Shown here piece by piece: positions 1 to 64,000 of a stretch of DNA of 64,000 bases. The notes below the pieces were generated by a model, which saw nothing but the letters and a program-made list of their open reading frames with translations, did not search any database and was not told the DNA's origin. A program made the translations under genes and the position numbers. Source of the stretch: an uncultured virus (IMG/VR IMGVR_UViG_2568526301_000001) (lineage: Duplodnaviria; Heunggongvirae; Uroviricota; Caudoviricetes); IMG/VR virus record IMGVR_UViG_2568526301_000001; one strand, given 5' to 3'. Positions within the stretch are counted from its first letter, which is position 1; each line of letters opens with the position of its first letter.

Positions 1-127
1 GGCCAGGCCTCAGCATTTTATTATGGTGATCCCCTGGGCGAAATGCGCCTGGTAAGCAGAGTTTTTGAAATGTAAGGCCTTTGAATAAGACAAAAGGCTG
101 CCTCATCGCTAACTTTGCAACAGTGCC
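1..127 (+). mobile_element. IS26 right end (partial, cut by window edge)
   Basis: End of tnp26 and terminal IR TTTGCAACAGTGCC at 114-127, same sequence as the full copies in the window. Confidence 0.97.
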
Positions 128-143
128 TTTAAGCGTGCATAAT
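115..143 (+). promoter_or_regulatory. Probable hybrid promoter (-35 from IS26 IR) for aac(6')-Ib-cr/blaOXA-1
   Basis: TTGCAA (115-120), 17 bp spacer, CATAAT (138-143). Confidence 0.6.
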
Positions 144-173
144 AAGCCCTACACAAATTGGGAGTTAGACATC

Positions 174-773
174 ATGAGCAACGCAAAAACAAAGTTAGGC
201 ATCACAAAGTACAGCATCGTGACCAACAGCAACGATTCCGTCACACTGCGCCTCATGACTGAGCATGACCTTGCGATGCTCTATGAGTGGCTAAATCGAT
301 CTCATATCGTCGAGTGGTGGGGCGGAGAAGAAGCACGCCCGACACTTGCTGACGTACAGGAACAGTACTTGCCAAGCGTTTTAGCGCAAGAGTCCGTCAC
401 TCCATACATTGCAATGCTGAATGGAGAGCCGATTGGGTATGCCCAGTCGTACGTTGCTCTTGGAAGCGGGGACGGACGGTGGGAAGAAGAAACCGATCCA
501 GGAGTACGCGGAATAGACCAGTTACTGGCGAATGCATCACAACTGGGCAAAGGCTTGGGAACCAAGCTGGTTCGAGCTCTGGTTGAGTTGCTGTTCAATG
601 ATCCCGAGGTCACCAAGATCCAAACGGACCCGTCGCCGAGCAACTTGCGAGCGATCCGATGCTACGAGAAAGCGGGGTTTGAGAGGCAAGGTACCGTAAC
701 CACCCCATATGGTCCAGCCGTGTACATGGTTCAAACACGCCAGGCATTCGAGCGAACACGCAGTGATGCCTAA
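174..773 (+). CDS. aac(6')-Ib-cr: Aminoglycoside/fluoroquinolone acetyltransferase AAC(6')-Ib-cr
   Basis: [14 protein letters not shown] start; cr substitutions visible as GDGRWEE (W>R) and TTPYGPA (D>Y); followed by attC-like palindrome. Confidence 0.97.
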
Positions 774-903
774 CCCTTCCATCGAGGGGGACGTCCAAGG
801 GCTGGCGCCCTTGGCCGCCCCTCATGTCAAACGTTGGGCGAACCCGGAGCCTCATTAATTGTTAGCCGTTAAAATTAAGCCCTTTACCAAACCAATACTT
901 ATT

Positions 904-1734
904 ATGAAAAACACAATACATATCAACTTCGCTATTTTTTTAATAATTGCAAATATTATCTACAGCAGCGCCAGTGCATCAACAGATATCTCTACTGTTG
1001 CATCTCCATTATTTGAAGGAACTGAAGGTTGTTTTTTACTTTACGATGCATCCACAAACGCTGAAATTGCTCAATTCAATAAAGCAAAGTGTGCAACGCA
1101 AATGGCACCAGATTCAACTTTCAAGATCGCATTATCACTTATGGCATTTGATGCGGAAATAATAGATCAGAAAACCATATTCAAATGGGATAAAACCCCC
1201 AAAGGAATGGAGATCTGGAACAGCAATCATACACCAAAGACGTGGATGCAATTTTCTGTTGTTTGGGTTTCGCAAGAAATAACCCAAAAAATTGGATTAA
1301 ATAAAATCAAGAATTATCTCAAAGATTTTGATTATGGAAATCAAGACTTCTCTGGAGATAAAGAAAGAAACAACGGATTAACAGAAGCATGGCTCGAAAG
1401 TAGCTTAAAAATTTCACCAGAAGAACAAATTCAATTCCTGCGTAAAATTATTAATCACAATCTCCCAGTTAAAAACTCAGCCATAGAAAACACCATAGAG
1501 AACATGTATCTACAAGATCTGGATAATAGTACAAAACTGTATGGGAAAACTGGTGCAGGATTCACAGCAAATAGAACCTTACAAAACGGATGGTTTGAAG
1601 GGTTTATTATAAGCAAATCAGGACATAAATATGTTTTTGTGTCCGCACTTACAGGAAACTTGGGGTCGAATTTAACATCAAGCATAAAAGCCAAGAAAAA
1701 TGCGATCACCATTCTAAACACACTAAATTTATAA
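904..1734 (+). CDS. blaOXA-1: Class D beta-lactamase OXA-1
   Basis: MKNTIHINF start, STFK, YGN and KTG motifs, 276 aa. Confidence 0.97.
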   Translation: MKNTIHINFAIFLIIANIIYSSASASTDISTVASPLFEGTEGCFLLYDASTNAEIAQFNKAKCATQMAPDSTFKIALSLMAFDAEIIDQKTIFKWDKTPKGMEIWNSNHTPKTWMQFSVVWVSQEITQKIGLNKIKNYLKDFDYGNQDFSGDKERNNGLTEAWLESSLKISPEEQIQFLRKIINHNLPVKNSAIENTIENMYLQDLDNSTKLYGKTGAGFTANRTLQNGWFEGFIISKSGHKYVFVSALTGNLGSNLTSSIKAKKNAITILNTLNL

Positions 1735-1871
1735 AAAATCTAATGGCAAAATCGCCCAACCCTTCAATCAAGTCGGGACGGCCAAAAGCAAGCTTTTGGC
1801 TCCCCTCGCTGGCGCTCGGCGCCCCTTATTTCAAACGTTAGACGGCAAAGTCACAGACCGCGGGATCTCTT

Positions 1872-2313
1872 ATGACCAACTACTTTGATAGCCCCTTCAA
1901 AGGCAAGCTGCTTTCTGAGCAAGTGAAGAACCCCAATATCAAAGTTGGGCGGTACAGCTATTACTCTGGCTACTATCATGGGCACTCATTCGATGACTGC
2001 GCACGGTATCTGTTTCCGGACCGTGATGACGTTGATAAGTTGATCATCGGTAGTTTCTGCTCTATCGGGAGTGGGGCTTCCTTTATCATGGCTGGCAATC
2101 AGGGGCATCGGTACGACTGGGCATCATCTTTCCCGTTCTTTTATATGCAGGAAGAACCTGCATTCTCAAGCGCACTCGATGCCTTCCAAAAAGCAGGTAA
2201 TACTGTCATTGGCAATGACGTTTGGATCGGCTCTGAGGCAATGGTCATGCCCGGAATCAAGATCGGGCACGGTGCGGTGATAGGCAGCCGCTCGTTGGTG
2301 ACAAAAGATGTGG
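1872..2313 (+). pseudogene. catB3: Chloramphenicol acetyltransferase CatB3 truncated by IS26
   Basis: [14 protein letters not shown] start, hexapeptide-repeat region; frame runs into IS26 IR at 2314. Confidence 0.95.
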
Positions 2314-3133
2314 GGCACTGTTGCAAAGTTAGCGATGAGGCAGCCTTTTGTCTTATTCAAAGGCCTTACATTTCAAAAACTCTGCTTACCAGGCGCATTT
2401 CGCCCAGGGGATCACCATAATAAAATGCTGAGGCCTGGCCTTTGCGTAGTGCACGCATCACCTCAATACCTTTGATGGTGGCGTAAGCCGTCTTCATGGA
2501 TTTAAATCCCAGCGTGGCGCCGATTATCCGTTTCAGTTTGCCATGATCGCATTCAATCACGTTGTTCCGGTACTTAATCTGTCGGTGTTCAACGTCAGAC
2601 GGGCACCGGCCTTCGCGTTTGAGCAGAGCAAGCGCGCGACCATAGGCGGGCGCTTTATCCGTGTTGATGAATCGCGGGATCTGCCACTTCTTCACGTTGT
2701 TGAGGATTTTACCCAGAAACCGGTATGCAGCTTTGCTGTTACGACGGGAGGAGAGATAAAAATCGACAGTGCGGCCCCGGCTGTCGACGGCCCGGTACAG
2801 ATACGCCCAGCGGCCATTGACCTTCACGTAGGTTTCATCCATGTGCCACGGGCAAAGATCGGAAGGGTTACGCCAGTACCAGCGCAGCCGTTTTTCCATT
2901 TCAGGCGCATAACGCTGAACCCAGCGGTAAATCGTGGAGTGATCGACATTCACTCCGCGTTCAGCCAGCATCTCCTGCAGCTCACGGTAACTGATGCCGT
3001 ATTTGCAGTACCAGCGTACGGCCCACAGAATGATGTCACGCTGAAAATGCCGGCCTTTGAATGGGTTCATGTGCAGCTCCATCAGCAAAAGGGGATGATA
3101 AGTTTATCACCACCGACTATTTGCAACAGTGCC
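2314..3133 (-). mobile_element. tnp26: IS26, complete (820 bp)
   Basis: 14-bp IRs GGCACTGTTGCAAA; transposase ORF MNPFKGRHFQRD within 2366-3088. Confidence 0.99.
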
Positions 3134-3149
3134 TCTCGATAGGTATAGT
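3121..3149 (+). promoter_or_regulatory. Hybrid promoter (-35 from IS26 IR) for aac(3)-II
   Basis: TTGCAA, 17 bp spacer, TATAGT. Confidence 0.7.
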
Positions 3150-3176
3150 GTTTTGCAGTTTAGAGGAGATATCGCG

Positions 3177-4037
3177 ATGCATACGCGGAAGGCAATAACG
3201 GAGGCAATTCGAAAATTAGGAGTCCAAACCGGTGACCTGTTGATGGTGCATGCCTCACTTAAAGCGATTGGTCCGGTCGAAGGAGGAGCGGAGACGGTCG
3301 TTGCCGCGTTACGCTCCGCGGTTGGGCCGACTGGCACTGTGATGGGATACGCGTCGTGGGACCGATCACCCTACGAGGAGACTCTGAATGGCGCTCGGTT
3401 GGATGACAAAGCCCGCCGTACCTGGCCGCCGTTCGATCCCGCAACGGCCGGGACTTACCGTGGGTTCGGCCTGCTGAATCAATTTCTGGTTCAAGCCCCC
3501 GGCGCGCGGCGCAGCGCGCACCCCGATGCATCGATGGTCGCGGTTGGTCCGCTAGCTGAAACGCTGACGGAGCCTCACGAACTCGGTCACGCCTTGGGGG
3601 AAGGGTCGCCCGTCGAGCGGTTCGTCCGCCTTGGCGGGAAGGCCCTGCTGTTGGGTGCGCCGCTAAACTCCGTTACCGCATTGCACTACGCCGAGGCGGT
3701 TGCGGATATCCCCAACAAACGATGGGTGACGTATGAGATGCCGATGCTTGGAAGAAACGGTGAAGTCGCCTGGAAAACGGCATCAGAATACGATTCAAAC
3801 GGCATTCTCGATTGCTTTGCTATCGAAGGAAAGCCGGATGCGGTCGAAACTATAGCAAATGCTTACGTGAAGCTCGGTCGCCATCGAGAAGGTGTCGTGG
3901 GCTTTGCTCAGTGCTACCTGTTCGACGCGCAGGACATCGTGACGTTCGGCGTCACCTATCTTGAGAAGCACTTCGGAGCCACTCCGATCGTGCCAGCACA
4001 CGAAGCCGCCCAGCGCTCTTGCGAGCCTTCCGGTTAG
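3177..4037 (+). CDS. aac(3)-II: Aminoglycoside 3-N-acetyltransferase AAC(3)-II (IIa/IIe type)
   Basis: MHTRKAITEAIRKLG start after GGAG RBS, 286 aa. Confidence 0.95.
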   Translation: MHTRKAITEAIRKLGVQTGDLLMVHASLKAIGPVEGGAETVVAALRSAVGPTGTVMGYASWDRSPYEETLNGARLDDKARRTWPPFDPATAGTYRGFGLLNQFLVQAPGARRSAHPDASMVAVGPLAETLTEPHELGHALGEGSPVERFVRLGGKALLLGAPLNSVTALHYAEAVADIPNKRWVTYEMPMLGRNGEVAWKTASEYDSNGILDCFAIEGKPDAVETIANAYVKLGRHREGVVGFAQCYLFDAQDIVTFGVTYLEKHFGATPIVPAHEAAQRSCEPSG

Positions 4038-4049
4038 AGGCCGTCGACA

Positions 4050-4592
4050 ATGATAATCTGGATCAACGGACCTTTCGGCGCCGGAAAGACGACTCTCGCT
4101 GAGCGGCTGCGCGATCGGCGTCCGAAATCGCTGATCTTTGACCCTGAGGAAATCGGGTTCGTGGTGAAAGAAACGGTCCCCATACCAGCGAGCGGAGACT
4201 ATCAGGATCTCCCCTTGTGGAGGGGACTTACGATCGCTGCGGTCAGCGAGATTCGCAGGAATTACTCGCAGGACATCATCATCCCAATGACGCTCGTGCA
4301 CCCGGACTATCTGACTGAGATACTCGACGGGTTAAGGCAGATCGACGATCAGCTGCTGCACATCTTTCTGATGCTTAACGAGGACCTATTGCGTCACCGG
4401 ATCTCGAACCAGACCATGCATCCTGACCCGAATCGGAATGCGGAGATTCGAGAGTGGCGATTAGCGAATGTCGCCCGATGCTTGGCCGCAAGGGAACGGC
4501 TTCCGTCCACAACCCGTGTTCTCGATAGTGGTGCACACACCAGCGATGAACTTGCAGCGATGGTGCTCGACAGACTCGATCAGCGCACCTGA
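4050..4592 (+). CDS. tmrB: TmrB-like P-loop protein (tunicamycin resistance family)
   Basis: Walker A GPFGAGKT; usual position downstream of aac(3)-II. Confidence 0.85.
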   Translation: MIIWINGPFGAGKTTLAERLRDRRPKSLIFDPEEIGFVVKETVPIPASGDYQDLPLWRGLTIAAVSEIRRNYSQDIIIPMTLVHPDYLTEILDGLRQIDDQLLHIFLMLNEDLLRHRISNQTMHPDPNRNAEIREWRLANVARCLAARERLPSTTRVLDSGAHTSDELAAMVLDRLDQRT

Positions 4593-4598
4593 TCGCCT

Positions 4599-5733
4599 TA
4601 GAGCTGGCTCGGGAAATCTGCACAGCGGGGATAAGTGGAGTTTCTGCCTGACTTCGGCTTAGATGCCGGGAACAGGAGAGACCATGACGAGACGACCGCG
4701 CCGGAACCATAGCCCGGCTTTCAAGGCGAAGGTGGCACTTGCCGCCATCCGAGGTGAGCAGACGCTGGTGGAGTTGTCCCAGCAGTTCGATGTGCACGCC
4801 AACCAGATCAAGCAATGGAAAGACCAGCTCCTTGAGGGGGCGACAGGTGTGTTCGGCGATGAAACGAAAGCGGAGCCGTCGGGTCCGACCATCGATGTCA
4901 AAACGCTGCACGCGAAAATCGGCGAACTGACACTGGAGAACGATTTTTTATCCGGTGCGCTCGGCAAGGCGGGATTGCTGGGCGGAAAGAAATGATCGAC
5001 CGCGAGCACAAGCTATCCGTCGTGCGCCAGGCGAAGCTTCTCGGCTTCAGCCGTGGCAGCGTCTACTATCTGCCTCGTCCGGTGTCTGACGGCGATCTGG
5101 CCCTTATGCGCCGGATTGACGAATTGCATCTCGACTACCCCTTTGCCGGAAGTCGGATGTTGCAAGGGCTCTTGAGAGGAGAAGGTCTGGAGACCGGGCG
5201 GCGACACGTCGCCACGCTGATGAAGAAGATGGGCATCAAGGCGATCTACCGCCGCCCGAACACCTCGAAACCAGCGCCAGGGCACATACGAAAGCTGGCA
5301 GTCACCCGGCCCAATCAGGTGTGGGCAATGGACCTGACCTACATCCCCATGGCGCGGGGATTTGTCTATCTGTGCGCCGTCGTGGACTGGTTCAGCCGGA
5401 AGGTCTTGTCATGGCGGTTGTCGATCACGATGGAAGCAGCCTTCTGCATCGAGGCGGTGGAGGAGGCACTTGCCCGTCATGGCAGGCCGGAAATCTTCAA
5501 TACCGACCAGGGATCGCAGTTCACCTCCATCGACTTCACCGCCGTGCTGAAGAGGTCACAGATTGCCATCTCGATGGATGGCAAGGGTGCGTGGCGAGAC
5601 AATGTCTTCGTCGAGCGGCTCTGGCGTTCGATCAAATACGAGGAAGTCTACCTCCATGCCTACAAGACTGTGTCCGAGGCACGCGCTGGCATCGCCCGAT
5701 ATCTGAACTTCTACAACACCAGACGCCCACATT
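4599..5733 (+). mobile_element. IS3-family element (ISKpn11-like), truncated by IS26
   Basis: HTH OrfA 4663-4995 overlapping DDE OrfB (WAMDLTY, NTDQGSQF, DNVFVE) that runs into IS26; left boundary approximate. Confidence 0.85.
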
Positions 5734-6553
5734 GGCACTGTTGCAAAGTTAGCGATGAGGCAGCCTTTTGTCTTATTCAAAGGCCTTACATTTCAAAAAC
5801 TCTGCTTACCAGGCGCATTTCGCCCAGGGGATCACCATAATAAAATGCTGAGGCCTGGCCTTTGCGTAGTGCACGCATCACCTCAATACCTTTGATGGTG
5901 GCGTAAGCCGTCTTCATGGATTTAAATCCCAGCGTGGCGCCGATTATCCGTTTCAGTTTGCCATGATCGCATTCAATCACGTTGTTCCGGTACTTAATCT
6001 GTCGGTGTTCAACGTCAGACGGGCACCGGCCTTCGCGTTTGAGCAGAGCAAGCGCGCGACCATAGGCGGGCGCTTTATCCGTGTTGATGAATCGCGGGAT
6101 CTGCCACTTCTTCACGTTGTTGAGGATTTTACCCAGAAACCGGTATGCAGCTTTGCTGTTACGACGGGAGGAGAGATAAAAATCGACAGTGCGGCCCCGG
6201 CTGTCGACGGCCCGGTACAGATACGCCCAGCGGCCATTGACCTTCACGTAGGTTTCATCCATGTGCCACGGGCAAAGATCGGAAGGGTTACGCCAGTACC
6301 AGCGCAGCCGTTTTTCCATTTCAGGCGCATAACGCTGAACCCAGCGGTAAATCGTGGAGTGATCGACATTCACTCCGCGTTCAGCCAGCATCTCCTGCAG
6401 CTCACGGTAACTGATGCCGTATTTGCAGTACCAGCGTACGGCCCACAGAATGATGTCACGCTGAAAATGCCGGCCTTTGAATGGGTTCATGTGCAGCTCC
6501 ATCAGCAAAAGGGGATGATAAGTTTATCACCACCGACTATTTGCAACAGTGCC
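5734..6553 (-). mobile_element. tnp26: IS26, complete (820 bp)
   Basis: Both IRs and full transposase ORF. Confidence 0.99.
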
Positions 6554-6558
6554 CTCTA

Positions 6559-6587
6559 TTGCGTGACGTAGATTCGTGACGTATAGT
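6559..6587 (+). promoter_or_regulatory. Sigma70-like promoter overlapped by a 9-bp direct repeat
   Basis: TTGCGT, 17 bp, TATAGT; CGTGACGTA at 6562-6570 and 6575-6583. Confidence 0.55.
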
Positions 6588-6630
6588 TACTGCAACTTAT
6601 TTGTTTATAACTACCGTCAGGTACAAAATT

Positions 6631-6786
6631 ATGTCTCCCGTACAAGCTAAACAAAAGCAGCATGAACGCTACGAAGCCGTAGCGGTGCAGGTTTTGCGTG
6701 GTCGTGCCGGTTACAAACCTGCCGTGAAAAGCCGCTTCAGTAAGTCAGCTAGTAGCAAATTCGCTCATACTATCGCTTTTGCCTGA
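6631..6786 (+). CDS. Small basic hypothetical protein (51 aa)
   Basis: ATG-initiated ORF MSPVQAKQKQHERY downstream of the promoter. Confidence 0.55.
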   Translation: MSPVQAKQKQHERYEAVAVQVLRGRAGYKPAVKSRFSKSASSKFAHTIAFA

Positions 6787-6807
6787 TCCTGAACTTTGAG
6801 GCACAAT

Positions 6808-6834
6808 AAACCATCATTCGCTGATGGTTTTTTT
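6808..6834 (+). terminator. Intrinsic terminator-like hairpin between the small ORF and the NTase gene
   Basis: AAACCATCA-TTCGC-TGATGGTTT followed by T run directly before ATG 6835. Confidence 0.6.
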
Positions 6835-7827
6835 ATGCCTGTTCAAGACGTTATTCCCCCCTATGAGCAGATGTACCTGCTAAATCAGCAGCTGATCTGC
6901 AACGCTGATCAGTTCAAACATGCCGTTATCACAGTTGGCGGTCAGGCTGTGCAATACTGGATATCCTATTATCATGCACAATACGGCGACAGATTGCCTG
7001 ATGAGCGCCTCACCACATCTGTTGACTGCGACTACAGCGCCCGGAAAGATGATATTGCGGCTATAGCAAAAACGCTCAACGTTAAGACGTGGGAGAACAA
7101 AGACGGTCAGCCCCCATCCCTTGCGCAGTTTATGCTTATCGATCAGGATACACACGATATCAAACGGGATGATGGACGCTTATTTGCCGTACCGGATGCG
7201 CCTGACGAGCCAAATGTGGTGGATATTATCGACCGCCCCGGAGGCTTTGACCGTTCTGATTTTCAGGGGAAAAAGCTTTACCTGTATACCGCCCCGTTTT
7301 ATGTAGAAGCAACCGGCCCCGGCATGCCTGAAATGAATGAAAAGGTAAGGGTATTGAACCCTGTCGCCTGTATGCGCTCGCGCTTTAGCAATCTGATTGC
7401 CTTGCGCCGTGATGCTGAAATTGAAATTGCGCGTATTAACGCGCTCAAGATCCCGTGTTATTTCTTTCTCATCGAACAGTTTGATGAACAGCCGTTCAAA
7501 GTTGCACGAGGAATCTTTATGGATTTATGGAGGCTCGCGAATGACGAAAGCTGTCTGCGCCATCAGGCCTTCTGGCATAGCTGGCAGGGGCCGCTTCTTG
7601 AAGGGCAACAAAGTAACAACATCACTCTGATTGATGTGTTGGAAGGCGTACATGTATACCTGGAAGGGCATCTTGATGACTTTGAAATACCGGAAGCCTT
7701 TGTCACCAAAGAAGTACCGCTAAAGCTCGCACAGCTGCGTGAACGCTGGGAGCGTTACGTGGTACTCAATGCTGAATGGGCAGCAAGAGGGCGCAGGGGA
7801 TTTGAACGTAATCCCCGTGATGATTAG
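6835..7827 (+). CDS. Putative nucleotidyltransferase (AbiEii/MenT-like motif)
   Basis: VGGQAV ... TTSVDCDY matches the GG..A / T-x-D-h-D signature; later VDII acidic residue; start may instead be TTG 6796. Confidence 0.6.
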   Translation: MPVQDVIPPYEQMYLLNQQLICNADQFKHAVITVGGQAVQYWISYYHAQYGDRLPDERLTTSVDCDYSARKDDIAAIAKTLNVKTWENKDGQPPSLAQFMLIDQDTHDIKRDDGRLFAVPDAPDEPNVVDIIDRPGGFDRSDFQGKKLYLYTAPFYVEATGPGMPEMNEKVRVLNPVACMRSRFSNLIALRRDAEIEIARINALKIPCYFFLIEQFDEQPFKVARGIFMDLWRLANDESCLRHQAFWHSWQGPLLEGQQSNNITLIDVLEGVHVYLEGHLDDFEIPEAFVTKEVPLKLAQLRERWERYVVLNAEWAARGRRGFERNPRDD

Positions 7828-7853
7828 CCCCCTTTGGGCTGAAAAATTTGCGC

Positions 7854-8015
7854 ATGTGCAAACCACCGGAGCACACGCTAATAGGCCGTTCAGAAGGTGA
7901 GCGTCAGGCCACTCTGAAAATTGCCCGTACCATGCTGCAGAACGGCATTGACCGCAATACTGTCATGAAAATGACCGGTCTGACTGAAGATAACCTGGCA
8001 CAAATCCGCCACTAA
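7854..8015 (+). CDS. Orphan C-terminal domain of an Rpn/YhgA-like protein (53 aa ORF or remnant)
   Basis: Manual translation: MCKPPEHTLIGRSEGERQATLKIARTMLQNGIDRNTVMKMTGLTEDNLAQIRH. Confidence 0.7.
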   Translation: MCKPPEHTLIGRSEGERQATLKIARTMLQNGIDRNTVMKMTGLTEDNLAQIRH

Positions 8016-8623
8016 TCCCCCTTTCCTGGCACTCCCTGCCGGGCCATCAGTGAAAACTGGTGGGGCAGGGAGGCATCAGACTCAGGCTCAGCCTGCCAGC
8101 CACAGCGATTTAACAGTTTCATTATCCCAGTTACGTTCCCTGTCAGACGTACTGTCAGCGGATTTGTCTGTTGGCCATTGTCGTCAAAAGCGGCATCAAG
8201 GTTTGTCCGTAAGAGATAAACACCGTTTACTCCAGGATTGAGTACCAAAGCATATCGTCCGGCCCATTCTCTGTCGCTCATTACGCGGTAATTCCAGCCC
8301 ATGTCTTTCGCTGTTTCCAGCGCATACGTCAGGCGGAACATGTCGTTCTGTTCAGTCAACTCGCCGCTGCAGGAGCGCCAGACATAGCCCAGTTTGTCGG
8401 CCAGCTTAGCTCTCACACCCAGCAAACGCCCCTGATTCAGTAACCACCCGATATCCTGTGCCACATCGCGCGAGAATCGCCGTTGCTTCAGTGCTGCCGC
8501 GAGCCAGCGGGTGAGAAAGAGATTTTCCTGTGCGGGAGAGAGTTCTCCCTGCTCCTGTCTGGCCAGTGCCAGCGCGACCAGTGCACACCATGCCAGATGG
8601 CCTGTTTTTTCTGTCAGCGTCAT
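8012..8623 (-). CDS. Plasmid hypothetical protein (DUF2913-like)
   Basis: HLAWCALVALALA ... ENLFLTRWL pattern; GGAGG RBS. Confidence 0.7.
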   Translation of the reverse strand: MTLTEKTGHLAWCALVALALARQEQGELSPAQENLFLTRWLAAALKQRRFSRDVAQDIGWLLNQGRLLGVRAKLADKLGYVWRSCSGELTEQNDMFRLTYALETAKDMGWNYRVMSDREWAGRYALVLNPGVNGVYLLRTNLDAAFDDNGQQTNPLTVRLTGNVTGIMKLLNRCGWQAEPESDASLPHQFSLMARQGVPGKGD

Positions 8624-8676
8624 AACAGATACCTCCCTTCAGTCTTACTGATTCCCAGGTCTTAAATCTCAGTTGT

Positions 8677-8958
8677 TCAGCTCTGTACAGTCGGTCTCAG
8701 CTGCCATGTTGCCCCACCAAAACAGGTCACACCGACCACCTGCTCCCAGGTTTCCTTCTGCTCCAGCAGCTTCTCCAGCGCATGAAAGTCCGCGCGCGAG
8801 AGCACAATATCTTCCCGCTCGCCGGGCGACTCCAGAATATACCCCTCAGGTATCCGCGTGGCCGATTCAGCAGCCTGCCGTGAGGATATGCGGTAAAAGG
8901 TTTTGATGCATCCTCCGCGAGTGAGGGCATCGAGGATGATGCTTTCGGCAACGCGCAT
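8677..8958 (-). CDS. Conserved plasmid hypothetical protein (93 aa)
   Basis: ATG ORF with GGAG RBS, co-oriented with the downstream gene. Confidence 0.6.
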   Translation of the reverse strand: MRVAESIILDALTRGGCIKTFYRISSRQAAESATRIPEGYILESPGEREDIVLSRADFHALEKLLEQKETWEQVVGVTCFGGATWQLRPTVQS

Positions 8959-9130
8959 GACTGGCTCCGGTTAAAAGTGTTTCACGTCTTTGCCGGTGTG
9001 CAACTGGCGACGCTCATCATGCCGCGTAGTGCTTCCACAGACAACGGCTTTGCCTCATTGCCCCGGTGGACCATCGCATGGCAGTTCGGACAAGGAATGC
9101 TATGGTAAATATAACCTTCCCCTTACACTC

Positions 9131-9466
9131 ATGAAGCTTATGGAAGAATTATTCACTTGTCCGATATGTAAACTCTCATTTGGCCATAAAGCTAGGTTGA
9201 GAAAGCATATAAAAAAGCATACGAAATCCCTTGAAAAGAATCTCGCTAAGGCCAACTCAACCAAAAAGGCTGAGCATGAAAAGATGCTTATTCAGGAGAG
9301 GATTGCAAGGACAGGTAGCGCTTTTAAAAATGAATCGGAGAGAAATAAGTACTTTGAAAGAAGGCGTGCTGAAAACCCCATATTTGATATCGATACGCCG
9401 ATCAGAAAGGCCTCGTTTATAGTGAATGCCGGTGCCTTTGGTTTGGGTAAATCCAGAAAAAACTAG
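9131..9466 (+). CDS. C2H2 zinc-finger-containing basic protein
   Basis: FTCPICKLSFGHKARLRKHIKKH; AT-rich ORF; start ATG 9131 or 9140. Confidence 0.7.
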   Translation: MKLMEELFTCPICKLSFGHKARLRKHIKKHTKSLEKNLAKANSTKKAEHEKMLIQERIARTGSAFKNESERNKYFERRRAENPIFDIDTPIRKASFIVNAGAFGLGKSRKN

Positions 9467-9902
9467 CCGTTTTTTTGGCAAAAGCAGATCTAATGTCCCC
9501 GTGGTGAGTATATAAAAAATTACGGGGAGCTGAGCGACCTTCGTCTAGCTCTCTTCTTGTTTTTTTGCCGCAGCGGACTCTCGCGTGCGTCAGACACAAG
9601 TGGCGCAGGGGACGGGTTTTTGATGCGCGTCAGCGCATGGGAGGCGCCATGCGCCGGAGACCCCCGCAGCGAAGCGAGGACGAAAAAAGCATTACGGCTT
9701 CAGCCGTAATAATCCCCCACACTGCTAAGCCCAGAACAAACCCGCTAAAAACGATACAGAAGCTGCTGTGCGCGGTCGGAGTGGTCACGACAAGGCGATA
9801 GCCGCAGTCGGGGCGTATCTCCGCGTTAGCGGGCCGTTAGGGCCGCTTACGAGCGTGTACGCCAGAACGAAAAGCAACACCACCCACAGCAATGACAAGA
9901 TC

Positions 9903-10047
9903 TAGTTACAACATCCGCCATTCTAAAGCGATGGTGTTCCCCGGCCTTCGGCCGGGGGCGGCGGCGCTTTTCAGTGGTGGGGAGGGGCACCTGGCTGGCA
10001 AACCGGCGCTGGTTTTATGATGATTTGTTTTTTGAATGCTGTAACTA
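9903..10047. promoter_or_regulatory. Pair of inverted Ter-like (Tus-binding) sites
   Basis: ATGTTGTAACTA on minus strand 9903-9914 and ATGCTGTAACTA on plus strand 10036-10047; GC hairpin 9939-9957 between them. Confidence 0.6.
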
Positions 10048-10261
10048 ATTTAATTCTCCGGTCGGGGCCCGTCGCGGAGCGATGGGAGCTCTCTCAGGTG
10101 TTGCCGAACCGGCGCGACCGTCAGGTCGCTGCAAGGGCGGGCATTCTCCCGAGCCTGTCCACAGGGCAGGCGATGAACAGGTTATGTGTTTACAGGATTT
10201 ATTGAAGGATCTTTAAAAGAGATACAGAGCTGGTGTTTAAAAGGAACCACGCGCCCTGAAA

Positions 10262-10670
10262 GTCCGACGGCAGGCTCAGAAGATGCTCCAGCGTGGCCAT
10301 AGTACGTTCACCGAAGACGTGTGCAACAACCGTCCTCCGTATCCTGTCATACGCGTAAAACAACCAGCGCTGGCGTGATTTAGCGCCGACGAACCCCACT
10401 GTTCGTCTATTTCCGCGCAAACAATGACGTCACTGCCCGGTTGTATGCGTGAGTTTACCGACTGCGGCCTGAGAGGCGGTGTAAGTGAACTGTAGCTGCC
10501 ATGTTTTACGGCAGTGAGAGCAGAGATAGCGCTGATGTCCGGCAGTACTTTTACCGTTACGCACCACGCCTTCAGTAGCTGAGCAGGAGGGACAAGTGAT
10601 GGAGATGGAAGCCACGGGAGCACCTCAAAAACACCATCATACACTAAATCAGTAAGTTGGCACCATTACC
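10262..10670 (-). mobile_element. Decayed IS1-family element (internal deletion, right end missing)
   Basis: IS1 IRL at 10648-10670; InsA start [11 protein letters not shown]; fragments of InsB. Confidence 0.9.
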
Positions 10671-10691
10671 CGGGAAGAGGGAGAAAATCTA

Positions 10692-10882
10692 GTGTGACAA
10701 ACTACCCTCAGGATAGGGTGACAAATTGCCCTCAATTCTGGCTCCACTACCGGTTACAGCCAAAAAAACTATGAGTAAGCGCAGGATGCCAGGGAGGGAA
10801 CAGCAAAACTGTGACAAATCACCCTCAACTTTCCAGATCAAATGTGACGAACCACCCTTAAATCTGTGACAGATAGCCCTCA
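10692..10882 (+). repeat. incC-like cluster of five RepE iterons
   Basis: Five copies of GTGACnnnnnnCCCT(C/T)A immediately downstream of repE. Confidence 0.85.
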
Positions 10883-10883
10883 A

Positions 10884-11942
<1,059 letters not shown>

Positions 11943-12001
11943 CCTATGGGAGGTGATTTTGCAGGCATTGAGCGTATGCAGAATTTATGAGTACTGTTCC
12001 A

Positions 12002-12066
12002 TGGTGCTTCCTCGCTCACTCGGGGCTTCGCCCTGTCGCTCGGCTGCGGCGAGCACTGCTGGCTCG
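12002..12066 (-). other. ssi/pas-like single-strand initiation site
   Basis: Near-identical reverse complement of 25171-25236; resembles the ColE1-type GCCGCAGCCGAACGAC...GTGAGCGAGGAAGC element. Confidence 0.6.
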
Positions 12067-12117
12067 ATTATATCTGTGGCCAGAAGTTAGACATACAGCC
12101 TATTCTGTCCAGTTCTG

Positions 12118-12655
12118 GGTAATGCTACCAACTTGCTGATTTAGTGTATGATGGTGGTTTTGAGGTGCTCCAGTGGCTTCCATCTCCATCACTTGTCCCT
12201 CCTGCTCAGCTACTGAAGGCGTGGTGCGTAACGGTAAAAGTACTGCCGGACATCAGCGCTATCTCTGCTCTCACTGCCGTAAAACATGGCAGCTACAGTT
12301 CACTTACACCGCCTCTCAGGCCGCAGTCGGTAAACTCACGCATACAACCGGGCAGTGACGTCATTGTTTGCGCGGAAATAGACGAACAGTGGGGTTCGTC
12401 GGCGCTAAATCACGCCAGCGCTGGTTGTTTTACGCGTATGACAGGATACGGAGGACGGTTGTGGCGCACGTCTTCGGTGAACGCACTCTGGCCACGCTGG
12501 AGCGTCTTCCGGGCCTGCTGTCGGCCTTTGAGGTCGTGGTATGGATGACGGATGACTGGCCGCTTTATGAATCACGCCTGAAGGGAGAACTGCATGACAA
12601 AGTCATTGGACATTATCTGAACATAAAACACTACCAGTAAGTTGGAGTCATTACC
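12118..12655 (+). mobile_element. Decayed IS1-family element (538 bp, both IRs, internal deletions)
   Basis: IRL GGTAATGCTACCAACTTGCTGAT, IRR CAGTAAGTTGGAGTCATTACC; broken insA/insB. Confidence 0.9.
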
Positions 12656-12842
12656 CCTCAATCAAACGTGAGAAGTCGTCACCTTTAAAACTGGTCACAT
12701 TTTCAATACCCAGATCGGAAGCAGACTGGTTGATAGTCTCTACCGCATAGAACTTTGCACCAGTCAGCCGCGGGGCTAACAGGTAAGATGAAATTAAGGT
12801 TTTACGAACACTGCCACTGTAATTAATTACCGCTACTTTCAT
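12656..12842 (-). pseudogene. stbB: StbB-like ATPase truncated by IS1
   Basis: MKVAVINYSGSVRKTLISSYLLAPRL; IncN stbB-like N-terminus; Walker A reads GSVRKT. Confidence 0.75.
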
Positions 12843-12850
12843 AAATCACC

Positions 12851-13237
12851 TCAGAATTTTTTGTTGAACTTCTTAGGGTCGAAATTCTCACCGATTTTAT
12901 TGAAGAATTCTTTATCAATAATGCCGGGACTCTCTGCTTTTTCACTTTCCTGCGCTTCAGGCTCAGACGGTTGTGTATTGTGCAATACACTTTCCGCTGC
13001 ACCCTTCGCGCTACTCTTATCATGTGTATTGTGCAATACATTTTTTCGGTTTTGCCGCGTTCTATACAGTGCCATCTCAAGCCCTTTGGCTGTTACCGAA
13101 AAGCTGTATTCGCTGTCGAGGATTTCAGCAATTTCATGCCGCGTTAGCCCTCTGTCCAGCCAGTTCTCGATTTCATTTAGGCGCAATCTGACAGCAGCCG
13201 ATAAGTTGCGGGGTTTCAGATCTGCTGGTTTATTCAT
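12851..13237 (-). CDS. stbA: StbA-like plasmid stability/DNA-binding protein (IncN type)
   Basis: 128 aa ORF between oriT and stbB, GGAGG RBS. Confidence 0.7.
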   Translation of the reverse strand: MNKPADLKPRNLSAAVRLRLNEIENWLDRGLTRHEIAEILDSEYSFSVTAKGLEMALYRTRQNRKNVLHNTHDKSSAKGAAESVLHNTQPSEPEAQESEKAESPGIIDKEFFNKIGENFDPKKFNKKF

Positions 13238-13297
13238 AACCCCCTCCGTTGTATGAAAATGACTCTACAACACTCGTAAGAAGGGGTCAATCGAGTT

Positions 13298-13458
13298 TTG
13301 TAGTTTATCTGTAGTTTTCTTGTAGTCTATTTGTAGTCTGTCACGTTTTTTGTAGTTTCTTTGTAGTTTTATTGTAGTCTATTTGTAGTCTTCCAACACT
13401 AAGGCAAAACGTTTTTTGTAGTTTATCTGTAGTTTATCTGTAGTTTATCTGTAGTTTT
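13298..13458. repeat. stbDR-like direct repeats
   Basis: About a dozen TGTAGT-core repeats with ~11 bp period, in runs upstream of stbA. Confidence 0.75.
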
Positions 13459-13566
13459 TGGTTGCTCAGATGGTCATGCAAGCATGACCATCAAAGAATA
13501 GGACGCTTTTTAGCCAAATGACCCTTAACCTACGGAGATCGCCCTACCAAAAAAAGATGATTTTTT

Positions 13567-13603
13567 ATCCCTTAACCTGCTATACACCTAACGCAGCGTG
13601 ATA
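13567..13603 (-). other. oriT: IncN-type origin of transfer (nic region)
   Basis: Minus strand reads GCTGCGTTAGGTGTATAGCAGGTTAAGGGAT, as recalled for the R46/pKM101 nic region; lies between stbA and traK. Confidence 0.8.
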
Positions 13604-13793
13604 AATCACGCTATCTCACTGATTTAAAAGAAAAAAAACCAAATTTAACCATGCTGCGGTATTACCCAGGTATTACAAATCTAATCTAACTTACTGATTT
13701 AAAACATTTTTTATTTATTACTTTGGTAATACTATGATTTCACCGTATTAGACACCCTTTTTTCGTTTAAAAAATGCACAAAGTGAGGACTGA

Positions 13794-13947
13794 ATGCCAA
13801 CAATAACCGCAAAAGTATCAGATGAACTTTTGGCCTATATAGACCTGGTTTCAGGTGGTAATCGGTCAGAGTATCTGCGGCGCTGCCTTGAAGCTGGCCC
13901 AGGTGATCTGGAGTCCGGGTTGAAAATAGTTACCAACCAGCTGAGCG
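13794..13947 (+). pseudogene. traK: TraK relaxosome accessory protein truncated by IS26
   Basis: MPTITAKVSDELLAYIDLVSGGNRSEYLRR ribbon-helix-helix N-terminus of IncN TraK type. Confidence 0.8.
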
Positions 13948-14767
13948 GGCACTGTTGCAAAGTTAGCGATGAGGCAGCCTTTTGTCTTATTCAAAGGCCT
14001 TACATTTCAAAAACTCTGCTTACCAGGCGCATTTCGCCCAGGGGATCACCATAATAAAATGCTGAGGCCTGGCCTTTGCGTAGTGCACGCATCACCTCAA
14101 TACCTTTGATGGTGGCGTAAGCCGTCTTCATGGATTTAAATCCCAGCGTGGCGCCGATTATCCGTTTCAGTTTGCCATGATCGCATTCAATCACGTTGTT
14201 CCGGTACTTAATCTGTCGGTGTTCAACGTCAGACGGGCACCGGCCTTCGCGTTTGAGCAGAGCAAGCGCGCGACCATAGGCGGGCGCTTTATCCGTGTTG
14301 ATGAATCGCGGGATCTGCCACTTCTTCACGTTGTTGAGGATTTTACCCAGAAACCGGTATGCAGCTTTGCTGTTACGACGGGAGGAGAGATAAAAATCGA
14401 CAGTGCGGCCCCGGCTGTCGACGGCCCGGTACAGATACGCCCAGCGGCCATTGACCTTCACGTAGGTTTCATCCATGTGCCACGGGCAAAGATCGGAAGG
14501 GTTACGCCAGTACCAGCGCAGCCGTTTTTCCATTTCAGGCGCATAACGCTGAACCCAGCGGTAAATCGTGGAGTGATCGACATTCACTCCGCGTTCAGCC
14601 AGCATCTCCTGCAGCTCACGGTAACTGATGCCGTATTTGCAGTACCAGCGTACGGCCCACAGAATGATGTCACGCTGAAAATGCCGGCCTTTGAATGGGT
14701 TCATGTGCAGCTCCATCAGCAAAAGGGGATGATAAGTTTATCACCACCGACTATTTGCAACAGTGCC
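13948..14767 (-). mobile_element. tnp26: IS26, complete (820 bp)
   Basis: Both IRs and full transposase ORF. Confidence 0.99.
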
Positions 14768-15046
14768 TATGAAAGTTATTCCGCGTTTCTTCAGGTCGTC
14801 GAGTAAAGTAATGACTTGACCCAATGAACCGCCGAGCCGATCTAGTGCCCAAACTACTAGGGTATCTCCCTCGCGCAATGCTTTCAGGCAGTTCTCCAGT
14901 TCCGGCGCACCTTTTTTGTCGCGCTTGGGGCCGCTACGTGAGGTCTGATCCTGATAGATTTGCTCACATCCAGCTTTTGTTAGTTCGTCAACCTGGTGCG
15001 CCACATCCTGAAGATGCGTAGATTTACGTGCATAGCCGATTTTCAT
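14768..15046 (-). pseudogene. Serine resolvase (IncN resP/uvp1-like) truncated by IS26
   Basis: MKIGYARKST, DTLVVWALDRLG motifs. Confidence 0.85.
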
Positions 15047-15438
15047 TCTTTTCTCGCTAATTAGTTATGGGGTTATTGTTATGTTGATACAGTAACGAGT
15101 TTTGTTACATGAGGGGAGTCATTTTTCGGGAGAAGTCAGGACTTTTCAAGACTGTCACAAAAACCATCGTTTTTGATACATTAATTTAACCAATAGGTTG
15201 CAGATCAAATCGCCTGTAACAGCCTTTCTGGCTGTTTGTCGTTTTCAGAAGACGGCTGCACTGAACGTCAGAAGCCGACTGCACTATAGCAGCGGAGGGG
15301 TTGGATCCATCAGGCAACGACGGGCTGCTGCCGGCCATCAGCGGACGCAGGGAGGACTTTCCGCAACCGGCCGTTCGATGCGGCACCGATGGCCTTCGCG
15401 CAGGGGTAGTGAATCCGCCAGGATTGACTTGCGCTGCC

Positions 15439-16452
15439 CTACCTCTCACTAGTGAGGGGCGGCAGCGCATCAAGCGGTGAGCGCACTCCGGCACCGCCAA
15501 CTTTCAGCACATGCGTGTAAATCATCGTCGTAGAGACGTCGGAATGGCCGAGCAGATCCTGCACGGTTCGAATGTCGTAACCGCTGCGGAGCAAGGCCGT
15601 CGCGAACGAGTGGCGGAGGGTGTGCGGTGTGGCGGGCTTCGTGATGCCTGCTTGTTCTACGGCACGTTTGAAGGCGCGCTGAAAGGTCTGGTCATACATG
15701 TGATGGCGACGCACGACACCGCTCCGTGGATCGGTCGAATGCGTGTGCTGCGCAAAAACCCAGAACCACGGCCAGGAATGCCCGGCGCGCGGATACTTCC
15801 GCTCAAGGGCGTCGGGAAGCGCAACGCCGCTGCGGCCCTCGGCCTGGTCCTTCAGCCACCATGCCCGTGCACGCGACAGCTGCTCGCGCAGGCTGGGTGC
15901 CAAGCTCTCGGGTAACATCAAGGCCCGATCCTTGGAGCCCTTGCCCTCCCGCACGATGATCGTGCCGTGATCGAAATCCAGATCCTTGACCCGCAGTTGC
16001 AAACCCTCACTGATCCGCATGCCCGTTCCATACAGAAGCTGGGCGAACAAACGATGCTCGCCTTCCAGAAAACCGAGGATGCGAACCACTTCATCCGGGG
16101 TCAGCACCACCGGCAAGCGCCGCGACGGCCGAGGTCTTCCGATCTCCTGAAGCCAGGGCAGATCCGTGCACAGCACCTTGCCGTAGAAGAACAGCAAGGC
16201 CGCCAATGCCTGACGATGCGTGGAGACCGAAACCTTGCGCTCGTTCGCCAGCCAGGACAGAAATGCCTCGACTTCGCTGCTGCCCAAGGTTGCCGGGTGA
16301 CGCACACCGTGGAAACGGATGAAGGCACGAACCCAGTGGACATAAGCCTGTTCGGTTCGTAAACTGTAATGCAAGTAGCGTATGCGCTCACGCAACTGGT
16401 CCAGAACCTTGACCGAACGCAGCGGTGGTAACGGCGCAGTGGCGGTTTTCAT
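15439..16452 (-). CDS. intI1: Class 1 integron integrase IntI1
   Basis: [19 protein letters not shown], 337 aa, HTLRHSF motif. Confidence 0.99.
16337..16365 (+). promoter_or_regulatory. Cassette promoter Pc, hybrid variant PcH1
   Basis: TGGACA, 17 bp, TAAACT; P2 has the inactive 14-bp spacing. Confidence 0.9.
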
Positions 16453-16598
16453 GGCTTGTTATGACTGTTTTTTTGTACAGTCTATGCCTCGGGCATCCAA
16501 GCAGCAAGCGCGTTACGCCGTGGGTCGATGTTTGATGTTATGGAGCAGCAACGATGTTACGCAGCAGGGCAGTCGCCCTAAAACAAAGTTAACCCAGG

Positions 16599-17081
16599 AT
16601 GAGAACCTTGAAAGTATCATTGATGGCTGCGAAAGCGAAAAACGGCGTGATTGGTTGCGGTCCAGACATACCCTGGTCCGCGAAAGGGGAGCAGCTACTT
16701 TTTAAAGCATTGACCTACAATCAGTGGCTTCTGGTGGGTCGCAAGACGTTTGAATCTATGGGCGCACTCCCCAATAGGAAATACGCGGTCGTTACCCGCT
16801 CAGGTTGGACATCAAATGATGACAATGTAGTTGTATTTCAGTCAATCGAAGAGGCCATGGACAGGCTAGCTGAATTCACCGGTCACGTTATAGTGTCTGG
16901 TGGCGGAGAAATTTACCGAGAAACATTACCCATGGCCTCTACGCTCCACTTATCGACGATCGACATCGAGCCAGAGGGGGATGTTTTCTTCCCGAGTATT
17001 CCAAATACCTTCGAAGTTGTTTTTGAGCAACACTTTACTTCAAACATTAACTATTGCTATCAAATTTGGAAAAAGGGTTAA
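16599..17081 (+). CDS. dfrA14: Trimethoprim-resistant dihydrofolate reductase DfrA14
   Basis: [22 protein letters not shown]; cassette after attI1 with attC at ~17076-17160. Confidence 0.95.
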
Positions 17082-17292
17082 CAAAGCTATGCAATCGACG
17101 GCAAAAAGCTTCGTTCGCTTCGCGCACTACGCCTTTTCCGCGATTGATAGCGACGTTATGTGAATATTGAAATGAGCATTCCAAAGAAAGGAAGTAGAAA
17201 AATTATCGTGGGCGAAAATGAGTTTTTGTGGCTCATTAGGTCAAAACTCACATATTCGCAGGACTGTTTAGGTACAGAAATGACTGCGGTCG

Positions 17293-17526
17293 TTGAACCG
17301 GATGCCGGTCCTCACTGATGAAGAAGTGAACACCGTACGGGAATCGTGCCGGCAGCTTGGAGCTATCGGCCGGAACCTCAACCAGGTGGCCAGGGCCTTG
17401 AACATCGAGTTCAGGGAAAGTGACAAGCTCAAGCAAGAGGCCATCGAAAAACTGGCCGAACGGATCGACCAGCATTTGGACCATGTGTCTGAGCTGTTCG
17501 ATAAGACCTGGAGCCGGTGGCACGAT
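17293..17526 (+). pseudogene. MobC-like fragment
   Basis: LGAIGRNLNQVARALN motif; no native N-terminus; cut by IRt. Confidence 0.65.
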
Positions 17527-17649
17527 TGTCATTTTCAGAAGACGACTGCACCAGTTGATTGGGCGTAATGGCTGTTGTGCAGCCAGCTCCTGACAGTTCA
17601 ATATCAGAAGTGATCTGCACCAATCTCGACTATGCTCAATACTCGTGTG

Positions 17650-18529
17650 GGCTCTGTTGCAAAAATCGTGAAGCTTGAGCATGCTTGGCGGAGATTGGAC
17701 GGACGGAACGATGACGGATTTCAAGTGGCGCCATTTCCAGGGTGATGTGATCCTGTGGGCGGTGCGCTGGTATTGTCGCTATCCGATCAGCTATCGCGAC
17801 CTTGAGGAAATGCTGGCGGAACGCGGCATTTCGGTCGACCATACGACGATCTATCGCTGGGTCCAGTGCTACGCCCCGGAGATGGAGAAGCGGCTGCGCT
17901 GGTTCTGGCGGCGTGGCTTTGATCCGAGCTGGCGCCTGGATGAAACCTACGTCAAGGTGCGGGGCAAGTGGACCTACCTGTACCGGGCAGTCGACAAGCG
18001 GGGCGACACGATCGATTTCTACCTGTCGCCGACCCGCAGCGCCAAGGCAGCGAAGCGGTTCCTGGGCAAGGCCCTGCGAGGCCTGAAGCACTGGGAAAAG
18101 CCTGCCACGCTCAATACCGACAAAGCGCCGAGCTATGGTGCAGCGATCACCGAATTGAAGCGCGAAGGAAAGCTGGACCGGGAGACGGCCCACCGGCAGG
18201 TGAAGTATCTCAATAACGTGATCGAGGCCGATCACGGAAAGCTCAAGATACTGATCAAGCCGGTGCGCGGTTTCAAATCGATCCCCACGGCCTATGCCAC
18301 GATCAAGGGATTCGAAGTCATGCGAGCCCTGCGCAAAGGACAGGCTCGCCCCTGGTGCCTGCAGCCCGGCATCAGGGGCGAGGTGCGCCTTGTGGAGAGA
18401 GCTTTTGGCATTGGGCCCTCGGCGCTGACGGAGGCCATGGGCATGCTCAACCACCATTTCGCAGCAGCCGCCTGATCGGCGCAGAGCGACAGCCTACCTC
18501 TGACTGCCGCCAATCTTTGCAACAGAGCC
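17650..18529 (+). mobile_element. IS6100, complete (880 bp)
   Basis: IRs GGCTCTGTTGCAAA; IS6-family transposase MTDFKWRHFQGD. Confidence 0.97.
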
Positions 18530-18735
18530 TCCGTCGCCATGCTCACCTCGCTTTGGTGCACACGAGTATTGAGCATAGTCGAGATTGGTGCAGATCACTT
18601 CTGATATTGAACTGTCAGGAGCTGGCTGCACAACAGCCATTACGCCCAATCAACTGGTGCAGTCGTCTTCTGAAAATGACACTGTTTGTATATAATCATG
18701 AAAAAATGGTGAGTAGAGTTTCAGGGTAACAGGGG

Positions 18736-19950
18736 ATGCTTATGTCGGTTTTCCACAACTGGCTACTTGAGATCGCATGTGAGAATTACTTCGTCTACAT
18801 CAAACGCCTTTCCGCCAACGATACCGGCGCAACAGGTGGTCACCAGGTAGGGCTTTATATCCCTTCAGGTATCGTTGAAAAACTCTTTCCGTCTATCAAC
18901 CATACCCGTGAACTGAACCCTTCGGTTTTTCTCACCGCACATGTGTCATCGCATGATTGCCCTGACAGCGAAGCCAGGGCAATTTATTATAACAGCCGTC
19001 ATTTTGGTAAAACCCGGAATGAAAAAAGGATTACCCGCTGGGGTAGAGGCAGCCCACTTCAGGATCCTGAAAATACAGGGGCTCTGACGCTCCTGGCTTT
19101 CAAGCTTGATGAGCAAGGGGGGGACTGTAAGGAAGTAAATATTTGGGTATGCGCCAGCACTGATGAAGAGGACGTCATTGAGACCGCTATTGGTGAAGTT
19201 ATACCCGGAGCGCTTATATCCGGCCCCGCAGGACAGATTCTAGGCGGACTATCTCTACAGCAAGCGCCAGTAAATCATAAATATATTCTACCTGAAGACT
19301 GGCACCTGCGCTTTCCGTCGGGAAGTGAAATTATTCAGTATGCAGCCAGCCATTATGTGAAAAATTCCCTTGATCCGGATGAGCAACTTCTTGACCGCCG
19401 GCGCGTGGAGTACGACATATTTCTATTGGTTGAGGAACTGCATGTTCTGGATATCATCCGGAAAGGATTTGGCTCTGTGGATGAATTTATTGCGCTGGCC
19501 AATTCTGTCAGCAATCGCCGTAAATCCAGAGCCGGGAAGTCGCTGGAACTGCACCTGGAGCATCTATTCATTGAGCACGGCCTGCGACACTTTGCGACGC
19601 AGGCCATCACAGAAGGTAATAAAAAACCCGATTTCCTTTTCCCTTCCGCAGGGGCTTACCACGATACTGAGTTTCCCGTAGAAAATCTGCGCATGCTGGC
19701 AGTCAAGACTACCTGTAAGGATCGCTGGCGTCAGATACTGAATGAGGCCGATAAAATTCATCAGGTGCATCTGTTTACACTCCAGGAGGGAGTTTCTCTG
19801 GCTCAATATCGGGAGATGCGGGAGTCGGGTGTCAGATTGGTCGTGCCATCATCTCTGCACAAAAAATACCCGGAGGCGGTGAGAGCTGAGCTAATGACGC
19901 TAGGTGCGTTTATTGCTGAGCTGACAGGGCTTTACGCAGATATTCCATAG
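18736..19950 (+). CDS. ecoRIIR: Type IIE restriction endonuclease EcoRII
   Basis: 404 aa, KRLSANDTGATGGHQ effector domain, RRKSRAGKSLE, KKPDFLFP, KTTCKDRWRQ. Confidence 0.95.
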   Translation: MLMSVFHNWLLEIACENYFVYIKRLSANDTGATGGHQVGLYIPSGIVEKLFPSINHTRELNPSVFLTAHVSSHDCPDSEARAIYYNSRHFGKTRNEKRITRWGRGSPLQDPENTGALTLLAFKLDEQGGDCKEVNIWVCASTDEEDVIETAIGEVIPGALISGPAGQILGGLSLQQAPVNHKYILPEDWHLRFPSGSEIIQYAASHYVKNSLDPDEQLLDRRRVEYDIFLLVEELHVLDIIRKGFGSVDEFIALANSVSNRRKSRAGKSLELHLEHLFIEHGLRHFATQAITEGNKKPDFLFPSAGAYHDTEFPVENLRMLAVKTTCKDRWRQILNEADKIHQVHLFTLQEGVSLAQYREMRESGVRLVVPSSLHKKYPEAVRAELMTLGAFIAELTGLYADIP

Positions 19951-19983
19951 ATTATCTCCCGGCATAAATACCGGGAGGAGCGA

Positions 19984-21417
19984 TCAGATTCGTTCAACCT
20001 TGCACGAATCGGCATTAACCGCTTTCAGGATATAAGGTTCAAGCAGTTTGGCTACGGCTTCAAACACGGGCACCACTACGGAGTTACCGAACTGCCTGTA
20101 CGACTGAGTGTCTGACACAGGAATGCGAAAAGGCCTGCCATCTACTTTTTCAAAACCCATAAGGCGCGCGCACTCTCGCGGAGTCAGCCTGCGGGGCCGA
20201 TGCGCCTGATTTTCTTCGTTCGCGAAGTCTGTTTCACCTGTGGCCATATCCCAGCCACGGTCTATCAGAATTTCAGACCCGTCTTTGTGATAGCGAGCAG
20301 AAAGCGTACGGGCAATGCTTTCTTTATTTTCAGGATTAACGAGGCCAAAACCGAATCCGTTACCCTTAGCTGCGTGCTTTTTGGCGTAGTTATAGAGATA
20401 CTCCCAGAGTTTCGGCGTCAGTATATATTTGCTGTCAACCACGGGTTCCAGCAGTTCGCCAAATGACGGACGCTGTTCCGGATAAAAACGACTAATATCG
20501 CGCAGGGTAAAGCCCTGGTGAATGTTCAGATCACGGCGGAAACCGACCAAAACGATACGTTCTCGGTGCTGAGGTAAAAAGTGTTTTCCGTCGATAACTT
20601 TAGGATCGTTTTTGCCCATCTCAGCTGCATCCGCAACTTCATAGCCAAGTTCGTCGAGGGTATCCATGATGACTTTAAAGGTTTTACCCTTGTCATGGCT
20701 CTTCAGGTTTTTAACGTTTTCAAGAACAAAGATGGCAGGTTTTTTTGCGCGGATAATACGCGCCACATCGAAGAAAAGCGTTCCCTGAGCCTCACATTCG
20801 AAACCATGCGCGCGCCCGAGCGAGTTTTTCTTGCTTACGCCCGCAAGGCTGAACGGTTGACAGGGGAAACCTGCTAGAAGTACATCATGATCCGGCACAT
20901 GCTCATTAATGTAAGCATAGGCATCGTTTTCAGGTACTTCAGGTTTATCACTGAGCGTGACTTCCCGAATATCTAGATTGAAAGTGTGTTCCTGAGCATC
21001 GTTAAACCAGTTAGCTTTATATGTGCGCACAGCCTCTTTATTCCATTCACTGGTAAAAACGCACTGGCCACCGATGGTTTCGAAGCCCTTCCGTATACCT
21101 CCAATCCCAGCAAACAGGTCAATAAACCGGAAGGCATAGTCAGGGTGATGTGCAGGCGCTTCCGGAAGCATTTTTCGTAGAAGTTCCTCTTCGGCTAACG
21201 TCAGCGTCTTAGGTGAGCACTTACCATTAATCCAGCGATTAAGAGTCTCGCGACTCCACTCATTTTTACCAACTTTTCTAAGCAGTTCAGCCACGTACTT
21301 CTGGTCATAGATTTCCAGCACCTGCCCGAGCAGCTTTTTATCATTTTCCTGTCGCAGTTGTTCTTCCGCTTCTGCTTTCTCAAGCAGATCCTGCGCCAGT
21401 AATTCAAATTCAGACAT
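19984..21417 (-). CDS. ecoRIIM: DNA cytosine-5 methyltransferase M.EcoRII
   Basis: 477 aa, FAGIGG, GFPCQ, ENV, QFGNS motifs; convergent with ecoRIIR. Confidence 0.95.
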
Positions 21418-21510
21418 ATTGCCTCCATTGGGTCTTATGGGTGAAACTGTATCACTCATTTGACCCAGATTGAATGTTTTTATCTGGATATTTAAACAGG
21501 TTTATTGTTA

Positions 21511-21803
21511 GGTAACGCACGTTGGCCACGCTGGAGCGTCTTCTGGGCCTGCTGTCGGCCTTTGAGGTCGTGGTATGGATGACGGATGGCTGGCCGCTGT
21601 ATGAATCCCGCCTGAAGGGAAAGCTGCACGTTATCAGCAAGCGTTACACTCAGCGCATTGAGCGACATAACCTGAATCTGAGACAACATCTGGCAAGGCT
21701 GGGACGGAAGTCACTGTCGTTCTCAAAATCGGTGGAGCTGCATGACAAGGTCATCGGGCATTATCTGAACATAAAACACTATCAGTAAGTTGGAGTCATT
21801 ACC
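21511..21803 (+). mobile_element. IS1 right-end fragment
   Basis: InsB C-terminus ([15 protein letters not shown]) and IRR ending 21803. Confidence 0.9.
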
Positions 21804-22005
21804 GGTTCTCTTTGTCTTTTAGTGATTCTATAAACCTCATTACGTCTGAATATAAAAATCTATTATTTGATTTATGTGGCTCATGAGGTTGTGGGATGGT
21901 CTTGTTTTTGAATGTGCCAGTTTTCTTAATGGCAAAGATTAACTCACCTTCTGTTATTCCTAACATTTCAGCAAATGTTTTTGCTTCTATAGTTACTGAC
22001 TTCAT
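21799..22005 (-). CDS. Small hypothetical protein (IncN backbone), 3' end abuts IS1
   Basis: 68 aa ORF directly downstream of the mrr-like gene; stop codon supplied by IS1 IR. Confidence 0.5.
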   Translation of the reverse strand: MKSVTIEAKTFAEMLGITEGELIFAIKKTGTFKNKTIPQPHEPHKSNNRFLYSDVMRFIESLKDKENR

Positions 22006-22009
22006 TTAA

Positions 22010-22483
22010 TTAACTCTCATGGTATCGATTTTCTTTACCGGCATCTTTAACAATGGTGCTCGTTTCTAGTGTTGCTGCGGTACGCTTCATCATCGTCTGC
22101 GGGGCGGTTGCGATAGTGAAGGAGCTGCCGGGCGTGAGCAAATCTATCAGGCGCTGGCCGCTGATAATCTCCATCCGTTCACTGGCAATACTGACAGATT
22201 TTGAACCTGCGCCGGTTTTCCCGGTATGGCAAAACAGACCGCGACAGTTATGACGTTTAAGCAACTTCTCGAACTCCTGTACGTGCTGTAAAGCAATATG
22301 GCCGCGATAGCGTTTAGCCTGAATAAGATAGCGATATTTTCCTATTATTACCTGGCCGTCAATGCCTCCATCGCCGGTATAGCGTTTGTTTCTGATGGTT
22401 CTGAAGCCATGCGCTTCAAATCCTTCCAGCAACAGTTCTTCAAACACAAAAGGATCAATTTTCCTCAGGTAGTTAATTTTTTG
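22010..22483 (-). pseudogene. Mrr-like restriction endonuclease, 5' end removed by IS26
   Basis: FEELLL ... GDGGIDG ... LIQAKRY PD-(D/E)xK motif. Confidence 0.85.
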
Positions 22484-24528
22484 GGCACTGTTGCAAATAG
22501 TCGGTGGTGATAAACTTATCATCCCCTTTTGCTGATGGAGCTGCACATGAACCCATTCAAAGGCCGGCATTTTCAGCGTGACATCATTCTGTGGGCCGTA
22601 CGCTGGTACTGCAAATACGGCATCAGTTACCGTGAGCTGCAGGAGATGCTGGCTGAACGCGGAGTGAATGTCGATCACTCCACGATTTACCGCTGGGTTC
22701 AGCGTTATGCGCCTGAAATGGAAAAACGGCTGCGCTGGTACTGGCGTAACCCTTCCGATCTTTGCCCGTGGCACATGGATGAAACCTACGTGAAGGTCAA
22801 TGGCCGCTGGGCGTATCTGTACCGGGCCGTCGACAGCCGGGGCCGCACTGTCGATTTTTATCTCTCCTCCCGTCGTAACAGCAAAGCTGCATACCGGTTT
22901 CTGGGTAAAATCCTCAACAACGTGAAGAAGTGGCAGATCCCGCGATTCATCAACACGGATAAAGCGCCCGCCTATGGTCGCGCGCTTGCTCTGCTCAAAC
23001 GCGAAGGCCGGTGCCCGTCTGACGTTGAACACCGACAGATTAAGTACCGGAACAACGTGATTGAATGCGATCATGGCAAACTGAAACGGATAATCGGCGC
23101 CACGCTGGGATTTAAATCCATGAAGACGGCTTACGCCACCATCAAAGGTATTGAGGTGATGCGTGCACTACGCAAAGGCCAGGCCTCAGCATTTTATTAT
23201 GGTGATCCCCTGGGCGAAATGCGCCTGGTAAGCAGAGTTTTTGAAATGTAAGGCCTTTGAATAAGACAAAACGCTGCTGACCTGCTCCCCGTTGATTAGT
23301 ACACCCCGATGTTAGTAATGTCTTCATAAGCCACATGAGGACATCCCCATGAAGAAGCGTTTTTCCGACGAACAGATCATCTGTATTCTCCGCGAAGCCG
23401 AAGCTGGGGTACCCGCCCGTGAACTCTGCCGCAAGCATGCCATTTCCGATGCCACGTTTTACACCTGGCGTAAGAAGTATGGCGGTATGGAGGTGCCTGA
23501 AGTTAAGCGCCTGAAGTCGCTTGAGGAAGAGAACGCCAGACTCAAGAAGCTGCTTGCCGAAGCCATGCTGGATAAAGAGGCGCTTCAGGTGGCTCTTGGG
23601 CGAAAGTACTGACGACAGACCAGAAGCGGGAAGCCGTGATGCTGATGTGTGATGCGACCGGTCTGTCGCAACGTCGTGCCTGCAGGCTTACAGGTTTATC
23701 CCTGTCGACCTGCCGCTATGAGGCTCACCGTCCGGCTGCTGATGCGCATTTATCAGGGCGCATCACTGAGCTGGCACTGGAGCGCAGGCGTTTTGGCTAC
23801 CGTCGTATTTGGCAGTTGCTGCGCCGTGAAGGGCTTCATGTTAATCATAAGCGCGTGTACCGGCTTTATCACCTCAGTGGCCTGGGCGTAAAACGCAGAA
23901 GACGTCGTAAAGGGCTGGCAACAGAACGTCTGCCGCTGCTCCGTCCGGCGGCGCCCAATCTGACCTGGTCGATGGATTTCGTCATGGACGCACTTTCCAC
24001 CGGTCGCAGGATCAAGTGTCTTACCTGCGTCGATGATTTCACAAAGGAATGCCTGACGGTCACTGTTGCCTTTGGGATTTCAGGCGTTCAGGTCTCGCGT
24101 ATTCTGGACAGCATTGCACTGTTTCGAGGCTATCCGGCGACGATAAGAACTGACCAGGGGCCGGAGTTCACTTGCCGTGCACTGGATCAATGGGCCTTTG
24201 AGCATGGTGTTGAGTTGCGCTTAATCCAGCCGGGCAAGCCAACGCAGAACGGATTTATTGAGAGCTTTAACGGACGATTTCGCGATGAATGCCTGAATGA
24301 GCACTGGTTCAGCAATATCGTTCACGCAAGGAAAATCATTAATGACTGGCGGCAGGATTATAACGAGTGTCGTCCACATTCAGCACTGAATTATCAGACG
24401 CCATCAGAGTTTGCAGCACGGTGGCGAAATGGAAAATGTGAAGGTAAACAAACCGACCTTACTAACTGACGGTTGTATCTAACTCTGGGGGCAGGTCACT
24501 GCCTCATCGCTAACTTTGCAACAGTGCC
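22484..24528 (+). mobile_element. tnp26: IS26 interrupted near its right end by an IS3-family element
   Basis: 2045 bp = 820 + 1221 insert + 4 duplication; transposase ORF (22529-23251) intact. Confidence 0.95.
23278..24498 (+). mobile_element. IS3-family element (IS407 group, ISSen4-like), 1221 bp
   Basis: IRs TGACCTGCTCCCC / GGGGGCAGGTCA; OrfA 23349-23612, DDE OrfB to 24469; 4-bp duplication CTGC. Confidence 0.9.
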
Positions 24529-25154
24529 AAAATTTTTCTGTGGTCCTTGAGCGAACGGTACGGGAACTGAACGGGGAAAGCTGCCTTTCGCTTGAGGAAG
24601 CCCCTCCGACGAAACAGCAAATTGTCTGCAGCCGCAGTTTTGGCGTGAAGATCACGGAGTACGAGTCACTCCGTCAGGCTATCTGTCAGCACGCAGAGCG
24701 GGCCTCTGAAAAACTGCGTAAAGAGCACCAGTATTGCCGGCATATTTCCGTTTTCATCAAAACGTCTCCGTTCGCCATTAAAGAGCCTTACTACGGCAAC
24801 GTGGCTACGGAAAAACTGCTTACACCCACTCAGGACACCAGGGACATCATTGCAGCCGCCACAACGGCTCTGGAGCGTATCTGGAGGGATGGGCACCGGT
24901 ATGCCAAAGCCGGAGTTATGCTGAATGACTTCACCGGCTCCGGCGTTTCGCAGCTGCAGCTGTTTGACGAACGCCCGCCACGCCCTCACAGTGCTGAGCT
25001 GATGAGGGTTCTGGACGGGATCAACAACTCAGGGCTGTGTAAAGTATGGTTTGCCGGTAGAGGAATTGCGCCATCCTGGCAAATGAAACGCGATATGCTC
25101 TCCCCTGCGTACACCACTCGCTGGAGAGATATCCCCGTTGCGAGGATCGGTTAA
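24529..25154 (+). pseudogene. umuC: UmuC/ImpB-like Y-family polymerase, C-terminal fragment
   Basis: KQQIVCSRSFG, YAKAGVML, WQMKRDMLSPAYTTRW; 5' part removed by IS26. Confidence 0.9.
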
Positions 25155-25170
25155 ATTTTGCCTTTCAGAG

Positions 25171-25236
25171 AGAGCCAGCAGTGCTCGCCGCAGCCGAACG
25201 ACAGGGCGAAGCCCGCGAGTGAGCGAGGAAGCACCA
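25171..25236 (+). other. ssi/pas-like single-strand initiation site
   Basis: Homologous to 12002-12066; adjacent to the second origin. Confidence 0.6.
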
Positions 25237-25296
25237 GGGGAGCTGAAGCCTTTTAAAGCACCTTACGCACTTAAGTTCTATAGATTCCATAATGAG

Positions 25297-25512
25297 TTAT
25301 CCACATATCCTTTGAGTAGATCCAATAACTTACCCTTAGTTATCCAAATAGATCCAAACTGATCCCTTTAGCGGCAAAACCTTTGTTTACGGGCTTCGTA
25401 GCGATTTCAGGTGTGTCGTAGTGGGAAAAAGGTGTTCTGAAGCGGGAAAAAGGTGTGTCAAAACGGGGTAAGGGTGGGTAGAATCGGGAAGAAAGGTGTG
25501 TCGAAACGGGAA
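25297..25512 (+). promoter_or_regulatory. P1-like replication origin: DnaA box, GATC heptamers, five iterons
   Basis: TTATCCACA 25297-25305; AGATCCA repeats; five AGGTGTGTCGnAnnGGGA-like repeats at 21-22 bp spacing 25409-25511. Confidence 0.85.
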
Positions 25513-25547
25513 ATAGTTAATATTTAGGCACATATCGATCATATGCT

Positions 25548-26441
25548 ATGAATGGATATAACTATATGAATGAGAATGTTTATATCGGCGAGGTTATAGG
25601 TCCAGATTGTGAAAGTGTTAACAATAAACTCACCGTCACAAGTAAGGCCACAGTTCAGCCTGTAGCCCTGATGAGATTAAATGTTTTTGTTCCTTCAAGC
25701 AGGCCTGCAAAGGGCACCAGAACATCAATCGATGCGACCTCTGTTCTCAAGGATCTGGAATTCTCAAGGCGGGAGGGGTACGACGATATTCGTATAACCG
25801 GTGAACGGTTGAGTATGGCCATCGACTTCAAGGTATGGGTCGGTATCATAGAAGCTTTCAGTAAGTACGGTTTAAAAACCAACAGCATTAAGCTTACTTT
25901 TCATGAGTTTGCTGGAATGTGCCGCTTTGAGTCTAAGAGATTCGATTCCCGTCTTAGAAAAAGTATTTCAGAAGCTTTGACCAGGATACGTGGCAAGACC
26001 ATTACCTTTACCCGTAGCGACTCAGAGGGCCTTCAAAAAGTTTCCGTAACAGGTTTGCTTAAGACAGGTGAACTGGATTTTGCAAACGACCAGGTGGAAC
26101 TTGAAGCTGATCAGCGACTATGGGAACTCTACCAAACTGATTACACTGTTCTGCTACGACATAAACCGATAAACGCTTTAACCCGAAAGGAAGCAGCTCA
26201 GGCCCTGTATACTTTCATCGAAAGCCTGCCTACGAACCCAGTCCCCATATCTTTCAAACGAATACGAGACAGGCTCTCATTGCTCTCTCCGGTAAAGGAA
26301 CAGAACCGTATCATTAAACTGGCCCTCAAGCAGTTGCAGGATATTGGGTACCTTGACCACAGCATCACCAAAAAAGGTAAAGAGACTTTCATTCTGATCC
26401 ACCGTCGCTCAGCAAATCTGAAACCAGGAACAGCTGTATAA
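25548..26441 (+). CDS. repA: Replication initiator, P1 RepA / IncFIB-family
   Basis: TVQPVALMRLNVFVP, EGYDDIRITGERLSMAIDFKVWVGI, AQALYTFIESLP motifs. Confidence 0.9.
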   Translation: MNGYNYMNENVYIGEVIGPDCESVNNKLTVTSKATVQPVALMRLNVFVPSSRPAKGTRTSIDATSVLKDLEFSRREGYDDIRITGERLSMAIDFKVWVGIIEAFSKYGLKTNSIKLTFHEFAGMCRFESKRFDSRLRKSISEALTRIRGKTITFTRSDSEGLQKVSVTGLLKTGELDFANDQVELEADQRLWELYQTDYTVLLRHKPINALTRKEAAQALYTFIESLPTNPVPISFKRIRDRLSLLSPVKEQNRIIKLALKQLQDIGYLDHSITKKGKETFILIHRRSANLKPGTAV

Positions 26442-26755
26442 GGTGTGTCAAAACGGGAAAGCAACGCGATTAAGGTGTGTTGAAACGGGAGGTCTCTTCT
26501 TAAACATCTTGATAGGTGTGTTGTAGGGGGAAGCCTCGCCTTAAACGTCTTAATAGGTGTGTTGTAGCGGGATGAGAACCTGTTAAATGTGTGTTTTTAT
26601 CTGTATATACTTACGCACCTTCCCACTTCAACACACCTTTTTGGATAGAAGTGAGAAGCTATCCCGCTTCTCACCACCTTTTACCAAATTTGTCTCACCG
26701 ACTCCCCACTTCGACACACCGAAGATTCAAAGGCTTCCCACTACGCCCCACTTTT
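26441..26755. repeat. Copy-control iteron cluster (four direct then four inverted)
   Basis: Same ~18-bp motif as the origin iterons at ~32-42 bp spacing. Confidence 0.85.
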
Positions 26756-26865
26756 TGCTTCACGCGGTCATAACTGGTTGATACTACCCTCCCTAAAGGT
26801 AGCCTGGAGTTGAAAGCCGCATTATGTGGTTCTATGGGGATTTCGGATAAAGGCACCACTTTGCC

Positions 26866-26905
26866 ATCTTGTTATCCTGTTATCTTGTTATCTTGTTATA
26901 TTGTT
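26866..26905 (+). repeat. Centromere-like octamer array upstream of parA
   Basis: Five tandem ATCTTGTT-like units. Confidence 0.7.
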
Positions 26906-27062
26906 ATCCTAACATCTTACTAATTTGTTAAGATTCAAAGATAATTCAATTATAAATCATGTAGTTAACAACTTAACAAGATATTAACTTAATAAAGGCA
27001 TTGCAATATTGTCGCCTGTTTGGCAATATTAAGTTGTTAACTTAACAACTTAATATGAGGCT

Positions 27063-27692
27063 ATGATGATAATAGTATTGGGTAGTCAAAAGGGTGGGGT
27101 TGGTAAAAGTACACTGGCGGTATCTATAGCTGCGTATCTGATGTCACTGGGCAATAGAGTGATCATTGTCGACGCAGATGACCAGAAATCTGTATTGACC
27201 TGGTACAACAATCGTCCTGAAGATCTTCCCCATATTCCGGTTACTGGCGCAACAGGCAACATCAAAGCCATGCTAAAGGAACACGAGAAATCTTATGACT
27301 TTGTCATCGCAGACTGTGCTGGCCGCGACAGTGCAGAAATGCGTAGTGGGTTGATGGCCGCTGACGTATTCATTTCTCCGTTGCGGCCTTCTCAGATGGA
27401 CCTGGATGTAGTGCCTCATACATGCTCTGTTTTTACAGCAGCAAAAGATTTTAATGAGGACGTCCGGGGATATCTCGTTTTAAACATGACGCCCACGAAC
27501 ATGTTTGTCAATGAAGCAAATCAGGCAGCTGACGTACTCAAGGATTATCCTGAAATGTGTCTGGCTAGCTCCCGAGTTTGTGATCGAAAAGCGCATCGAG
27601 ATGCCTGGGCAGAATCAATGACAATTTTTGAAACGCAAAATGACAAAGCACAACAAGAAATCGAATCGTTAGTTAAAGAGGTTATTCTGTGA
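27063..27692 (+). CDS. parA: ParA/ParF type Ib partition ATPase
   Basis: Deviant Walker A KGGVGKS, 209 aa, no N-terminal HTH. Confidence 0.92.
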   Translation: MMIIVLGSQKGGVGKSTLAVSIAAYLMSLGNRVIIVDADDQKSVLTWYNNRPEDLPHIPVTGATGNIKAMLKEHEKSYDFVIADCAGRDSAEMRSGLMAADVFISPLRPSQMDLDVVPHTCSVFTAAKDFNEDVRGYLVLNMTPTNMFVNEANQAADVLKDYPEMCLASSRVCDRKAHRDAWAESMTIFETQNDKAQQEIESLVKEVIL

Positions 27693-27991
27693 GAAATAGA
27701 GCAAATACTCCATCTCGTGATGAGGCAGCGTTTATTAACGGTGGTACTGCTGGTATTGATAATACCAAAGTGACTTCAGAGAGACCATTGGCTGTAAGTA
27801 AAGCAAAACCAGTGAGCATTTCCTTTTTTGAAGAAAACTTAAAAGACATTGATGATCTTATAACGGGTGAAATGATTTCAGGTAAAAGCAGAGTGAATCG
27901 TTCTGACGTAGTCAGGGCAGCGGTAGAGGCACTAAAAAGTTTATCAAAAACAGAGATATCCAGATTAATCGCAGAAGCGAAACAACGATAA
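27689..27991 (+). CDS. Small centromere-binding partition protein (RHH-like)
   Basis: GTGA overlap with parA; VSISF ... NRSDVVRAAV pattern. Confidence 0.75.
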   Translation: MRNRANTPSRDEAAFINGGTAGIDNTKVTSERPLAVSKAKPVSISFFEENLKDIDDLITGEMISGKSRVNRSDVVRAAVEALKSLSKTEISRLIAEAKQR

Positions 27992-27992
27992 C

Positions 27993-28048
27993 ATCTTGTT
28001 ATCTTGTTATCTTGTTATCTTGTTATCTTGTTATCTTGTTATCTTGTT
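27993..28048 (+). repeat. Perfect octamer tandem array, likely centromere
   Basis: ATCTTGTT x7 directly after the par operon. Confidence 0.85.
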
Positions 28049-28138
28049 CAGGGTGGTAACACCTTTTATATCGAGGCAACAACTTCGCGATAGTGAAAAT
28101 TTGCGGATGGCCTCAGTCCTATACATAAGGGGATATAC

Positions 28139-28336
28139 ATGAATTCAAATACTACAATCGCCTTACATTTTTCGCTTGCATTACTATTTACGTTGCTATC
28201 AGTGGCTGGTAGCAACCATGATTTAGCAGGAGTTGTATCTCAATTATTCCTTATTTTCATGGCTGCATTTTTTTTCTTTAGGGCAATGAGGGCCTTTCTG
28301 AACATCATTAATGTGATTGATAGCTGTAAAAGGTGA
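28139..28336 (+). CDS. Small two-TM membrane protein (65 aa)
   Basis: AAGGGG RBS, two hydrophobic stretches. Confidence 0.55.
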   Translation: MNSNTTIALHFSLALLFTLLSVAGSNHDLAGVVSQLFLIFMAAFFFFRAMRAFLNIINVIDSCKR

Positions 28337-28584
28337 GGCAGGATAAGCCCCCATTAAGCTTGGACTGTTTCCCACACAAGAACTACTTTAGGTTGAAACC
28401 TGGGGTATTACCCATAGTTGACCTATGTAGATTGGTCTGGGGCTTGAAGTGGTTTACTGAATTTGGCCACCTGAACAGAGGTGATATGCTCACCTCAGAA
28501 CAACACAGGTGTCATAATGAAAAAAAGAAATTTCAGCGCAGAGTTTAAACGCGAATCCGCTCAACTGGTCGTTGACCAGAACTA

Positions 28585-28938
<354 letters not shown>

Positions 28939-29206
28939 TTACGCAGTCAGGTACTTGAACTGCATGGCATCAGCCACGGCTCTGCCGGAGCAAGAAGCAT
29001 CGCCACAATGGCAACCCGGAGAGGTTACCAGATGGGGCGCTGGCTTGCTGGCAGACTCATGAAAGAGCTGGGGCTGGTCAGTTGCCAGCAGCCGACTCAC
29101 CGGTATAAGCGTGGCGGTCATGAGCACGTTGCTATCCCGAATCATCTTGAGCGACAGTTCGCCGTAACGGAACCAAATCAGGTGTGGTGCGGTGATGTGA
29201 CCTATA

Positions 29207-31476
29207 GTGTGCCCGGAGTTCAGGGCGGGCATGGATGCTTAAATGAACCGCGAGTCTGTCTGGAATATTGAACCGGTAACTCACGATGAGAAACCCAACA
29301 ATCCCACCGGGTGTGACGGTGGAGAACCTGAGCGGCAGTGACCTGCGGCATGCCCGCAGGGTGATGTAACCCGCTGACAACGGGGATTGAGGCGAGATCA
29401 CTAAGCCGAGATGATCCTCAAGGTTAAGTACTGAAAGGCTGAAGAACATGAACCCGTTAATCCGCCTCTGTGGGTTGAAAACGTCACCACGGCCTACGTG
29501 ATCTGACAGGCCGTGCAGGAGGAACTGGCAGTGATACGTAAGCACTGCCGGTCGAAGGTGTTTTGACATGTATGCGAAACACCGGGGCAGCAGCGTCTAT
29601 CACGCTTGCGTTGCTGACTTCTGCCAACTTGCGGCAAGCAAGGATAAAGAGTGCGACGGGCAGCCTCCTCAGTATGCCTGAGTCCAGGCAGGTAAACCGG
29701 GGAAGGTCAGCGACGGATGTTAAGGGGGCATGGCTCCGATGACGCGCTGGCTGGCGGAGCTTCCGTAGTAGTCCGCGATGGGGAAAGCCCATTACATGGC
29801 GAAGGGAAGCAGTTTGAATGTGTTTGCGACGTGAATTAACTGACCTAACGAGGTGAAGACCTTTGATAATCAGCGAAATGCAACGCAAGCTTGCCACATG
29901 GGCAGCCACCGATCCGTCCCTACGGATTCAACGGCTGCTGCGTCTGATAACACAACCAGAATGGCTGGCTGAAGCGGCGCGGATCACGCTTTCATCAAAG
30001 GGGGCCCATACCCCCGGCGTTGATGGCGTGAACAAAACAATGCTACAGGCCAGACTGGCTGTTGAGCTGCAAATCCTCAGGGATGAATTACTCTCAGGCC
30101 ACTACCAGCCCTTGCCCGCCAGACGGGTTTACATCCCTAAAAGCAACGGCAAACTGCGACCACTGGGTATCCCCGCGTTGCGGGATCGTATTGTTCAGCG
30201 GGCCATGCTGATGGCGATGGAGCCGATATGGGAGAGTGATTTTCATACGCTCTCATATGGCTTCCGGCCTGAGCGCAGTGTCCACCACGCGATCCGCACG
30301 GTGAAATTACAGCTCACAGACTGTGGTGAAACCCGGGGACGCTGGGTGATTGAAGGCGACCTGTCCAGTTACTTCGACACCGTACATCATCGACTGCTGA
30401 TGAAGGCTGTACGCCGCAGGATCAGTGACGCACGTTTCATGACTCTGCTGTGGAAAACCATCAAGGCGGGACATATCGATGTCGGTCTCTTTCGGGCGGC
30501 CAGTGAAGGTGTACCACAGGGCGGTGTTATATCGCCGCTATTATCGAACATCATGCTGAATGAGTTCGATCAATACCTGCATGAGCGCTACCTGAGCGGG
30601 AAAGCCAGAAAAGATCGGTGGTACTGGAATAACAGTATCCAACGGGGCCGAAGTACGGCGGTCAGAGAAAACTGGCAGTGGAAACCCGCGGTGGCGTACT
30701 GCCGCTATGCCGATGATTTTGTCCTCATCGTCAAAGGCACCAAAGCACAGGCGGAAGCCATCAGGGAGGAGTGTCGGGGTGTGCTCGAAGGCAGTCTGAA
30801 ACTCAGGCTGAACATGGATAAGACTAAAATCACCCATGTTAATGACGGCTTTATCTTTCTGGGGCACAGGATCATTCGCAAACGCAGTCGTTATGGCGAG
30901 ATGCGAGTGGTCTCAACGATCCCGCAGGAGAAAGCCAGAAACTTCGCCGCATCGCTGACAGCACTGTTATCAGGCAACTACAGTGAAAGCAAAGTCGATA
31001 TGGCTGAACAACTCAACCGAAAACTGAAAGGCTGGGCCATGTTCTATCAGTTCGTTGATTTTAAGGCCAAAGTCTTCAGTTATATCGACCGTGTCGTGTT
31101 CTGGAAGCTGGCTCACTGGCTGGCCCGCAAATACCGTACAGGTATCGCTTCCCTGATGAGGTGGTGGTGTAAATCACCGAAACCGGGTCAGAGCAAAACG
31201 TGGGTTTTATTTGGTAAAACCAATCACGGCAAGCTCAGCGGCGAAATACTGTACCGGTTGGTGGGGCAAGGCAAGAAGCTGTTCCGCTGGCGGCTACCCG
31301 AAGGTAATCCCTATCTGAGGACGGAGACCAGAAACACGTATACATCGCGCTTTACAGAAGTGGCAATGGCGTTCGCCAGCATTTAAATGGAGAGCCGGAT
31401 GCGCTGAAAGGTGCACGTCCGGTTCGGGGAGGAGAGGCAGGGAAATAGTCCGACTACGCCCTGCCTCTTACTCTAC
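29207..31476 (+). mobile_element. Group II intron, 2270 nt (E.c.I4/S.f.I1-like)
   Basis: 5' GTGTG, 3' AC, domain V ~31390-31428; removal restores GDVTY-IWTGKRW of OrfB. Confidence 0.92.
29863..31386 (+). CDS. ltrA: Group II intron reverse transcriptase/maturase
   Basis: RPLGIP, GVPQGG, YADD motifs; no C-terminal HNH domain seen. Confidence 0.95.
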   Translation: MIISEMQRKLATWAATDPSLRIQRLLRLITQPEWLAEAARITLSSKGAHTPGVDGVNKTMLQARLAVELQILRDELLSGHYQPLPARRVYIPKSNGKLRPLGIPALRDRIVQRAMLMAMEPIWESDFHTLSYGFRPERSVHHAIRTVKLQLTDCGETRGRWVIEGDLSSYFDTVHHRLLMKAVRRRISDARFMTLLWKTIKAGHIDVGLFRAASEGVPQGGVISPLLSNIMLNEFDQYLHERYLSGKARKDRWYWNNSIQRGRSTAVRENWQWKPAVAYCRYADDFVLIVKGTKAQAEAIREECRGVLEGSLKLRLNMDKTKITHVNDGFIFLGHRIIRKRSRYGEMRVVSTIPQEKARNFAASLTALLSGNYSESKVDMAEQLNRKLKGWAMFYQFVDFKAKVFSYIDRVVFWKLAHWLARKYRTGIASLMRWWCKSPKPGQSKTWVLFGKTNHGKLSGEILYRLVGQGKKLFRWRLPEGNPYLRTETRNTYTSRFTEVAMAFASI

Positions 31477-31699
31477 TCTGGACGGGTAAGCGCTGGGCGT
31501 ACCTCGCCGTTGTTCTCGACCTGTTCGCAAGAAAACCAGTGGGCTGGGCCATGTCGTTCTCGCCGGACAGCAGGCTCACCATGAAAGCACTGGAAATGGC
31601 ATGGGAAACCCGTGGTAAGCCAGTCGGGGTGATGTTCCACAGCGATAGTAATAATGCCGATGTCAGTCTTTACCACCACTTAGTTTGCCGTTTAACCAG

Positions 31700-31927
31700 A
31701 TTGGTGTGATTACTGATGCAGTGAAGACCTTCCCGCATCCTGACTCACACAGCGATCGACCTTTTGTGTCCTGCCCTGGACCCGTCGGTTGCCGGAAGCG
31801 CCTTCATGCGAGGCATCTCCTCACCGATGCGCGTGACTCAAGAAGGGCCTGACGGCTTGTCTCGTTACTGTCCTGTCCGGGTTATCTGTCTGGAGATTCA
31901 ACTCTGTTTCCTCACAGGAGCTCTGTC
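31700..31927 (+). ncRNA. Putative bridge/seek RNA in IS110 non-coding leader
   Basis: Contains matches to the target (CACAGCGATC, GCCTT) and to the IS ends (AGAAGGGCCT, TTACTG); ends approximate. Confidence 0.75.
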
Positions 31928-33004
31928 ATGGTTGATAAAGTTACCGAAGCTGCCGTTGTGGGTGGCGTGGATACACATAAAGATTTGCACGTTGCCGCTG
32001 TCGTAGATCAGAACAATAAAGTCCTTGGGACTCAGTATTTCTCCACAACACGACAAGGTTACCGGCAGATGCTGGCATGGATGACCTCGTTTGGGACATT
32101 AAAGCGAATTGGTGTTGAGTGCACAGGTACCTATGGTTCCGGTTTGCTTCGTTATTTTCAGAACGCCGGGTTAGAAGTTCTTGAGGTGACTGCTCCAGAC
32201 CGGATGGAGCGACGCAAACGGGGTAAAAGTGACACAATTGATGCTGAATGTGCCGCTCATGCAGCATTCTCAGGCATCAGGACAGTTACTCCCAAAACGC
32301 GTGATGGCATGATTGAGTCCCTGCGGGTATTAAAAACTTGCCGAAAAACAGCAATATCAGCCCGCAGAGTCGCTCTCCAGATTATCCATTCAAATATTAT
32401 CTCTGCCCCGGATGAATTACGTGAACAGCTCAGAAATATGACGCGCATGCAGCTCATCAGGACCCTGGGTTCCTGGAGACCTGATGCCAGTGAATACCGC
32501 AATGTAACCAACGTTTATCGCATTTCATTAAAGTCCCTTGCCCGACGCTATCTCGAGTTACATGACGAAATCGCTGATCTGGATGTCATGATTGCGGCAA
32601 TTGTCGACGAGTTGGCACCTGAGCTGATTAAACGTAATGCTATCGGATACGAAAGCGCTTCACAGTTGCTGATCACTGCCGGAGACAATCCTCAACGGTT
32701 AAGATCAGAATCAGGATTTGCGGCACTGTGTGGTGTCAGCCCGGTCCCCGTTTCTTCTGGAAAAACGAACCGTTACCGACTTAATCGTGGTGGAGATCGT
32801 GCTGCAAATAGTGCACTTCACATCATCGCCATCGGACGCTTACGAACTGACGCAAAAACAAAGGAATATGTCGCCAGGCGTGTAGCCGAAGGACATACAA
32901 AAATGGAAGCGATACGCTGTCTAAAGCGATATATCTCCCGCGAAGTTTACACGTTACTGCGCAATCAAAACAGGCGGATCAACAGTATCCCGATAACAGC
33001 TTGA
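31928..33004 (+). CDS. IS110-family DEDD transposase/recombinase
   Basis: GVDTHK, GVECTG, KSDTIDA, SSGK motifs. Confidence 0.95.
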   Translation: MVDKVTEAAVVGGVDTHKDLHVAAVVDQNNKVLGTQYFSTTRQGYRQMLAWMTSFGTLKRIGVECTGTYGSGLLRYFQNAGLEVLEVTAPDRMERRKRGKSDTIDAECAAHAAFSGIRTVTPKTRDGMIESLRVLKTCRKTAISARRVALQIIHSNIISAPDELREQLRNMTRMQLIRTLGSWRPDASEYRNVTNVYRISLKSLARRYLELHDEIADLDVMIAAIVDELAPELIKRNAIGYESASQLLITAGDNPQRLRSESGFAALCGVSPVPVSSGKTNRYRLNRGGDRAANSALHIIAIGRLRTDAKTKEYVARRVAEGHTKMEAIRCLKRYISREVYTLLRNQNRRINSIPITA

Positions 33005-33011
33005 CTCTTAG

Positions 33012-33326
<315 letters not shown>

Positions 33327-33337
33327 TGACCACTTCA

Positions 33338-33653
33338 GTTAACTTTTTTATCAACGCAACAGCTTCAGCTTCCGGCATGGCGAACTGCACACGATGGCGC
33401 GCCGCGACATCGAGCGCAAACACCTTCGTATAGACCTCCGTCGAGCTAATCGATTTGTGGCCCATCAGGCTCTGCAAAACCTTCAGTGGTATGCCGGCAT
33501 ACAGCATGTGCATCGCGTAGGAGTGACGGAACGTATGGGGGGTCACCGGTACTGAGAACGTCACCCCGTCGGCCGCTGCGGACTCCACCGCTTCGCTAAG
33601 CCAGGTGCGGACGGTACGGTCTGTGATCTCCCAGATGCGCGCCTTCTCCATTC
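33338..33653 (-). pseudogene. ResD-like tyrosine recombinase fragment
   Basis: TPHTFRHSYA, LMGH, TEVY; 5' end removed by IS26. Confidence 0.85.
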
Positions 33654-34473
33654 GGCACTGTTGCAAATAGTCGGTGGTGATAAACTTATCATCCCCTTTT
33701 GCTGATGGAGCTGCACATGAACCCATTCAAAGGCCGGCATTTTCAGCGTGACATCATTCTGTGGGCCGTACGCTGGTACTGCAAATACGGCATCAGTTAC
33801 CGTGAGCTGCAGGAGATGCTGGCTGAACGCGGAGTGAATGTCGATCACTCCACGATTTACCGCTGGGTTCAGCGTTATGCGCCTGAAATGGAAAAACGGC
33901 TGCGCTGGTACTGGCGTAACCCTTCCGATCTTTGCCCGTGGCACATGGATGAAACCTACGTGAAGGTCAATGGCCGCTGGGCGTATCTGTACCGGGCCGT
34001 CGACAGCCGGGGCCGCACTGTCGATTTTTATCTCTCCTCCCGTCGTAACAGCAAAGCTGCATACCGGTTTCTGGGTAAAATCCTCAACAACGTGAAGAAG
34101 TGGCAGATCCCGCGATTCATCAACACGGATAAAGCGCCCGCCTATGGTCGCGCGCTTGCTCTGCTCAAACGCGAAGGCCGGTGCCCGTCTGACGTTGAAC
34201 ACCGACAGATTAAGTACCGGAACAACGTGATTGAATGCGATCATGGCAAACTGAAACGGATAATCGGCGCCACGCTGGGATTTAAATCCATGAAGACGGC
34301 TTACGCCACCATCAAAGGTATTGAGGTGATGCGTGCACTACGCAAAGGCCAGGCCTCAGCATTTTATTATGGTGATCCCCTGGGCGAAATGCGCCTGGTA
34401 AGCAGAGTTTTTGAAATGTAAGGCCTTTGAATAAGACAAAAGGCTGCCTCATCGCTAACTTTGCAACAGTGCC
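33654..34473 (+). mobile_element. tnp26: IS26, complete (820 bp), at plasmid/phage junction
   Basis: Both IRs and full transposase ORF. Confidence 0.99.
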
Positions 34474-34685
34474 CTTTTGGGCGTACTCAGCTTTTTAAAG
34501 ATGCGCTTAATTCAGGACCATTTAGTCAAACTGACTCTATATTATCAGTAGGCTTACAACCAACTGAGATCATTGAAGGATATGGTGCTTCTGTATGGGC
34601 ATTCGACGCCTCTCGCTCAGTTCGCACAGCATCTGAAACACGCCCCCATAACATTGCGTTTAATTACATCGTAAGGGCAGCATGA
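34474..34685 (+). pseudogene. Tail fibre variable C-terminal cassette, cut by IS26
   Basis: Ends ETRPHNIAFNYIVRAA. Confidence 0.85.
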
Positions 34686-34706
34686 AAACGTTGGTTTAGG
34701 AGAAGG
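34684..34706 (+). other. DNA-invertase crossover site (mix/pix-like)
   Basis: GAAAACGTTGGTTTAGGAGAAGG; inverted copy at 36238-36260. Confidence 0.8.
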
Positions 34707-35172
34707 TTCTGCACTGCCCGTTGGTGTGCCCGTTCCATGGCCCTCAACCACGCCGCCAACGGGCTGGCTGAAATGTAACGGTGCAGCATTTTCTTCTGAA
34801 ATGTACCCCAATCTGGCAAAGGCCTACCCCACCAATAAATTACCGGATTTACGCGGTGAATTTATCCGTGGCTGGGATGATGGGCGAGGAATTGATGCGG
34901 CACGCGCTTTATTGAGCATTCAAAACGGGATGTTGGAAAAACACCGCCATATTGTTGTAGCTAACGATGGATATGACACAAAGGATGAATGGGAGTTGGC
35001 CACGATTTTCAAAAAAACATATACGCAAGGCAGGGGGCTTGATGCCACAAATACAGGAGGGAATTTGATTCCATCACCAACGCTTCATTCACGAGGAAGT
35101 ATTGGTAACACAGGTGGTAGTGAAACCCGCCCCCGCAATATTGCATTTAACTATATCGTAAGGGCGGCTTAG
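34684..35172 (+). CDS. Silent tail fibre variable cassette
   Basis: Frame begins in crossover site (ENVGLGEGSALPVG), collar motif PDLRGEFIRGWD, ends NIAFNYIVRAA. Confidence 0.85.
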   Translation, partial: ENVGLGEGSALPVGVPVPWPSTTPPTGWLKCNGAAFSSEMYPNLAKAYPTNKLPDLRGEFIRGWDDGRGIDAARALLSIQNGMLEKHRHIVVANDGYDTKDEWELATIFKKTYTQGRGLDATNTGGNLIPSPTLHSRGSIGNTGGSETRPRNIAFNYIVRAA

Positions 35173-35178
35173 TTATAT

Positions 35179-35790
35179 TCAACTGGCTGCTGCCAGTGGT
35201 ATTTCCGGCAAGTTGATATCTGGTGCCATGTTTATATCCATTGCGTTCAGCGCGTCTATATAATCCAGCACGGCATTAAGCCGGGTGGTTTCTGCCTGCG
35301 TCAACTTCCGCCCGGCCTGCAACTTCAACTGAATCAGACTTATGGAAGCCATTGCCGCATCAGCCAGTGACTGACGCTTGGTTTCTGCCGCTTCTACTGC
35401 GGCACGATGTTGTGCCTCAGTATCTGTCACCCATTTTTCACCATCCCATTTATCGTATGGTGTTAACGGGGCGATAGTGGTTGTATTTTTCGGGTAGTCA
35501 CCCAGCGCCGTGATTTCTTCGGTGTTTCCCGTGTCAGTGCTATAGACGGTTTCACCACGATGGTCTGGCGCATACTCCCATGAACTTAAATTCTCCGAAC
35601 GGCGGATAGCATAGCCCGCTTTATGTGCGCCCGGGGCATCTAAACAGGAATTTGCCGGAATACCGACACCCACAGCAAGATATTCAGTTGATTCGGAAAT
35701 ATATTCCCGTGTTTCACCATCATAGTTATAAACGACGATGTTTCCTGCCTGTACGGCAATAAGGTCATCATTTAATATCGCGTTATTCAT
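35179..35790 (-). CDS. Tail fibre assembly protein (Tfa)
   Basis: GVGIPANS, DHRGETVY, KWDGEKWVTD motifs. Confidence 0.9.
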   Translation of the reverse strand: MNNAILNDDLIAVQAGNIVVYNYDGETREYISESTEYLAVGVGIPANSCLDAPGAHKAGYAIRRSENLSSWEYAPDHRGETVYSTDTGNTEEITALGDYPKNTTTIAPLTPYDKWDGEKWVTDTEAQHRAAVEAAETKRQSLADAAMASISLIQLKLQAGRKLTQAETTRLNAVLDYIDALNAMDINMAPDINLPEIPLAAAS

Positions 35791-36260
35791 TATGCGGTTC
35801 TCACAATATAATTGAAGGCAATATTGCGTGGGCGGCTTTCATTCCCCTCTGAGGATTCCGTTCTGTATTGACTGGTAAATCTACCGTTAATTGCACCTTG
35901 CCGGACGGCGTTATCTGTCGACAACAGACTATCCCCTCCTTTGTCATTTGGCACCAGTACCGTGTTATCCCACGCATCCCATGACCGAATATTATGATAA
36001 TGACTTCCTGTTAACCACCCCTGCATGCTTAAGATGCCCCTTCCAGCATCCACCCCGCGCCCATCATCCCAGCCACGGATAAATTCACCGCGTAAATCCG
36101 GTAATTTATTGGTGGGGTAGGCCTTTGCCAGTTTGGGATACATTTCAGAAGAAAATGCTGCACCGTTACATTTCAGCCAGCCCGTTGGCGGCGTGGTTGA
36201 GGGCCATGGAACGGGCACACCAACGGGCAGCGCAGAGCCTTCCCCCAAACCAACGTTTTC
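35790..36260 (-). CDS. Silent tail fibre variable cassette (opposite orientation)
   Basis: Same collar segment as 34684 cassette, different central region, ends NIAFNYIVRTA. Confidence 0.85.
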   Translation of the reverse strand, partial: ENVGLGEGSALPVGVPVPWPSTTPPTGWLKCNGAAFSSEMYPKLAKAYPTNKLPDLRGEFIRGWDDGRGVDAGRGILSMQGWLTGSHYHNIRSWDAWDNTVLVPNDKGGDSLLSTDNAVRQGAINGRFTSQYRTESSEGNESRPRNIAFNYIVRTA

Positions 36261-36319
36261 GTCTTTATCCCTACCTATACCAACTATGTATTTTTCACGA
36301 AACAAAGAGGATGTTTTTT

Positions 36320-36919
36320 ATGCAAATTGGCTATATTCGTGTGTCAACAAATGACCAGAACACGGATTTACAACGCAATGCACTGAACTGCGCAGGATGT
36401 GAACTGATTTTTGAAGATAAAATCAGCGGAACGAAATCAGCCAGACCGGGATTGAAAAAACTGCTCAGAACGCTATCAGAAGGAGATACGCTGGTTGTCT
36501 GGAAGCTGGACAGACTGGGCAGAAGTATGAAACACCTGATCACGCTTATTGAGGAATTGCGGGAAAAAGGTGTTAATTTCCGTAGCCTGACGGACAGCAT
36601 TGACACATCAACACCCATGGGGCGTTTCTTTTTTCACGTCATGGGGGCTTTAGCCGAAATGGAACGTGAATTAATTGTAGAGCGTACACTGGCCGGGCTG
36701 GCAGCAGCACGCGCACAAGGACGCATTGGCGGACGTCGCCCGAAGTTGACAAAAGAACAACACGAGCAAATAGCGAGGCTGATTAAAAACGGTCATGACA
36801 GGAAACAACTGGCGATCATTTACGACATCGGCATATCGACGATTTATCGTTATCACCCTGTAGGCGATATACAGGCTGAAGAAACAACCAGGCAGACTCA
36901 GGAAAATGAAAACCGCTAA
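36320..36919 (+). CDS. DNA invertase (Pin/Gin/Min family serine recombinase)
   Basis: MQIGYIRVSTNDQ, VWKLDRLGRS, GRIGGRRP, ISTIYRY. Confidence 0.95.
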   Translation: MQIGYIRVSTNDQNTDLQRNALNCAGCELIFEDKISGTKSARPGLKKLLRTLSEGDTLVVWKLDRLGRSMKHLITLIEELREKGVNFRSLTDSIDTSTPMGRFFFHVMGALAEMERELIVERTLAGLAAARAQGRIGGRRPKLTKEQHEQIARLIKNGHDRKQLAIIYDIGISTIYRYHPVGDIQAEETTRQTQENENR

Positions 36920-36938
36920 TCTGACCATTAGCGGTTTT
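36909..36938. terminator. Bidirectional terminator-like hairpin
   Basis: AAAACCGCTAAT-CTGACC-ATTAGCGGTTTT between convergent genes. Confidence 0.75.
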
Positions 36939-36945
36939 GCGTTAA

Positions 36946-37440
36946 TCAAAACAGCCCTTTAACGGAGCTGGCCGCGCTGTTAAGGGATGATGTGACCTTA
37001 TCTTTGAAGCCGGACAGCATATCACTGAACGATGAGGATTGCAGGCGCTCCCGCAAATCCTCATCACAGCGTTCAAGAGTCAGTGAAAATTCTATCTTTT
37101 TCGCCTTACCGTAGCGATCAAACTCGGAGCGGGTCGTATTCGTTCCGGTCAGGACATACATGCCGTAAATCTGCCCGACACCATCAATCAGAGGCCAGGG
37201 GCGTCCTGTATATGCCTGCGTGGTCAGCAACGAAAGCGATACTTCGCCACCTGTAATTTCAGGATAAAGCACACCAGAAAGAACGATGCGATCATCGCCT
37301 GCCCCGATATACTGCCAGCTTGCTGAACGGTTAACGCGTTCATTTTTCACATGCCGCCAGCTTTTGTTTTGCTGTAACTGCTGATGCGGCAGCGTGCGCA
37401 GCTCAAAAACAAACATGCCGTAGATCATCATCATGGCCAT
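36946..37440 (-). CDS. U: Tail protein gpU
   Basis: MMMIYGMFVFEL, LSGVLYPEITGG. Confidence 0.9.
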   Translation of the reverse strand: MAMMMIYGMFVFELRTLPHQQLQQNKSWRHVKNERVNRSASWQYIGAGDDRIVLSGVLYPEITGGEVSLSLLTTQAYTGRPWPLIDGVGQIYGMYVLTGTNTTRSEFDRYGKAKKIEFSLTLERCDEDLRERLQSSSFSDMLSGFKDKVTSSLNSAASSVKGLF

Positions 37441-37446
37441 GACTCC

Positions 37447-40254
37447 TCAATCTTTATCGTAAAAACTGCCACGCCCGGCACGGGCGCGCCGTTCCATTTC
37501 TGCCCTGACCATTTCACCGACCAGTTTCGCCAGTTCGCGGGGATTCTGTGTAACAACGTTATGCAGATGAACATGAATTTCACCGCCAAATCCGGAGGCA
37601 ACAGGCTCCCGGTTACGGGAAGTTGCAGGAACTGATGCCACTGGCGATCGTATGGCCTCTGCCACCGGGCGGGAGCTGGCCGCAACAACAGGGACCAGCG
37701 CCGGAGGCAGCGGAGCCGGAACCACAGGTGTGATATTAATTGCGGGGGCAGGCTTACTGACCTGCGCAATCTTCCGCTCCTGCCACTCCCCACGAACAGC
37801 AAGTGCGCGGGGCAGGTTCTTAAAGACAATATCGCCGGGGCCAATACGTTTTTTCGTCTCATCAACCAGCTTACCTGTGTTATCAGCAATTTTGCTGAGT
37901 CTGCGTAGCGTACCGGTATTGCTGTCTGTGAGCGGTTTGTTGTCTTTGGGTTTATCACCTCCGGTGCCATTGCCATTTTCCACAGGCTTCGGCGGATTGA
38001 TTTTCGCCAGGTCCCCCTGAAGCAAGGCAACCTTGTCCTGAAGAATGGCCGCACGCTGTGCGTCTTCGATTTTCTTGCGCGCCCTTTCCGCTTCATCCGG
38101 AAGCACACCGAGCTTTTCAAGTATCCACGCTAGCGTATCCAGCAACATTTTTGCAGGTGTCAGAACAAGTTGTAACGCACCGCCAAGAACGTTACCGAAT
38201 ACCTCGCCAGCACTGGTACATTTATCCAGCGTTTCCTTGCTGGACTCCATCGGTGACAGCAGCGATTTAAACCAGTTAAAGACCTGAATAATCCCATCAC
38301 GCACGACATCAAAAACAGGACTGAACCGTTCAAAGGTTTCGCGCAACGGAGCCAGCCGTTCCATAATCCCACTGAACACCCCGGCAAAAAATGCCCTGAT
38401 TGGGTCCCAGTATTTCCAGATAAGAATGGCAGCTCCGGCAAGCGCAGCCACGATAAGACCAACCGGACTGAACAGCGCCCCGATAGCGCCTCCCAGTAAA
38501 GAAACGGAACCAGTCACCATTCCCCATAGTGCTGGCAGGACCCTGACAGCATTCATTGATCCGGTCAGGAGAGAAAAACCAAGACGCAGTTTTGCCAGCG
38601 GGCCAGCAAGCACACCAATAGCCAGCGACAACGAGCCAACCGTTGCAGTCATTGCCAGCAACGCACCGCCTGCTATCAGTAGCTGGCGCGTCAGTGTCGG
38701 ATGGGCCTGCGCCAGCGCCGTCACCCTTGATACCACCCGTGTGAGCCACTGCGTGACAGAACGCAGCGGACCGTCAATCAGATCTGCAATGCGGATGCGC
38801 AACCCTTCCCATGCACTGCCGAGTGATTTCAGATCGCCGTCAAGGTTGTTGGCCATAACCTTTGCTGTGCGTTCAGCCTCACCGCGCGCGCCTTCAAGTT
38901 CTTTTCTCAGTTTGGGTAAGGAACCGTCACCCGCTGCATCAACGAGCGCCATAAACGATGTGAAAGCCTCTTCTCCGGCAATGTCCTTAAAGAACGATAC
39001 CCGGTCAACTTCCCCGTATTTGCGGGTGGCTTTATAAAGGTCGGCCAGCACATCCTCCATCGGGCGCATTTTGCCGTTCGCGTCAGAGACTGCCACACCA
39101 AGCTCTTTCAGCGCCTCTGCTGCCGCCTTTGGCGGTGATGCCAGACGAGCCAGGCTGGCACGCATTGCCGTCCCGGCATCACTCCCTCTGATGCCCATAT
39201 TCGCCAGCACGCCAGCCATCGCTGCGGCCTGCTCCAGCGATATTCCCAGCTTACCCGCCACCGGACCTGCATATTTCATGGTTTCGCCCAGTGCGCGAAG
39301 GTCAGTGTTGGTACGGGTAAATGCTGCGGTGAGCGTGTCGCCAACCCGGTCCATCTGGTCAGCAGAAAGGCCGAACTGCGTCAGGATATTTGAGCCAATA
39401 TCCGCCGTCTCGCCGAGATCCATGCCGCCAGCCGTTGCCATGCTCAGCACGCCCGGAAGCGCAGCCTGAATGGCCTGCGGAGTGAAGCCAGCCATTGCAA
39501 GAAATGCCTGCCCACTGGCGGCATCGCCTGCGGTGAACTGCGTTTCAGAGCCAAGTTTTAACGCCTGCTCACGCAGCGCCTTAAACTGCGGGCTGTTCTG
39601 ATCGATTCGCGTCAGTGCCTGAACGCGGGACATCTCTTTGCCGAACCCGATCGCAGGCTGCAAAAAACGCCCGGCAGCATAGCCGCCAGCCGCTGCCGCA
39701 CCAATTGCCAGCGCACCACCTGTTTTCAGTTTTCCCGCGGTTTCCTGCACGCGCGAATACCGCTCATGCGCCCGCGTTACACGCGCAAGCGCCTGCCGTT
39801 CGCGTTCAAGCTGGTTGTTGTACTGTTCGGTGCGTCTGATGGCCTGCTGGATGGTGTTATCGCTGCCTGTCAGGGAAATGCCGTGGCGTTTCAGCTCTCC
39901 GCCAAGCTCCCGCATTTTCTGAATTTCCCGTGTGCGCGATTCATTCAGGCGTTCAAGCCGGGTGCTTAACTGCTGCATCAGCTTTTGTTGTTTTTCGCTG
40001 AGCACTGTACCCGTGCGTTGTAACTGATTAAGGGCGTTAAGCTGGCGTCGCGCTTTCACGATACCCGCATCCGCTTTACTGACAGCGTCGCGGGCGCGCT
40101 CAAATGAACGCGCCTGACGCTCGAGATTTTTGATCGCCCCCTGCGTTCGCTGGATGGAGTCACCAAACTGCCCCATCAGGCGGCGGGCGTTTTCGGCAGG
40201 TCGGGTCAGCCTGTCAACGGCGCTGAAAGCGACCCGGATATCAAGAGTCTTCAT
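37447..40254 (-). CDS. T: Tail tape measure protein gpT
   Basis: 935 aa Ala/Gly-rich, GIRGSDAGTAMR motif. Confidence 0.93.
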   Translation of the reverse strand: MKTLDIRVAFSAVDRLTRPAENARRLMGQFGDSIQRTQGAIKNLERQARSFERARDAVSKADAGIVKARRQLNALNQLQRTGTVLSEKQQKLMQQLSTRLERLNESRTREIQKMRELGGELKRHGISLTGSDNTIQQAIRRTEQYNNQLERERQALARVTRAHERYSRVQETAGKLKTGGALAIGAAAAGGYAAGRFLQPAIGFGKEMSRVQALTRIDQNSPQFKALREQALKLGSETQFTAGDAASGQAFLAMAGFTPQAIQAALPGVLSMATAGGMDLGETADIGSNILTQFGLSADQMDRVGDTLTAAFTRTNTDLRALGETMKYAGPVAGKLGISLEQAAAMAGVLANMGIRGSDAGTAMRASLARLASPPKAAAEALKELGVAVSDANGKMRPMEDVLADLYKATRKYGEVDRVSFFKDIAGEEAFTSFMALVDAAGDGSLPKLRKELEGARGEAERTAKVMANNLDGDLKSLGSAWEGLRIRIADLIDGPLRSVTQWLTRVVSRVTALAQAHPTLTRQLLIAGGALLAMTATVGSLSLAIGVLAGPLAKLRLGFSLLTGSMNAVRVLPALWGMVTGSVSLLGGAIGALFSPVGLIVAALAGAAILIWKYWDPIRAFFAGVFSGIMERLAPLRETFERFSPVFDVVRDGIIQVFNWFKSLLSPMESSKETLDKCTSAGEVFGNVLGGALQLVLTPAKMLLDTLAWILEKLGVLPDEAERARKKIEDAQRAAILQDKVALLQGDLAKINPPKPVENGNGTGGDKPKDNKPLTDSNTGTLRRLSKIADNTGKLVDETKKRIGPGDIVFKNLPRALAVRGEWQERKIAQVSKPAPAINITPVVPAPLPPALVPVVAASSRPVAEAIRSPVASVPATSRNREPVASGFGGEIHVHLHNVVTQNPRELAKLVGEMVRAEMERRARAGRGSFYDKD

Positions 40255-40770
40255 TGTCTGCATTCCCGCTGCGAAGTGCCGCCCGCTCACGCCAGCTAAC
40301 CACTTCGCCGGGCGTCATCATGAAGATTTCGGCGGGCGACCAGTTAAAAATAACGGCAATATCTGCCACAAAGTCTTCTATGTGCTCAAAGCACACAACC
40401 GTGATCAGGCTTCCGTCGCCTGTTCGTTCTTCCCGCCAGAGTCCGCACCGCTCAAAAAATTTACGGCAACCACACATAACTGAATAAAGTCACGGGATGC
40501 CATTTTTTTGATCGTCACTTCATCCAGTCGCGGTGATGTCACGCGTGACAGCAGCGTAAACATGGATTCCGCTTTCAGATTCAGCACATCAGACAGCGAC
40601 AAATCTCGCAGAGATCCAGCCTGCTCAATAGCCCCGGTGATCTCCACATACGTGATTTTTTCGCCGCCTCGCTCAATTGGTTGGGTAAGTTTTACGCCAC
40701 GCTCACTGGTTTCTTTCACAGTGTCAGCAACTACCGTGTTTTCGGTATCGATGTTTTTCGTCTCTTTCAT
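40241..40770 (-). CDS. E: Tail assembly chaperones gpE (40405-40770) and frameshift extension gpE+E'
   Basis: TTTTTTG slippery site at 40453-40459 (minus strand); overlapping frame encodes ADIAVIFNWSP. Confidence 0.85.
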
Positions 40771-40824
40771 CAGGAAACTCCTTTCAGTCAGAGGCGACGC
40801 ACTGCGCCGCCTGCATATTACTTA

Positions 40825-41337
40825 TCAGCCAAGCCCAAGCGCGGAACGGATGCGATCGGGCACAATGTCCTTGCCGTCCTTCCGGTAAATGAAGTTCAGC
40901 AGGTCAATCTCCCACAGCGGGCGATCGTTAACGCTCAGCTTGTAGTAGGTGTTTTTAATGGCGTAAGAGTGTGATGTGGCTTCGCCCTGTTTGGCTTCCC
41001 CCATATCAATTTCCGTCACACGTCCGCGCATTTCGACTTCATACAGGTCGCTTTCTGCATCGGTGTAGTATTCACCCGCAAAACGCAGCAGCGTGCCGTC
41101 AATCGTGCCGCCATACTTAAGGAACAGCTCACGAACTGCGCCCCCCATGACAAAGCTCGCATCAAGCGCGGAGTCGTCCAGACCGAGATCAATACTTACC
41201 GCACCCATCATGCCACCACCCCGGTAGCTGTCGGTTTTGCGCGTCAGCTTAGGCAGAGTGACGGACGTCACCTTACCCACTTCGTTTTCACCATCCACAA
41301 ACAGCGTAAAAAAGCGAAGATGTTTTGGCACAGCCAT
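40825..41337 (-). CDS. FII: Tail tube protein FII
   Basis: VTLPKLTRK, YRGGGM, EIDLLN. Confidence 0.93.
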   Translation of the reverse strand: MAVPKHLRFFTLFVDGENEVGKVTSVTLPKLTRKTDSYRGGGMMGAVSIDLGLDDSALDASFVMGGAVRELFLKYGGTIDGTLLRFAGEYYTDAESDLYEVEMRGRVTEIDMGEAKQGEATSHSYAIKNTYYKLSVNDRPLWEIDLLNFIYRKDGKDIVPDRIRSALGLG

Positions 41338-42521
41338 CAGGCACCTCCCAGCACCGCAAATGCGGGTTCAAAGTATTCATCAGTAAACGTCTGGTAAAGC
41401 TCCATATCTTCCAGCGGGGGAACAGGCGTATATTTGTAGCGAATACGCACACGCCCCTGACGTAAATCCGTGGTGCTGTTATCCACCACGTCATACCAGC
41501 ACTCCGCGCCAATCAGTTTCCCGGCAGTAACCAGTGAATCCAGTTTTGCCCTGATGGCACTGATAACATCCTTCACGTTCGCAGGCGTCAGTGGACTGTC
41601 GATGGTTTCAAACTGCGCTTCCGCAATTGAATCAGCCAACACCTGTGCGGTTCGGGTATACACCTCAAAGATGTAGGCGTTCGTTTCCGGTGTGCGGTTG
41701 CCCCAGAAGCGGAACCCGTTGCGACGAATAATGGTCGTGATTTCTTTGTTGTTGAGGCTGTTGGCATCACTGTCTTCGGCCTGCAACGACCAGAACACAT
41801 GCCTGGACATCCCCAGCACATTTTTAACCGGAACGTTGGACAGCGATTTGTGCCAGCCCTGTTCATGGTCAATGTACGCACGGAGGCCGCACGCATAGGC
41901 AGGCGCGGGGAACGTTTCGTTTTTGCCACTTTTGGGGTTGTAGGCGATGAAGTCCGGCCATAAGAGCATCACCTCACGTTCGTTGAATTTCTGGCGGTAG
42001 GTAATCGCCTCAGCCATCGTGTTACAGCCGTGACATGAGGCATACACAAACGCGCGCAGTTTACCTGCAATCACGCACAGGGATTTTGTTACAGCCTCCG
42101 TGTCCAGCTCCGGCGCGGCCAGAATACGCGGACGGTATCCGATGCTTTCATCCTGCTCTGCAACAAGCAGCGCATACATCCCCGTATAGCTGCCGTCATC
42201 CTCAGAACCACCGATAACCAGTTGATCCTGCGTCTTTCCGTCTTCTTCTTTGTGTTCAGCCACGCGAACGACGATCACCTTTGTGCTCACCTGGTCTGCA
42301 ATGGCCTTAAGCGCACGATAAAGCGTCCCCGTTGTCCCGCATTTTCCCAGCACGTCATTGACGCGGGTCAGCAGTGTGGGCTTGTTCAGCGGGAACAGCT
42401 TCGCGTCCGCATCATCCGCCGTTGCCACGATACCGATAACGCTGGAATCAACATCGTTAATCGCTGTTACCAGGTCGGTATTTTCCGTAACACGGGCACC
42501 ATGAAAACGAGTTTCACTCAT
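41337..42521 (-). CDS. FI: Tail sheath protein FI
   Basis: FHGARV, GWHKSLSN, GFRFWGNRT, YTPVPPLE. Confidence 0.95.
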   Translation of the reverse strand: MSETRFHGARVTENTDLVTAINDVDSSVIGIVATADDADAKLFPLNKPTLLTRVNDVLGKCGTTGTLYRALKAIADQVSTKVIVVRVAEHKEEDGKTQDQLVIGGSEDDGSYTGMYALLVAEQDESIGYRPRILAAPELDTEAVTKSLCVIAGKLRAFVYASCHGCNTMAEAITYRQKFNEREVMLLWPDFIAYNPKSGKNETFPAPAYACGLRAYIDHEQGWHKSLSNVPVKNVLGMSRHVFWSLQAEDSDANSLNNKEITTIIRRNGFRFWGNRTPETNAYIFEVYTRTAQVLADSIAEAQFETIDSPLTPANVKDVISAIRAKLDSLVTAGKLIGAECWYDVVDNSTTDLRQGRVRIRYKYTPVPPLEDMELYQTFTDEYFEPAFAVLGGA

Positions 42522-42678
42522 AGCTTCAGCCCCTTGTATCCGTTAAATGATTCGGCAACAATCATCACCCACCACGCGCGTAATCTCACCCCTGCGCCGT
42601 TCTCCCGCCACGGCGACAACAAAAAGCAGTAACCCCCTCCGCACGCACATGCGACCATGCCACACAGGGAGGGAGCAG

Positions 42679-43788
42679 ATGACCGACACCACCATGCAAT
42701 TGCTCAGTCAGAGCACAGACCCCGTAAAAATGCCGGATTTTGATATTCTCGCGGAGGGTAAAACGCTGTCCGGCGTGGCAGAGCGCCTGATGAGCCTGTC
42801 GCTGACCGACAACCGGGGATTTGAGGCGGACCAGCTCACCATCACGCTGGATGATGCCGATGGCCAGTTGCAGCTACCGCCACGGGGCGCGCGTCTGACG
42901 GTTCTCATTGGCTGGAAAGGGGAACCGCTGACAGAAAAAGGCACTTACATTGTTGATGAAATCGCTCACGAAGGACCGCCGGACAGGCTGACTGTTTCAG
43001 CCAGAAGCGCAGATTTTCGGGATGAATTTAACGTTAAACGTGAGGTGTCCTGGCATGATGTGACCGTTGAGCGAGTGGTATCCGCCATCGCTCATCGGTA
43101 CGGTCTGAAACCACAAATCAGCGAAATGCTGATGGATATCGAAATCGACCACGCCGACCAGACCGAAGAAAGTGACATGTCCTTCCTTACGCGCATGGCG
43201 GAAATGCTGGGCGCAATCACCACGGTAAAAAGCGGCAATCTGTTATTCATCATGCCCGGTGGTGGCGTGAACGCACAGGGCCAGCCGTTGCCCTCGTTCG
43301 CCATTACACGCAGCAGCGGCGATCGCCATCAGTTCCGTATTGCTGACCGCGAGGCGTATACGGGGGTACGCGCCTACTGGCTTGATCTTAATTACGGGAA
43401 AAAGAAAAAGGTCAGCGTAAAACGCCGTAAACCGCCAAAACCCAAAAAGGAGAAAAGCAGCAGCCGTGAAGGTGATTATATGGAAGGTGCGGAAGGCAAT
43501 GTGTTTGTGTTACGCAAGACTTATCAGAACGAGCAGGCAGCAAGACGCGCAGCGGCGGCAAAGTGGCAGCAGCTACAACGCGGAGCCGCATCATTTTCCA
43601 TCACGCTGGCACGTGGACGTGCAGAACTCTACCCCGAAATGCATGGCACGGTAACAGGATTTAAAAGCGAGATTGATAATCAGGACTGGATTATTGCAAA
43701 AGCCGAGCACGCCATTGATAACAGCGGCTTTACCACGCAGCTTGAGCTTGAGGCAAAAATCCCGGAATGGATAGCGGAAACAGAGTGA
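42679..43788 (+). CDS. D: Tail/baseplate hub protein gpD
   Basis: LTDNRGFEADQL, DQTEESD. Confidence 0.92.
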   Translation: MTDTTMQLLSQSTDPVKMPDFDILAEGKTLSGVAERLMSLSLTDNRGFEADQLTITLDDADGQLQLPPRGARLTVLIGWKGEPLTEKGTYIVDEIAHEGPPDRLTVSARSADFRDEFNVKREVSWHDVTVERVVSAIAHRYGLKPQISEMLMDIEIDHADQTEESDMSFLTRMAEMLGAITTVKSGNLLFIMPGGGVNAQGQPLPSFAITRSSGDRHQFRIADREAYTGVRAYWLDLNYGKKKKVSVKRRKPPKPKKEKSSSREGDYMEGAEGNVFVLRKTYQNEQAARRAAAAKWQQLQRGAASFSITLARGRAELYPEMHGTVTGFKSEIDNQDWIIAKAEHAIDNSGFTTQLELEAKIPEWIAETE

Positions 43789-43830
43789 GCAACTTAGAAT
43801 AGCGACAGCACCACGTTAAGGGAGGTCGCT

Positions 43831-44091
43831 ATGTTCCGTTGTCCGCTTTGTGGCGCATCTGCCCGTATCCGCACCAGTCGTCCGGAAAATGATTCAAACA
43901 CCGTGCGGCAAAAGTATTACCAGTGTAACAATCTGGAATGCGGCGTATGCTTCTCAACACTGGAAGCTTTCCATAAATTCACATCAAAACACGCCTCCGG
44001 CGTTCACTCTTCAGAAGGTATCCCGTGGCATGATCTGCCAGCTTCACACAGGGGAAACAATCAGATGAGCTTGCCTTTACCTCAGAATTAA
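43831..44091 (+). CDS. ogr: Ogr/Delta late transcription activator
   Basis: CPLCG ... RTSR ... YQCNNLECG zinc finger. Confidence 0.93.
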   Translation: MFRCPLCGASARIRTSRPENDSNTVRQKYYQCNNLECGVCFSTLEAFHKFTSKHASGVHSSEGIPWHDLPASHRGNNQMSLPLPQN

Positions 44092-44281
44092 CAGGCAGAA
44101 TTGCCGGAGTAACAAAAAAGCGATAGATTACGCGCGGGTGCCTTTCGGCTGATGGTCGGAGGGAATACCCGAAGGCCAGATGTGGAAAGGCCCCGGAAAA
44201 CATCTCTGTTTAACCGAGGCCCTAACCGCATTACCTTGACAAGTGAAAGGTTAGCGCCTCTCCGGAAAAGGAGCAAGTGCT

Positions 44282-44422
44282 ATGTCGCAAAAATCGCTTA
44301 CGGCCATCACGTTCTGCGTGACGGCAATCCTCATCATCTGGATGTTGCACGGTTCGCTGTGTGAAATACGGATGAGCTTCTGGGGAGCGGAGTTTGCGGC
44401 GTTCTTACAGTGTAAGCAGTAA
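44282..44422 (+). CDS. Hok/Gef-family type I toxin (46 aa)
   Basis: Manual translation MSQKSLTAITFCVTAILIIWMLHGSLCEIRMSFWGAEFAAFLQCKQ; AGGAG RBS. Confidence 0.85.
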   Translation: MSQKSLTAITFCVTAILIIWMLHGSLCEIRMSFWGAEFAAFLQCKQ

Positions 44423-44557
44423 GGAAACCGCGACGGGGGAGCAATCCCCCGTCAATCGGTTGCCAGGGTATGGTCGAAGTGGCACCCAAATTTAAATTGA
44501 GGCCCACCAGTAAGAGTGGTGGGCTTAACGCTTATTTAAATTTGAAAGGAACTCTTT

Positions 44558-44854
44558 ATGAGTGAAATGGTATTTTGTCGCGGATGCGGCAAGGAAATAC
44601 ATAAAGATGCCACATCCTGCCCCAATTGTGGAGCACCTCAAAGAACAGCAAGTTCAAAAAGCAGAATGACAGCAGCACTACTGGCTTTCTTTTTAGGTGG
44701 TCTTGGTGCACACAAATTTTATTTAGGTAAAGTGGGGCAAGGATTCCTTTACCTTATTTTTTGCTGGACATTCATTCCGGCAATCGTGGCATTTATTGAG
44801 TTTTTTATCTATCTATGCACCTCTGATGAAGACTTTGCCCGCAAATATGGCTAA
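44558..44854 (+). CDS. Zinc-ribbon plus TM2-domain membrane protein
   Basis: CRGCG ... CPNCG; LLAFFLGGLGAHKFYLG; own RBS and terminator ~44880-44914. Confidence 0.85.
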   Translation: MSEMVFCRGCGKEIHKDATSCPNCGAPQRTASSKSRMTAALLAFFLGGLGAHKFYLGKVGQGFLYLIFCWTFIPAIVAFIEFFIYLCTSDEDFARKYG

Positions 44855-45047
44855 TGCCTAGTGGGCGAATCAGAATGACAAACCCGCAGCGTAAAAACTG
44901 CGGGTTTTCTTTTTGTTGCCCTCATAAATGAGGGTTAACACCATTCATAAGTAATAGGCATAACAGATCGATGCAATAAATCCGATCGATAAAAGCGATC
45001 GATTTGTTATCATATCGGCAGCAGTAACCACACAAGAGGTGCCGCAA

Positions 45048-45191
45048 ATGACGCAAAATGTACGATGCAAAAATTGCAACAAACTACTTGCCCGCGCCTC
45101 ATTTCACTACATTGAAATAAAATGTCCGCGCTGCAAAACACTTAACCAGATAACGAGAGCCATCGAGCACCCCACACATGAGGAGTTATGA
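45048..45191 (+). CDS. Com-like zinc-finger regulator (47 aa)
   Basis: Manual translation MTQNVRCKNCNKLLARASFHYIEIKCPRCKTLN...; ATGA overlap with the MTase. Confidence 0.85.
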   Translation: MTQNVRCKNCNKLLARASFHYIEIKCPRCKTLNQITRAIEHPTHEEL

Positions 45192-45994
45192 CCGTGGGGA
45201 TTGCAATCCAGCACCAACCAGCACATACACCGGAACACACTAAGGTTTATCAGACTGACAATGCCACGCTCTGTCGTGGGAATGCGCTGGAAATATTGCC
45301 GCTGATTGAGCCAGAAAGCATTGATGCCTTAATCACTGACCCGCCTTACAGTTCGGGTGCGACACACAAGGCCGGACGTACCAACCAAGGCAGCCATGCA
45401 AAATATCTGAACGGCGAGAACCTTCACCGCTTTGATGGGTTCGCGGGTGAAAACATGGACGCCCGTTCGTGGGCTTACTGGACACAATTATGGATGGCAC
45501 AGGCACACCGCGCAGTCAGGCCGGGCGGTTATGCCCTGGTATTTACTGACTGGCGACAACTACCAGCTTTAACCGATGCGTTTCAGGCCAGCGGCTTTAC
45601 ATGGCGCGGCATCATTGCGTGGAACAAGGGGAGGGGGTCACGAACACCCCATACGGGGTATTTCAGGCATCAGTGCGAATACATCGTCTGGGGCAGCAAA
45701 GGCCATTTAGATAAATCGCCTTCGGGGCCGTTCGACGGCTGCATGACGTACCCGGTTATCCCGTCAAAGAAAATGCACCCGACCGGAAAACCAGAAGAAC
45801 TAATGGCGGAACTGGTCAGGACTGTGAATAGTGGCGGAACAGTCCTTGATCCTTTTATGGGGTCAGGGACAACGGGTGTGGCTGCACTGAAAGCAGGGCG
45901 AAAATTTATTGGTATAGAAACCAGTGATCATTATTTTGAGGTAGCAGCGCAGCGGCTTCGGGGGACTATTACCACAACCATTTCGGCTACATAA
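45188..45994 (+). CDS. N6A/N4C DNA methyltransferase (beta arrangement)
   Basis: DPPY, HPTGKP, DPFMGSGTT motifs. Confidence 0.92.
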   Translation: MTVGIAIQHQPAHTPEHTKVYQTDNATLCRGNALEILPLIEPESIDALITDPPYSSGATHKAGRTNQGSHAKYLNGENLHRFDGFAGENMDARSWAYWTQLWMAQAHRAVRPGGYALVFTDWRQLPALTDAFQASGFTWRGIIAWNKGRGSRTPHTGYFRHQCEYIVWGSKGHLDKSPSGPFDGCMTYPVIPSKKMHPTGKPEELMAELVRTVNSGGTVLDPFMGSGTTGVAALKAGRKFIGIETSDHYFEVAAQRLRGTITTTISAT

Positions 45995-46036
45995 GACAAA
46001 GCCCGCATTTTTTGCGGGCTTGTATATCATTACTGA

Positions 46037-46230
46037 TGTGGACAGTTTGTGGATGTTTATAAGAAATAAGCTAATAGAAACAATTTGTTAGCTTTACAAA
46101 AAACGCGCCCGAAGGTGCGTTGTAAAACCCACTGAATTCAATGTTTTCCCTTTGTTTTCAGTGGGTTTTGTTATTGGTGGGGGTTACTGATTACCCTATA
46201 AAACCCACTTATGTGGATGAAATGTGGATG
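46037..46230. other. attP: Intact attP-like site
   Basis: Two pairs of direct TGTGGA(CA/TG) arm repeats (46037/46048 and 46212/46223) flanking a candidate core near 46095-46127. Confidence 0.75.
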
Positions 46231-47198
46231 CCTCCTTTTAACGGATTAAGTGAAATTGCATCCTGGAGGAAATCAGGAGCGAGGTGTGCATAGGTCATAG
46301 TTTGCTGGATCGTGGCGTGCCCCATAATTCGCTGGAGCGTAAGTATATTTCCTCCATTAATCATAAAGTGAGCTGCAAAGGTATGGCGTAGAACATGTAC
46401 AGCCTGTCCTTTTGGTAGGTCAGGCTTAACACTGCGGAGCACCTTGCGATATTCCTCATAATTGACGTCAAACAAAAGGCCGGATTTCTTTGTTTTGATC
46501 TCGCTAACAACTTCATCAGAGACAGGAATAATTCGAACTTTTCCGTTTTTAGTTTTGTTAAACGTCACGCGGTTATTGATGATGTGTTCCGCGCGCAGAT
46601 TTTTCGCCTCTCCCCATCTCGCACCAGTACTGAGACAAAGTAGCGTAATCCGCCGGGCATCACCGCTTACTGCATCCAGTAATTTGGCGATTTCTTTCGT
46701 GGTGAGATACGTCATTTCGGGTGATTTTCGTTTCAAAGAGGGGAGGGCGCGGAGCGGATTTTCTCCGTGAAATTCCCCAGCATTTGTCAGGAGTGTAAAC
46801 ATTCCTCCGAGATCCGACTCATCACGCCGAACAGTAGACTCTTTTACTCCCAAGGATAAACGGGAGCTTCGATAAGCGGCCATGAAACGAGCATTAATCT
46901 GGCTAACCCTTGGATCATTCATTTCTTTGATGATTTTTTTCAACCTGGTTAGAACGCCGTTAGCATATGGCTTATTGCGTCCACCCAATTCCCACCATAA
47001 CGGAAGCAGATCTGAGAGATGACGTTGTTCTGTTGGCTTTTCAAGCCATTCCTTATCGTGCATGTGGCTGAGAACATAACGCTCAAAGGCCACTGCATCT
47101 GCCTTTTTCTTAAAAATCCGCTGAATCCGACGTCCACTTCGGCCACGCGGTCTAACATCCACTTTATACCGTCCACCATCGAGCGCTTTAATTGCCAT
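46209..47198 (-). CDS. int: P2-like tyrosine integrase
   Basis: TGARWGE, HVLRHTFA, MGH, TMTYAH; 329 aa, apparently intact. Confidence 0.95.
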   Translation of the reverse strand: MAIKALDGGRYKVDVRPRGRSGRRIQRIFKKKADAVAFERYVLSHMHDKEWLEKPTEQRHLSDLLPLWWELGGRNKPYANGVLTRLKKIIKEMNDPRVSQINARFMAAYRSSRLSLGVKESTVRRDESDLGGMFTLLTNAGEFHGENPLRALPSLKRKSPEMTYLTTKEIAKLLDAVSGDARRITLLCLSTGARWGEAKNLRAEHIINNRVTFNKTKNGKVRIIPVSDEVVSEIKTKKSGLLFDVNYEEYRKVLRSVKPDLPKGQAVHVLRHTFAAHFMINGGNILTLQRIMGHATIQQTMTYAHLAPDFLQDAISLNPLKGGIHISST

Positions 47199-47264
47199 TG
47201 GCAAGCCCTCCGGTGAAACGAGGAAAGACATTTCCAGTTTGTAAAACGTAAGAATAATAAAGGG

Positions 47265-47567
47265 TTAACCAATTTTCTTTTCGGATGGGGGTAAGTCCGT
47301 TGGCTCTTGCCCATAGTGTGCGAGAGCCGGAGCTATCTGCCCGGATTCAGGCGCAATTTTTCCAGTCATAAACCACAACGCATATTTCTCAAATCTGGGG
47401 TTGTTTAGTATTTGCTCAATTACTTCAGCATTAGGGATGGTTTTACCGCTTTCATATCTCCACAGAGCATCACGGTTTAAACCAAGCATTTTTGCTGTAT
47501 CCGGGAGGCTAGTAAGTCTCTCGCTTTCACGCATGATTTTTATGCGCTCTCCAATAGTCATACGCAT
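47265..47567 (-). CDS. C: Immunity repressor C (HTH)
   Basis: IGERIK ... YESGKTIP ... FEKYALWFMTG; upstream of int. Confidence 0.88.
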   Translation of the reverse strand: MRMTIGERIKIMRESERLTSLPDTAKMLGLNRDALWRYESGKTIPNAEVIEQILNNPRFEKYALWFMTGKIAPESGQIAPALAHYGQEPTDLPPSEKKIG

Positions 47568-47662
47568 GTTGCAATTCTCCAACGTCTGTATTAATGTTTA
47601 TACAAATGAGTTTGATTTGGGGCATTCGTCGCAAGAAATACCCCAAACAGGGAGATTATCAC

Positions 47663-47989
47663 ATGAATGAAGAACTATTGAGGGCATTGTTTAAGATCCC
47701 AGACCCCATCACCGTTGATGAGTTTTCCCGCCGCACAGGTAAGACCGAATCAGCCGTAAGAAAGTTGGTAGAGCGTCGACTCATCCCTCTAACTACTGAG
47801 CGCGAGGTTTTAGGCGAGGAAGGGAGTTCGCGCCGTCTTCTCATCCTTTGGAATGAGTGGCTCGAAATGGTCTATGACGCAACGAAACAGCTTCCTCCTG
47901 AGCGTAAAGATTGGCGCAACCACTGGCTTAAGAAAGCCAAGAAGCTGGCGGAAGATTTGGGATTAGGCTTTCTTAATTTTGCTGCATGA
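47663..47989 (+). CDS. cox: Cox/Apl-like regulator and excisionase
   Basis: ITVDEFSRRTGKTESAVRKLV wHTH, divergent from C. Confidence 0.85.
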   Translation: MNEELLRALFKIPDPITVDEFSRRTGKTESAVRKLVERRLIPLTTEREVLGEEGSSRRLLILWNEWLEMVYDATKQLPPERKDWRNHWLKKAKKLAEDLGLGFLNFAA

Positions 47990-48007
47990 GATGCAGGGGG
48001 TTTTGAT

Positions 48008-48349
48008 ATGAAACAGCAACGTAATTCACGCTTTCGTAATGGTGCTGAACGCCACGCTAACCGTTTTGCTACCAGTGCATCACGCAGCAACATCCGCTAC
48101 AGCCTGAGTGATACACACGCAACGCCGGATGGCTACCCAGTAAAACAAATCGGCGAGCATGCCTGGCTGATTGAGAAAGCTGGAATTGTGGTCCACAAAT
48201 GCCCACGCAATCCGTTTACCGGAAACCGCATTTTTGCATTGAGCTGCGGCGACAATCAGTTCGGGCAGGATTTCACATTATACGAAGCATTACGCACAGT
48301 TGATCGTCTGCTTCGCGGGCAAAGTTTTATTAAACAGACTGATTTATAA
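48008..48349 (+). CDS. Phage early hypothetical protein
   Basis: 113 aa ORF in early operon with RBS. Confidence 0.75.
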   Translation: MKQQRNSRFRNGAERHANRFATSASRSNIRYSLSDTHATPDGYPVKQIGEHAWLIEKAGIVVHKCPRNPFTGNRIFALSCGDNQFGQDFTLYEALRTVDRLLRGQSFIKQTDL

Positions 48350-48359
48350 CAGGTGCGTT

Positions 48360-48647
48360 ATGACCAAAGAGCATGCACAAGGTGTATTTATCCGTTTTAT
48401 TGATTTTCGCGGTGAACTGTTATTACGTGCATCCGCTATTGATGGAGTGACTCCGGCGGGTAAAAACGGAGCCGACGAAGCCACTTACGTTTATCTGAAT
48501 GGCACGCGACTGCTTGTGGAACTTCCGTACCAGACCGTACGAGAAATTATTAGCGAAGCTGAAAAGGCACGCCAGGTTAATGGCGATGAACCCTATATCG
48601 AAATTATTTGTATGGATTCAGAAACTGAAATTCAGAAAGCAGATTAA
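48360..48647 (+). CDS. Phage early hypothetical protein
   Basis: ATG 48360 after AGGTG RBS. Confidence 0.7.
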   Translation: MTKEHAQGVFIRFIDFRGELLLRASAIDGVTPAGKNGADEATYVYLNGTRLLVELPYQTVREIISEAEKARQVNGDEPYIEIICMDSETEIQKAD

Positions 48648-48658
48648 AGGGCGTTGCG

Positions 48659-48901
48659 ATGGGCAAAGAATATAAAACTCTTATTAACAAAGCACTTGAG
48701 CGTTTTTATTTTCGCTTAAGTGCATCAGGCGCTCATGCTGAACGTGCAGCCCGCGACTCATTGACCAGGGCAATTCGGAGTCTGTATGACGTGGCTTTTT
48801 ACGCTGATGATCTGGATGCACTTAACGAACTTTCCGAGCTGATCTGTGCCGCAGAATGCGGGGAACATATTGAACCGTATAAGCTGGGGAATATTGCATG
48901 A
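48659..48901 (+). CDS. Phage early hypothetical protein
   Basis: 80 aa ORF, tight operon spacing. Confidence 0.7.
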   Translation: MGKEYKTLINKALERFYFRLSASGAHAERAARDSLTRAIRSLYDVAFYADDLDALNELSELICAAECGEHIEPYKLGNIA

Positions 48902-49097
48902 GTATATTTATCTCATGGCTTGTTCTGATTATTTCGGTGGCCTGCGCCATTGGGATTATGCGAATTATTAATTCAGTAAAAAAGATTGAACGCTTTTTCA
49001 CTGGTGAATAACAGCGCAAATAAAACCACAGGTTAAATAAGAAAATGTAAAAACAATCCGCATTCGCGGAGGTATTCGCACACGCCAAGGAGGCGCA

Positions 49098-49301
49098 ATG
49101 GCAATTAAGCATTTTCCCGTCGTTCGTTTCACTTCCAGAGGACGTGAATACGAGGTCGACGAACGCCTGATTACCACAATCGACAAACACCGTTCAGAAC
49201 AGGATGCACATCACATCTATCTCACTGACGGCACTTACTTCTGCGCCACGAATGTGGTGCAGGTGAACCTTATCCGACAGGTACAGGAGTCACGCAGATG
49301 A
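49098..49301 (+). CDS. Phage early hypothetical protein
   Basis: AGGAGG RBS, ATGA overlap with next gene. Confidence 0.7.
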   Translation: MAIKHFPVVRFTSRGREYEVDERLITTIDKHRSEQDAHHIYLTDGTYFCATNVVQVNLIRQVQESRR

Positions 49302-49543
49302 CCATTCTGGATTATATCGCTGCCAATCCGGGGTGTAGCGGTGGAGAAATCGCCGCAGCACTGAATACCCCAACCACAGCCATTAATGCGGAGTTACGCC
49401 GACTCTGGCGCAGCGGTTCAGTCATAAGAAAAGAGCGCAAAACAGGCGGTCGCTTTTCTTACCAGATAAACCCGATGCCGTTCGGGTGCGGCAATCCACT
49501 TACCAACATGTTTAACCAGCTACTGAAGGAAGCCAGAGCATGA
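49298..49543 (+). CDS. Winged-helix DNA-binding protein
   Basis: ILDYIAANPG ... EIAAAL ... LRRL pattern. Confidence 0.75.
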   Translation: MTILDYIAANPGCSGGEIAAALNTPTTAINAELRRLWRSGSVIRKERKTGGRFSYQINPMPFGCGNPLTNMFNQLLKEARA

Positions 49544-49839
49544 GCGCCATCAACCACCAGGGATTACGCGAACTGGCAACTGACCTTCAACGAATGGCAA
49601 CGCATCAAAAATTACTGGCGTTTCGCGCAATGCTCTCGCCGTCTGCTGTGCTGGCAATGCTGGATGAGCTGGAGCACGCCAGAACCACGGCTCCTGCCAT
49701 TCGCCTGACACTCCATCATGAAATTGCTGATTTCTGCGCGACGTTGGAGGCACCAGGCGAACCGGAAACGCCGGAAGCAATACAGCAAGAGCTGCTGCAA
49801 CGCATTGACAAGGTTTTTGATTTTTTTCTGAACCACTAA
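49540..49839 (+). CDS. Ea22-like phage protein
   Basis: SPSAVLAMLDELE motif. Confidence 0.65.
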   Translation: MSAINHQGLRELATDLQRMATHQKLLAFRAMLSPSAVLAMLDELEHARTTAPAIRLTLHHEIADFCATLEAPGEPETPEAIQQELLQRIDKVFDFFLNH

Positions 49840-50022
49840 GAAACCAGAACATGCACACACAAAAAAACCGCTTGCCATGCCGCAATCGGTCAGGTTACAT
49901 TTCCGCTGCACCTCATAAAACGGGTGCCGGGATTCTCAACCCGATACAGAGCAAAGCGCATAACCGCGCCAGCGGTTTTTTTGTGCGTACTGTATTGCCA
50001 CGTCTTTTTCGCGTCAGAATTA

Positions 50023-50100
50023 TGGCGGGGCGTACGGGGCCGACTTCGGTCGGGCCGGATTCTTTGCTCTCCGGTGTTGAGAACCCTGTACGTCTCGCCA
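50023..50100 (+). ncRNA. C4/CI-type antisense RNA (78 nt)
   Basis: Closing stem TGGCGGGGCGTACGGGG / CCCTGTACGTCTCGCCA; loops CTTTGCTC and TTGAGAA complementary to upstream and downstream target pairs. Confidence 0.82.
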
Positions 50101-50161
50101 CCCCGAGATTCTCAACTCTGGATGGTGAGTTATTTCTATCACCGAGCAAAGAGGCCACACC

Positions 50162-50392
50162 ATGGCAAACCGCAAACAGCACCGCGCATACGCTGCGCGT
50201 CGTCACATCCAGACTGAAATCAACCGCAGACTTTCCCGCGCATTCCGCGTCGCTAAAATCATGCACATCAATATGCTGCATGAGCGTAGCTGCGAACTTT
50301 CAAACCTCTATTCATCCGCTGTTTTCAGCTATCTGGCGGATGATCTGCGCGAGCTTCAGCAGCTCTTCCAGCAGCAAAACAAACCCCATTAA
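50162..50392 (+). CDS. Phage hypothetical protein directly behind the C4 target site
   Basis: GAGG RBS overlapping GAGCAAAG target; 76 aa. Confidence 0.7.
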   Translation: MANRKQHRAYAARRHIQTEINRRLSRAFRVAKIMHINMLHERSCELSNLYSSAVFSYLADDLRELQQLFQQQNKPH

Positions 50393-50464
50393 TTCCTGTT
50401 CCGGGCCTTTCCTGCACCTTGCGGCGGGAGGCCTTCGCACATCTGTAGTAAAGAGAATTGCAGC

Positions 50465-50854
50465 ATGATTGACGCTCATGACTTCACAAGATGGGTGCGC
50501 ACACAGGACACCCGTCTGGCTCCCGTTCTTCAGGGATTATTTGATCTTTACATCCGTGGTCGTGACAACAGAGCACGCACTACAAAACCGGAGAATGCGG
50601 ACACCCTTTATTTCACAGTAGACGACTGCTACCGCGTGGACTTCACACCACACGGGCTGGCGTTGCACTGCCTGACACCACACGGCGAATCACTGCTGGC
50701 GTATTACGACTCCCCGGCCTCCGTATTCGCGGCAATGCTGGCGCATCGCACTGCTGGCGGGTGTGCCTCGCTGAGTGAATACACCGCTGAATTTAACCGC
50801 CTTTCCGCCATCTTCTCGCAGGAGTGGCAGCGCGTGACGGGATACCAGCCATGA
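50465..50854 (+). CDS. Phage hypothetical protein
   Basis: 129 aa, ATGA overlap with gene A. Confidence 0.7.
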   Translation: MIDAHDFTRWVRTQDTRLAPVLQGLFDLYIRGRDNRARTTKPENADTLYFTVDDCYRVDFTPHGLALHCLTPHGESLLAYYDSPASVFAAMLAHRTAGGCASLSEYTAEFNRLSAIFSQEWQRVTGYQP

Positions 50855-53616
50855 GCGAGTTTGCATGGAGCTGGAATGAACCACGGCCAGCCATTGATCC
50901 GGCCAGATTTACGGAGCGCAGGCAGGAAACTGAAACCGACCTGCAACGCGCCATCCGTTACTACCTTGAGGCAGACAAAAGGGCACAGGAAGAACAGGAA
51001 GCGAAGGAAGAAGCCTTTTTCGCACAATCCGCCATGGGTAAAAAACTCATGGCATCCCTTGAGGAAGCCGGACAGCGTGAAAAGCTGACACAGAGCATCA
51101 TCAGTAAGCGCCGGGCAACAGAACAAGACCCAGTAGCCCGTGCCTTTGCCACACTAAAGGCACTACCTGTTTATCTGCGTGAACCACTGAGCCGCCACCT
51201 CTCTTTCCTGCGCAAAAAACAGGAAGCCGATCGCCAGAAAGGCAAAAAGAGCTGGCAGGCTGAACGCTACGTGCGCGGAACCCTGCGCAAAATATTCGAA
51301 CGTCTGGAGCGCACCGACAGCCGCTGGCTGACACCGGGTTATCGCGCCCTTGCCGGACGCGAACGCCTGGACGATTTGCTTTACCTGCCGCAGCTTAACA
51401 AGCGCCAGATACAGACGCTGGCCACCATGACGGCGGCAATGTTCAGCAGCACCTTCGAAAAACTCTGCGACGGCTTTGGCGCGACCGATGGCGAGCTGAC
51501 CATGGATGTAACCCTGAAGGCGTATCAGATGCTGGCCCGCATGGCGTTACACCTGCACGCCATGCCTCCGCATTATGACGTACTGACAACAGACAAAGAC
51601 CGGAGGAACGAACCGGACACAGAGCTGCTGCCGGGTGCAATCCTTCGCCTGACCTGTGCGGACTGGTGGAAGCGCAAACTGTGGCTGTTACGTTGCGAGT
51701 GGCGGGAAGAACAACTCCGCGCCGCCTGTCTGGTTTCCAGAAAAACATCACCCTATCTGAGCCAGGACGCGTTAAGCGAGTTTCGCGCACAGCGCGAGAA
51801 AACACGCGATTTCCTGAAAAGTTTCATGCTGGAAAACGAAGACGGGTTCACGATTGATCTCGAGACGGTGTATTACGCGGGAGTAAGTAACCCGGTTCAC
51901 CGTAAGGCAGAAATGATGGCCACCATGAAGGGACTGGAACTTCTGGCCGAAGCCCGTGGCGACAAAGCGGTGTTTCTGACTGTCACCTGCCCGTCAAAAT
52001 ACCACGCCACAACAGAGAACGGTCATCCGAATCCCAAATGGAACGGGGCCACCATGCGCGACTCCAGCGATTACCTGGTTAACACGTTTTTTGCGGCTGT
52101 CCGCAAAAAACTGAACCGCGACGGTCTGCGCTGGTATGGCATCCGCACGGTGGAGCCTCACCATGACGGCACCGTGCACTGGCATATGATGGTCTTTGCT
52201 CATCCGGAAGAAATCGACACCATTGTGTCCCACACCCGCGATATTGCCATTCAGGAAGACCGCCACGAGCTGGGCGATGACATAACTCCGCGCTTTAAGG
52301 CGGAGTACGTCGACGGCTCAAAAGGCACACCAACCAGCTACATCGCCACCTACATCGGAAAGAACCTGGACAGCCACGCCGTGGATGGCATCGACCCGAA
52401 AACGGGCAAGCCACGCGTTGACCACGAAACCGGAAAATCAATGGCCGAGAGCGTGGAGCGCGCCATCGGCTGGGCGCGCCTTCACCGGGTCCGCCAGTTC
52501 CAGTTCTTTGGCATCCCCTCCCGTCAGGTGTGGCGTGAACTGCGCCGCCTTGCCAGCCAGATGGCACGCAACCCGGAAGGCCCGCAACGACTGAAGGACG
52601 ACGCAATGGATGCGGTACTCGCTGCCGCTGATGCCGGGTGTTTTGCCTCCTACATTGAAAAACAGGGTGGCGTACTTGTTCCACGTAAAGACTACCTGAT
52701 TCGCACCGCCTACGACCTCGCCGATGAGCTGAACGATTACGGCGAACAGAGCGTACAGATTTACGGGATCTGGTCACCACTCATCGGGGAATCCTCCCGT
52801 GTGTGCACGCATCCGGATAACTGGAAGCTGGTAAGACGTAAACCGGAAGCGGAAGACAGCGCCCGCGAAAATGGTTTTGACCTTCAGGGCGGCCCTGCCG
52901 CCCCTTGGACTCGTGGCAATAACTGTCCCCGTGTACAGGAAACGGACAACAACGGGACAGAACAGCCGGAGGAACGGCCAGCACCGTGGCCGCAGCTTCC
53001 TGAAGGCGTTGACGTGAATGAATGGATGCGCTCACTGAAACGGCACGAACGCCGGGCACTGATGCGTTCGCTGCGTGACAAACAGGCAAAAAACAGCAGT
53101 GATGAAATGCAGAACTGGACACAGAGCCGCAAACAGCCACAGCCTTTGCCTGATAACCACGAGTTACTCGCTAAAGAATGGCGGGAGTCTGCTGAATCTC
53201 TCGGCCTGCATATCGGTGAACAGCAGATGCAGCACCTGTTACGGGGCGGCAGTCTGTACGTTGGCGGCAGCATCATTACACCGCAGGGATTTGAAATTGT
53301 ACGCAAACCGGATACCCGCCCGGACAGCCGAATCACGCAGCTCTGGCAACGCCTGAGTCGTAATCACGGCGTAAGCAGCACGGAGATCCGCCATAACCCG
53401 GTCGCCAGCTATCTGGAACAACTAGAGGCATCAGACCCTGAAGCCGCCGCACGCCTGGCATCCACACTTCAGCAAGACCAGAACACCATGAAAACACCAG
53501 TTACCGTACTTTCTGACATGCTGCGCGCCATCCGCGACGCAGAGCACGCACAGAGAATCAATGAAACCACTAAACATGCTCGCAAAAAAATCAGTTTATT
53601 GCATCGAACACGATAG
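50851..53616 (+). CDS. A: Rolling-circle replication endonuclease gpA
   Basis: TCPSKYH, EPHHDGTVHWH (HUH), YIATYIGKN, RQFQFFG. Confidence 0.95.
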   Translation: MSEFAWSWNEPRPAIDPARFTERRQETETDLQRAIRYYLEADKRAQEEQEAKEEAFFAQSAMGKKLMASLEEAGQREKLTQSIISKRRATEQDPVARAFATLKALPVYLREPLSRHLSFLRKKQEADRQKGKKSWQAERYVRGTLRKIFERLERTDSRWLTPGYRALAGRERLDDLLYLPQLNKRQIQTLATMTAAMFSSTFEKLCDGFGATDGELTMDVTLKAYQMLARMALHLHAMPPHYDVLTTDKDRRNEPDTELLPGAILRLTCADWWKRKLWLLRCEWREEQLRAACLVSRKTSPYLSQDALSEFRAQREKTRDFLKSFMLENEDGFTIDLETVYYAGVSNPVHRKAEMMATMKGLELLAEARGDKAVFLTVTCPSKYHATTENGHPNPKWNGATMRDSSDYLVNTFFAAVRKKLNRDGLRWYGIRTVEPHHDGTVHWHMMVFAHPEEIDTIVSHTRDIAIQEDRHELGDDITPRFKAEYVDGSKGTPTSYIATYIGKNLDSHAVDGIDPKTGKPRVDHETGKSMAESVERAIGWARLHRVRQFQFFGIPSRQVWRELRRLASQMARNPEGPQRLKDDAMDAVLAAADAGCFASYIEKQGGVLVPRKDYLIRTAYDLADELNDYGEQSVQIYGIWSPLIGESSRVCTHPDNWKLVRRKPEAEDSARENGFDLQGGPAAPWTRGNNCPRVQETDNNGTEQPEERPAPWPQLPEGVDVNEWMRSLKRHERRALMRSLRDKQAKNSSDEMQNWTQSRKQPQPLPDNHELLAKEWRESAESLGLHIGEQQMQHLLRGGSLYVGGSIITPQGFEIVRKPDTRPDSRITQLWQRLSRNHGVSSTEIRHNPVASYLEQLEASDPEAAARLASTLQQDQNTMKTPVTVLSDMLRAIRDAEHAQRINETTKHARKKISLLHRTR
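52900..52926 (+). promoter_or_regulatory. P2-like replication origin inside gene A
   Basis: GCCCCTTGGACTCGTGGCAATAACTGT resembles P2 ori; encodes PWTRGNNC. Confidence 0.7.
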
Positions 53617-53661
53617 AAATATAGAGCTAAGGCCGCCCTAGGAATAAGGAGGCCTTGAAAA

Positions 53662-54471
53662 TCAACCTATCTTCTTATGAAGTAAAATTAATTTCTGTAT
53701 TAATTTGGAATGAAACATAGATATATCAGAAATTCTTATTTCATTAGGCGAGTCTATATGATTGGAAACTTCTTCCTCCAAGGAGTCACAAATACTTTCT
53801 AGATTTTCAATATCTGCATTTAATTCTGGAAAACTATTAAACAAATATAATGAATCCCGTAACTCTCCTAGTTTTGGTAAAAGAGTATTACTGAATACAC
53901 TAAGAAACTCCTCTTCTGATAATGCCATGGAGTTTTTAAAACTTTGCACAACATCGAATGCCAACCCATTAATTTTAGGCATAATTACTTCTCTTACCCA
54001 ATATCCTTCATTAATAGCTTCTTTACGTTCTTTTCTATGTTGAACATAAGGAATAACAAAGGATGAAACTAAGGCAAATAAAGAGATGCCAATAGAAATC
54101 CACTCTGGACCATTTTCCGGAACCTTTACAATATTATATATATCATGGGAATTTGGAACATCTTTGAAATAATTAGCAAATAAATCTTTTTTGTTATCCC
54201 TTGCCAGAGATAACTTATGAAAGGTGTCGTTTGCCTTTTCACAAAACATCAAGCCATCATTCGGGTTTCCGGATAACAAAAACGGTGATGATATACCACT
54301 AAGTCCTGAATCGGAAATATAAAAAGGCGTGTTTGGATAAAGTGACTCATTACATTCAATGTTTTCTTTATTGGAAAAATCTGTCACAGAGCAAGCTGCG
54401 GGGAATATAAAAAAAATGACAGACAGCGCTGTCATTTTGATTTGAAAAATATTTTTAAAAGAAGGGAACAT
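53662..54471 (-). CDS. Hypothetical membrane protein (hotspot gene 3)
   Basis: Hydrophobic N-terminus (ALSVIFFIFPAAC), central TM (WISIGISLFALVSSFVIPYV), helical C-terminus; AT-rich. Confidence 0.75.
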   Translation of the reverse strand: MFPSFKNIFQIKMTALSVIFFIFPAACSVTDFSNKENIECNESLYPNTPFYISDSGLSGISSPFLLSGNPNDGLMFCEKANDTFHKLSLARDNKKDLFANYFKDVPNSHDIYNIVKVPENGPEWISIGISLFALVSSFVIPYVQHRKERKEAINEGYWVREVIMPKINGLAFDVVQSFKNSMALSEEEFLSVFSNTLLPKLGELRDSLYLFNSFPELNADIENLESICDSLEEEVSNHIDSPNEIRISDISMFHSKLIQKLILLHKKIG

Positions 54472-54799
54472 TTTTATGTAAGCCTCTCCTTACAGCTCTA
54501 TCTAATTCAGAAAGCATACCTTCTTTATATTCACGACCATCAAGTACAGTGCGACTATAAAATTCGCTAGGCGAAGAAAATTTCGGCAAAACCGTTTCAA
54601 GCATACCTAGAAAGTATGAGCTTGATACAACAATTCCCTTGGGGATCAATAGATATAATCTATCATTACTGGTTGTGCAAAATTTCCCTATATTAAAGTA
54701 ATCATAGGCCTGGCGCCCATTAGAACGTCCAGCAAAAAGTTTCTTGTTACTATCTTTTACTAACTTATTGAAATCTATGGTGATGTCAGCCATTTTCAT
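54455..54799 (-). CDS. STAS-like (DUF4325-like) protein (hotspot gene 2)
   Basis: 114 aa; FAGRSNG and IVVSSSYFLGML patterns. Confidence 0.65.
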   Translation of the reverse strand: MKMADITIDFNKLVKDSNKKLFAGRSNGRQAYDYFNIGKFCTTSNDRLYLLIPKGIVVSSSYFLGMLETVLPKFSSPSEFYSRTVLDGREYKEGMLSELDRAVRRGLHKNVPFF

Positions 54800-54809
54800 G
54801 TACCTGTCC

Positions 54810-56189
54810 TCAAGTTCGCTGGGTGGCGTTTTCTGGTAGAGGAAAACGAATATTGATCATAACTCCAGGAAATCGAGCATCCTTCATACGCTTAAGATAG
54901 TTGCGATCCGGTTCAGATTCAAGCCCTACATCATTAAAAGGGTAAGTAAAAATGTCACTTTCCTCGTCATTAACCAACCTTTGCTTTAATTTATATGATC
55001 CATCAAAGTTAATATGAGTACTACCAGATATTAAAGTCATTTTTATCCCACCTTTAATATCTCTTCCCATTTTTTTAAGATTATCATGCATATCTTGAAA
55101 TAACTTCAATAATTCAATTGTTCCGGTGCCAGAACTGTCAGTTTCTTTCTCGTTTTTACAACTCACCCGCCCTTGCAAGGCCGCTACTGTTGTTAATCCT
55201 TCCTTAAACATACCCTTTTTCTTAATATGCTTATTTATGTATGGATTAACTTGTTGACTTAATGAAAAATGATCCTCAGGTAAATTATCAAAAGTTTCGC
55301 TGATAGTTTTCCCAAAATTGAAAACAGCCAACTCACATATGGGGTTTCGTACGTTATTATTAACAAAACCTCTCAAATACCAGCGTGGGCGTTGCTCTAA
55401 CCCACAATGCCGCTCCGCATTATCAAGGAGTTCCCCCATGCAGGAAGTTAAATGCTTTTCTGCCTCATGTACAAGTTTTAAATTATGATCATTTAAGCAT
55501 TCGTTTATGTATGCGGTAAATTTTTCAGCAGTGACATTTTTTCTGTCATGGGCAAAGGCAGAAGCATTCTCCTTTCCGATACTATCAGCAGAGAAGATTC
55601 GTTTCTTCGGATTCGCTTTTTTCGATGCTTCAGTAGAGTCCAGAACTTTACCTGGTGCAGCATTACTAATCTCTTTTACAAGCCCGACATCCCTGATAAT
55701 TTCAAGATACTGTTCATCTTTAGGGTAGATACCATTAATCTGAATCATCGTATCTTTGAAATTTATATTACTTTGCCTTGCTGCTGTAAGAGCAACACCT
55801 AATAGACACTCAAGACCAAGACAGTGTTTTTTGTTTTTCTTGTAATCAAAAATATATGATTTCCATTTACCTCTTGCAATTAATTTTGTGGCTGCACTAA
55901 TAAATAGCAGAGATTTCTCTGGATTGTCATATAAGTCAAAATATTTAGGTATTAATATCTTCTCTGCGTCACGACGAAGAATTGATGAGTCATACTCTTT
56001 TATAATCGATATATTTTCAATGAACGTAGCGACTTGGTTTTGGACAGGAGTTGTTTCATCGGAAAAACGAAGACTACCATTTTTCTCTTGCGCAGGCTTT
56101 TTTTTCTTAGCTCTCTCAACGCTACGAAGAAATCGCAACCATCCACGTAAAAAGGTTCTTTTAGAATCTTCTTTATTGATTTTTTTCAT
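54810..56189 (-). CDS. GHKL/HATPase-fold protein, kinase-like (hotspot gene 1)
   Basis: ELLDNAERH (N box), FNFGKTI (G1-like), SSGTGT (G2-like), PGVMINIRFP (G3-like); 459 aa from ATG 56189. Confidence 0.75.
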   Translation of the reverse strand: MKKINKEDSKRTFLRGWLRFLRSVERAKKKKPAQEKNGSLRFSDETTPVQNQVATFIENISIIKEYDSSILRRDAEKILIPKYFDLYDNPEKSLLFISAATKLIARGKWKSYIFDYKKNKKHCLGLECLLGVALTAARQSNINFKDTMIQINGIYPKDEQYLEIIRDVGLVKEISNAAPGKVLDSTEASKKANPKKRIFSADSIGKENASAFAHDRKNVTAEKFTAYINECLNDHNLKLVHEAEKHLTSCMGELLDNAERHCGLEQRPRWYLRGFVNNNVRNPICELAVFNFGKTISETFDNLPEDHFSLSQQVNPYINKHIKKKGMFKEGLTTVAALQGRVSCKNEKETDSSGTGTIELLKLFQDMHDNLKKMGRDIKGGIKMTLISGSTHINFDGSYKLKQRLVNDEESDIFTYPFNDVGLESEPDRNYLKRMKDARFPGVMINIRFPLPENATQRT

Positions 56190-56391
56190 TTCCAAATGTT
56201 CCTGCAAAGTTAACGTAGCCCACAAGGCGCTAAGTATACTTTCTGCTATATTTTTTTCACTATACAAATGCACAATAGTGCACAAATTTGCACAATTTTT
56301 TTGAACGACTTTTTGCCCTTCCAGCCCGCGTGGCGGCTGGATCCGTCAAGGATCCGTGCGTGCACAAAAAAACGCGCTTTTTCTGCGCGCA

Positions 56392-56410
56392 GGTGACGGG
56401 GGAACAGCCC
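56392..56410 (+). other. Candidate cos site
   Basis: 19-mer GGTGACGGGGGAACAGCCC resembling P2 cos, between hotspot and Q; TGCACAA repeats upstream. Confidence 0.55.
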
Positions 56411-56719
56411 GCGTTTCAGGGGGTAAATAGCATTCCCTGAGCGATGTCGCAGCGACACAACAGAATGGCTGTATTTCTCACGCTGAGCGTGAAAAAGACG
56501 TAAGGGTTTTTGATTTGATGGGTTGAAAGGTAAGGCCGTCAAAATCGCACTGAGGCGGCGAGAACATACAGTCAACGCGGTGGGATTGCGTAAGAGTCTG
56601 ACCGTCGATGGTGGCGATAAACTGGAAGGCGTCGTGAAATTATCTGATTGATACAGGAGCTGGAGAGTCGGGGCATAAATTTTTTATGCCCCGGCGAAGC
56701 AGCAGACAAGCGAAGCGCG

Positions 56720-57766
56720 TCAGGCTGTGGGCTGGGTGTCTAACAGTGCGTAAGGGTTAAAGCGGATCACCTCTTCGCCCAGCCAGTCATTGATGTGCTT
56801 CATGGCCTCCATGACGGGCATCAGCTCGTTAATTGCGTAAACCCGCGCGGCCTTCTCCACATCACCAAACGCACTTTTTTCACCCGGCATCGCCCCCATC
56901 AGTTGCGGCGGAACGCGGTGCGCAGCCAGCACATCATCACGGGATGCCGCCTTAACATTCATGAACTCATCCTTTGCGGTGATCTGCTGGAACGGCAAAA
57001 TTTGCACCCCCTCTTTGCCCCCGTTGGGCGCATGAATGAGCACGTTTTTAAACGCACCACCACCACGTGCCCCCTGTAGCGTTTCTTTCAGGGAGTCCAT
57101 GCTTTCGCGGTTTACCTGCGCTGCACCGATGTAGATGATGCACCCGGCGTGGGATCCGTTGTCGTAATACAGTTTTCTGAACATGTCCGCCGAATGAGAC
57201 AGGCTGGCCGAGAGTAATGCGCCGAGATATTCCGGCATGCCGTAGATTTCCTGGTTAATGTCAGGATTCATCAGGTGGCACACTTTGCCAGGGCGAAACT
57301 GAAACGCATCCTTGCCATCCTGCACATACCACCATGATTCAAGATCGCTTCCGCGTCGCATGTATTTCGCCAGTGCGTGCCGTAATTTAAGCGGTTCGCC
57401 GAGCATATTGCTTCGAAGCTCAAGGAATGCGTTACCGAACACAAACCAGTCCAGCGCCAGCGCCGAGAAATCCTGCCGGGAAAGCAGCGGGTGCGGGATG
57501 TAGCAGCCGAGTAATACATTGCGCTTAAAGTAAAGCGCAGACTGATGCCAGGACGTTTGCCGGGCAGCTCTTGCCAGACCGTACCAGTCTACCGGGGTTT
57601 CATACCACCGCCCGTTATCAGCACAGTACATATTGTCCAGCAAATCATGCCCGGTCAGGCGATAAGGACCATCAAATGTGAATGCACTGAGCGACGATTC
57701 TTTCCTGAGCGCATCAGCGAGATCAATGCGTGAACTCATGCGCACTTTTTTATTTTTTCTGCTCAT
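56720..57766 (-). CDS. Q: Portal protein gpQ
   Basis: QEIYGMPEY, YYDNGSHAG, AHRVPPQLMG. Confidence 0.95.
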   Translation of the reverse strand: MSRKNKKVRMSSRIDLADALRKESSLSAFTFDGPYRLTGHDLLDNMYCADNGRWYETPVDWYGLARAARQTSWHQSALYFKRNVLLGCYIPHPLLSRQDFSALALDWFVFGNAFLELRSNMLGEPLKLRHALAKYMRRGSDLESWWYVQDGKDAFQFRPGKVCHLMNPDINQEIYGMPEYLGALLSASLSHSADMFRKLYYDNGSHAGCIIYIGAAQVNRESMDSLKETLQGARGGGAFKNVLIHAPNGGKEGVQILPFQQITAKDEFMNVKAASRDDVLAAHRVPPQLMGAMPGEKSAFGDVEKAARVYAINELMPVMEAMKHINDWLGEEVIRFNPYALLDTQPTA

Positions 57767-59517
57767 CAGAACTCCATAACCGTGAAACGCTCGTTTTCTC
57801 CTTCGCCGCCAATCGGTTCGTTAATGACAGCAAGCATGGTTGCCCACGCAAGGTCGCCGTGGCTGATCCCCCTCGCGCGGTCCGTTTCGTATGTGATAAA
57901 GCCGCCCGGTGTTTTCACCTTACGCACGGCGTTAAAGGCCGCGACCAGCTCACGTTCGGCGCGATCGTATTCCCACCGCCCGGCACGCATTATTTGCAAC
58001 ATTTTCAGTACCAGCGACCGTTTTGATGACAGCGTGAAGGTGTACGGAATAGCAGCAGGGAAAAACCGTTTCACTATCTGATAAACAGCCTCCCCGTTCC
58101 CGCCTGTCACATCAATGCCGATGTGTTCCACGTTGTAGCGACACGTGAACTCTTCAATGACTCTGGCCTGTTCTTCAAACTCCAGCCCCTGAACGCGTCG
58201 CGTCTCCACCGTTCGAAAACGGCCTCCAGGAACAGCCGGAGGAACCACCACGGACACAGCGCCGCTGTCGCCGTTTCCACTGCTGCCGTTTGCGTCATAC
58301 CCAATCCATACCGGACGATTCCCCATCGGGCGGGGAGCAAAAGGTTTCCAGTCTTTCCAGTCGTCGTATCCGTCAACACCGCAGCCAATCAGGATATTCA
58401 GGTTAAATGCCGATTCCCCTTCGCGGACAAACTCACACATATAGAGATTGCGGAACTCGTCTTCGGTGTTTTCATCACGAATTTCGTCAATATCGGTGTG
58501 TTTCCAGCCGTGATTAACCACATCTTCCAGCGTGACAATTTGCCGCCACGTCCGGTCAGGGCAGATAAGCCCGTTATGCAGCGTTTTCCAGTCCACAGAA
58601 AAACGCTGGCGTTTATGCGTGGCCTTTTTCTCGTTCCAGCGGTCGCCGTTCCAGTAGGCGTATGCCTCGTGCGTTTCGGTGGATGGCGTGGAGAAGTAGG
58701 TGCGCCGCAGTCCGCTGAGGGTTGCCATAGCGCCAGCCACCTTGCGCAGTTCAGCAAAGCGACTGACCCAGAAAAATTCATCAAAATAAAAATTGCCCGT
58801 GTAGGACTGTGCCGTCGCAGCAGAAGTACCAAGAAAATGCAGCTCTGCGCCGTTGGAGAGGATGATTTTATCGCCCCCTTTCAGCTCCACATCAACTTCA
58901 GATGCAGCCTTCTGAATAATGCTTTTAAACTGGAACGCCTGACGACGCGACGCAGACAAAAAAATCTGGTTACGCTGGTAAGGTTGCGCCACATCGTCAC
59001 GCAGCGCCATCAGCAGTGCTTCCTGTGCAAAATACCAGGTCGCTCCAATCTGTCGGGATTTCAGGATCATCCTGTTACGTATCCCGGCTTCCCTGCAAAG
59101 GGTCAGGGAGTCAAACCAGCCCCGCTGATGCCACTCCAGCCTGCTGATGATTTTTTCCCGCAGTGCGGCAATCTGTTCCTGCGTGAAATGATTTTTGAGT
59201 TTTTTCGCCCGGCTTTTCTTTCCTGTGGCCGTCGCATCCGGCTGGCCATCATGCAGTTTTTTAAGCTGCCGGGTCAGCAGGTCTATTTCCTTAAAGTCAC
59301 CGCCTGTTTTATTCTTTTTTTCAGTAAGCTGGATGAGGCGCGCATCGATGGACTGCGTGACACGCTGCACGGGTGGTGTTTCATCCCACTGGTCGCGTTT
59401 TTTCCACGCATAAATCGTGTTCGGGTTTATTCCCATCAGACGTGATATTTCTGCGGGCGGATAACCCTGCCAGTAAAGTTGCCGCGCACGCTGGCGCACA
59501 AAAGCGTCCTGAATCAT
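57766..59517 (-). CDS. P: Terminase ATPase subunit gpP
   Basis: LKSRQIGATW, YFDEFFW, HGDLAWA. Confidence 0.95.
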   Translation of the reverse strand: MIQDAFVRQRARQLYWQGYPPAEISRLMGINPNTIYAWKKRDQWDETPPVQRVTQSIDARLIQLTEKKNKTGGDFKEIDLLTRQLKKLHDGQPDATATGKKSRAKKLKNHFTQEQIAALREKIISRLEWHQRGWFDSLTLCREAGIRNRMILKSRQIGATWYFAQEALLMALRDDVAQPYQRNQIFLSASRRQAFQFKSIIQKAASEVDVELKGGDKIILSNGAELHFLGTSAATAQSYTGNFYFDEFFWVSRFAELRKVAGAMATLSGLRRTYFSTPSTETHEAYAYWNGDRWNEKKATHKRQRFSVDWKTLHNGLICPDRTWRQIVTLEDVVNHGWKHTDIDEIRDENTEDEFRNLYMCEFVREGESAFNLNILIGCGVDGYDDWKDWKPFAPRPMGNRPVWIGYDANGSSGNGDSGAVSVVVPPAVPGGRFRTVETRRVQGLEFEEQARVIEEFTCRYNVEHIGIDVTGGNGEAVYQIVKRFFPAAIPYTFTLSSKRSLVLKMLQIMRAGRWEYDRAERELVAAFNAVRKVKTPGGFITYETDRARGISHGDLAWATMLAVINEPIGGEGENERFTVMEF

Positions 59518-59671
59518 TGCTCCCCCTGAGTAATTACAGGAAGATTACCCGCGCGCGAAACCGTTCTCCTTAACCCCCTGTTCTGGCCGTTTTCTTACAA
59601 CAAAAGCCCTTTGTATCAGCCTGTTACGCTTTGCCATCATGACTGAAGAACCAGTCAGAGGGGCGAAAACT

Positions 59672-60508
59672 ATGACTAATGAAAAAAAGACATCCCGCAA
59701 AAAGTTTCGCGTGGCTGTCTCCGGTGTGACGGCAGACGGGCGCGAAATCAACGGCGACATGCTGAAAGCTGCCGCCACCAGTTATAACCCGTCCGTTTAT
59801 GGTGCACGTGTAAATATTGAGCACATCCTGTCACCACTCCCCGGTAGCGAGTTTTCCGCTATGGGCGATGTTGTGGGGTTGAGCACCGAAGACATAACCG
59901 ATGGCCCGCTGGCAGGCCGCACGGCACTGTATGCCGAAATTGAGCCGACCGCTCGCATGATGTCCCTGCTTAACGATGGTAAAAAAATTTACTCCAGTAT
60001 TGAGCTGGAACCACAGTCAACCATCACGGGAGGCCCTTACCTGCGCGGGCTGGCAATGACCGACACCCCCGCCAGCCTGGGCACGGAACGTCTGGCCTTT
60101 GCGGCACAACAACGTATGCAACTGATGACATTCAACTGTCAGCAGGGAGACGTGGCGATGTTCACCGCCGCTATGGAGTCAGAACTTATCGAACTCACCG
60201 AACAACGTCAGGAAGAAGGCACCCAGTGGTTTAACCGCGTTATGGGGATTATTGGCCGTGGCCGCAAAGCGGATGACGCCAGTTTCTCCCGTATTCAGGA
60301 AGCGGTGGAAGGTGTCGCAACGTCACAGGCCGACATTATCGACCGTTTTAATGCACTGGAAACCCGCCATCAGCAGGACAGCCAGAAAATCACTTCGCTG
60401 ACCACAGAGCTGACAACACTGAAGGAAAAGCTGCGCACGCAGGACGGCGATCCGCAGAACCGGTTCACCGCAACGGGCGCAGCCTCCGACCAGCTGGCTG
60501 ACTTCTGA
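59672..60508 (+). CDS. O: Capsid scaffolding protein gpO
   Basis: DGREI, YGARVNIEH, TDTPASLGT. Confidence 0.93.
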   Translation: MTNEKKTSRKKFRVAVSGVTADGREINGDMLKAAATSYNPSVYGARVNIEHILSPLPGSEFSAMGDVVGLSTEDITDGPLAGRTALYAEIEPTARMMSLLNDGKKIYSSIELEPQSTITGGPYLRGLAMTDTPASLGTERLAFAAQQRMQLMTFNCQQGDVAMFTAAMESELIELTEQRQEEGTQWFNRVMGIIGRGRKADDASFSRIQEAVEGVATSQADIIDRFNALETRHQQDSQKITSLTTELTTLKEKLRTQDGDPQNRFTATGAASDQLADF

Positions 60509-60531
60509 TAAGACAAAGGAGCAAATTTTTT

Positions 60532-61584
60532 ATGAATCTGGTGATGTCAGATAATGCCCGTAACAAGCTGGGCTGCTACATGACGCGACAGGCGTCGATT
60601 AACAATATCCCGGTTTCTGGACTGGTATCGCGATTTACCGTGGAACCCTCGGTGCAGCAGCGTTTTGAAAACGCCTCAAAGGATAGCACCGAACTTACAA
60701 AAAAAATTAACGTGATCGGTGTGACCGACCAGAAAGGCGAAAAAGTCCTCCTGGACACCACCGGGCCGATTGCGCGCACAAATACCAGTTATGACGGCAC
60801 AGATCGCCGCAACCCGATTAACGCTGTCGACCTGAAGTCCCGTCAGTACCAGTGTGAGCAGGTGAACTACGACACGTTTATTTCGTATCCGCAGCTTGAT
60901 GCCTGGGCGGCGCACAATGACTTCCAGACCCGCATCAGCGCACAGATTGCCCGACAGGTGGCGCTTGACCGCATCATGATCGGCTTTAACGGCACGTCAC
61001 ACGCGGAAAAATCCAACTTCAGCACCAACAAGCTGCTTCAGGACGTTAACGTGGGGTGGCTGGAGCACATCAGAACCAATGCCAGCGCGCGCGTAATGAA
61101 TGACGTGACGCTGACCTCCCGCAACATGGACAACACCGTGGCGCACGCGGGTAAGTATGCGAATGCTGATGCACTGGTTCAGGACGCACGCTCATCCCTG
61201 CTGGATGAATGGCACAAGGAAGCTGACGACCTCGTGGTGATTATGGGGCGCAACCTGTTTAACTCGCTGCGTCTGCCCGTGCTGAACAGCATCAGCGGCC
61301 AGAATCCCAATGCGGAATTACTCGCCGGGCAGCTCATCCTGTCATCGCGCACCATTGGCGGGCTGGGTGTGTTCCTTGCGCCGTTCTTCCCGGATGCAAC
61401 GATGCTGATCACCTCGTTCAACAACCTGTCGATTTACTGGCAGAAAGGTTCAATGCGTCGTCTGATGAAAGACGAACCGGAATACAACCGCATCGCCACC
61501 TACCAGTCCATCAATGACGCTTATGTCGTTGAAGACTATGGCAAGTGCGCGATGGTCACTGGCCTGAAGTTCGCCGACAGCTAA
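60532..61584 (+). CDS. N: Major capsid protein gpN
   Basis: LDRIMIGFNG, LLQDVNVGWL, YVVEDY. Confidence 0.95.
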   Translation: MNLVMSDNARNKLGCYMTRQASINNIPVSGLVSRFTVEPSVQQRFENASKDSTELTKKINVIGVTDQKGEKVLLDTTGPIARTNTSYDGTDRRNPINAVDLKSRQYQCEQVNYDTFISYPQLDAWAAHNDFQTRISAQIARQVALDRIMIGFNGTSHAEKSNFSTNKLLQDVNVGWLEHIRTNASARVMNDVTLTSRNMDNTVAHAGKYANADALVQDARSSLLDEWHKEADDLVVIMGRNLFNSLRLPVLNSISGQNPNAELLAGQLILSSRTIGGLGVFLAPFFPDATMLITSFNNLSIYWQKGSMRRLMKDEPEYNRIATYQSINDAYVVEDYGKCAMVTGLKFADS

Positions 61585-61629
61585 TCAACTCACGGCGGGC
61601 ATCATGCCCGCCAGTAACGGAGAGAACAA

Positions 61630-62430
61630 ATGATTACTCCTGCACAGCAACACTGGCAGAACGTGATGGCACAGCGCGCAGGCCGGGCGAATGAAGGCGT
61701 GGACCACGCCGCGCGTACCGCGCATGAAGAGGTGCTGTATCGTCTGCGTCTGGCACAGGCCCGGCTTAAGGGCGTACAGGCCAGAAGCGCGAAAGCCGCC
61801 ATCAAAAAAGAGTTGTTGCCGGATTTTTCCGGCTGGATTGAGGGAACGCTGGAGGCTGACGGCGGGCAGCAGGATGAAGTGATTGCCACGCTGATGGTGT
61901 GGGCGATTGACTGCGGCGATCTTCCGCTGGCGTTGCGTATTGGTGCGTATGTGGTCCGTCATAACCTCATTATGCCGGATAACTTTGGCCGTACTGCTGC
62001 CACAGTGCTGACCGAAGAAATCTGCAACCCGGTACTGACGCAGGCCGGGGCGGATGCCGACGCGGATTTGTCCGCCTTTATCGAACCACTGGACACCCTC
62101 CGGAAGATTGTCACCGACCAGGACATGCCGGATGAAGTACGCGCCAAATTATGCAAGGCGTGCGCCTTTGCCCGTCGTGGTCTGACCGATGCAGACAACA
62201 TGGCCTTATCACTGAAGCTGCTGCGCGAAGCGATGCACCTGAACCCGAACGCAGGTGTGAAACGCGAGATTGCAACCCTTTCCCGCGCCCTGAAAAAAGC
62301 CGATTCCGCAGCCGAACCAGAAGACGCCAGCGCACAGCAGGCGCAGGACGAAAGCAGCAAAAGTAAAAAGACAACGCGGAAGCCTGCAACACGAAAAACC
62401 ACCGCGACGCAGAAGGCGAAGCGCGGTTAA
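61630..62430 (+). CDS. M: Terminase endonuclease subunit gpM
   Basis: MVWAIDCG, DMPDEVRAKL, GVKREI. Confidence 0.92.
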   Translation: MITPAQQHWQNVMAQRAGRANEGVDHAARTAHEEVLYRLRLAQARLKGVQARSAKAAIKKELLPDFSGWIEGTLEADGGQQDEVIATLMVWAIDCGDLPLALRIGAYVVRHNLIMPDNFGRTAATVLTEEICNPVLTQAGADADADLSAFIEPLDTLRKIVTDQDMPDEVRAKLCKACAFARRGLTDADNMALSLKLLREAMHLNPNAGVKREIATLSRALKKADSAAEPEDASAQQAQDESSKSKKTTRKPATRKTTATQKAKRG

Positions 62431-62523
62431 CGACTGACCCCGTCAGCGGGCGGCGTGCGCGGTGTTCCGGTTTGACTCCGTGACCGTTTACACCGCGCAC
62501 CCACCGCCCGATTTTTTTCAGGA

Positions 62524-63027
62524 GTGAACCCCATGAGTATGGTTGCCAGAACTGAACCCAGACCCGCAGAGGACGACATCACCGATACCGATGATGGCGA
62601 TACCCGCATTTCAGCGGGTGCATTCTGGCCGGATATTGTACTGCGCGAGCTGCGTCTGGCGGTACGACTGCCGGGCCGCGTGACCACCTCCCGCCTGCTG
62701 CATACTGCCACCGGGGCTGTGGCACACGTTACCCGCGAGCTGGAAGCATGGCAGCAGGAACAGCAGGCAGCTGGCCATCAGACGCTGGCCGATGTTCCGG
62801 CACCCGTAATTAACGGAGAAAGCGTCAATCTCTGGCACTGGCGCAATGCTGTTTATACCGCCACGCGCGCCCTGATTCTGGAGCGTTATCGTGATGCAGA
62901 CACAACGGACAAGGGCGACCGCCGGGCGGACGCTCTGGATATACAGACATCGGATTTGTGGCGTGATGTGAGCTGGGCCATCTCTGACATTCTGTGCCGC
63001 CCGCGAATCTTTGCGGAGTTGTGCTGA
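62524..63027 (+). CDS. L: Head completion protein gpL
   Basis: FWPDI, ERYRDADTT, WAISDI; start may be 62533. Confidence 0.9.
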   Translation: MNPMSMVARTEPRPAEDDITDTDDGDTRISAGAFWPDIVLRELRLAVRLPGRVTTSRLLHTATGAVAHVTRELEAWQQEQQAAGHQTLADVPAPVINGESVNLWHWRNAVYTATRALILERYRDADTTDKGDRRADALDIQTSDLWRDVSWAISDILCRPRIFAELC

Positions 63028-63227
63028 TGAAAGTGAAGGCACTGGAAGGCGACACCGTGGATTCGCTCTGTTTCCGGTACTACGGCACGACGCAGGGCGT
63101 CACCGAAAAGGTGCTGGATGCCAACCCCGGACTCTGTCAGCAGGTATTTCTGGACGCCGGGCAGGAAGTTGAGATGCCGGAGCCGGAGAAGAAGAAACGA
63201 GAAATGATTCAGTTGTGGGGGGAGTAG
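63027..63227 (+). CDS. X: Tail protein gpX
   Basis: GDTVDSLCFRYYG, VLDANPGL, IQLW. Confidence 0.9.
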   Translation: MKVKALEGDTVDSLCFRYYGTTQGVTEKVLDANPGLCQQVFLDAGQEVEMPEPEKKKREMIQLWGE

Positions 63228-63229
63228 CA

Positions 63230-63553
63230 GTGAGCACCATTCAAACAGGGATCACAGAGCAGGTTATTGCGTGGCTCTTTGACCACCTGCCAACGGTGTA
63301 TGCAGTAGGCGCGGCGGTCAGCATTTCCGCGCTGATGAGTCTTTATGACGGACGAACACTGGTTCAGACCGTAACGGGATCGCTGGCGTGCGGCGTTCTT
63401 GCCATGGCCGTGGCCGGGTCGTTGCGCTTCTTCGGGTTTCCTGAAGATGCCGTGACGTTTATCGGCGCATCAATCGGTTTTATGGGTGCAGAGAAAGCAC
63501 GCGACAAGGTTATTGCGGCCTTTAATCGCAGGGTGAAGGAGAAGGACGAATGA
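63230..63553 (+). CDS. Holin (lambda S-like, three TM)
   Basis: GTG start after GGAG; three hydrophobic segments, charged C-terminus; precedes endolysin. Confidence 0.8.
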   Translation: MSTIQTGITEQVIAWLFDHLPTVYAVGAAVSISALMSLYDGRTLVQTVTGSLACGVLAMAVAGSLRFFGFPEDAVTFIGASIGFMGAEKARDKVIAAFNRRVKEKDE

Positions 63554-63942
63554 GCAACACATTTAAATTCAGCAGCCGGAGCGAAAAGAATTTGCAGGGC
63601 GTAAATCCTGATCTGGTGAAAGTGACCCGACGGGCACTGGAAATCTCGGAAGTGGATTTTGGTATCACCGAAGGGTTGCGCAGCCGTTACCGCCAGAAGC
63701 AACTGGTGGCCACGGGTAAGAGCCAGACCATGAACAGCCGCCACCTTACGGGGCATGCCGTGGATGTTGTGGCTTATATCGGCAGCCAGGTGTCATGGGA
63801 ATGGCCGCTGTACGAAAAAATCGCAGCAGCATTCAGACTGGCCAGCCGGGAACTGAATATTCCGGTGGAATGGGGCGGCGACTGGAAGACTCTGAAAGAC
63901 GGACCGCATTTTCAGTTACCACACGGAGCCTATCCGGCATGA
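63550..63942 (+). CDS. Endolysin, M15-family peptidase
   Basis: EGLRS, SRHLTGHAVD, WGGDW, DGPHFQL. Confidence 0.9.
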   Translation: MSNTFKFSSRSEKNLQGVNPDLVKVTRRALEISEVDFGITEGLRSRYRQKQLVATGKSQTMNSRHLTGHAVDVVAYIGSQVSWEWPLYEKIAAAFRLASRELNIPVEWGGDWKTLKDGPHFQLPHGAYPA

Positions 63943-64000
63943 AGCTCTGGCCCACGCTTGGCGTCGCTTTCCTTCTGATTGCCGGATGGGGAACATCCAT

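Follow-up and report, generated by a model that had tools for sequence, protein, structure and literature searches.

A three-gene cassette of a P2-like prophage as a candidate kinase-controlled defence module of the CapK/CapS–VapKSC kind

The A–Q hotspot of a P2-like E. coli prophage carries a three-gene cassette that may be a kinase-controlled, toxin–antitoxin-like (abortive-infection) defence module of the CapK/CapS–VapKSC kind, a reading that we hold with about even confidence. CapK/CapS and VapKSC are the closest known systems (Chambers, Rani, Min, Villa and Corbett, EMBO J 2026; PMC13373217). By analogy with these systems, the cassette would be a variant of the VapKSC kind in which a membrane effector takes the place of the PIN toxin, with defence and phosphorylation carried over by the same analogy. 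What we show for the cassette itself is computational: how its genes are ordered and how far that order is conserved, which folds gene 1 has, the family to which gene 2 is linked, how gene 3 sits in the membrane, the mobile-element setting and the occurrence in contigs from RNA libraries.

Setting of the cassette

The window, by which we mean the whole 64,000-nt stretch of viral DNA analysed, contains three closely coupled minus-strand open reading frames (ORFs) between phage genes A and Q (Table 1); a 10-nt gap (54800-54809) separates genes 1 and 2, and genes 2 and 3 overlap by 17 nt (54455-54471). GC content is 0.32-0.39 over 53500-56249 against 0.51-0.60 in the flanks. Spacing and composition agree with a sequence-only reading of this DNA, which had described three tightly coupled AT-rich genes, and the flanking replication protein A and portal Q bear out its placement of the cassette in the A–Q (cos-proximal) hotspot. 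The cassette, 2.5 kb in size, is native to E. coli, and a near-identical E. coli record has the matching order: replication endonuclease, three hypothetical proteins, portal.

Table 1 Features of the cassette and its flanks, in window coordinates
Feature	Position	Strand	Basis or remark
Replication protein A, 930 aa	50824-53616	+	Flank of cassette
Weak terminator-like hairpins	53622-53641	-	Directly 3' of gene 3
Gene 3	53662-54471	-	269 aa; ORF and translation
Gene 3, conserved cytoplasmic helical domain	53665-54039	-	Homologue alignment, hydropathy
Gene 3, TM helix, aa 122-144	54040-54108	-	Hydropathy
Gene 3, signal/lipobox, aa 1-27	54391-54471	-	Lipobox-like [TA][AG]CS in most homologues
Gene 2	54455-54799	-	114 aa; ORF and translation
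Gene 2, invariant Ser59-61	54617-54625	-	Within VSSSYF
Gene 1	54810-56189	-	459 aa from ATG at 56189; ORF opens at TTG, 54810-56285
Gene 1, GHKL (Bergerat) domain, anti-sigma serine-kinase type, aa 195-454	54828-55607	-	Fold matches
Gene 1, SSGTGT, aa 352-357	55119-55136	-	G-box-like
Gene 1, FNFGKTI, aa 290-296	55302-55322	-	G-box-like
Gene 1, N-box ELLDNAERH, aa 253-261	55407-55433	-	GHKL motif
Gene 1, STAS-fold domain, aa ~64-186	55632-56000	-	Fold match of predicted structure
Gene 1, K/R-rich helix, aa 1-35	56085-56189	-	Helix 6-28 in AF2 model
Promoter-like site GTGAAA, 16 nt, TATACT	56233-56260	-	Ahead of gene 1; consensus match only
Terminator-like hairpin and T run	56372-56390	-	Between Q/cos side and cassette
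Portal Q	56720-57766	-	Flank of cassette

In P2-like phages the A–Q slot has been validated as a reservoir of anti-phage systems, and Table S5A of Rousset 2022 has about 100 entries for this cassette, as 'hypothetical x3', from P2 hotspots of E. coli; the cassette was not among the systems cloned there, and two alternative accessions in that table, WP_001548207 and WP_000781351, may be different start calls. No model in PADLOC, Pfam or NCBIfam matched any of genes 1-3, and the absence of a PADLOC defence match is in line with the earlier reader's not recognising it as a named system. The three-gene system of pFR109, listed as 'hp + hp + hp', is also known as Rst_3HP. It was validated from E. 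coli E1114 and likewise comprises three unannotated proteins in the P2 A–Q hotspot (Rousset 2022); its sequences in Table S2A are unlike those of the cassette, and neither Table S2A nor Table S2B contains peptide strings of genes 1-3. In the comparison with three-gene P2-hotspot systems that the sequence-only reading had proposed, the pFR109 proteins differ from those of the cassette. STAS or kinase terms were not found in the text of Moura de Sousa 2026, and HATPase comes up in the DefensePredictor paper only where a legend describes another predicted system.

Gene 1: a predicted STAS–GHKL protein

The AF2 model of gene 1 (pLDDT 84.2, pTM 0.83) places a STAS-fold domain ahead of a GHKL domain, the top four structural matches of which are SpoIIAB, RsbW, the RsbW domain of Rv1364c and UsfX; Foldseek 'pdb' matches were weak for the gene-1 and gene-2 models alike. 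By these matches, gene 1 folds as a GHKL protein and belongs with the anti-sigma kinases of the SpoIIAB/RsbW type. Its description as GHKL kinase-like, made from the letters, is therefore upheld, although that description missed the N-terminal STAS-fold domain, to which the GHKL domain is fused just as it is in the CapK and VapK proteins. At the start of the chain is a basic helix (the first 40 residues include 14 K/R but 4 D/E), a character retained across the homologue alignment.

GHKL proteins are recognised by an N-box (ExxxN), a G1 box (DxGxG) and the glycines of a G2 box, the classical G1 position being an Asp. All the strings previously picked out in gene 1 (ELLDNAERH, FNFGKTI, SSGTGT and PGVMINIRFP, the last at aa 441-450) lie where they had been reported, and E253, N257, H261, N291, G293, G354, G356, F440, P441 and G442 are invariant in 44 aligned homologues; this invariance of motif residues, which gene 2 shares, marks the motifs as conserved features and not chance strings. 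At the G1 position the same 44 homologues have an invariant Asn (N291, in FNFG) in place of Asp, meaning that ATP binding and kinase activity of gene 1 are not assured.

Sequence searches with gene 1 matched no HATPase model in Pfam, no chain by profile among PDB sequences and nothing by tblastn among 50,697 phage records. Each of its 59 homologue clusters is without a name; the PHROGs match is a family of unknown function (phrog_3364, 2.4e-7), and the neighbours of gene 1 in the ESM Atlas are unnamed clusters, with 5 of 30 matches in clusters that have HATPase_c on 10% of members. Neither a DHp domain nor a receiver occurs in gene 1 or the cassette, consistent with the earlier remark that a His-phosphoacceptor domain and response regulator are lacking, and no HTH family in Pfam matched gene 1 or gene 2.

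That gene 1 matches anti-sigma factors best in structure would suit a classical anti-sigma partner switch over prophage or host transcription, with gene 3 as its membrane anchor. We consider this extremely improbable: Pfam found no sigma factor or PP2C phosphatase among the only three ORFs between genes A and Q, the cassette has no DNA-binding domain, the wHTH that CapS has is missing from gene 2, and the trio travels as a self-contained unit among unrelated mobile elements. The likeness to SpoIIAB–SpoIIAA and RsbW–RsbV lies in the predicted anti-sigma kinase fold; in contrast to those switches, which involve a sigma factor and a PP2C phosphatase, the cassette has a STAS-fused kinase, sits on a prophage and includes a membrane protein as third partner.

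Gene 2: profile kinship with DUF4325

Gene 2 is predicted to be a single-domain, small alpha/beta protein (pLDDT 89.8), with its SSS at the start of helix 60-67, which follows strands 48-51 and 57-58. The VSSSYF noticed earlier is present, and S59, S60, S61, Y62 and G65 are invariant in 37 homologues.

The Pfam model of the STAS-like family DUF4325 (PF14213; gathering score 23 bits) gave no match to gene 2 at E <= 1, but relatives found by profile do match it. The gene-2 profile search retrieves about 121 representatives; 13 of 122 match DUF4325 at E <= 0.01, 15 of 120 at E <= 0.05, and 5 of 120 exceed 23 bits, four of these five being single-domain proteins matched over the same region. No other family recurs among the scanned representatives. 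Judged by these profiles, gene 2 is a distant DUF4325 relative that lies beyond the reach of the Pfam model. Of the STAS/DUF4325-like character first ascribed to gene 2, distant kinship with DUF4325 thus stands by profile, whereas a STAS fold was not confirmed by structure search with the gene-2 model; the best match of the gene-2 profile in the PDB, the STAS antagonist TM1081, was not significant (E 0.42). The PHROGs match is again a family of unknown function (phrog_37359, 0.006).

A link between gene 2 and the DUF4325 protein of locus L002, returned by hhalign at E 6.7e-9, was rejected: it falls in gap columns of gene 2, in a ragged alignment of 122 remote gene-2 relatives. The iterated gene-2 profile scores the same L002 protein at 8.4 bits only.

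Gene 3: a predicted bitopic membrane protein

Hydropathy, which marks segments at aa 8-33 and 122-144, and the homologue alignment agree with the topology earlier proposed for gene 3, namely a signal-like N-terminus, a periplasmic part, one TM helix and a helical cytoplasmic domain. From these sequence features, gene 3 is a bitopic membrane protein and probably a lipoprotein. Homologues share 43-72% identity in the cytoplasmic domain against 11-46% in the periplasmic part, and W158 and P165 are invariant. Searches of Pfam, PHROGs, the ESM Atlas and, by profile, the PDB showed resemblance to no known pore-former or effector: the best PDB match was a designed helical bundle (E 0.077), the ESM Atlas gave no match above 0.9, and Pfam gave no PIN match. 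With one TM helix only, gene 3 gives little ground for proposing toxicity.

The low identity of the periplasmic part would fit an exposed, contested surface, as might be expected were gene 3 a sensor of phage adsorption, DNA injection or envelope damage that relays its signal through the cytoplasmic domain, with the kinase as effector acting on phage or host proteins. Known partner switches do receive input from membrane or large sensor modules, and among the three proteins gene 1 is both the largest and the most conserved. Related trios, however, do without the periplasmic part: the third protein of locus L010 has 161 aa, and the third proteins of class II and of the L002/L049 type start at the TM helix. 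A part missing from relatives cannot be the core of the mechanism and, in the only relatives put to the test (PMC13373217), it is the kinase that senses ssDNA and the third protein that is the effector; we therefore regard a sensor role for gene 3 as unlikely.

It is very unlikely that gene 3 acts in superinfection exclusion, keeping DNA out or blocking an envelope receptor while genes 1 and 2 merely regulate it, since its conserved part is cytoplasmic, its periplasmic part is dispensable in relatives, and kinase–STAS pairs have no known role in such exclusion. The lipobox-like signal and periplasmic domain would suit that role, and prophage lipoproteins that block entry are known, such as Llp of T5 and Cor.

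Distribution and mobile context

A gene-2-like ORF adjoins the gene-1 relative in 25 of 27 IMG/VR loci, and a gene-3-type ORF is present as well in 24 of the 27. Among genome loci, the trio was found in 21 of 24 (19 by script and 2 by eye), covering Gamma-, Beta- and Alphaproteobacteria and one Bacteroidetes MAG. The sequence-only reading had suggested a survey of the third genes that accompany the kinase–STAS pair; these proved to be single-pass membrane proteins of three unrelated families: class I, class II and the type of loci L002 and L049. Of 5426 complete E. coli genomes, 23 carry the cassette. About 150 partial E. coli matches had been candidates for carriers of other gene-3 alleles; because genes 1 and 2 are confined to the 23 genomes, these are flank matches.

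Mobile-element genes occur in the sampled flanks of 15 of 21 non-duplicate loci, two of which, in Yersinia and Sphingomonas, belong to other P2-type prophages; trios also lie on plasmids, a Tn7-like element and integrative islands. Defence genes are nearby in only 4 of the 21 loci (AbiE, PifA/TIR, Cas8c and SIR2_2).

Addiction modules are common on plasmids, Tn7-like elements and integrative islands, and a toxin–antitoxin or DNA-damage stress module that stabilises the prophage or serves general stress, with no specific anti-phage role, would be at home there. VapKSC itself answers a general DNA-damage signal, and Chambers et al. describe the line between stress response and immunity as blurred (PMC13373217). 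Against this reading, which we find improbable, stand the record of the A–Q slot as an anti-phage reservoir and the protection of about 2-log that VapKSC gave against one phage (PMC13373217); the two roles are not exclusive.

Comparison with VapKSC and CapK/CapS

According to Chambers et al. (PMC13373217), VapK consists of a STAS and a GHKL domain, to which CapK adds an N-terminal HTH; the small protein of VapKSC, which has a STAS domain and a fully conserved Ser/Thr where a STAS helix begins, is an antitoxin whose phosphorylation frees a VapC-like PIN toxin, CapS has a C-terminal wHTH and is a transcriptional repressor, and CapS Ser54 and VapS Ser48 sit at the N-terminus of a helix after a strand. 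The cassette resembles VapKSC as a three-gene operon in which a STAS plus GHKL kinase, predicted here, is followed by a protein of about 115 aa that has a conserved serine and is of STAS type in VapKSC and putatively STAS-like here, and then by a third protein. The STAS domain of gene 1 precedes its GHKL domain as in VapK, gene 2 (114 aa) is close in length to VapS (about 116 aa), its SSS is placed in the predicted structure at a helix start after a strand as are Ser54 and Ser48, and both systems frequently lie close to defence genes or on mobile elements.

The main difference is the third gene, which encodes a bitopic membrane protein that is probably a lipoprotein, where VapKSC has a PIN nuclease. 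At the VapKSC-like locus L045 (HATPase_c, DUF4325 and PIN), the small protein matches DUF4325 at 3.8e-15, and gene 2 falls outside the Pfam threshold for that family; gene 1 exceeds the L045 VapK-like kinase by about 170 aa and has the basic N-terminal helix in addition. Comparisons with L045 by hhalign were not significant (gene 1 with the kinase, E 0.11; gene 2 with the DUF4325 protein, E 0.34); with single sequences as templates, from L045 as from L002 and L049, hhalign had little power.

With CapK/CapS the cassette shares an anti-sigma-like STAS–GHKL kinase directly followed by its STAS-type (putative) substrate, and links to immune loci. Instead of the N-terminal HTH of CapK, the gene-1 model has a single basic helix; unlike CapS, gene 2 is one domain without a DNA-binding domain; and no immune operon lies downstream of genes 2 and 3, gene A converging on the cassette. 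These published precedents (PMC13373217) make the earlier suggestion of a partner switch repurposed for defence more plausible and, at the same time, less novel than had been assumed.

Proposed working of the cassette

For the kinase-controlled, toxin–antitoxin-like module that we favour, each step of binding, phosphorylation, triggering and toxicity, and phage protection itself, is proposed by analogy. In the uninfected lysogen, the gene-2 protein would keep the membrane protein of gene 3 inactive by binding to its cytoplasmic helical domain. An infection cue, most likely ssDNA or another nucleic-acid signal sensed between the STAS and kinase domains of gene 1 or by its basic N-terminal helix, would switch on gene 1 as a STAS–GHKL serine kinase, which would phosphorylate gene 2 on one of Ser59-61. 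Phosphorylated gene 2 would then release gene 3, and freed gene 3 would damage or depolarise the inner membrane, such that the infected cell no longer supports the incoming phage.

A bolder scheme, which we think quite unlikely, is that STAS–GHKL kinase and STAS-like substrate form a general, portable trigger, which on at least three separate occasions became joined to unrelated membrane proteins of the single-pass type, and that the enterobacterial partner gained a fast-evolving periplasmic lipoprotein domain; the outcome would be a two-way trans-envelope switch that senses both envelope attack and cytoplasmic DNA signals and leads to phosphorylation-gated membrane disruption. We know of no described defence system that works as such a switch.

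Should the defence reading hold, serine phosphorylation of a STAS antitoxin would be a reusable immunity switch, gating membrane effectors in addition to VapC, a nuclease, and CapS, a repressor; the cassette entered about 100 times by Rousset et al. as 'hypothetical x3' would gain a function, and PADLOC and DefenseFinder would gain three new protein families. Small and native to E. coli, the cassette is for these reasons a convenient model for a STAS protein that would restrain a membrane toxin.

Expression signals

The promoter-like site ahead of gene 1 comes from a consensus search that found 8 sites against 9.6 expected. One contig spans all three genes in each of four RNA-labelled runs, from four studies, although contigs cannot prove transcription, strand or level. 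On the gene-1 side these contigs end at 56214-56298; on the other, they extend past the weak hairpins downstream of gene 3 into the 3' end of the convergent gene A. As a hint only, contig depth being unable to rank genes, the mean word depth of the operon contig exceeded that of the flank contigs in three of the four runs.

A precedent for the kinase–STAS–membrane protein cassette

The three-gene cassette between phage genes A and Q (gene 1, kinase-like; gene 2, STAS-like; gene 3, membrane protein) is a real feature, and the sequence-only reading of it as a partner switch repurposed for defence was largely right; what did not stand was its lack of precedent, given CapK/CapS and VapKSC as described in the main text of Chambers et al. 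(EMBO J 2026, PMC13373217). According to that text, ssDNA switches on CapK (HTH-STAS-GHKL), a kinase that modifies CapS (STAS-wHTH) by phosphorylation at a conserved serine. The proposed substrate of VapK (STAS-GHKL) is VapS, a ~116-aa STAS antitoxin whose phosphomimetic S48E form loses binding and neutralisation of the PIN toxin VapC, and the vapKSC operon gave ~2-log protection against one phage. We regard this work as the decisive precedent: the cassette may be a VapKSC-like, phosphorylation-gated toxin–antitoxin or abortive-infection module in which a membrane protein, encoded by the third gene, replaces the nuclease found there in VapKSC, a reading to which we give about an even chance. 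The link is one of architecture and fold, not of demonstrable homology. The main text of PMC13373217 makes no mention of a transmembrane partner, and within the literature searched no other paper was found to contain 'VapKSC' or 'VapK'.

The A–Q slot was defined as a defence hotspot by Rousset et al. 2022 (PMC9122126), in whose tables the exact trio (WP_000723541 + WP_000763711 + WP_000484450) is catalogued ~100 times as 'hypothetical + hypothetical + hypothetical' and is absent among the cloned systems; the proteins of the validated 'hp + hp + hp' cassette there differ from those of this trio. We found no mention of the trio accessions in the main texts of the literature searched.

Layout, flanks and RNA-library contigs

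The three minus-strand ORFs lie exactly as first described, genes 1 and 2 being 10 nt apart and genes 2 and 3 overlapping by 17 nt, and all the motifs quoted for them were found in the sequence. Cassette GC is 0.32–0.39, against 0.51–0.60 on either flank. A 100% identical stretch is present in a complete E. coli genome, within a P2-type prophage; its annotation there reads 'replication endonuclease / hypothetical protein x3 / phage portal protein'. Taken as a class, promoter-like sites show no excess here over shuffles. Just upstream of the one preceding the cassette, three TTGTGCA repeats stand in exact 10-bp phase (56275–56295, minus strand).

Coordinates of the cassette, its flanks and the RNA-library contigs in the window
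Feature	Position	Strand	Remark
Gene 1	54810-56189	minus	ORF, 459 aa from ATG; TTG 96 nt upstream also open
Gene 2	54455-54799	minus	ORF, 114 aa
Gene 3	53662-54471	minus	ORF, 269 aa
Replication gene A	50824-53616	+	cassette flank
Portal and terminase genes Q and P	56720-59517	minus	cassette flank
Strong terminator-like hairpin	56390-56372		between Q/cos side and cassette
Promoter-like site	-35 at 56260, -10 at 56238-56233		between Q/cos side and cassette
X1 contig	53531-56296
X5 contig	53391-56298
X7 contig	53059-56224
X8 contig	53163-56214		end in adapter sequence

Twelve RNA-labelled runs from six studies contained at least 94% of the sampled words. Contigs were examined in four runs out of the 24 listed, drawn from four studies, and in all four a single contig bridged the three genes, its upstream end either level with the promoter-like site or slightly downstream of it. 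The opposite ends pass the gene-3 stop and enter gene A, which is convergent, at its 3' end (window 53059–53661; A ends at 53616); were the cassette transcripts genuine, they would run antisense to the last part of A. Since such contigs prove neither transcription, strand nor level, they are supportive only of cassette expression.

Genes 1 and 2

Sequence libraries and a profile search gave no identification for gene 1, whose homologues (59 clusters from Enterobacterales, Aeromonas and Vibrio) are all unnamed. Across 44 aligned sequences the ATP-lid-type residues E253, N257 and H261 (ELLDNAERH) are invariant, as are N291 and G293 (FNFG), G354 and G356 (GTGT) and F440-P441-G442. The G1-box residue is Asp in classical GHKL proteins; at this position the aligned sequences carry an invariant Asn, a point of caution for the kinase assignment. 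An AlphaFold2 model from the same alignment was confident (pLDDT 84.2, pTM 0.83); in Foldseek its E-values were weak, with a SpoIIAB probability of 0.97, and an exhaustive VIA search returned two clean match sets.

Gene 2 homologues form 41 clusters, their locus tags often adjacent to those of gene-1 homologues, with K19, L21-R25, N27-G28, S59-S60-S61-Y62, G65, L67, E98, R101-A102 and R105 invariant. A profile of 37 sequences found 121 proteins at E <= 1e-3 among 1.84 billion representatives. When the profile's finds were scanned against Pfam, DUF4325 ('STAS-like domain') was matched in 13 of 122 at E <= 0.01 and in 15 of 120 relatives at E <= 0.05; five relatives exceeded its 23-bit cut-off, four of them single-domain proteins matched over the same region, and no other family was seen more than once. 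Because relatives match DUF4325 and gene 2 itself lies below the reach of Pfam, we label it, from sequence, a distant DUF4325 relative, a weaker statement than 'a STAS protein'. Canonical DUF4325 and gene-2-like domains occur in one chain in P0198, a metagenomic protein of 362 aa (88–156 and 258–331, respectively), indicating that they are paralogous modules. The N-terminus of P0198 is zinc-finger-like.

Gene 3 and the third position

Hydropathy bears out the predicted topology of gene 3: a signal segment at the N-terminus (aa 8–33) and one transmembrane helix (aa 122–144) followed by QHRKERKE. A lipobox-like [TA][AG]CS ends the signal in most homologues (PAACS in gene 3). Conservation falls on the transmembrane helix and the helical cytoplasmic domain, in which W158 and P165 are invariant and E155, R160-I163, K166, F172, R205, E232, F253 and H265 nearly so; neither library nor PDB profile searches put a name to this domain. 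The periplasmic part is 11–46% identical where the cytoplasmic domain is 43–72%, and it is wholly absent from some relatives, such as the 161-aa protein of locus L010. That gene 3 is an envelope sensor seems improbable to us.

A gene-1 relative was present at 24 loci of the genome collection. The full trio was found by script at 19 of these and by eye also at L022 and L026, where the small gene is concealed inside a longer ORF; L009 stops at a contig edge, and the duplicates L013 and L014 have no clear third gene. Third genes beside the kinase–STAS pair proved to be either gene-3 homologues, at Gamma- and Betaproteobacterial loci, or class II, an unrelated N-terminal-TM helical protein at 10 loci (Alphaproteobacteria and one Bacteroidetes MAG). 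The gene-3 homologues of L007 and L008, outside the model-building set, scored E 6e-11 against the gene-3 model. In IMG/VR, a gene-2-like ORF adjoins the gene-1 relative in 25 of 27 viral contigs, 24 of which also carry a class I (gene-3 type) or class II third gene. A transcriptional partner switch is the least probable of the readings considered, a slim chance at best.

Mobile context

Mobile-element genes flank 15 of the 21 non-duplicate loci. Two of these loci are in P2-type prophages, one of Yersinia, where the same A–Q slot is occupied, and one of Sphingomonas; the flanks also include a small Rep3/MobA plasmid and a Tn7-like element, as well as integrases and a T4SS coupling protein. Isolated-phage records gave no gene 1 match. 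Superinfection exclusion is very unlikely. Recognised defence genes lie near four loci (AbiEi/AbiEii; PifA with a TIR protein; Cas8c; SIR2_2), and genes 1–2 occur in 23 of 5426 complete E. coli genomes. A general stress or addiction module has a small chance, on a par with the envelope sensor. A 3,147-bp contig labelled as a Planococcaceae MAG (L003) carries all three genes, its gene 1 100% identical to that of the E. coli cassette, and is probably a contaminant in that bin.

DUF4325 loci and other elements

DUF4325 was present in 58 of 400 sampled Gammaproteobacteria genomes. Locus L045 encodes a VapKSC-like kinase, DUF4325 and PIN arrangement, and in L055 DUF4325 is the partner of a STAS_2 + HATPase_c kinase; L028 (1456–2487) encodes an HTH-HATPase_c_2-DUF4325 single chain, in which kinase and STAS-like partner are naturally fused. 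This ~345-aa form, with C-terminal DUF4325, was the commonest sampled in Gammaproteobacteria (L028 and ~20 similar loci). L002 (975–2936) and L049 (385–2211) pair a GHKL-type kinase and canonical DUF4325 with an N-terminal-TM protein of 152–155 aa that belongs to a third, unrelated family; together with the cassette-type trios, they show that the coupling of kinase–STAS pairs to single-pass membrane proteins recurs, a theme so far undescribed. The cassette proteins showed no significant sequence similarity to these DUF4325-locus relatives, and among PADLOC models only 'gop' matched in L002, weakly (E 0.025). Next to the L002 trio, which comes from an Escherichia genome, lies an integrase-like gene.

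Elsewhere in the window, an Rfam AAC_AAD_leader / attI signal (16542–16614, 64 bits) is found next to an ORF of 337 aa on the minus strand (15439–16452), making 15439–16614 an integron-like region ~30 kb from the prophage cargo. Further mobile DNA lies in the first half: an IS1222-type ribosomal frameshift element at 23579–23696 (152 bits) and, at 31390–31476, the catalytic domain of a group II intron (65 bits). Adjacent isrK (49908–49982) and C4 antisense RNA (50018–50105) matches lie just upstream of the prophage replication-gene region.
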